DNA from: Trichomonas gallinae
Lineage: Eukaryota
Assembly (NCBI GenBank): GCA_008369845.1
Contig: MRSU01008806.1
Span: 1-37,166, forward strand
Reading direction: 5' to 3'
DNA: 37,166 nucleotides
Shown: positions 1-37,166 of the stretch, piece by piece
How the letters are laid out: each line of letters opens with the position of its first letter
How positions within the stretch are numbered: position 1 is the stretch's first letter
Translations under genes and position numbers: made by a program
Notes under the pieces: model-generated
Seen by the model: only the letters and a program-made list of their open reading frames with translations
Databases searched by the model: none
What the model was told of the DNA's origin: nothing

Positions 1-669
1 TGGTACCATTATTTTGTAAACTAAAATTGAGAGATGACCGTCAGATTCACTTATGACCCTCAAATTCATATACGGTATAAAATTATTGAAATTTTTAATC
101 AATGCATAAAATACCATGGATATAACTTAGTATTCTTCTTGATAAGTTAAATGTATTTTCCGAACATTATAATTGGCATCAATCTTCTAATAATCTTTAA
201 ATCTCGAAAAAATTATATAGAAAAACGAATGATCACACTCATAGAAACACTTTTATTCGATTATTATGTCATATCTGATTCATTATCCACGAAATTACCA
301 TAATTCACTTCAATTCGGATTGAATTTAACATAACTTCAGTAATTAGTCAATGTAAATCACTGCGTTGAGTCTATTGTTGCCAAGAAATCTACATGAAGA
401 GTTAATAAGATTAGACCAACTTCGAAATTAAATATTTAAATCTTAAAATAGATCAGAAATGTATATAATACATTTAGGCTAAGATTCAATGAATCAAATA
501 TGAAATACTTAAGTTAAAACTCTAAAAATTAATAATTGAGCAATAAAATTATCAAACAATTTATAGTATAAACAAAGTAATCAATCAAAGAATTAAGCAA
601 TATAGCGATTGGAGATAATGAAACTCATCAATAGTTGATTTTCCGACCTATTGATGCTGTCAGAGGGAA

Positions 670-1602
670 TCAGTTAATTATTGGAGTCAATTTGATTGGC
701 TTTTTCTTAGAAATAAGGCAAACAGTCCTTGCTCCAACAGGGGGACGGCCAGTTTTGGAAAATGGTTTTATGATATCGACCGAGTGTGAATTTCCGGTCA
801 CCTTAGTGAGTTTAGTGGATCTAATGGGATCAAATACAGGATTTTCTATGATCTCATGAATGCACGGCCTCTTTTCTGGATAAAATGCAAAACATTTGGC
901 AATAAGCGCTCGCAATTTGAGATTCTTGACCTTATATGCAGGGAAAACTCCAGCATCAATGATATTTTGCATCACTTCACGATCAATAGAGATAAAAGGA
1001 TAAGTTCTTGTAGCGATATAAAAGAATGTCACTCCTAATGCCCATATGTCAGCCTTCAAAGGGTTATACTTCTTTTGCCTGAAAACTTCCGGTGCCATAA
1101 AATAATATGTTCCATGGAAAATGTTGCTGCTTTGGGAATCGCTATATACATTCGAGAGTCCAAAATCGCATACCTTTATGCGCCCATACTTGTCAATCAA
1201 AAAATTCGAAGGTTTGATGTCGCTGTGAGCAATATTCCTTTCGTGGCATGCTTTGATAGCGATCGCTATATCATAGCAATACTTCAAAACTGAAAAGGAA
1301 TCTAAAACTTGTGCGCCTTTTAAAACTTTCATCAGATCATTAGGACAATATTCCATTAACATATATACATAACCATCATGTTGGAATGTCTTATAGAGGT
1401 TAATGGTATTTGGATGATCGATTGATGCCATTATTTCTACTTCAACTTTGTTGTATCGAGCTTCAGGGATCTTTTTAAGGGCAAACTCTGTTTTGTACTG
1501 ATTATCGTAGACAAGAAATACAACACCATAGCCTCCCTGTGCTATTATACTCTTGCATGTAATCCCTAGCTCATTGAAGTACTTCTGTTCAGATAAATCC
1601 AT
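670..1602 (-). CDS. Ser/Thr protein kinase, short CAMK-type (trichomonad expanded family)
   Basis: Motifs AQGGYGVV, ALKK, HSDIKPSN, DFG, APE, DIWALG. ORF track starts at TTG 1605; first ATG is 1602, matching the start of the paralogue at 4924. Confidence 0.9.
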   Translation of the reverse strand: MDLSEQKYFNELGITCKSIIAQGGYGVVFLVYDNQYKTEFALKKIPEARYNKVEVEIMASIDHPNTINLYKTFQHDGYVYMLMEYCPNDLMKVLKGAQVLDSFSVLKYCYDIAIAIKACHERNIAHSDIKPSNFLIDKYGRIKVCDFGLSNVYSDSQSSNIFHGTYYFMAPEVFRQKKYNPLKADIWALGVTFFYIATRTYPFISIDREVMQNIIDAGVFPAYKVKNLKLRALIAKCFAFYPEKRPCIHEIIENPVFDPIRSTKLTKVTGNSHSVDIIKPFSKTGRPPVGARTVCLISKKKPIKLTPIIN

Positions 1603-2804
1603 CAATTTTGTTATAAAATAAATGGATTTGAATGCTTATGAAAAATTGGTTGTTGATATAACAATAGTTTGTCTTGTTGTAATGGAATAACATCAAAAAA
1701 ACATTTGTAGCCTCTTAAATATTGAGTTGTTGCGGTTAGAATATTGAATAGGTAAACCCCCCAGAAGTATTCAATTATTTCAATTCTCCCTCAATTTACT
1801 TCTTTGTTGTAAAATGAGATTTATAATCTATTATTAATAGAGAATATGAATGTAAAAATTCAACGTTAATTGGCTTTTGAACTTTTTTATTATATATACT
1901 ATAACCATTAAAAATATGATAAAATAATTTTCAAATTGAGCAATTGAATGAATTGTTTTATTAAATTCCGCTCAGATGGATGCAATAAAGCTGTCAGGTA
2001 AACTTATGTAAAACAAATTGAGAACTAAGATAGAATGTAATCAAAAAAAATTTTTTTTGAAAAGAAATCAGTTTCTAAATCTAATTAAAAGGCGGAAATC
2101 AAAATGGTTGATTAAATTATTCAAATCAGTACTGCATTGAAAATATTTGAAAAGGTGGGTTTTTACCAAGAAATATATATATTAATGCTTGGTTTCCTGC
2201 AATAGTCTTACGTTAAAATTCAATAAATTAAAAACAAAAAATAACGAGGTTTTGAGTCATAATAAATAATATTAAAAATATATTTGGCGTCAATAGATTT
2301 ATATGCCGATTTCTAAATACTTAAAAGATTCATTTTGAGATAGTTATGTCATGATGACATTTTCAGACTTGTTACAACATTAGCTACTTGTGAATTACCT
2401 GTATCTGCATTAGATTTAACGTGATTATATAGTTTGGTCATTTCATTGTCAATTTTATCAATAGCAAATTTTTGAATATAACTTGATTGTTATTGATGCA
2501 TATATAATGCATGCGCATGCATGATTTTTCAAATTCCATAAAAATCATAAAACTATACAAAAATTTCATCACCAAAATTCCTTTTTATGCTATGGCACTA
2601 TTATATTCTTATATACATATGTTTAATTCACAAATATTGCATTTCCAAACTTGGAACTTTCATATTTGATCAAACTCAAATCATATCATTATGATTTCAA
2701 CATAATCATCAAACACAATAGTTAAACATAAATCAATCTCATTGTACTAATATCATTTCAACACTAGAAAAATGTCGTTTCTTATAATTAAATTATCAAA
2801 TTAT

Positions 2805-3530
2805 TCAAAAATAAAATATAAATAGACATTAGATGCTTTGTTTCCAAAGAATCATTACAAACTATAATAGTTTCACTTTTTGCCTATGAACACAAATACA
2901 AACTTGATGATTTAATTCTTTCGATTTCCAGAAGTTCTGTGACGATGGAAAATTTTAGAATGAAGGAGCGCCACCTAATAAAGAACAATAGCTGAAATAT
3001 TCTTCATTCAGAAAAAAATCTCCAGAATTATCCATATGAGACATTGACCTGGATCCCATATTATCACCTTTAAGATAAGGTATTACGAAATCATAGCCCG
3101 ATGTATTACAGTCAACACCTTTATGATGCAGAAAAGTAGGTTCATTATAGACATATGAGTTAAGGCATTGTGCTTTATCCTGTCTCAAGCTTCCACAGTA
3201 AAATTTCACCACTAATCGTTTCATTACATTATCATCCATTATTTTTTCGTCACCGAAAGCATTCCAAGCTCTAGGCCCTATATTCAAATCATAAATATCA
3301 GAAAATGCCATATGCCACATCTCCATGACATCTCGCCAGTTGATGGCCTCTCTATAATAGTAAACCTACGTCTTGGTTTCATTGCTAGTTCCATGAAATG
3401 TCCATAAATTTCTCTTTTCTGTTCTCAAACATGAAATTCATTGCTGTGAATATCATACCCGATTATTAAAGATGTATTTGCCATCATCTGCTGTCAGCGA
3501 CATACAACAGCTAAAAAAAGCAAAAATCAT
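2805..3530 (-). pseudogene. Degraded gene of unknown function with hydrophobic N- and C-termini
   Basis: TCACTTTT initiator just upstream of ATG 3530 (MIFAFFSCC...). The same frame contains the 123-aa ORF 2955-3326 and stays open 49 codons past its TAA to TGA 2805-2807. In-frame stops at 3453-3455, 3438-3440, 3366-3368 and 2955-2957. Confidence 0.45.
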
Positions 3531-3979
3531 TGATCAAAAGTGAAATTAGGTGTCGGAGAGTGCTCTGACGCCCGTAAAAATTTCATTTCATGGCTTTTCG
3601 AAGAAAATATTTAATAAAATTGTTCTACATCAATTGGCGGAGTAATTCGGGATTATTTGGTTGATTTTTGCTATGTAAATAATATTACATGTCAAATTAA
3701 TCAATATGGAATGATATATTATTCTCATGTAATTTATGTGTTCATGTACAAAAGGCAAATCTCGCCAATTTTAAACAAATTTGAAATTAATTTGATTCCA
3801 TCAATTATTGTCAGTCAAGATATTGCATTGGCTATGATGCTATATCGTTATAAAATATATATACTTTAAGCTTAATGGATATTTGTCGCCATTAATCATA
3901 TTTCTACTATTATTCACAAATCAGAATCAAATGTTCAAAAATATATCGTCTATTTAAAATACAAACAATAAAATTTAAT

Positions 3980-4924
3980 CTAAAAATTGTACTTGCGCAG
4001 TTCAATAGGAATTTTCTTCCTGAAAGAAGAAACACTGTTTCTTTCCATTGGTCTTATCATTTTGTTGAGAAATGGCTTATAGATTATCTTGTTCAACGAT
4101 TGTGTCTTAAGTATCTCCTTGATGTCTTGGAAACTATTCACTCTGATTGGATCAAAATAAGTCATTCCGAGCAATTCATCGATCGAAGCTCTTGTTTCGG
4201 GATTTAAATCCAAACAACGAAGAATCAGCTGCCTTAATGGGGTGTATGCAATCTTATAGAATGGGAACAATCCAGTGTTAACTATTTGGATGAATTCCTG
4301 CCTGTTTGCTGAATAAAATGGATAACTTTTTGTTGCCATGTAAAAGAATGTGACTCCAAGAGACCAAATGTCTGCTTTCAGTGGGTTATACTCTTTCTTC
4401 CTGAATAATTCTGGTGCCATGTACAGCAGTGTTCCCTTTAGTATCGTGCTGGATGGGTTTTCATTATAGATTCCCGATAGTCCAAAGTCACAAACTTTGA
4501 TTCTTCCATACTTGTCAACCAAGAAATTGCTAGGTTTTATATCTTGATGTGCAATGTTGTTATCATGGCAAGTTTTAATGGCCAAAAGCATGTCATACAT
4601 GTACTTTCGCATTAAATTTTCGTCAAGAAGCTCATCTTGATTTAAAAAATACTGTAAATCGTGTGGGCAATATTCCATTAACAAGTAAACGTGGTCATTG
4701 AAGAAATAATAGTTGTAGAGGTTAATGATATTCTTTTGGCATACGTGTTTCAAGCATTCTATCTCGCCTTCATTGAAAGAAAGCCTTGGAACTTTCTTCA
4801 ATGCGAAAAATTGGTCATAATGCGAGGAATAGACTAGAAAAAGCTTGCCAAAAGATCCCTCAGCAATGACATTCTTGTATGTCAGTCCTTGCTGCTCGAA
4901 ATACGCTTGTTCATTGCAATCCAT
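3980..4924 (-). CDS. Ser/Thr protein kinase, short CAMK-type, paralogue of 670-1602
   Basis: AEGSFGKL, ALKK, HQDIKPSN, DFG, APE, DIWSLG. TCATTTT initiator at 4934-4940 favours ATG 4924 (MDCNEQ) over the TTG start in the ORF track. Confidence 0.9.
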   Translation of the reverse strand: MDCNEQAYFEQQGLTYKNVIAEGSFGKLFLVYSSHYDQFFALKKVPRLSFNEGEIECLKHVCQKNIINLYNYYFFNDHVYLLMEYCPHDLQYFLNQDELLDENLMRKYMYDMLLAIKTCHDNNIAHQDIKPSNFLVDKYGRIKVCDFGLSGIYNENPSSTILKGTLLYMAPELFRKKEYNPLKADIWSLGVTFFYMATKSYPFYSANRQEFIQIVNTGLFPFYKIAYTPLRQLILRCLDLNPETRASIDELLGMTYFDPIRVNSFQDIKEILKTQSLNKIIYKPFLNKMIRPMERNSVSSFRKKIPIELRKYNF

Positions 4925-5696
4925 CGTAAAAATAAAATGAATTTTTTGAGATAGCATTGAAAATATCAAATAAGATGAAAATTATAGCTATAATAATAAC
5001 AATTAATGTGGTATAAACTGTAATGTCAAAAGGATTCTTCTCAAAAGTGTTTTGATTTGGAATTTCTCAATTTTGAGGTGAAAATTTTACACATAAACAA
5101 TATAATGTCCATTGAAATGTTTTATGCAGAATTCGCCGACCTTTTTTGGAAAACTTGACTTTTCAATAATCTTTTCAAAATTTTATGATACTTTTTAGTT
5201 TGGTCACCTGAATTTTGGGGCTGATTTCGTTTGCAATAGAATGTATACATTGTACAGATGCTATTTTCGTGTTTTAGATATATAAAATTCGATATTATTT
5301 TACAAAAAGAATTTTTACACACCCTCAAAACAACAAAACTTGTCCTTTGTCAACCACTGGAATGAGCATGTTGTTCCTGAAAATCGCTAACTCCAAATAA
5401 TCAAACTTTACAAAATATTTTCAAAATTTTGCAAACATGTAGTATTCACTTTTACAGTTGTTTTCTGTATAAACAGCACACAAACATTTTATTTTCCTTT
5501 TCCAAAATCGATTAATCATATTAAAAAAGAGAATACAATATCGAAATATCATATTATTTGCGTTTATTGAACCAAAAACACCATAAAGTGTTTATTTTTA
5601 GCTTCACTAAGCTTAATCTGCTTGGATCCAAGCATTATCATGATTATCGTCACTTTTCGTGATGTTCTCAGTAGCTTTTGATGTTACTAGTACATA

Positions 5697-6002
5697 ATGA
5701 GCTGCAATGCATTGCTACGACTCAATAATGTGATCAAAGATCTGGAGAATAAGTTTTCCATTGATGATCATGAAAGTGATGAATCTTCTCAGTCGAATTA
5801 TTTTGAGTACGATTCATCGACAAGCTCGGAACCAGATTCTCCGACTATGGGTACGATTGTGTCAGAGAATCATCATGATGAGCTGTTTGATAGCAATATA
5901 TGCAAAGTTAATGAAGTTGAAATTTTATTGGATGAAATAAACAAACTAGATGCTGAATTTGTTGCTTACCCATACAAAGACAAGAAATATTTCTGGGTAT
6001 AA
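5697..6002 (+). CDS. Small acidic, Ser-rich hypothetical protein
   Basis: 101-codon ATG-initiated ORF with coding-like GC content and biased composition (D/E/S-rich); no recognisable domain. Confidence 0.55.
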   Translation: MSCNALLRLNNVIKDLENKFSIDDHESDESSQSNYFEYDSSTSSEPDSPTMGTIVSENHHDELFDSNICKVNEVEILLDEINKLDAEFVAYPYKDKKYFWV

Positions 6003-7472
6003 CAGTATGAGTTGCTGTTATATTTCTAAAATAACTAATAAAAACTATTTTTATCAATAAGTCTCTTTAATAATGATTCTATAGAATTAATATAAAACAT
6101 TGTGAGAATTTTGTGTCCTCAAATTAGATAATTAGAATACAATATCTAAAATATATTGTTAAATTGAGATTTAAGCCTATTTGCCTATGAAGCATCTACC
6201 CACGAATTTTAATGAAACAAACAAAGCTAATATATAGAAGAATCAAAGATCAATAATTAACATATTTTAATGATTTTTCTGTTTATTTTTGTAATTTGCT
6301 GTTAAAAAATGTGTTTTAAGCAAAAACAAAGCTGTATAATGCATTTAATTTAACACTATTATCTATTTACAAAATTTAATATGATGGTTATCATTTAAAT
6401 TATATTCAAATATATTGATTGCATATTGAAATATCAATTGGTTTGATGCTTGCGAAACTTCCCAACAAAACAGTATCATTAAAAACAAACAAATGAGCTC
6501 ATTTCGTGTACAAAAAAATGTAAAAACATGTAAATTTTAGTTATTTTAACCAATAAATAGATAATTTATCGATTGTAATTGTAAAACTGTTTGAGTGTAC
6601 TGAGGTGAAGGCTGGAAGCATGAAAGATTTTTTGGAAGTTTCTGATATATATTCAAATAATATAGATATCGCAATATGAAAGCAATGCAAGGCACTATAT
6701 TTTGCGAAAGCATTAAGTATACGTATTTAAACGTGCAAATCATAAAACCAACAATTCATTATTTATTAGTTGTGCACGATTGATTATTCCCTTTGCTACC
6801 AAGTATTTTCAGTAAACAAAAATCAAGTTCTTAACCTAAAATCATGCTGTTCATATTGATATTTGGCGATTCATATTTTGGAATTTCAATGATTTCTTTA
6901 ACCAACTGAAATATATCTTTTCGATCTGGTTATTGAAACGGGGCTATATCTATTGGCCTTCTAATCCTTTTCTATATCAATGCAGAAAACAACTAAAATG
7001 TAAAACACTTTACAAAATTTTCATGATTCCGTTGAATTCAGTTGAACATATTTATTGTGTTTTCGAATCGATTGAGAGCCGTACAAAAAAATTATCAAAT
7101 TTATTATAAAGGGTTTGCATCCATATCAATTTTTCAAAAGTAATCACAATTTATTCTGATGTATTGAAAATTATTGAAAATAATTTAAGTGATTCATCGA
7201 TGAACCATAAATGAGTAATACATTTCCGTTCGAATTTTTCATTCACAAATTTCAGAAGATACGGGTTTTCTCAACTTTTTAAACACCATTTTCTCACCGC
7301 AAACAGAATACTTAACATGAATCCATATCATTTTTTTGATTCATGTCAATTTATCAAAATTGACCAGCAAAACCAGGATAACGGAAGGAAAGGTGTTGGT
7401 TTTTCGAGGAAAGAAGGGGAAATTTTTTTTGCCGCCAGAAATTGAGAAGTTTACAAAACAACTTTTTTCGAA

Positions 7473-8534
7473 ATGAACGAAAACGTCCTTGTCGAAGTTG
7501 CAATGAATTACGTGAATGAGGTCTGCGAAGTCATGTCTCGAGATGATCGGCGCATGCTCGTGGATACTTTTCAAAAATATATAGCTAATCAAATCTCAAT
7601 TGATCACGCAAAACAAATTTTACTTGAAACATTAAATAATACAACTCCACTTGATAAACTCGCTGAAATTATGTCCGTTTCTGAAGTTCCCCTGCCACCA
7701 GTCGATGAACTCGACTCTGACTCTGGATCGAGAAGAAAGAAAACGAGAACATGGTCTTCAGAAGAAGATCATAGGCTTATTATGGGTGTCTACAAGTATG
7801 GAGCTGATAATTGGAACTCTATTGCTTTGTTTGTCGGTCATAGCAGATCCAGATCACAATGCAGCCAGAGATGGCAGAGAGTGCTTGATCCACACATATC
7901 CAAGTCACCATGGTCTGAACCAGAAAACCGTCAACTACTTTCCCTCGTTAAAAAGTACGGCACAAAAATGTGGGTCAAAATTGCGTCCGAAATGGAGAGA
8001 AGAAGTGATGTCCAGTGCAGATATAGATACAAGCAGCTCATGGGTGGCAAGGATGACTCAGTATCTTCACCCCCGCCAACAAAGTCTCACTCACACAAAG
8101 AAACTCCACCGCCGCCACCTAAACCATCAATTCCTGAACCACAGACTGACGTTTTCCAGCCTTCTGTTCCTCAGCTTTCAATGGTACATTTGCTGCCTCA
8201 GCAAACTAGACCATTGAACGCTTTCAATCCAAGCCCGCAGCCCTCTCCTCAAATAGACATATCACAGTACAACAAGATCCCAATTCCACCGCAAATTAAT
8301 TCATTACAGCAAATTCAAATTCAAACAATCCAGCCTCAAAACATGAGGGCTCCACTGCCGACGATCCAATCATTACAATCTAGATTCGATCAAATCCCTC
8401 TTGCAAGAGCTCCACCAAATACAACAGACTCGAAAAGTAATATCACGCTTGATGCACCAATTTTACTTAGAAGTTCGACTGATTTCCTCATGAAATCTGA
8501 TCAGCTTTTCGATTCTTCGTTCTGGAACCCGTAA
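7473..8534 (+). CDS. Myb-like (two-repeat) DNA-binding protein
   Basis: Repeats WSSEEDHRL...W..IA...RSRSQCSQRW and WSEPENRQL...WVKIA...RSDVQCRYRY; basic patch RRKKTR; Pro/Gln-rich C-terminus. Confidence 0.93.
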   Translation: MNENVLVEVAMNYVNEVCEVMSRDDRRMLVDTFQKYIANQISIDHAKQILLETLNNTTPLDKLAEIMSVSEVPLPPVDELDSDSGSRRKKTRTWSSEEDHRLIMGVYKYGADNWNSIALFVGHSRSRSQCSQRWQRVLDPHISKSPWSEPENRQLLSLVKKYGTKMWVKIASEMERRSDVQCRYRYKQLMGGKDDSVSSPPPTKSHSHKETPPPPPKPSIPEPQTDVFQPSVPQLSMVHLLPQQTRPLNAFNPSPQPSPQIDISQYNKIPIPPQINSLQQIQIQTIQPQNMRAPLPTIQSLQSRFDQIPLARAPPNTTDSKSNITLDAPILLRSSTDFLMKSDQLFDSSFWNP

Positions 8535-8984
8535 GTCTATATTATTATTTCAATTTATCCTTTTTTCTGATTTTTGTTATATTAATCTAAACGCTCTTCG
8601 AATACTTAATAGAATACTCGACTTCCAATAATTACCGGAAGTTGGGTTAATTTATTAAATTACAAACTTACAGTTTTCACCAAAATTATTTTTATATTTG
8701 CATTATATGTCTACAACTCATCCTAAAATAAGATTTCTGGAATCAAATTCTTTGATTTTATAAATTTTCCATATACTTATCAACGAAATCATATATATTC
8801 TCATTGAAAAACTAGAATAATTCTTTTGATATATTATAATTTTACTATTATTCAAGGTTAGTTTTGAGTTTTTATTTTCAATAAAAATATATTGTATTTT
8901 AACAAAACTAACAAAAACAATGCATGTTATTTATGTAAACAAAACAAAAAACAACAATAAAACTCTAAAAAATCAATGGAAAAA

Positions 8985-11417
8985 TTATTTTGCATCCATT
9001 CCTTTGAGATCTACTGCAATAACAGATATATTATCCATACTTAGCAGTTCGAATGCCATGTTCTTGATATCAACAGCGAGTTCTGCAGCATTTTTGGCTT
9101 TCTTTGCGATTCTTCCAACATCTTCGTTACTTAATACATCATAGACACCATCGCAGCATATAATGAGCCATCTTTCATCACCTACAATGTTCCATGTCCT
9201 AATAACTGGCTCGTGTCCAACTCCTGTTACATCAAAGTCACCAAGCGAGCTAGAAACAGCCAGAACGTTATTAACTCTGTGCTTGAGAATGTATCCACGC
9301 TCACTTAATATGCGTTTGATCTCCGCCTTATCATCCGGTTTGTGATCTTTCGTGAAATGAGAAATAGAACCATCATCTTTAACGACAATTGTCCTTGCAT
9401 CGCCTAAATGGCACGAAATTATCTGTTTGGAAGGTGTTATAACAGCTAATGCCATTGTAGATCCGTCGTTATAATTCATATTTTTAAGTGTATTCAGTGT
9501 TTCTTTGATGCAGCCAGCCATTTTGTCTTCATCTATGGTTTGTAGCTTCGATATCCTATAATATAACTCATAAGCTGAATAATTCGATGTGTTTTGGCCG
9601 CCGTGACCATCAAGGACTGCGAAAACGTGAGCACCATTTGGAGCAAATGGATGACATATTATAGCATCTTCTTGTGTCGGTCTGACGCCTTTCATCTCTG
9701 AGAAGCTGCACCATGAACACTTTGGAACGATTTTTCTGCGGAAAGATGGTTCTCCAGCACCATAAATGACTTCTCTAACAGACACTGGGATTTCGTCTGA
9801 GAATTTCACTTTGGTATTCGATATATCTACATTTTCGAGGTTTGGAATCTGTGCAAAAAGCAAAGTTTGTGCCAGAGGATTATCAGATACCTTCAGGGAG
9901 ATGATATTCTTTAAAGCAATGTTGGATAATTGCGAAATTCTGTTGTGTGATAAATCTAAATCTTCAAGCTGAGGGAAATAAAGCTCCACGCTATCTCTAA
10001 TGTCGTTATGTGAAAGGTCTATAATCTCCATGTTATCAGGGAACTTCGGAAACTCTTTAAATCTGTTCCTAGAAAGAAATGCATTTTTTAATTTCGGAAA
10101 ATAAGGCAAACTCGTCAATTTGTTGCCACAGAACGATATTGTTTCAATATGTTCAAATGCCTCAAAGTTTGGAAGTTTTCTAAGCTTACAATAACTCATT
10201 GCAATAATTTGACAAGTTTTTGGTAAATTATCAGCATGTTTGATTGGATTCATGGACAATGAGATCTGTATTGGGTTCATTTGCTTAAAATCTTCAGGAA
10301 TTTTTGAAATTTGATTATCTTGGAAATGAACCTGTTGTATTGTTGTAAATTCAAGCAGACGCTTTGGGATTTCCGTGAGTTTGTTCCTTGAGAAATTCAA
10401 GAACTTTAAATTAGGTCCTACAGAATCTGTTGGAATTGTTGAGATTTCGTTGCAGAAAATGTAACAATTCGTCGCGTATTTAACCATCCTTGGATAAGTT
10501 TTGATTTTGTTTCTTACCAATATGCAAGTCATAAGATTTGGCAATTCAAAATCTTCAATTTCTGAAATTTCGTTATCATAGAGTTCTAAGTCTTTTAATG
10601 ACTCAGGGAGCTTAGGAATTCTCTTGATTTTGTTCTCATGAGCATCAAATTTGGTTAAATTCACTAAATTAATAATTGAATCGGGAATTTCTTCAATAAG
10701 ATTGTCGCTAATTGCTAGTTCTTGAACTGTTGCAGGAAGGTTAGGGAATTTATTCAGATAATTATTGCTGGCGTCGAATATCATTAAATTTGGACAATAT
10801 TGAACTAAATCTGGTAATTCTTGTATATCATTCATTGGTATTTCGAGTCTTGTCATTTGAAGGCATTCTTTCTTAAACGTAAATTGCGAAATTCTGTTCA
10901 TAACCATTGAAAGACTCACTAAATTCGGGGCATTGAGTTTCACAACTCTGATAAAGTTAAAATTCGCGTTGAAGCTCTTGATTGTAGATGGGAGAAGAGG
11001 GAATTTAATGAGTGCGTTTTGAGATATATCAATAACTTCAACTTCTAGTTGACTGAAATCGACATTTTCGATGTTGTTAGCATATAATTCGAGAGTCCGT
11101 AGTGGTTTGTGTGCTAATAAAAGCGGAGGAATAGAACCGATCTTGTTCGATGATAAAATTAATGTTTTGAGTTTGTTAAGTGTACAAATGACTTCAATAA
11201 TCTGTTGTGGAATCTCAGTGTAACCGTTTTCGCTCAATACAAGCATCTCTAGCTCTGTAATATTAGGGGGTAATTTTTGCAAATGGTTGGCTGATGCATT
11301 TATTCGCTTCAAACGGTTATTATTAGGTATATGATAAGGAATTTCCGTATGTCCGCCTTCAACGAACAAGACTTCCATGTTTGAAGAGACTTTTGGATGT
11401 GATTGATGATTCCCCAT
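8985..11417 (-). CDS. Leucine-rich-repeat protein with C-terminal PP2C (PPM) phosphatase domain
   Basis: Many LxxLxLxxNxI repeats followed by RPTQED, VLDGHGG, DGST, HLGD, DHKP, LAVSSSLGD, CCDGVYD and DNIS motifs; N-terminus MGNHQS fits MGxxxS. Confidence 0.93.
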   Translation of the reverse strand: MGNHQSHPKVSSNMEVLFVEGGHTEIPYHIPNNNRLKRINASANHLQKLPPNITELEMLVLSENGYTEIPQQIIEVICTLNKLKTLILSSNKIGSIPPLLLAHKPLRTLELYANNIENVDFSQLEVEVIDISQNALIKFPLLPSTIKSFNANFNFIRVVKLNAPNLVSLSMVMNRISQFTFKKECLQMTRLEIPMNDIQELPDLVQYCPNLMIFDASNNYLNKFPNLPATVQELAISDNLIEEIPDSIINLVNLTKFDAHENKIKRIPKLPESLKDLELYDNEISEIEDFELPNLMTCILVRNKIKTYPRMVKYATNCYIFCNEISTIPTDSVGPNLKFLNFSRNKLTEIPKRLLEFTTIQQVHFQDNQISKIPEDFKQMNPIQISLSMNPIKHADNLPKTCQIIAMSYCKLRKLPNFEAFEHIETISFCGNKLTSLPYFPKLKNAFLSRNRFKEFPKFPDNMEIIDLSHNDIRDSVELYFPQLEDLDLSHNRISQLSNIALKNIISLKVSDNPLAQTLLFAQIPNLENVDISNTKVKFSDEIPVSVREVIYGAGEPSFRRKIVPKCSWCSFSEMKGVRPTQEDAIICHPFAPNGAHVFAVLDGHGGQNTSNYSAYELYYRISKLQTIDEDKMAGCIKETLNTLKNMNYNDGSTMALAVITPSKQIISCHLGDARTIVVKDDGSISHFTKDHKPDDKAEIKRILSERGYILKHRVNNVLAVSSSLGDFDVTGVGHEPVIRTWNIVGDERWLIICCDGVYDVLSNEDVGRIAKKAKNAAELAVDIKNMAFELLSMDNISVIAVDLKGMDAK

Positions 11418-11480
11418 ATAATATTGATTGCCTCAGAATTTAAATCTTTGACATAATCCAAGGTCCATTCAATTTTCGCA

Positions 11481-11680
11481 ATTTACGTGTCATATCTAAA
11501 TTTACAAGACATATATATTATTTTACACGACAAATTCTATTTCAACTTTGTAATTTACATGACAAATTATTATTTTACATGCCAATTTTATTCTAATCTG
11601 TTTGTAAATTTTTGACATGATACTAAAATCATTCAATTAACGTTATTTACATGACATTTTAAAATTTACACGACAAATTT
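11481..11680. repeat. Array of irregularly spaced direct copies of TTTACAYGACAAATT
   Basis: Copies at 11522, 11554 and 11665 (full match), 11574 and 11646 (near match), 11482, 11501 and ~11612 (degenerate), all in one orientation. Confidence 0.7.
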
Positions 11681-11961
11681 TCCAAATTTTACTCTCATTT
11701 GATTAAACAAAACACTGTGACTAAAGAAGCAATATTACATTAAACAGTAATTGTTAAGTTTTGGAATGAGAACAAATTTATATTAAAGATAAAAACCATT
11801 AAGCAATTAAAATTTGATTTGGTAATGGAAAACTTTAGTCTAATAAGCTGGAGTTTGGGTTCAAATTAGTAACTTTTGAACAAATGGAAAAAATATTTGT
11901 TCAAAATGATTCCATATTGTATGGATTGATGATAAAATGGACTAATAAAGATTTTTAAATT

Positions 11962-12106
11962 CTGTGTGTTAGTTTTTTTTTTTAATTTTTTTTTGCAAAA
12001 GATTAAATGGGCTCAGGGTGGTCAACATTCATCAGAAGAGTGGTTCAGATGGCCGTTGGTAAATTATCTTCCTCGCCCTTAAACCTTCTGCTAATATAAT
12101 ACATAC
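11962..12106 (-). other. Spliceosomal intron, 145 nt, trichomonad consensus
   Basis: 5' GTATGTATT starting at 12106; exact fused branch point/3' splice site ACTAACACACAG at 11973-11962. Confidence 0.85.
12009..12078 (-). ncRNA. Box C/D snoRNA (intronic), predicted to target 18S rRNA helix 34
   Basis: GGGC/GCCC terminal stem; C-like box GAGGAAGA 12074-12067; D' CTGA 12048-12045; C' TGATGA 12034-12029; D CTGA 12016-12013; guides ACCAACGGCCAT and ACCACC complementary to the conserved 18S sequence GGUGGUGCAUGGCCGUU. Confidence 0.85.
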
Positions 12107-12133
12107 GAAGTTTGTTTTGTCTCCTTCAGATAG

Positions 12134-12153
12134 AAATGTAGAGCCAAACCGCT
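12134..12153 (-). promoter_or_regulatory. M3-like motif (AGCGGTTT) plus initiator-like ACATTT
   Basis: AGCGGTTT at 12153-12146 followed by ACATTT at 12139-12134 (predicted +1 at 12137); resembles described T. vaginalis Pol II core promoter elements. Confidence 0.5.
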
Positions 12154-12966
12154 ATTTTTGAATTAATAATAATCGTATTTAACCTTATTCATTTTTATTC
12201 ATTTGATTTTTTTGAAGAACTCCAAGGGATAGAAACTTTGTTTGCCCATTAAACATATAGTATTCATGTAAAATAATAGAAAATGATTTTAAATCTTTCT
12301 TTTATATTGTCTCCAAAATTGGATCATATAATTAACCTGATACATATAATTCGCAACTATAATTTGTTTATACATAGTAAGTATATTATATTTCTTCAAG
12401 AAAACTCCATTATTATCAGGAAAAAGATTTGATTAAATTCAAATCTTTAGTAATTTCTCATAGTTTTCACATTTTACTATGATAATATATTTCAAATTTT
12501 AGAATATAAATCAATTCTAGATTGTCAAAATCTTTTAACTTATATTGAAAGAATTATTCCAAGTCTATGTTTGTGAGAAAAACGATTATTTTTATCGTTT
12601 TTTATCAAATTTTTCATTTAAAAATAACGATTTCTTTAGCAGATTGATATGATAATCTTATACATCAGTTGGTAACATATTGGACTGAAATAATAAAAAT
12701 TAAAATTACTCAATTAATATGATGGAAAATCTCAAAAATCGGATTATGTCAAAATTATTTTATTACAAAATATTGATTTTAATCAATAATACATCCGATG
12801 TATTGGAGAAAATTTTTCAATACTCTTTCAAAAAAGTGACAAATCATAAAAAATTGAAATCTGATCTGAAAAAAGTTTATTAAATATAATGTTATATTAT
12901 CAATAAATATTATCCGAAGTTTTTGATGAGGTGTCAAAGAAGTTTTGCCGTCAAATTCCAAATTTC

Positions 12967-14346
12967 ATGTCGAAAAACAAAGAATTGGTTGAGTCTTTGC
13001 TTGGTAATGATCGAGATAACGCTAAGTCAGAAGTAAGCCCATTTTCAGCTTCAGGAACATCAGATATTCCGAATCCTTACCTACTTTCGAATTCAAATTT
13101 CGATTCATTTGATGCACAATCGCTCGACATTGTTACAAACAAGGAGCAAAAGTTCTTTCCTACATTAATAAATTTAATGAACTCAATGTTAGGCGCAGGA
13201 ATTTTATCAGTTCCAGCAACATTCACCGATACAGGTACAATTGTATCTCTTATCTGTATTACTGTTATATACTTATTATCGTTTTACTCGTCTTGTTTAG
13301 TTATCTCACTGCAAAGAAAGACATTTGCACAAAGTTTCTCAGAACTCGCAGAAAGATCGTTTGGACACTGGGCAACAATAACATTATCAGTTCTTACTTT
13401 AATGCTTCTGTTATCATTATTGATTACCTTTGTTGTTGTTGCAACCGATATTTTATTTTCATGGTTAAGACTTGCAAAGCTTGATGTAATAGAAAAGAAC
13501 TGGATGCAAGCAATTGTAGTCTTTATTTACGCGCTTTCTTTGCCTATTGCTTTATGCATTCCGCGGAAAATTACATTTTTGACTTTCTTTTCTGGTGCAA
13601 ACATCATTTTTGTGCTGATATTTTGCTCAGTAATCATATATGAAGGTGTTTCATCGCTAGCAAAGATGAAAGGAATTAACTCTACCGTTCAACATATCAA
13701 AATTAATCTTGATATTTTCAATTCCATGTCCATTTACTCTCTATCCTTTGCTCTGGCTTGTGTTATTATCCCAGTCATCAGAGTTTACAACCATGACCTC
13801 AAAAAGAGAAAAAGAGTAACTTTTTGCGGAATGACTTTAGTCTACCTTATGAATACTTTACCAGCATTAATCTGCTACTTACACAACGGAGCAAACATCA
13901 AATCGAACGTTTTAAACACGTACGACAACAAAAATATAGTCATTATAGTAACAAGAAGTTTATTCTTCTTTGTTGTTAGCTTTGCTTTCCCTTTAATCTC
14001 GCAAACAACAATGGCGACATTTTCAACATTGTTTTTCAAAGTTCCAAATCACAATGATTTGACGACCGGAAAACGCTGGATTGTTTTGTGTGCGAACTGC
14101 TGCCTACCATTATTAGTTCCTATGATCTTCAGGGAAATCAAGCCTATCGTAGGAATTGGTGGAGCACTTGGAGGATGCCTAGCAAACTTCACTTTTCCAG
14201 CAGCGATGTACTTACAAAAATCAACTTATTCAATTTGGTACTGGAAGAACTTATGTGCCTTAATGTTCGCCATTTTCGGTTGCATTTGTTGCGGAATAGC
14301 AACATATACATCCGTTGTTGCTGCTATGAAAGCCTTCAAAAAATAA
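12967..14346 (+). CDS. Transmembrane amino acid transporter (Aa_trans/AAAP, SLC38-like)
   Basis: NLMNSMLGAGILSVP signature, about 11 hydrophobic segments, C-terminal GGALGG...FTFPA. First ATG is 12967; the ORF track begins at GTG 12931. Confidence 0.92.
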   Translation: MSKNKELVESLLGNDRDNAKSEVSPFSASGTSDIPNPYLLSNSNFDSFDAQSLDIVTNKEQKFFPTLINLMNSMLGAGILSVPATFTDTGTIVSLICITVIYLLSFYSSCLVISLQRKTFAQSFSELAERSFGHWATITLSVLTLMLLLSLLITFVVVATDILFSWLRLAKLDVIEKNWMQAIVVFIYALSLPIALCIPRKITFLTFFSGANIIFVLIFCSVIIYEGVSSLAKMKGINSTVQHIKINLDIFNSMSIYSLSFALACVIIPVIRVYNHDLKKRKRVTFCGMTLVYLMNTLPALICYLHNGANIKSNVLNTYDNKNIVIIVTRSLFFFVVSFAFPLISQTTMATFSTLFFKVPNHNDLTTGKRWIVLCANCCLPLLVPMIFREIKPIVGIGGALGGCLANFTFPAAMYLQKSTYSIWYWKNLCALMFAIFGCICCGIATYTSVVAAMKAFKK

Positions 14347-14803
14347 ATTAATAAAGTTTATGTTGTTTTATTCTTAAAAATTTTTAAGAGATTTTCGTGG
14401 CAAATTGACACCTTGGCAGATTGACATTTTATAGCGAACATCAATGAATCTCCCTACAGATAATATCTCAATCAAAATCTAATTTCCCAACTTCCACAAT
14501 ATGAAGTGATTTCACTTTGTAAAATTGTTCGCATTAGTTCAACAACTCTCAAGAGTCATGCATATTTTAAAATCAGAATAAATAAATTCTCCCCCTGACT
14601 CTATATATTGAAAGTATTTTTCCTTGTGTTGCTCGAACCTGCTCAAAATGTGCTTCTTGTTATTGTGTTATAGCATATTTTTTTTTTTTTGTTGCTAGTT
14701 TAGCTAAGCATATTTAATTTTTATCAAATAAAAAAAGTTGAATGTTTATCATAAGAACATGCGATTTTATTAATATAGAGAAAAAATATATATAATATTA
14801 TAA

Positions 14804-17435
14804 TCAGAACTTACTATTTGATGCAAGCGACTTTGGACTCATTGGCGATGGGATGACCTTTGGGATTCCGCCTCCTGGTGTTCCTGACCTTGGCGTCAGA
14901 AGCTTAGCGATTGGACAGTTGTCGTCATCGTCGTTGTCGCTTGAGCTGACTTTGACTTTTCCGATGGCTTTCTTGGCCTTGTCGAACTGATAAGTCACTG
15001 AGACTTGGTTGAAGCAAGAGAAGTCGTCATCTTGTTCGCCTTCTTCGTCAGAGGAAGAGTTGGACGAGAATTCACCCCTGACTTTCTCTGAGCGCTTCAT
15101 GTCGCTCATGATGTCCTGATACTCCTTGGAGTTGACGTCGAGTGGCTTAGCCTGCTTCATCTTGTCTGGGATCTCCAGGTCGCATAAATCAGGGATGTTC
15201 TCCCAGTTGAAGTCTTTGAACCAGGCGTGATTCATGAGTTCGTCAATTGAGTTGTGACCGAGGCGTTTTTCTGGTTCGAAGACGAGCAACTTCTTGATTA
15301 GGTCAATAGCATCAGTGAGTGGGTTCTCAGGATCAGCTGTGTCTTCAAGATCGCAAGTATAATTAATCTTGAGAGTGTTTTCGATAGTTTTGGCAGCATT
15401 TTCGTCATTGAATGGTGGAATACCGAATAAGAACTCGTAGATCATGCAGCCAAGAGACCAGTAATCTGATGTATAAGTTGTGGCCTGGTTTGTTAAGACC
15501 TCTGGAGCGCAATAACCAAGTGTGCCTGTGTTATCGATTGTCTCGTTTTGCATGATTTCGCTGGAAAGGCCGAAATCAATTAATTTAAGAACGCCATCAC
15601 CATCAAGAAGGACATTATCTGGCTTGAGATCTCTGTGGACGAACTGGTTGCGCCTGAGATCCTTAAGAGCAAGGATAATCTGCGCTGTGCAAGTTCTTGC
15701 ATGATTTTCATCAAAAACGTTGTATTCGTCCAAAATGTGCTTGAGATCACCGCAGCTGATGTAGTCCATAACAATATATAAGTTTCTGTCACCAATAAAG
15801 CTACTATCTGTGTGTTAGAAATTCTAAATAAAATATTATTTCATCTGACAAGCAAATATCCATCCAATTATATAATTACAACAAGATTTGAGTTCAATAA
15901 AAAAATTCAAAATTTTATAATCTGAATTTTTCATTTTCTTAAAGTAAATCTTGTTGTATCAGTTTTAAGAAATAAAAATATAAATGATTTCATCCAGAAA
16001 GTCAAAAAATAAAAATTTTGTGATTGTCGAAAGCTAAAATTCCATAAAAATTATATTAAATTACGAAGTTCTAGAGGTATATCAATCTTATGCAGCGCGA
16101 TACAATGAATTTAGTTGCAATATTAATTCTGGTCGATGATTTTGTTTGAAAAAAAGAAATTCTAGATGAAGTATTCTGCGAGTTAGAAAGCAAAAAGCAA
16201 ATAATGGATGGAAAATAAGCTGTCAGAGAAATAATATTCGAATACATACAAATCTTAACGATGTAATTTGATCTGAGTTGGAACAAGAAGTCCTTCTCAT
16301 GGAGTAGATGGTGCTTAACGATTTCTGTTGAGTGAAGTTTTTCGCGTGAAATAACTTTGATTGCGTATTTGTCTTTTGTTGTGTTTTTCTCGCAGAGGTA
16401 GACACGTGCGTAAGCTCCCCTGGAGATTTGCTTAAGAAGAGTAAAAGAGGCAATTGAAATATCAAATTGACCAGAAAATGAAGTAGAAGGAGACAAACTT
16501 TGTGAGGGAGACAATGTCAGTTCTTGAGCTTCTTTGTTTAATTGGAACGATTTGTAAGAAGCGCAAACTTTTGATTTTAAGATATTGATAGAAGTGTTGA
16601 TAAGGTCTGAAAATTCATCGGAGAAAGTCAGAGAGTACTGGAAAATCACAGGAAGAGTTGTCAAAACGGATAAGCAAGTCTGGAAAAGATTTTCAAAGTT
16701 GTCTGTCGCTTTAAGTGTGGATTTGAGCAAGCAAATCATGTGCATTGGAACGAAAACATCGAGCATCTCTGTTTGGTGCACTGGCCATTTGATTTTGCAA
16801 AGTTCTTTAAAATCTTGTATAATGTTTTTAATTTCAAGGTCGATTTGGTTTTGAGTTTGAGTAGCTACATAAGCCTTGTAGCATGTATCTATGTGTTTGT
16901 TGTAAAGGCACTTGAGAACCGGTTTTTCGCAGATTCTGCAAATGATTTCCTCTTGTGATCCAGGAAGGATGGGATTTGAGAACTTGCTGGTCTTGCCTTT
17001 GAGAGGAGGTAAGAATATGCCATTGGGAAGTCTTCTGTTTTCCATAATTTGTTGAATTCTTTTTATCTGTGACAAAGGCTTCAGTAAACGCGCGACATAT
17101 AATGAGATTTGATCATTATCGGTTGATCTAAGTAATTGAGTAAGAATTTTAATGACACTGTCTGTCATTTTAAACAGATGAGCGTAATCGCAGTCAATTA
17201 ACTCTTTAATTGCTTTCTGGACTTTCTCCAAAATGCTGTTATCATTCCCACACGCGTCACGTGAAGGACATTCAATGGCTTCGATGATTAAATGCTGTGA
17301 GTTTAATAATTCGAATATTCTTTGGTAAAAGTTAATATTGATAACATCGTCCTGCACAGTAAGAAGCTGAATATCATGAGCTGTCGCACGTGTAATTTTG
17401 CCTGAACACTGGCGCAGCATGGCTAATTTCTTCAT
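14804..17435 (-). CDS. AGC kinase, Rim15/Greatwall/MAST/IRE-like; two exons join(17435..16250,15807..14804), 729 aa
   Basis: Exon 1 has a CxxC...H...C zinc finger (CRICEK...HIDTC) and kinase subdomains I-IV (ISRGAYARV, AIK); exon 2 has HRDLKPDN, DFG, APE, DYWSLG. Splicing gives NYIVKI-Y-SSFIGDRNLYIVMDY in frame (1186+1004=2190 nt). Confidence 0.9.
15808..16249 (-). other. Spliceosomal intron, 442 nt, phase 1, with extensive internal complementarity
   Basis: 5' GTATGTATT at 16249; TCTAACACACAG at 15819-15808; removal restores a complete kinase domain. Confidence 0.92.
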
Positions 17436-17983
17436 TTTTTTGTTTTTTGAAATAAAATAAAAAATTATTTTTGCATTTTTGTGCTTTATAGATACTATTT
17501 CTCGGTAAATTTTTAGTCAAATCCCATTTTTACTAAATATTCACGGTAGATGCAAAATTAATGATTAAAACCCATATTTTCATTATCTATTTATTATATG
17601 GATTACATTTTTCATGGACAAAAGTTGTTTGATTAAAATATTTTTTTTTGAATAAAATTTTTTTTATAAACCAGCTTTTATAAGTTTGAAAACATAATCA
17701 TTGTAGCCTATATTTTTTATTTATACATCCTAATTTTGATAAATTTTTAAATACAAAATTTGATTTTACACGATGAAGTTTTCAGCACTGATATGAACTA
17801 AGCTCATGTAGTATAATAATGATCCATAAGAGAACTTTACCAATTTTTAATTTTTTCGTTCAAATTAAATTGATTTTTTTCGATTTTTTGATATTATAAA
17901 TTGTTACACCATATGCTGCATAAATACAAGATTTATGAGATAAAATTATTGAATCACGCGTAAAATCCTTTCTGAAAACAAAT

Positions 17984-18434
17984 ACCGGCTTTCGACATAT
18001 GCCATTTTGACACTTTACACGGCAAAATTGAAAATCAGTTTGACGTTGATAAAAAATGACTTTAGGGGTGGGTCATAATTTTCAAGTGTGTCTGCGCGTG
18101 TACATTCCATTTTGGATCGAAACATTATTCATTTTTGTGCAAAGATATCATTAAGCTACCAAAGTCACTATTATTGTTTAGGGCACTACCATATAACAAA
18201 AATGTAGACTAGATATTAGTGCACGAGATATCTGTATGGACATATTTCCGCCACGTAAAGTATCAAACATACAAAATTTTTTCGCTTACACACGGGTCAA
18301 AATATATATAAAATTTGGCGTGTAAAGAATCATTTTTTCGCAAAAGATTACTATGATCAATATAGTAACCATAATAGATAAATAGAGTAACCTTAATTTG
18401 TAAAGTGTCAAAATGGCAAATGTCGAAACCCGGT
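17984..18434. mobile_element. MITE-like non-autonomous DNA transposon (451 bp, 36-bp terminal inverted repeats)
   Basis: ACCGGCTTTCGACATATGCCATTTTGACACTTTACA (17984-18019) matches the reverse complement of 18399-18434 at 34/36; no internal ORF; no clean target-site duplication. Confidence 0.75.
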
Positions 18435-18894
18435 TCGCCATAACAGCAGCATGTCTTGGGTGTAAGATGAACGGATATCTAAAGATAACTTACAAAGACG
18501 CCAGTAATGAAAAATCTCCAGATTTGAATAAATTACAGTAGTATTTGGTTATTCATTTAAAATATAATTCTAATAAGAGTATGCAACATATATCTAACAC
18601 CATGAGATTCAGTTCTCGGTAGAGACAATAGAGAATCCGAGTTCATTGGCATTCTACTGTCCATTTTACCTATCTAACTAAATATAAAATTTGTATCACT
18701 ATAACAAACAGGATACACCATCAAAACAATACATTTACGATTAAAATTAAATTCAAAAAAATAATATTTGAACAAATGATCAATTAAACATGATAATTAC
18801 TTAATGGAAGTTCAAGAATGGTTAAAAATAAGGGTAATTTTCAATGATGAAATATATATCAAATTATTTATTTTTAAAGAACATTTAATATAGT

Positions 18895-21237
18895 TTATAA
18901 TACAGCTTGGAGTGACTTTAACTGTTCATGGTGGGCTGGTGATGTTTTGAGCAACTCTTTCGTGACTTCTGGAAGTCTCTGCCTTGAGAGGACTTTTGCG
19001 ACGTTTTTGTCTGCCAGGTAGATGGCCTTCAGGGCCTCGATTGCCTGAAGCATTGTTTCCTCAGCTTTGAGCAATTGGAGCAGTTTTGGAACTGCAAATT
19101 CGAATCTGTGGCTCATAATTTGAGGATGATTGGTGCAGAACGTGAGAACTTCGTTTTTGTCTTCATCTTTGATGACGCAGTTGGCTGTAATCTTAGATTT
19201 CTTGAACATATCGAGATGCTCTGGACCAATCTTAAATCCTGAGATGCACTGGATGCAGAGTGATGGCATTGTCTCGGAAATTTCTTCGAGGAAGGTCAGA
19301 AGATAAGGAAGAGTCAAAACTTTCTCTGGGACGACTTCTGCGAGTTTCTTCAGCAATTTGGCTGTTGACTCCTTATCAGGGAGTTCGAATTCGATCCAAT
19401 CTGGGTTCTCAATGAAGTATTTCGAAACATATGAATCATCGAGCAAAGAAATCAAGATTTTGTTCGCTGTCTTGTAGATCCTTGATGCCTTGAGAATGGC
19501 GTGAATGATCTTTGAGTTGATTGGGAAGTTTTCAGCGTTTCTCAAATATTTGAGTGTAGATTCGACTGTTTCGTCAGTTGAGAGATGCTTAAGTAATGCT
19601 CTCAAATGGAGTTCGACATCGAACTGTTTGATGAGGATCAAACCTTCATAGCAGCAAGAAATAACTGTATAATCTTCAGAATCGTACAACATGTCTTCAA
19701 ACATGGATCTGACTCTCTCATCCCAATGGGCGGACTCATCCAAGATAGCCAGAAGCAATTCGAAGTATTTCTCCTTCGTGTTGTCGTAAATCAATTTTCT
19801 CCAGTCAGTGACAAGGAGCTTCAAGGCTGGTGATGATCTTGAACGCTTGGCGATCTTAAAGAGGATGCTGATGACGTCTGTTGGATATTTTGTGATCATT
19901 CCGCTTAAAATCTCGCGAATTTCCTGATCTAAGTTATCATCTGTGAAAGCGACGAGTTTCTGGAGAACCTTGACACTCTTTTCGTGGAAAAAGTTGATTG
20001 GAAGATATTTGTAAATGCCGGAAGCCAAGATTTGATCGATATTCTTTTTATCGAGTAAAGATTGGTTGATAATCGTGACAACTCTTGATGTTTTCTCATC
20101 ATTAGGCGATGCTTGAAGCTGCTTTGTTGCGTCAGCGTAGAAAAGCTGGACTTTTTCATTTTTGATAAATCTTGGATGGGCTAAGCAGTTGTCGAAGTTG
20201 TATTCCTGGTCCTCGCTGCCAACTGTGCTCTCTGACTGCTCGTAAATCCTGCTTTCTTCATCAGAATCGTCGGCTCTCATAATTCTGACTGATGGGAGAG
20301 TCGAAATGAATTCTTTGACCTTGGCTTCATTGTATCCTGGGAAGACAGCCTTGAATTCGCAAAGTATGTTGATAATTTCTCTGAATGTTGGTCTAGCTTG
20401 AGGATTTGCATCCCAGCAGCGCAAAATGAGATCTCTCATGCCAGGATGGAGATGCTGTGGTAGCTGTGGCCTCATTCCCTTGAGGACTTCTCTTAAAACT
20501 GTCGAAATTTGAATTCCTTCGAACGGTCTTGTCAAAGTGTTCATTTCGTACAAAATCATACCGTACGAATAGACGTCTGCTGAGAGTGAGTATTCGCTGC
20601 CTCCAACGATTTCTGGGGCCATCCATTGAGGAGTTCCTGTGCATTTTGTCATAACAACAGATAATGAGTTTCTCGAAACGCCAAAGTCGCAGATAAGCGG
20701 CAGGTAGTTCTTGTTCAAGAGAATGTTCGACGATTTGAGGTCTCTGTGAATAATCGAAAGATTATGAAGGTATTGCATGCCTACTGCAATGCCAATTGCG
20801 ACGCGCATGAAAATTGTTGACGGATACTTCTTCTGCTCCTTCATAATCTGAATGAAGTCGCAAAGATTTCCATTTGTGGCGAGTCTCGTGGCGACAGAGT
20901 AAGGATACGTGTTTGTAAATCCTACGAATGGTATGACGAATCTCGATTGACATCTAACAAGGATTTCTACTTCCATTAAAAAGTGTTTTAATTCAGCTTT
21001 TGAAAGTTCTTCATTAAATAGGATTTTAATGGCGGCAGTGCCTTTTCCATCCTTACTCTTGCACTTCCATACCTCACCAAATGTTCCTGCGCCGATTTTC
21101 TTTTCCATCGTGTAATTAGCGAGATCTATAACGTAGTCTTTAAGTTCTGGTGAGATAGTGATGGACTTTTTGCGTTTGACTTTTCGCATGTGTGTTGATT
21201 TGGTGCGCACAGCCACCTCTTGGCGTTCTCTGTCCAT
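18895..21237 (-). CDS. TKL-type protein kinase with long helical (ARM/HEAT-like) C-terminal region
   Basis: GAGTFGEV, AIK, HRDLKSSN, DFG, GTPQWMAPE, DVYSYG, CW...RPTF; Leu-rich helical C-terminal ~430 aa. Confidence 0.92.
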   Translation of the reverse strand: MDRERQEVAVRTKSTHMRKVKRKKSITISPELKDYVIDLANYTMEKKIGAGTFGEVWKCKSKDGKGTAAIKILFNEELSKAELKHFLMEVEILVRCQSRFVIPFVGFTNTYPYSVATRLATNGNLCDFIQIMKEQKKYPSTIFMRVAIGIAVGMQYLHNLSIIHRDLKSSNILLNKNYLPLICDFGVSRNSLSVVMTKCTGTPQWMAPEIVGGSEYSLSADVYSYGMILYEMNTLTRPFEGIQISTVLREVLKGMRPQLPQHLHPGMRDLILRCWDANPQARPTFREIINILCEFKAVFPGYNEAKVKEFISTLPSVRIMRADDSDEESRIYEQSESTVGSEDQEYNFDNCLAHPRFIKNEKVQLFYADATKQLQASPNDEKTSRVVTIINQSLLDKKNIDQILASGIYKYLPINFFHEKSVKVLQKLVAFTDDNLDQEIREILSGMITKYPTDVISILFKIAKRSRSSPALKLLVTDWRKLIYDNTKEKYFELLLAILDESAHWDERVRSMFEDMLYDSEDYTVISCCYEGLILIKQFDVELHLRALLKHLSTDETVESTLKYLRNAENFPINSKIIHAILKASRIYKTANKILISLLDDSYVSKYFIENPDWIEFELPDKESTAKLLKKLAEVVPEKVLTLPYLLTFLEEISETMPSLCIQCISGFKIGPEHLDMFKKSKITANCVIKDEDKNEVLTFCTNHPQIMSHRFEFAVPKLLQLLKAEETMLQAIEALKAIYLADKNVAKVLSRQRLPEVTKELLKTSPAHHEQLKSLQAVL

Positions 21238-21270
21238 TTTTTACCGGAAAAAAAGTTTTTATCGAAAATC

Positions 21271-21278
21271 GTCACTTT
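21271..21278 (-). promoter_or_regulatory. AAAGTGAC upstream motif (M2-like)
   Basis: Lies ~34 nt upstream of the TKL kinase ATG; the same octamer occurs at 12833-12840 upstream of the transporter. Assignment to the T. vaginalis M2 motif is from memory. Confidence 0.35.
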
Positions 21279-22335
21279 TTGAATTTTATTTTTGTCAATT
21301 TTGTGAAAATTTTATTTATCTTTATTTGGCTTTGTTTAAAGATAAGGAGCTCAAATACCAAAAATCTCAAGTTTTATGTATTTTATTTGTCACGTTTTTG
21401 TGCTCAATTTTATGGTTTTTATAATTCACCAAAATCCATCATCCTTATCTATTTTTAATTATATAACTATAAATAAAATCATTTTTTATTATTTTTGTTG
21501 TATTTTTCTGCTGATGTTTTTGAATAAATTATAAATCTATAAATTATATAATTTAATGATTTATATAATAACAAAAATAAAATGTTTTCTATTTTTTTAT
21601 TATTTTATTAAAAAATTAGCTTCTAATAAATGTATCATTTAATATTTTAATAAAATAAGGAACTTTTATATTTTGTAAAGTCTAAGGCTTTTGAGAAGAA
21701 TAAAAATACATATGGCGTATGTAATAAAACATCTAAATACATCAAAATATTTTATTCTAGTGACTTTTTTTCTTTCTAAACAAAAAATAATCGAAAATTT
21801 ATATGTTATAATTGATAATATATTTAAGTATCACAAAATATTTTAAAAATTATCAAAAATTTGTTTTATTCAAAAATAATCCAAAATTACAATAATATTG
21901 TTGGCGCTAAATTGATTTTTATCAAAAATAGATAAATTTTTATAAGTGGTTCGACTTTTTGAATCGAAAAGATTACGATAATCGATGAATGACGGAAATC
22001 ACAGTTTAAATATCATAAAAGTATTAAAAAATGCGACTTTTTAAAAATTTTCATCGATCAAATTCATAAACGGAACAGTTAAGACCAGTTACGCACAATG
22101 ACTTCGAAAACATCCCTTAAATAAGAGTTGAATCAAATGTTAAACCACTCCATTGTTGTAAAAAAATTTTTTTTTACAAATTTTTTCCTAAAATCAACTT
22201 TCAACATTTTTCTCATACACAAATATTATATATAACTATAACATATCATAATTTTTCTATCCAAAAACCAAAAATCGCTAATTTTATCATAATTTATTAT
22301 AAAAAGTAATAGAATTATTGATATTTACTTCACAT

Positions 22336-23748
22336 TTAAGCAATTGACTTGAAATCATTTTCGATTGACTTGCATATAGCCGTAAATTCTTCCTGATCTC
22401 CGCTGTTAAGAACAAGAGTGACGAGGATTTCTTTTTCACCAGTGAATCTTGTCTTAATAGTAATATCGAGCTTCTTTTCGACGTTTCTCGCGTAGAATAA
22501 CATTTCGTTCGGGAAGAACCATCTGAATCCCGAATTTGTCAATGTTGTTTGGATAGATGTGTTAAGTTTTGGAATTGGGTAGCTGAGTTTTTCAATCTTG
22601 TATTCAGCAAGATTTGGTAACTTGCTTGCCTTTTCGAATGTTAATCCATCTTGGCTCCTTAAAAGATTTGTAACTGGAGCACACGAGAAACCTGGCTGAT
22701 CGCCCCACTTGAGCATATCAAAGCTGATGAAATGCGAAACAAGCATAAGGAAAGCTTTTCCAACTGTGTGATGATCAGCAGCAAGCGACTCCTTGACTTC
22801 ATCCTCAGTGAAACCGACCTGTATGAGCAAGTCGATGAGTGTTGGATCGACTTTCGTGATGTCAATCGGTTCTTCGATAATCGGGGATGGTAATGGAACA
22901 GGAACAATGTAGTTTTGAGGTAAGAGAAGGCGGAAAGCTGGGTGTTCCTTGATCTCTGCGATTGTGATACGCTGTGCTGGATCAACTGTAAGCATTCTTC
23001 TGATGATATCTTGGATTGCTGGTGGGAAATCTGGCATCTTGAAGTCGGCTGTCTTAATCTTGATCAACAAGTTCTTCAATGACGTGTCTTCGAATGGCCT
23101 ACGACCAGTTAATAATGTATACAAAACAACACCTAAGCTCCAGACGTCAGCTGCCTTGCCATCGTACGGCTCAGCCTTGATAACTTCTGGTGCAGCGTAG
23201 TGTGGTGATCCGCAAGATGTTTCTGCAGCAGAGGACTTCAGGAATCTCGCGAATCCGAAATCCGCAATCTTGATGTTGTCATTTTCGTCGAGGAGGATGT
23301 TCTCCGGCTTGATGTCTCTGTGACAGATATCATGGCAGTGAAGGAAGTCGAGACCATAAATAAGTTGCCTGAAGAATTGAAGGGTTAAAGCAGCTCCTGG
23401 CGGTCCTCTCTCGAGGAGGAAGTCGAAGAGTTCGCCGTGAGAACCCAATTCTGTGATTATGTATACGTTTTTCTCAGATTCAAGCATGTCTATGAATCTG
23501 AGCAAGTAAGGATGCTTTAAGATTCTCATGAGAACAATCTCACGCTGGAGCTTGACTTGAAGGTCTGGCTTTTGTTCGAAGAGTTTCTTTTTCATAATCT
23601 TGATCGCAACTTTTTCTCCCGTGACTTTATTCTTGCCGAGTTTGACTTTCGCAGATGATCCAACACCAATAGTATTAAGAATGAGGAAGTCTCCGATGGT
23701 TGGAGCGTTTTCCTCGTTCGAAGGGTTGTTAATTGCCGCTTCACACAT
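22336..23748 (-). CDS. AMPK-related CAMK-group kinase (BRSK/SAD/Nim1-like) with UBA-like and probable KA1-like regions
   Basis: GVGSSAKV, VAIK, HRDIKPEN, DFG, ETSCGSPHYAAPE, YDG..ADVWSLG; LIQVGF UBA-like segment. TCACTTTT initiator at 23763-23756 supports ATG 23748 over GTG 23769. Confidence 0.93.
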   Translation of the reverse strand: MCEAAINNPSNEENAPTIGDFLILNTIGVGSSAKVKLGKNKVTGEKVAIKIMKKKLFEQKPDLQVKLQREIVLMRILKHPYLLRFIDMLESEKNVYIITELGSHGELFDFLLERGPPGAALTLQFFRQLIYGLDFLHCHDICHRDIKPENILLDENDNIKIADFGFARFLKSSAAETSCGSPHYAAPEVIKAEPYDGKAADVWSLGVVLYTLLTGRRPFEDTSLKNLLIKIKTADFKMPDFPPAIQDIIRRMLTVDPAQRITIAEIKEHPAFRLLLPQNYIVPVPLPSPIIEEPIDITKVDPTLIDLLIQVGFTEDEVKESLAADHHTVGKAFLMLVSHFISFDMLKWGDQPGFSCAPVTNLLRSQDGLTFEKASKLPNLAEYKIEKLSYPIPKLNTSIQTTLTNSGFRWFFPNEMLFYARNVEKKLDITIKTRFTGEKEILVTLVLNSGDQEEFTAICKSIENDFKSIA

Positions 23749-24576
23749 TTTTTGGAAAAGTGACAACACCGATCAGATTTTGAATGATGAAAAAATTATC
23801 AATTTGAAAACAAGATTGGCCGAAACGGCAAATCCTTATATGCATGAATGGTACTTAAGACTTTTATTTTTCTCATTGTTTTTGGAAGGTGTTAAAATTA
23901 TGTGATGTGTATTAGTTGCAGCTATCTTATCTTGGATTTCACTTTACTTCGGCGAGATTTTAAGTTTTAAAAAATTTGCCATATTTTGATAACAAAATGA
24001 CATGTAAAAATTCAATGTGACATTTTCTGTCTTGTAATTACTTTATACGACAAAATTAACAATAATAGTATCAAATCAGCAAATTAACATTAATAACAGA
24101 ATGTTATGTTATCTAAATAACTAAGGATGCTGATTTCGAAGACATAGTAACAAAAATTAATCAAAATATATACCATATGCTATAGCTCGGCAATAGGGAC
24201 GCTGTATAGTCAATTTACTGCATAGTAAATACTTTTATTCTCTTAAATGGATCCATTTCATAAATCACAATTTTTAATTTTTCTAAAGTCATATTATCTT
24301 TAAAATAATGAATAAAAAAGCATCATATATTATTGGAATTATTTGAATTGTTTACGTTTCTCAACTTATGTTGAGATCTCATGTAAGATATGGCGAGCAT
24401 ATATATTTTGAAAATAATCTGAGTTATATGAATTTTTTTGAAAGAGTTATCATTAATTTTCACTTTTTGAATAGATAAATTCAAATATCCAAAAAGAGGA
24501 AATATAATACCATTGTTTTACATAGTAATTTTTCGGAAAAACATAATTATTTTTTTGGAGAAAAAGAATCAAAAAA

Positions 24577-25923
24577 ATGTCGTGTGACCATAATCTAAAT
24601 ATTGTTATTTTTCCTTTGATTTTCATGTATCTATATGGCATACACATGGGGAAAGAATGCCTACTATTGGGAGGTGAGTTAGACTTCATTTTAAGTCATA
24701 CTAAATATATTCGTGATCCAATAACGGTGAACCAATGTCCTTCACATGAAGTAGAAGTGATAGAAGTTGATATTAAGAACAAAGAACCATATAAAGATGT
24801 TGGATATTACTTCACTGATGAAACAGAAAAGTTAGTTTATTGGTGGTTTCATTATTCGGTAACATGTGGATCAGATTATGTATTTGGACCGCCATTATTA
24901 GGTTCGAAAACATTCTTAGATTGGACAAATAGAATTAACTGTAAATTCACGATGTTCAAAAATGCATATATTTCGCCATTATCAACAATTTTTACAAATC
25001 AGTATTTTATTAGACCAGTCAATACTACGGCTCCTGGCCATGTTTATGAAATGACTAAAGGACGCGTAGTTGGCGTTGAACCATTTGTTATATCTTGCGC
25101 TATCTATTATGTTCAACTCAATTATTATCATACAATGCTTGATGGCATTTCTCCAATATTGTTGGTTCCAGAAATATACAGAAAGAAAGCGAAAATACTA
25201 TTTCCACGTTTGCAGGATTATCAAAGAGAATTTTTTGTTACCCTTGATTTGATTGATCAAGTCATTGAGCTGAACGGTGATGAATTTATTTATGCATATA
25301 GAGCCATTATTCCAACTCATCCTAGAACACATTTTGTACACTTTGGACCAGGACTTAAAAACATAAGCGAGTACTTAAGAAACAAACTTAACGTTTCACA
25401 TATTGTACCAACCAAGTATAAATTCATGAATAGACCAGTAGGAACAAGCAGACGCATTCCAAATGGAGAAGAACTCTTCGAAGCTCTCAAGAAAAACATT
25501 CCTGATATTCCGTGGATTTTGGAAGAAGATAAAGCCAAAGGATCAATTCAATTCGCAGCAGCATCTCATGCCGAAACTCTTTTTATGATCACAATCCCTG
25601 GAGCGAACGCTCTGAAGACAATATTCCGCCCTCCAGGAACTGTGATCGTCTTTGTTAACACAGATTCGTGGGACTATGGAATCTACTTACCTGCAACATC
25701 AATTGGACAAAAGATTGTCTGGTTCATGACGAAAGATTGGAAGCACACTGGAAAACCAATTGATATTGATCCAAAGAGATTTGTTGAAGCGTGCTCTGTT
25801 GGTGTTCAGTATCTTAAAGATGGTCACTGGCCTGAGCCTAAAGAAAATGCATTCATCGATTACTATGAACCAAATCATTACGCTTTACCGACAAAACGAT
25901 TTGGTCCTAATAGATGTTATTAA
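24577..25923 (+). CDS. Putative glycosyltransferase, GT61/DUF563-like, type II membrane protein
   Basis: N-terminal hydrophobic anchor; NYYH motif, NR....RRI.N segment and PGANALKTIFRPPGTVIV resembling the GT61 HGA...FMPPG motif. Confidence 0.7.
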   Translation: MSCDHNLNIVIFPLIFMYLYGIHMGKECLLLGGELDFILSHTKYIRDPITVNQCPSHEVEVIEVDIKNKEPYKDVGYYFTDETEKLVYWWFHYSVTCGSDYVFGPPLLGSKTFLDWTNRINCKFTMFKNAYISPLSTIFTNQYFIRPVNTTAPGHVYEMTKGRVVGVEPFVISCAIYYVQLNYYHTMLDGISPILLVPEIYRKKAKILFPRLQDYQREFFVTLDLIDQVIELNGDEFIYAYRAIIPTHPRTHFVHFGPGLKNISEYLRNKLNVSHIVPTKYKFMNRPVGTSRRIPNGEELFEALKKNIPDIPWILEEDKAKGSIQFAAASHAETLFMITIPGANALKTIFRPPGTVIVFVNTDSWDYGIYLPATSIGQKIVWFMTKDWKHTGKPIDIDPKRFVEACSVGVQYLKDGHWPEPKENAFIDYYEPNHYALPTKRFGPNRCY

Positions 25924-26108
25924 ATTATATTGAGTATTAATAAATGTTATATATAGAGTTTTTGTCAAGAATAGTTATTACTTAGAATATTCATATTAAA
26001 CATAGTCATATCATCAATGATTTTTGACCCCTTTCAACAAACGAAATATAAAAACAAATAGTTTCCATAGTAAAATCTAAATTCATGAGATAACCAAATA
26101 AGGAAGTT

Positions 26109-28637
26109 TTATTTCAGTATGGTAATCGGAATAACAATGATATAAATATTGATATGAGATGGATTTTCAACACATGTGTGAAATTTAGCAGCATTTTCAA
26201 TGAACATTTTGCAGACTTGATCAAGACCAAATTTAACGCGGATGTTGCAGAATGTTGAGAATGGATATGAGCTGTCAACATAGATTGACTTCTGAATGCG
26301 CTGGATAACTGAGATTGTGACTTCATCTGAACAATCTTCGCTACCACTGTAGAATATACATAGGTGGATGTACGCAAAAGAGCCACTGACCATCTTGATG
26401 TCTGAGTTAGACAAGTTCAGTGTCTCGATGCTCAAGCATCGCTTGAATGCCTCATTGTTGACTGTGCATCCTGGAAGACTCACGATTCTCAGAAGCTCGT
26501 TATATGCGAATGCGAATGCATCAATCGCTGTGCTGTCTTCTTTGATGATGATTGATGTTATCGACAAGTTGAAGAAAGAGTAGTCACCAATCATCGAACC
26601 TCCTCGAATCGTGATATTTCCAGAAAGTTTTGTTCCATAGAATGCATGACTTCCAACTCCGACGCAGTTCTCTATATTGGGGAATCTCGACATAGAAGAA
26701 CAATTACAGAACGCGTAGCTTCCAATATTATTCAAATTTGGAACTGTTATTGATTCCAAACTAGTGCAACCATAAAATGTATAGTCTTTGATTCTCTTTA
26801 ACTTTTGGAAGGCAATAGTTGAGATCTTATGGCAGTTATAGAAGGCATAGCAGCCTAAACTTGTCACTGAAGGAATGGTAACTTGAGATAACTCGATACA
26901 ATCATACAAAACTTTAGCACCAGCAATAGATAACTCTTGAAAATCAATGCTTGTGATTTTGCTGCAACCATAAAATGCACAGTTGCCAACACATTTAAGC
27001 TGTTTAAAACTAAATCTTTTTAAATTTGTGCACATGAAAAAAGAATATGAACCAACACTTGTTAATTCATCAAATATTAGATTATCAATTAATGAACAAC
27101 CTGAGAATACTCCGCTTTCTATATTATTTAAACTAGGAGCACTCATTGTTGGTATATTGCTATTGTTAAGAAATGATTCATTTCCGAGAAATGTTAATTC
27201 AGGAAATTCAAGATTATTCATCAAATTTGTAGCAGCGAATGCTCTACGTTCTACTCTTGTTAGTTTCGGTGCAATTAATGTATTTAAGTTTTCGCAGTTT
27301 TCGAATGCACTCTCATTGATTGTTTGGAGATGTGGCAGATTTAATATTTGAATATTGGTTGAATAAAATGATCTAGCGCCAAAAGATTCTAATTTTGGAA
27401 AATTCACCGTTGCTAATTTTTCACATGAATCGAATGCGTAATCCTCAACAATTCGAAGTTCTTTCAAATCAAGTTCCTGCAAATATTTACAATTTTTAAA
27501 TGCTGATTCTCTTATTACTTGGACTTTTGGTAAATAAATATTTTTAATAGGATATCCGGACATTGCGCTTACATTGATTTCTATTGTAGAAGGCAAGAAT
27601 ACATTTGTTGTTATATACATAATAAGTTCATTAAGTATTGATTGATTAAAAATTGTAAGATTTTCAACTCTAAGATTTGTGTAATCGTCTTCAAAAACTA
27701 AACTTGCATTTGAATAATCTATCTGATTTATGAATAAATTATCCACAATTGTATGGTCAAAAGCATCTTTTCCTACATACGTTAGGTTGCCAAGAGTGAG
27801 CTTACTTATTTGCTTATTTTTAAGGCTATTTTCAGCAATTTTTCCAACTTTTGGCGCATACAATTCATCAATTTTAACAGAATCATCCCAAAATACACGA
27901 TTTAATGTTTCTAATTCAGGAAAGAACAGAATTCCAAAACTGTAACAGTTTGTAAATGCGAATTTATCAATTGTTTTGAGTAAAGTTGCTGAAATATTAA
28001 ATTTACAGTCATAATATCTTCTGGAATCGTAAAAAAAGTTATATAACTGGACTAAAGAAGGAAAATTATAATGATTCACATGCTCCCATTTGAAAAAGCT
28101 ATTAAAATATTTATTATTTATTGTAAGATTATTTATATAGCAATTATAAAATAAATTGTCACGGTTATCAATCAGCATACCTACATAAATCGATTCAATA
28201 TTATATTTATCAACATTTGGTTCTATTTCAGAAAATGTGTCAATTATGAAAAGATCATATGTTCCATCAAATGAAAATGCATTGCCACTGGACGTTATAT
28301 TTTCAAAATATGCATTTTTCAATGATTCACATCGACTGAAAGCAAAAGCTGATATAGAAACAGTTCCAAAACATTTAATATATTCAATTCCGGATCCATC
28401 AAAGGATTGATATCCAATTGATGAGATGCTCTCAGAGATCTCAACTTTCTTTAAATGCTTGCATCTCTTGAAGCATCTATCTCCGATAGTATTGTTTGGG
28501 CCATCAACTCTAATTTCAGTAAATGATTGATCAAGTGTACAAGCACCATCCTTATAGTATTGGTAAGCATTATAACTATCAATTAATACATATTCACAAT
28601 GTAATTTTTTGAAAAAGTTAAACGAAAGTAAAAAACT
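26109..28637 (-). CDS. BspA-like (TpLRR) surface protein; start codon unresolved
   Basis: Many LxxIGxxAFxxCxxLxxI repeats in an uninterrupted frame of >840 codons; first in-frame ATG only at 28178; 5' coordinate set at the start of similarity with the paralogue. Confidence 0.85.
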   Translation of the reverse strand, partial: SFLLSFNFFKKLHCEYVLIDSYNAYQYYKDGACTLDQSFTEIRVDGPNNTIGDRCFKRCKHLKKVEISESISSIGYQSFDGSGIEYIKCFGTVSISAFAFSRCESLKNAYFENITSSGNAFSFDGTYDLFIIDTFSEIEPNVDKYNIESIYVGMLIDNRDNLFYNCYINNLTINNKYFNSFFKWEHVNHYNFPSLVQLYNFFYDSRRYYDCKFNISATLLKTIDKFAFTNCYSFGILFFPELETLNRVFWDDSVKIDELYAPKVGKIAENSLKNKQISKLTLGNLTYVGKDAFDHTIVDNLFINQIDYSNASLVFEDDYTNLRVENLTIFNQSILNELIMYITTNVFLPSTIEINVSAMSGYPIKNIYLPKVQVIRESAFKNCKYLQELDLKELRIVEDYAFDSCEKLATVNFPKLESFGARSFYSTNIQILNLPHLQTINESAFENCENLNTLIAPKLTRVERRAFAATNLMNNLEFPELTFLGNESFLNNSNIPTMSAPSLNNIESGVFSGCSLIDNLIFDELTSVGSYSFFMCTNLKRFSFKQLKCVGNCAFYGCSKITSIDFQELSIAGAKVLYDCIELSQVTIPSVTSLGCYAFYNCHKISTIAFQKLKRIKDYTFYGCTSLESITVPNLNNIGSYAFCNCSSMSRFPNIENCVGVGSHAFYGTKLSGNITIRGGSMIGDYSFFNLSITSIIIKEDSTAIDAFAFAYNELLRIVSLPGCTVNNEAFKRCLSIETLNLSNSDIKMVSGSFAYIHLCIFYSGSEDCSDEVTISVIQRIQKSIYVDSSYPFSTFCNIRVKFGLDQVCKMFIENAAKFHTCVENPSHINIYIIVIPITILK

Positions 28638-28643
28638 TTTGAG

Positions 28644-28666
28644 ATTATGACAAACTGACGTCAAAA
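28644..28666 (-). promoter_or_regulatory. Conserved upstream element TTTTGACGTCAGTTTGTCATAAT
   Basis: Nearly identical to 35338-35361 upstream of the paralogous BspA-like frame; contains palindrome TGACGTCA (28656-28663). Confidence 0.55.
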
Positions 28667-30790
28667 CCTGGCAAATTTTAGTATTTACAGTTGTTCATCA
28701 TTCACTAATATATTCTTTCAAAATGACAATTGTTACACTAATTTACGAGTAAACTTCAGAATTCCATTTAAGATTAATCTTGATTAACTTCAAGATTTTC
28801 ATCAAAAACAATTATTTTTGCATATGTTTGCTTGATAAACTGGATTCATAGCTTACAGTTTTCCTATGTCAACTATTCAAATAAGAATACATTAAAGACA
28901 TTGCTTAAATACGTTAAATAGTTTTCACCATCTACAGGCTTTATTCAATTATTAACATTTCGATCATTCTTAAAAGCTCGAACGAAAACAAATACAATTA
29001 TCCCATACAATGAACATCTTTATCGACTTTTGATGATCAATTACTATTGAAAATAAAATATATTTGATTTTCCACAAATCAAACTTTGGAATTGAATAGA
29101 ATGATTTGAAATCATCATATAATAAAATACATAAACTCTGCGCAATCATTACCAACACAGATGATCTTTTTCACATTTTTATCAGACGAAAAAGAATCAC
29201 TGTTGATCAATGATGCTCTATTCAAATATTCTAACTATGAGAATTTACATCTATTGACTGAAAAGATCTCAAAACCGAAGTAATGTTATTGAGTAATTAA
29301 AAAAGTTGAAAAATCGTAGTTTTATTAATGTAAATATATTTACTCATGCATTGTTTGTAAATGTTTGTATTATTAGTTATATGAAAAAGCATTTTTCGTG
29401 AATTTTGATTTGGATTAACAGCAATCTATATGAGTTATCGACTCAATTAGCAGTAATATGTTTCTAAATCTGTTAAGAGTTCAACAGTCAATATTATAAG
29501 TCGTGTTATCGATTTAACGATCGGAATTGAATTTGTAATTCCATGGAAAGTAATTTGTTCAGAGTCGGATATTCATACTCGATCTGTGTAGGCTGTTTCA
29601 GCATTATTGGTTGGGATTTATTTTTTCATGAGATTATAATTGAAATCAACATAGTAAGATACTAAAATCTTTGAAGGCAAATCAAATTGATAATTTCGAT
29701 GAATGATTATCAAGATAAACTTCTATATACTAGTAAGAATTACCTATAGCTCAATCAATACGCAAAAATATTGGAAAGATCACAACCATATCTTGGCTTA
29801 GCTCATACACAGCTGTAATGCTTGTTTTTGTAGTTGTATATACTGTTCAAAATGTGCGTTTATTATTATTCCGATATTCTGGGATAAAATTAAATTTTTC
29901 TCACTGAATATCGAAGATTTTTTTTGAAATAATACGATAGCACTTGATCTTATATGCATCTGTTAACCGAGTATGCGAATTTTTACTCAACTCTATTCTA
30001 GTAAAACCCTATATTGTTTCATAAGTCAGGTCTGAGAAGTGACAATTTTTTCATTAAATTATTCAATGAGAGTTATCAAATTTTTGGCAAAACCGACTTA
30101 TGGAACGCTTTTATGTTCTCAGAAATACAATACTCACGCGAAGTGCTACGAAAAACATACAGCAACGAAGCTACAACCAACACAAAGATTTTTAGCAGTT
30201 GCATCGTACTTCATTGAGTACAAAATAGAGGGGGAAAAGCAAAAAAATTTGAATGTTTAAGATATGGATTTTTTGGTTTTTCTGTATCTCTGCATTATAC
30301 AGTATCTATATCCAGCTTTTAGATTTTTCACGTATCTGATGATTTTGAAGTTTGGCCATTAGGCTTTTACTAATTTTTTTATCGTAAATTATTAATACTA
30401 TATAGTTAACACAAAAAAAAAAAAAAATAAATAAATAAAAAAAAATTATCAATTCTGACAACACATGAATTATTTTTTGAAACCATAAATCGTAGAGATA
30501 TAGCTTCCCTATAAGCTATATATAATATGGTATAATTTTAGAGTCTCGATTTAACTTTCATTTGGAACACAATTTAAAATTTGGGACATCTCACTTTTCA
30601 GCATCCTTACATTATTAATTATTAAACCATGTATATTCATAAATTTGAAAAAAATTGAATTACTAATCAGCGTTTTGGCACTTTTTGCGAATCACTTGAT
30701 TAAAATATTGTTATTATTATAATATTTCATATTAATTTTTCATTATATTTTGGTAGAAAAATTCTAAAAAAAAAATCAATTGGTGAAAAA

Positions 30791-31750
30791 ATGCTTATAT
30801 CTCGTTCATTATCAATCTTAATTGTAATTTTCAGCATGATTATGTGTGGGTACAGCTATGATCGGAATCTAAAAGCAATAGTAGCAGTAAAACGCTTCCC
30901 AACATTATTTTATGGATTTCTGACAAGACCTATTTCATTAAATCGGCATATACATTTGTTAAACACATGGCTTGATCGCGTTTACTTTCCCCATACTTAT
31001 GCGTTCATGTGCGAAAAGCCAGAAAAATTCAATTCTTTAGCGAAGCAACGCCATCAAAATGTTGCTTTTATTCCACCAGCAGAAGATCTTTTAGCTTTAA
31101 AATCTAAAACAAATGACTGGCTGAAACCACATCAAGATATGGCTGCAAGAAGATTAACTGGTATGAGATATTTTCTGTATAACACGACGAATGATTATTA
31201 TTGGTCGATTTGCGATGATATTCCTGTTGATTATGATTCTATTTATAGACTTTTAAATTATCTAAGTATAAGATATGATGCGCATAAAGATTATGTATTT
31301 ATTGGGCATTGGATGCGAGCCTTTCTTCAGGGTGGAGTTGGGTTCATAATGTCAAGAAAGGCAGCAGAAGATCTCGTGAATCGAGGACATGAGTTTATTA
31401 GTAACATGAAAAAAGAAGATGATGTTGAATTTGAACAATATAGACATTGGTTAGGTCTTTCAGTTGAACAAGTCATGTGTCCATTCATGTTTGGTGAGGA
31501 ACCTACAATGTTTGAGAGGGATTTTCATAAGAAAAATTATCCAAATTGCACGAAAAATAAACCTCATTGGAGTCCTAATTATAAAATAATAGATTTGATA
31601 GCTCTTCATGCAAGATATTTGAACGGGGATCAGGTTTTAGATAACTTAATAAAGGCTAAGAAGGAAAGAAATGATTTATATTATTATCAATATGGAACTG
31701 AGTTAAAGTTCTGCGTTGGAGAGAAATATAATAATCATGATTTTGAATAA
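30791..31750 (+). CDS. Putative glycosyltransferase, GT31/Fringe/core-1 galactosyltransferase-like
   Basis: N-terminal membrane anchor; DYYWSICDD (DD/DxD motif), FLQGGVGFIMSRKA and EDDV motifs. Confidence 0.75.
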   Translation: MLISRSLSILIVIFSMIMCGYSYDRNLKAIVAVKRFPTLFYGFLTRPISLNRHIHLLNTWLDRVYFPHTYAFMCEKPEKFNSLAKQRHQNVAFIPPAEDLLALKSKTNDWLKPHQDMAARRLTGMRYFLYNTTNDYYWSICDDIPVDYDSIYRLLNYLSIRYDAHKDYVFIGHWMRAFLQGGVGFIMSRKAAEDLVNRGHEFISNMKKEDDVEFEQYRHWLGLSVEQVMCPFMFGEEPTMFERDFHKKNYPNCTKNKPHWSPNYKIIDLIALHARYLNGDQVLDNLIKAKKERNDLYYYQYGTELKFCVGEKYNNHDFE

Positions 31751-31926
31751 AATTGTTTGTCCATGCAAATCATCAATATTTATTGAACTGGCATTTAATA
31801 AGGTCTACAAGAAGAGTTATTAATATTCATGGATAAGTAATTAAGAGAAAATTCAAATTATTCACTTAGATGAATAATTTTTTTTTTTTTTAAAAAAAAA
31901 ACAACTCAGAGAAATTCAAATTATAA

Positions 31927-32787
31927 ATGTACAATTCTTTGATTACAAATATGTTTATTTTAACTCCATCGGAAAAGGAAGAATACTGTACGGCTCAGTA
32001 TGAAGAAGAAACATTCATTGAATGTTCGAAGCTGAAAAATTTCGAGTTTAATTGTAAGATCACAGACTTACAACAATATCCAAACGTCAAGGACCTTCCA
32101 CTTGAGAACTTCGTAATTCCTGATGGAATAACATCAATATCATCCAAGTACTTCAAATATTTGCAATTAATTTCAGTTAACATCAAACAAATTTCTGACA
32201 ATGCATTCATGATATAGATTTGCAAAATCTCAAAAATTTCATTAGTAATAATTGCATATTCATGTATGCATTTGATTATTTTGACGATTATCCTGGTCTG
32301 GGATCGATCCCAAAAGTGAGATTTCAGACCAAAATCCCATTTTGCATAAATATGTTTAATATATGGTATTATTATATTATCTTTTGAAGCATGTCACTTT
32401 TCTTTTCTTTCATGCCCATATCTCGATGAAGATCGAGTTCCAACTCATACACCATCTCCTCTTCTAACACCAACCAAAGATCCAGTTCCTAATCCAACAC
32501 AATCTTCTAAACCAACACCTAAACCAACCTAATCATCAAAGCCAACACATAAACCAACAAAGTCTGCTAAACCAACAGATGAACCATCAAATGCAGATTC
32601 TGGAGCTGCTAAGAAGCAAAACTGGTTCCAAATTCATAAGATTCTGGTGATGGTTGTTGCTGTTTCTGTTGCTTCTCTGATTATTGCTGTTGTTGTTTTT
32701 GTACTGCTGCGTTCAACGAAAGCAAAGATGAATGAGACACTTTCTGACAGTTTGCTCAGCGATATGGTTGAAAGACCAATAGTTTAA
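31927..32787 (+). pseudogene. BspA-like type I membrane protein pseudogene
   Basis: TpLRR remnants (FVIPDGITSI, IKQISDNAF), frameshift near 32207, then a Pro/Thr/Lys stalk with TAA at 32530-32532 replacing the CAA of the PTQSSKP repeat, TM helix ILVMVVAVSVASLIIAVVVFVLL and short tail ending TAA 32785-32787. Confidence 0.8.
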
Positions 32788-33081
32788 TAAAATTTTTAAT
32801 TTTGATTAAAGAATCTAGTTTATTATTTCATTAATTTTGAACTTAAACTTCAATCCTTCGAAGAATTGTCAAAGACTCAAAACATATATTTGACATTTTG
32901 AAAAATAACTATGTGATCAAATCTGCTGAAGCTCATAGCAATAATATATATTAGGCACTTTCAAATGCTCCTTATTAATAGGAAAATGCTGAACGAAATC
33001 ATTGTTATAAAATTTTATTGCTCTGAAATTATAAAAAATATATGCTCAGAGATGGAAAAAATGAATAATTTAATTACAAAC

Positions 33082-35295
33082 TCAATGATTATAATATGCG
33101 TAAATAAGATGAAATGTATAAGGGTTAATAAATGGAAAGATTTCTGAGCATGTTTGCTGAATTTTGTCACATTTTATTAGTGCATCACATGCTTGGTTTA
33201 AGCCTCTTCGGACACTAACATTACAGAAAGTGTCTTTTGGATAATTATCACTAACGAAGACTGATTTTTGAATTCTTTGTATTATTTGTCTTGTGACATC
33301 ATCTCCAATATCATCTGTGCCAATATAAAACACGCATATTTTAACTTGATTGAATGATCCAGAATAGAATTGAAGACTTGAAGTGTTTTTAAGATTCATT
33401 GTTTTCAGATTTAAACAATAATCAAACGCCTGCCTCTCAATCATGCAACTGGGAAGACTTACAGAATGGAGAAGTTCATTATATGCAAAGGCATTCTCTT
33501 CAATAATTGTTTGATCATTACTAATGATTAAATTTTGAATTCTCATATTGTAAAATGAAAATTTACCAATTCTCATTCCACCCAATATTTCCAAATCACC
33601 ACTTATATTTGTATCATAGAATGCTTTTTCACCAATGAACATAACTGTTGGAAAGTTTGGAAAATGTTTCAATAGTCTGCATTGTGAAAAAGCAAACCTA
33701 CCAATAAAGTTTACAATTGGTACTTTAATTTCAGATAATTTTATACAATTAAAAAATGTGTATTCATTGATCCTTTGCAGTTTCGGAAAATTGATGTTGT
33801 TCAAGTTTTGGCAGTCATGAAAAGCAGAAAAGCCAAGGCTTGTTACATTTTGGATCTTTATGGAAGATAATTCGGTGCAGCCGTAAAATGCATTGTTTCT
33901 GATTGTTTCAACATTGTTCATCTCTATGTTATCAATCTTGATACAGCTTTGGAATGCAGAAGAACCTACCGTTTGAAGTTTGTCGAATTTGATCGAAGAT
34001 AAAGAAGTGCATCCAAAGAAACAATTGTCACCAATTGTTGTTGCTTCTAGAATCTCGATGTTGTTCAATGATGTGCATCCTGAGAAAGCACTGTTGCCAA
34101 TTGTTTTAACATTTGGCATTAATATACTTAGATTAATTATATTCATAAATGATTCATCACCAATTGAATCAAGTATTGGGAAATTAATATTATTTAATCC
34201 TGAGTTCGCAAAGGCACGGTCCCCAATACTTGTCACTTTGGAAACATCAAAAGAATTTAACAGAGTGCATGATTCAAATGCGCTTTTACCTATTGTAAGA
34301 AGTTTGGGGATAACTACTGTTGTAAGAGATGTGCAACCAAAGAAAAAGCGATTACCAATTGATGTCAACTTGCTCAGGTTTATATTTTTTAGTTTTAAAC
34401 ATGATTCAAAGGAACTTTCTCCTGCATCTACTAGTTCAGGAAAATTTAAAGAAGACAACGAGTTGCATCCAAAGAATGATCGAGAGCCTAAACTTTTCAC
34501 TTCGGGAAAATAAACACTCGACAGTTCGTTAAATCCTAGCGCGCCATTGCCTATTGATTCGAGTTTTGGAGCATTAAAATGAAAGGTAGAATTTGTTGAA
34601 CCTATTAGAAAACTATTAATGAATGCTTCATCTGGTATTTCAATCAAATTTGGAAAATTGATAGTAAAATTTTCATTAACATTGATAGTAATATCTTCTC
34701 CACGATCGTAATCATAGTATATTGGCTCAATGTATTTAAAGCCCCCATTAATGAACTTATTATTAATTGTTATATTTTTTGGATAGCATAAGAAAAAGAT
34801 ATTAGATTCAAAAGAGTAAATAGATTCAAATGATAAAATAGTTTCAACTTGAATTAGATCAATTATATGGATTTCCCTCATTCGATTATCTATATCGCTC
34901 CAATCGAAAATATTATGGAGTGAAGTTAGATTCTCAAAATACATTTCTTTTAACGAATAACTTCTATAGAATGCATTCGATTCAACATTTGTAGTTCCAT
35001 GACAATAAACATATTCAATTTCTAAATAAGCAAATGCATATTCCTGAATTGTTTTAATTTTATTAGAAATGTTAACTTTCTTAATATTATTGCATAATAA
35101 AAAACAACGACTTCCAATTGTATCACTCTCACCATCAATATAAATTTCCGAATACGTAGAATTAAGAGAGCATTCATAATAATGACGTCCATTTTCATAT
35201 TTGATTAATTTATTGTATTGGTCATCTCCATATTCAGTAATTAGGACATATTCGCGATGTAGTTTGGTAAAAAGGAAAGGAAAATCTAAAAAACT
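33082..35295 (-). CDS. BspA-like (TpLRR) surface protein, paralogue of 26109-28637; start codon unresolved
   Basis: 620-aa ORF from ATG 34944, but the frame is open for 118 more codons to TAA 35301-35299 and that extension is homologous to the N-terminus of the paralogue. Confidence 0.85.
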   Translation of the reverse strand, partial: SFLDFPFLFTKLHREYVLITEYGDDQYNKLIKYENGRHYYECSLNSTYSEIYIDGESDTIGSRCFLLCNNIKKVNISNKIKTIQEYAFAYLEIEYVYCHGTTNVESNAFYRSYSLKEMYFENLTSLHNIFDWSDIDNRMREIHIIDLIQVETILSFESIYSFESNIFFLCYPKNITINNKFINGGFKYIEPIYYDYDRGEDITINVNENFTINFPNLIEIPDEAFINSFLIGSTNSTFHFNAPKLESIGNGALGFNELSSVYFPEVKSLGSRSFFGCNSLSSLNFPELVDAGESSFESCLKLKNINLSKLTSIGNRFFFGCTSLTTVVIPKLLTIGKSAFESCTLLNSFDVSKVTSIGDRAFANSGLNNINFPILDSIGDESFMNIINLSILMPNVKTIGNSAFSGCTSLNNIEILEATTIGDNCFFGCTSLSSIKFDKLQTVGSSAFQSCIKIDNIEMNNVETIRNNAFYGCTELSSIKIQNVTSLGFSAFHDCQNLNNINFPKLQRINEYTFFNCIKLSEIKVPIVNFIGRFAFSQCRLLKHFPNFPTVMFIGEKAFYDTNISGDLEILGGMRIGKFSFYNMRIQNLIISNDQTIIEENAFAYNELLHSVSLPSCMIERQAFDYCLNLKTMNLKNTSSLQFYSGSFNQVKICVFYIGTDDIGDDVTRQIIQRIQKSVFVSDNYPKDTFCNVSVRRGLNQACDALIKCDKIQQTCSEIFPFINPYTFHLIYAYYNH

Positions 35296-35337
35296 AACTT
35301 AAAAAAACAACAACTAAAATCCAGCAGATTAATAAAA

Positions 35338-35361
35338 ATTACTGACAAATTGACGTCAAAA
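35338..35361 (-). promoter_or_regulatory. Conserved upstream element TTTTGACGTCAATTTGTCAGTAAT
   Basis: Matches 28644-28666; TGACGTCA at 35351-35358. Confidence 0.55.
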
Positions 35362-35415
35362 AAAATTTGCGATTTCCGGCTCACTTTTTCACTTTTTGAA
35401 CGAAGTGAAAACGTG

Positions 35416-35504
35416 ATTCTCGCAAACACTGTTCTTCAAAATACATCTTTGATTTTATATCATAAAAGCAAAAGTGAATTTTGAATAACTATGTTTGCGA
35501 GAAT
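35416..35504. repeat. Imperfect palindrome, 43-bp arms with a 3-nt loop
   Basis: 35416-35458 vs reverse complement of 35462-35504: 36/43 identical without gaps; outer 13 bp perfect. Confidence 0.85.
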
Positions 35505-35969
35505 TCAAAAATATGAGAACAATAAAAATGGATTTCATTTTAGAATTTTTCAATGCGGTATTGAAAATTATCGTTTTGCCCAGAAAAATAAACTCACTTT
35601 TAGAAGAGATCCAATGCTCTAATAATATGCACCACTTTGTAACTTATACCACTTTGTAAGTGGAGCTAGTATCATCTAAAAAATAAATCTCTCGCTTAAT
35701 TATTTTAAATATTATCAAATTTGCAAATAATTCTTCATTTGAAGTAGTAAAATTATATTTTAAGGAGTCCCATAGTATATTACTAAATTATATAGTTTGT
35801 ACGGAAAAATGTGCGAAAACTATAATTATGAGGCTCATGATTATTTCTACTTAAAATTGCATTGAAATTTGAATTGAAAATAATCGTATGTTTTATAAAT
35901 TGTCTGATCAAGCTCCCTTAAATAATTTGTCAGGCCCTCAAAATCTAATAACGTACATATTTTTTATTC

Positions 35970-36833
35970 ATGCTGACTATTCCTAGAACTAAAGAGATTC
36001 ACAGCCCTTCACGAAATAATCAACAGACATTCAAAATTCCAATGAGTTATTCGTCATTTTCGCCAACAAAAATCGAAGATCCAGAAAAAATTATCGAAAC
36101 GAAAATAAAATTCGAACGAGAATTAGAAAATTATGAAGCTCAACAGACTGTCCAAGAGTTTGAAAAGAAGCACTTCGGAATAAAAGATCTCCCACCCATA
36201 CAGAAACCGAAATTAGATGAGCAAACGAGAAACAAAATATGCTTTCTCGAAATTGAAAACATGGGAACTCGTAAAATCAAAGGAATATCACAAAGCCAGC
36301 CTGTTTCCGCGAAAATTTCGCCTAGAGAAAATATTCTTTCAGATTTAGGTGCAACGCCGTGGAATTCGCTTGATGATCCCACGTTCATATCCACTGATGA
36401 CCTGAATCCTGTCACAAAGATGAACGTCAATCAGCATCCTTTCTATTCTAATTTCGCAAGTGTTGCAAAAGGAATCCCTGTTTTCTCGGCAGCTGAGCGT
36501 AGAAACCATATCAATAAGGTGGAAAAGTACAGACAAGACATGCTGACGCAATTAACTCTCGATCGCACAAAAAGAGAAAATTATCTTCGCAAAAAAGCGA
36601 TTTCGGCTATTGAAAGCACGAAAGCGCAAAAAGATGCAAATGACAGAAAATATTTGGCTGCTGGACAGCAGTGGTGTCTTGAGGAACTAGAAAAGAGAAG
36701 AATGCTTCGAAATTATAAAGAAGTTAAAGAAAAGAAGCTTGAGCCAATAGATTATGAGGCTATTGATGATGTTACAAGGAAAGAAGAACTAATTAAAGAA
36801 AGAATTAGACTGAATCATACCGAAAAGCATTAA
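35970..36833 (+). CDS. Hypothetical protein, charged/coiled-coil C-terminal half
   Basis: 287-codon ATG-initiated ORF, E/K/R-rich helical segments, several SP motifs; no recognisable domain. Confidence 0.75.
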   Translation: MLTIPRTKEIHSPSRNNQQTFKIPMSYSSFSPTKIEDPEKIIETKIKFERELENYEAQQTVQEFEKKHFGIKDLPPIQKPKLDEQTRNKICFLEIENMGTRKIKGISQSQPVSAKISPRENILSDLGATPWNSLDDPTFISTDDLNPVTKMNVNQHPFYSNFASVAKGIPVFSAAERRNHINKVEKYRQDMLTQLTLDRTKRENYLRKKAISAIESTKAQKDANDRKYLAAGQQWCLEELEKRRMLRNYKEVKEKKLEPIDYEAIDDVTRKEELIKERIRLNHTEKH

Positions 36834-37166
36834 TTAACTATGAAATTTGTTTGTTTGTGTAAAATAGTTGTGTTTATGATAATTTTGATTAAACAAATAT
36901 CATTTATTACAATTATTGATTATATTTTTGAACATACGCAGAATTTAATATTCGAAAATTTCCTCCATTAATCTATGTAATTTCCTTCTTTAAAGTTAAT
37001 TTTCGATTTGAATTAATTTATGTATTTTCATAATCTTCTTTATGATATACAAAATTTACCACAGTAAGTAGGGAAAATTATTATGGATTATGTATTCATT
37101 TGATGTGACAATTTAAAATCCGTGATTAAACGAGGAATTTTCGAGAAACAGTTATTTTTGTGAAAA

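What the first reader, a model, noticed from the sequence alone, without database searches (positions are those of the whole stretch)
11930..12153. Hidden spliced non-coding gene whose only intron carries a box C/D snoRNA
Seen: in an 'intergenic' gap the minus strand has GTATGTATT (12106) and the exact 12-mer ACTAACACACAG (11973-11962), the same signals as the kinase intron in this window. Between them is a GC-richer 70-nt cassette with terminal stem and C/D'/C'/D boxes in the right order. The flanking exons have no ORF: exon 1 is ~31 nt with no ATG, exon 2 opens with a TAAA signal and its first ATG gives only MESF*. An M3-like plus initiator-like promoter precedes exon 1. Known: trichomonads have very few introns, found mainly by searching protein-coding genes; non-coding snoRNA host genes are familiar from animals. 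Inference: an intron kept solely to release a snoRNA, which could help explain spliceosome retention in an intron-poor lineage and may represent an overlooked intron class. I do not know of a prior description but cannot verify novelty.
Basis: partly seen in the sequence, partly recalled or inferred. Interest (0 to 1): 0.92.

Follow-up and report, generated by a model that had tools for sequence, protein, structure and literature searches.

The report
Trichomonad orphan introns carry snoRNAs
Between two genes of a trichomonad parasite, perfect intron signals enclose a small guide-RNA sequence that matches ribosomal RNA, and nearly all of the unexplained 'inactive' long introns listed for two related species look the same by eye, so these introns are likely spliced out of tiny non-coding transcripts to release guide RNAs.

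Summary
Real. Window 12106-11962 (minus strand) is a 145-nt trichomonad type A intron signal pair around a box C/D cassette (0 of 2000 shuffles, 0 of 15 chance motif pairs pass the same rule). Its 12-nt D' guide is the exact complement of trichomonad 18S rRNA. The orthologue sits among the unexplained 'inactive' introns of T. vaginalis and T. stableri, with the same guide and splice signals and a different but still pairing outer stem. By eye, 17 of 18 and 16 of 17 orphan long introns there hold C/D cassettes, against 0 of 22 long protein-gene introns. [quoted passage not shown] Splicing of this unit is not shown: the T. vaginalis orthologue has no RNA-seq support, though the predicted spliced product is near the 70-nt read floor. 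The layout is known from Candida, and a 2008 paper mentions T. vaginalis intronic snoRNAs as unpublished data. New member of a known kind.

The parts
12146..12153 (-). M3-like core promoter motif AGCGGTTT (predicted)
   Evidence: Only match in the 294 nt upstream of the intron; 15 matches in the whole window, about 0.01 per 50 nt. Consensus recalled; Motif 3 described.
12135..12140 (-). Initiator-like TACATT; predicted start at A12137
   Evidence: Loose match only; strict consensus TCAYW not met.
12107..12137 (-). Predicted exon 1, about 31 nt, no ATG
   Evidence: start site inferred.
11962..12106 (-). Predicted type A spliceosomal intron, 145 nt
   Evidence: matches the type A consensus and length range; orthologues of 135 and 137 nt.
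12100..12106 (-). 5' splice site GTATGTA
   Evidence: same in both orthologues.
12082..12091 (-). Outer stem, 5' arm (pairs with 12004-11995)
   Evidence: Fold; flank shuffle test.
12009..12078 (-). Box C/D snoRNA cassette, 70 nt, closed by GGGC/GCCC
   Evidence: weak Rfam hit to archaeal sR39, 23 bits, below its 50-bit cut-off.
12067..12073 (-). C box AGGAAGA (degenerate)
   Evidence: ACGAAGA at the same place in both orthologues.
12049..12060 (-). D' guide ACCAACGGCCAT, exact complement of trichomonad 18S rRNA; extendable by two G-U pairs
   Evidence: 18S probe and crRNA targets; 20-mer with flanks identical in both orthologues.
12045..12048 (-). D' box CTGA
   Evidence: CTGC and CTGT in the orthologues.
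12029..12035 (-). C' box CTGATGA
   Evidence: 13-mer with the next bases identical in both orthologues.
12017..12028 (-). D-side element, partly conserved; its last 6 nt could pair just upstream of the D' target; role unresolved
   Evidence: too short for a standard guide.
12013..12016 (-). D box CTGA, 43 nt before the branch A
   Evidence: CAGA in the orthologues.
11995..12004 (-). Outer stem, 3' arm
11962..11973 (-). Fused branch point and 3' splice site ACTAACACACAG; predicted branch A at 11969
11924..11961 (-). Predicted short exon 2 with UAAA signal at 11957-11954; end inferred 10-30 nt after it
   Evidence: UAAA-to-end distance. End not observed.

Best explanation
A perfect trichomonad intron signal pair encloses a conserved box C/D guide sequence that matches 18S rRNA, and it is likely spliced out of a tiny non-coding transcript made only to release that snoRNA. 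Inferred steps: RNA polymerase II starts near 12137 behind an M3-like motif; the outer stem closes the snoRNA and brings the splice sites to about 48 unpaired nt; the spliceosome removes the 145-nt intron; the lariat is debranched and trimmed to a 70-nt uncapped RNA bound by Snu13, Nop56, Nop58 and fibrillarin; the D' guide pairs across 18S helix 34 and, by the D+5 rule, directs 2'-O-methylation of the first C of AUGGCCGUU; the joined exons (about 50-70 nt) are discarded. It is one member of a class that makes up nearly all orphan long introns of T. vaginalis and T. stableri.
For: Shown in sequence: signals and boxes, not chance. Guide complement in trichomonad 18S. Orthologues in two species keep guide, C' region and both splice signals, while the outer stem changes its letters and still pairs (read by eye). 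By eye 17 of 18 T. vaginalis and 16 of 17 T. stableri orphan type A introns have C-like box, D', and D box plus closing stem; CTGA occurs 65 times in that table and once in 30 protein-gene introns. None of the 18 T. vaginalis orphans is marked as near an ORF. The T. vaginalis counterpart of the downstream gene is on a 20.33 Mb sequence, the intron at 20.93 Mb of chr II, so they are not linked. Stem-shortening fits known long introns, 24-47 nt. A 2008 remark says T. vaginalis intronic snoRNAs appear to lack TMG caps. Indirect: a T. stableri C/D intron of 101 nt lies 13 gene numbers from TAF6, as does a PCR-validated 102-nt T. vaginalis intron.
Against: No junction read, lariat or small RNA is shown for this unit. 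The T. vaginalis orthologue is listed as 'No RNAseq evidence', the T. stableri one as 'Not assembled, Low coverage'; 14 of 18 T. vaginalis orphans have no RNA-seq evidence and 7 of 17 T. stableri ones 'No SJ reads'. A long-read study validated only 11 of 33 type A motif candidates, all in protein-coding transcripts, and called the 102-nt intron pair unresolved; that intron's sequence was not seen and its strand label differs from the T. stableri row. Seven T. stableri members overlap predicted genes, so not every host need be non-coding. C box degenerate, initiator loose, no Rfam family. The tally is by eye and the scoring rule was written after I had seen these sequences.
Confidence: 0.8

Rival explanations
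1. The spliceosome acts on the precursor but the exons are never joined: the first step alone (branching) frees the snoRNA's 5' end and nucleases finish the job.
For: Junction reads are absent or too few in short-read and long-read studies despite perfect signals. The 12-mer is conserved as one block in all type A introns, so its AG does not prove a second step. Spliceosomal cleavage of fungal telomerase RNA is a recalled precedent.
Against: A joined product of about 50-70 nt would fall at or under the 70-nt read floor of the RNA-seq study, so absence is expected anyway. The probable class member at TVAGG3_0105790 gave a spliced PCR product (orthology inferred).
Confidence: 0.1
2. A stand-alone snoRNA gene read from its own promoter; the splice signals are unused remnants or serve some other processing role.
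For: Promoter-like motif only about 75 nt upstream of the cassette; no splicing evidence; loss of splicing around snoRNAs happened in yeasts.
Against: Both signals are letter-perfect in three species while nearby spacers and the outer stem have changed; 34 rows of the orphan table hold the exact 12-mer, which unused sequence would not keep (that list was selected by motif, so only the cross-species match counts fully).
Confidence: 0.05
3. A 5' UTR intron of the downstream LRR-PP2C phosphatase mRNA (ATG at 11417) that hosts the snoRNA.
For: Same strand, 544 nt upstream; UTR introns exist in T. vaginalis (10 of 63).
Against: 14 upstream ATGs and a UAAA at +5 in that stretch, and an initiator-like TCAAT 10 nt before the phosphatase ATG; in T. 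vaginalis the phosphatase counterpart and the intron are on different chromosomes.
Confidence: 0.04
4. Chance arrangement of motifs in AT-rich DNA.
For: Each box is short and the C box is degenerate.
Against: 0 of 2000 shuffles, 0 of 15 chance motif pairs, 2 of 512 window tiles (one being this unit); orthologues in two species; rRNA complement.
Confidence: 0.01

Closest known systems
Candida monocistronic non-coding hosts with one intronic box C/D snoRNA (snR50 type; Donovan et al. 2016, PMC5033589, passages read; Mitrovich et al. 2010 seen only as cited there)
   Same: One C/D snoRNA in the intron of a transcript without coding potential, in a lineage that has lost most introns; GTATGT donor.
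   Different: Parabasalid lineage with only some tens of introns in all; branch point fused to the 3' splice site; D box 43 nt from the branch A; predicted exons of about 30 nt; splicing shown by RNA-seq in Candida, not here.
Vertebrate non-coding snoRNA host genes UHG/SNHG1 and GAS5 (recalled)
   Same: Exons are dispensable, the intron is the product.
   Different: Those have many introns and long exons; here one intron and one snoRNA per unit.
Type A introns of T. vaginalis and the 'inactive' set (Callejas-Hernandez et al. 2025, PMC12316389; Wang et al. 2018, PMC6260720; Hudson et al. 2019, PMC6679479)
   Same: Same 5' motif, same 12-mer, length within 50-196 nt, internal stem that shortens the distance between splice sites; the orthologue is row 6 (T. 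vaginalis) and row 8 (T. stableri) of S3 Table.
   Different: Those papers treat the orphans as possibly inactive remnants or set them aside; the word snoRNA does not occur in the main text of the three; the 2025 paper notes only in general that 5' UTR introns can hold small nucleolar RNA genes.
T. vaginalis box C/D snoRNAs of Chen et al. 2009 (PMC2817412, passages read; sequence supplement unreadable)
   Same: C/D guides for rRNA in the same lineage.
   Different: [quoted passage not shown] Whether it is among the eight could not be checked.
Yeast snR40/snR55 and human SNORD32A/SNORD33, guides for 18S helix 34 (recalled)
   Same: Same helix region of the small-subunit rRNA.
   Different: Their sites lie about 8-10 nt upstream; this guide points at the C just 5' of the position acetylated in yeast and human (numbering recalled). 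No Rfam family matches.

Membership tests
Box C/D methylation-guide snoRNA | C box and D box at the ends, closed by a terminal stem | tested here: met
   AGGAAGA (2 mismatches, kink-turn GA kept), CTGA, GGGC/GCCC.
Box C/D methylation-guide snoRNA | Internal D' and C' boxes | tested here: met
   CTGA at 12048-12045 and CTGATGA at 12035-12029.
Box C/D methylation-guide snoRNA | 10 or more nt antisense to rRNA directly before D or D' | tested here: met
   12 of 12 nt match trichomonad 18S probe and crRNA targets; this organism's own rRNA was not available.
Box C/D methylation-guide snoRNA | Guide and boxes conserved across species | tested here: met
   20-mer and 13-mer identical in T. vaginalis and T. 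stableri.
Box C/D methylation-guide snoRNA | Accumulates as a discrete RNA with fibrillarin; target is 2'-O-methylated | not testable with these tools
   No read data could be laid.
A named Rfam snoRNA family | Score at or above the family's gathering cut-off | tested here: not met
   0 matches in the window; best on this unit sR39 23 of 50 bits.
Trichomonad type A spliceosomal intron | 5' GTAYGT and 3' ACTAACACAYAG | tested here: met
Trichomonad type A spliceosomal intron | Length 50-196 nt with a stem that shortens the unpaired span | tested here: met
   145 nt; 15 + 33 = 48 unpaired nt, one above the 24-47 nt listed.
Trichomonad type A spliceosomal intron | Removal shown in RNA | tested here: inconclusive
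   Orthologues: 'No RNAseq evidence' and 'Not assembled, Low coverage'; that label is not defined in the paper's text.
Non-coding snoRNA host gene | Exons without coding capacity | tested here: met
   No ATG in exon 1; longest ORF in the 544 nt downstream is 31 aa.
Non-coding snoRNA host gene | Own transcription unit, not a neighbour's UTR | tested here: inconclusive
   M3-like motif and UAAA and lost linkage in T. vaginalis favour it; no transcript ends seen.

The most novel reading that the evidence does not exclude
Trichomonads use the spliceosome as their main box C/D snoRNA-making machine: about a third of their long introns sit in throw-away transcripts whose exons may never be joined, the branching step alone freeing the guide RNA, so that rRNA methylation depends on a spliceosome with few other substrates.
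Probability: 0.15. Interest if true: 0.9.

Novelty: new member of a known kind. Interest (0 to 1): 0.72.

Why it matters
It gives a testable answer to a puzzle that has stood since 2005: about half (22 of 41) of the perfect intron motif pairs first found in T. vaginalis lay in apparently untranscribed intergenic DNA and were set aside, and a 2025 survey still lists 18 such long introns as possibly inactive. [quoted passage not shown] It also adds a deep-branching, very intron-poor lineage to those that keep snoRNAs in non-coding hosts.

Tried and rejected
No genome is held for the window, so no genome-wide scan in this species. Sequencing runs: no RNA holder listed, so no reads were laid. Metagenome scan for the intron signals with a loose D box gave 15 loci, none AT-rich or trichomonad-like, none with a cassette; all 15 were kept as chance controls. 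The same pattern in viral contigs gave 0. An 18S-type motif in viral contigs gave 2 loci without rRNA. The 18-nt guide in prokaryote genomes gave 37 loci, 0 of 37 with both splice signals (one search had used a motif one letter too long and found none). Rfam: 0 at gathering level; sR39 resemblance rejected as box-only. The long-read paper's five supplements do not list the orphan loci. A second methylation target for the D-side element was considered and left open (6 nt only). An acetylation-guide role was considered and set aside because the guide pairs straight across the CCG instead of flanking it (mechanism recalled). Four papers that may bear on novelty were not held: Simoes-Barbosa 2008 RNA, Simoes-Barbosa 2012 RNA, Vanacova 2005, Smith 2011; Mohammadi 2025 was seen only as a reference. 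The scan's own notes held nothing for this sequence or genome. Sequences from the papers' tables were read by eye and by motif counts, not aligned or scored by program.

Full report
Setting. The window is 32% GC and gene-dense. The nearest named relatives of the two flanking proteins, an amino acid transporter and an LRR-PP2C phosphatase, are from Trichomonas vaginalis at 49% and 66% identity, so this is a trichomonad other than T. vaginalis. No genome is held.

Observation. On the minus strand GTATGTA (12106) and ACTAACACACAG (11973-11962) bound 145 nt. The pair occurs once in the window and in 0 of 100 shuffles. Inside is the most GC-rich 70 nt of the gap (51% against 24%): GGGC, C box AGGAAGA, an 18-nt guide region, D' CTGA, C' CTGATGA, a 12-nt element, D CTGA, GCCC. 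A box-and-stem rule fired on this intron, on 0 of 2000 dinucleotide shuffles of its interior, on 0 of 15 chance motif pairs from metagenomes, not on the kinase intron, and on 2 of 512 window tiles, one of them this unit. I wrote the rule after seeing the sequences, so these figures flatter it. A 10-bp outer stem extends the snoRNA stem (z -3.1, 0 of 200 shuffles; 7 of 500 when only the flanks are shuffled) and leaves 48 unpaired nt between the splice sites, next to the 24-47 nt listed for T. vaginalis introns. The kinase intron of the window shares the first nine letters but has T at the first place of the 12-mer.

Target. A full-text search with the 12-nt guide and its complement returned 3 papers. 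Two were opened and are trichomonad 18S assays: a T. vaginalis 18S probe contains the complement (PMC4393084, passage), and a crRNA target shared by P. hominis and T. foetus 18S contains the guide letters (PMC12701322, passages). The third was not opened. By the D+5 rule (established knowledge) the methylated base would be the first C of AUGGCCGUU in helix 34. That this is the base 5' of the acetylated C of yeast and human rests on recalled numbering.

Orthologues and class. S3 Table of Callejas-Hernandez et al. 2025 (PMC12316389; read: text parts 2 and 4 of 7, passages, S2 and S3 Tables whole, two rows of S1) lists motif-defined introns without RNA-seq validation. A window 20-mer (guide plus the start of D') and a 13-mer (C' onward) each occur exactly twice in it: T. 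vaginalis row 6 (chr II 20930438-20930572, 135 nt) and T. stableri row 8 (137 nt). Both keep the splice signals and have an outer stem of different letters that still pairs (by eye). Of the 34 T. vaginalis rows, 18 are long with the canonical signals; 14 short ones and 2 long ones lacking the 12-mer were left out of the tally. By eye, 17 of those 18 have a C-like box, an inner D' and a D box followed by the arm of a closing stem (2 bp only in row 4); row 7 has a perfect C box but no clear D box. Of the 20 T. stableri rows, 17 are long; 16 of 17 pass, the exception being the counterpart of row 7. They make about 15 families in T. vaginalis, 12 of them with a T. stableri counterpart in the list. 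Row 16's guide also matches the 18S target; other guides match universally conserved rRNA stretches that I know from recall only. Control: of 30 protein-gene introns in Hudson et al. 2019 (PMC6679479; passages and Additional file 6 whole), 22 are long and 0 of 22 show a cassette by eye; CTGA occurs once in that file and 65 times in S3 Table.

Host. Exon 1 has no ATG; the 544 nt down to the phosphatase ATG hold 14 ATGs, a longest ORF of 31 aa and TAAA at +5. An M3-like motif, rare in the window (15 matches), lies 40-47 nt before the intron; the initiator match is loose. UAAA lies 10-30 nt before transcript ends in T. vaginalis (PMC13548475; abstract, Results, Discussion read), which would give a joined product of about 50-70 nt. 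None of the 18 T. vaginalis orphans is marked as in or near an ORF. The T. vaginalis phosphatase counterpart lies on a 20,331,443-nt sequence, shorter than the intron's position on chr II, so the two are unlinked there if both refer to the same assembly. Seven T. stableri members overlap predicted genes, which I could not examine.

Is it spliced? Not shown. The T. vaginalis orthologue has 'No RNAseq evidence'; the T. stableri one is 'Not assembled, Low coverage', a label kept apart from 'No SJ reads' but not defined in the text. Reads there were trimmed to at least 70 nt, at or above the predicted product size, so silence is expected, but it is also what the rivals predict. The long-read study found 33 type A candidates by motif and validated 11, all tied to protein-coding transcripts; 8 of its 49 candidates had long-read junctions without a PCR product, and they are not listed in the supplements I could search. 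One indirect lead: T. stableri row 7 (101 nt, clear cassette) is 13 gene numbers from TAF6, and so is the 102-nt T. vaginalis intron at TVAGG3_0998030, whose paralogue gave a spliced PCR product. Its sequence was not seen, the strand labels differ, and the long-read study calls it unresolved.

Mechanism. Shown: signals, boxes, stems, rRNA complement, conservation. Inferred from the known pathway for intronic snoRNAs (described for yeast): Pol II transcription, splicing, debranching, exonucleolytic trimming, snoRNP assembly, methylation, decay of the exons. I put this at 0.8, a first-step-only route at 0.1, a stand-alone gene at 0.05 and a UTR intron at 0.04.

What is known. Single C/D snoRNAs in introns of non-coding transcripts are the common form in Candida (PMC5033589, passages), and snoRNA-bearing introns are among those kept in intron-poor fungi (PMC8476143, passages). 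For trichomonads the record is split. Chen et al. 2011 call intronic snoRNAs highly unlikely (PMC3228867; part 2 of 5 and passages). Wang et al. 2018 set aside 22 of 41 motif introns as intergenic (PMC6260720; section 11 and passages). Simoes-Barbosa et al. 2008 write that T. vaginalis intronic snoRNAs appear to lack TMG caps, as unpublished data (PMC2588526, passages), so at least one group knew of some. I found no description of this class in searches (30 of 62 listed; 25 of 77; 20 of 20; 20 of 57; 3 of 3; 15 of 53; 6 of 6), judged mostly from listings. Four likely papers were not held and the supplements of Chen 2009 and the FASTA files of Chen 2011 could not be read, so an earlier description cannot be excluded.

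Verdict. Observation confirmed; reading supported in its core; splicing untested. New member of a known kind, notable because it likely explains a whole published set of orphan introns. Interest 0.72.

Noticed in passing
window 16249-15808 (-): The kinase intron is 442 nt, more than twice the T. vaginalis maximum of 196 nt; removing it gives one 730-aa frame and joins the two halves of the Pfam kinase domain; its two ends are predicted to pair in a long stem.
   Followed up: partly
window 16187-16176 (-): A second branch/3' splice-like 12-mer, TCTAACTCGCAG, lies 74 nt into the kinase intron; using it would stop the protein at 395 aa, a possible regulatory or recursive site.
   Followed up: partly
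window 11874-11906: A perfect 12-bp hairpin with a 9-nt loop about 55 nt after the 3' splice site; it could mark the host's 3' region.
   Followed up: no
window 11441-11679: Degenerate direct repeats (four 21-nt copies, two 74-nt copies) upstream of the phosphatase gene, with single inverted copies near 12265 and 12741.
   Followed up: no
window about 19620-19766 (-): The only other tile passing the C/D rule lies inside a kinase ORF with a lower score; probably chance.
   Followed up: no
window 26109-28178 and 33082-34944 (-): Two proteins whose repeats look like BspA-type leucine-rich repeats by eye; not scanned.
   Followed up: no
PMC12316389 S3 Table, T. vaginalis row 7 and T. stableri row 14: Nearly identical in the two species, with a perfect C box and the same guide as row 17, but no clear D box: an atypical small RNA.
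   Followed up: no
PMC12316389 S1 Table, primer for TVAGG3_0105790: The listed primer beside the validated 102-nt intron begins with an M3-like motif, as in front of the window's unit (consensus recalled).
   Followed up: no
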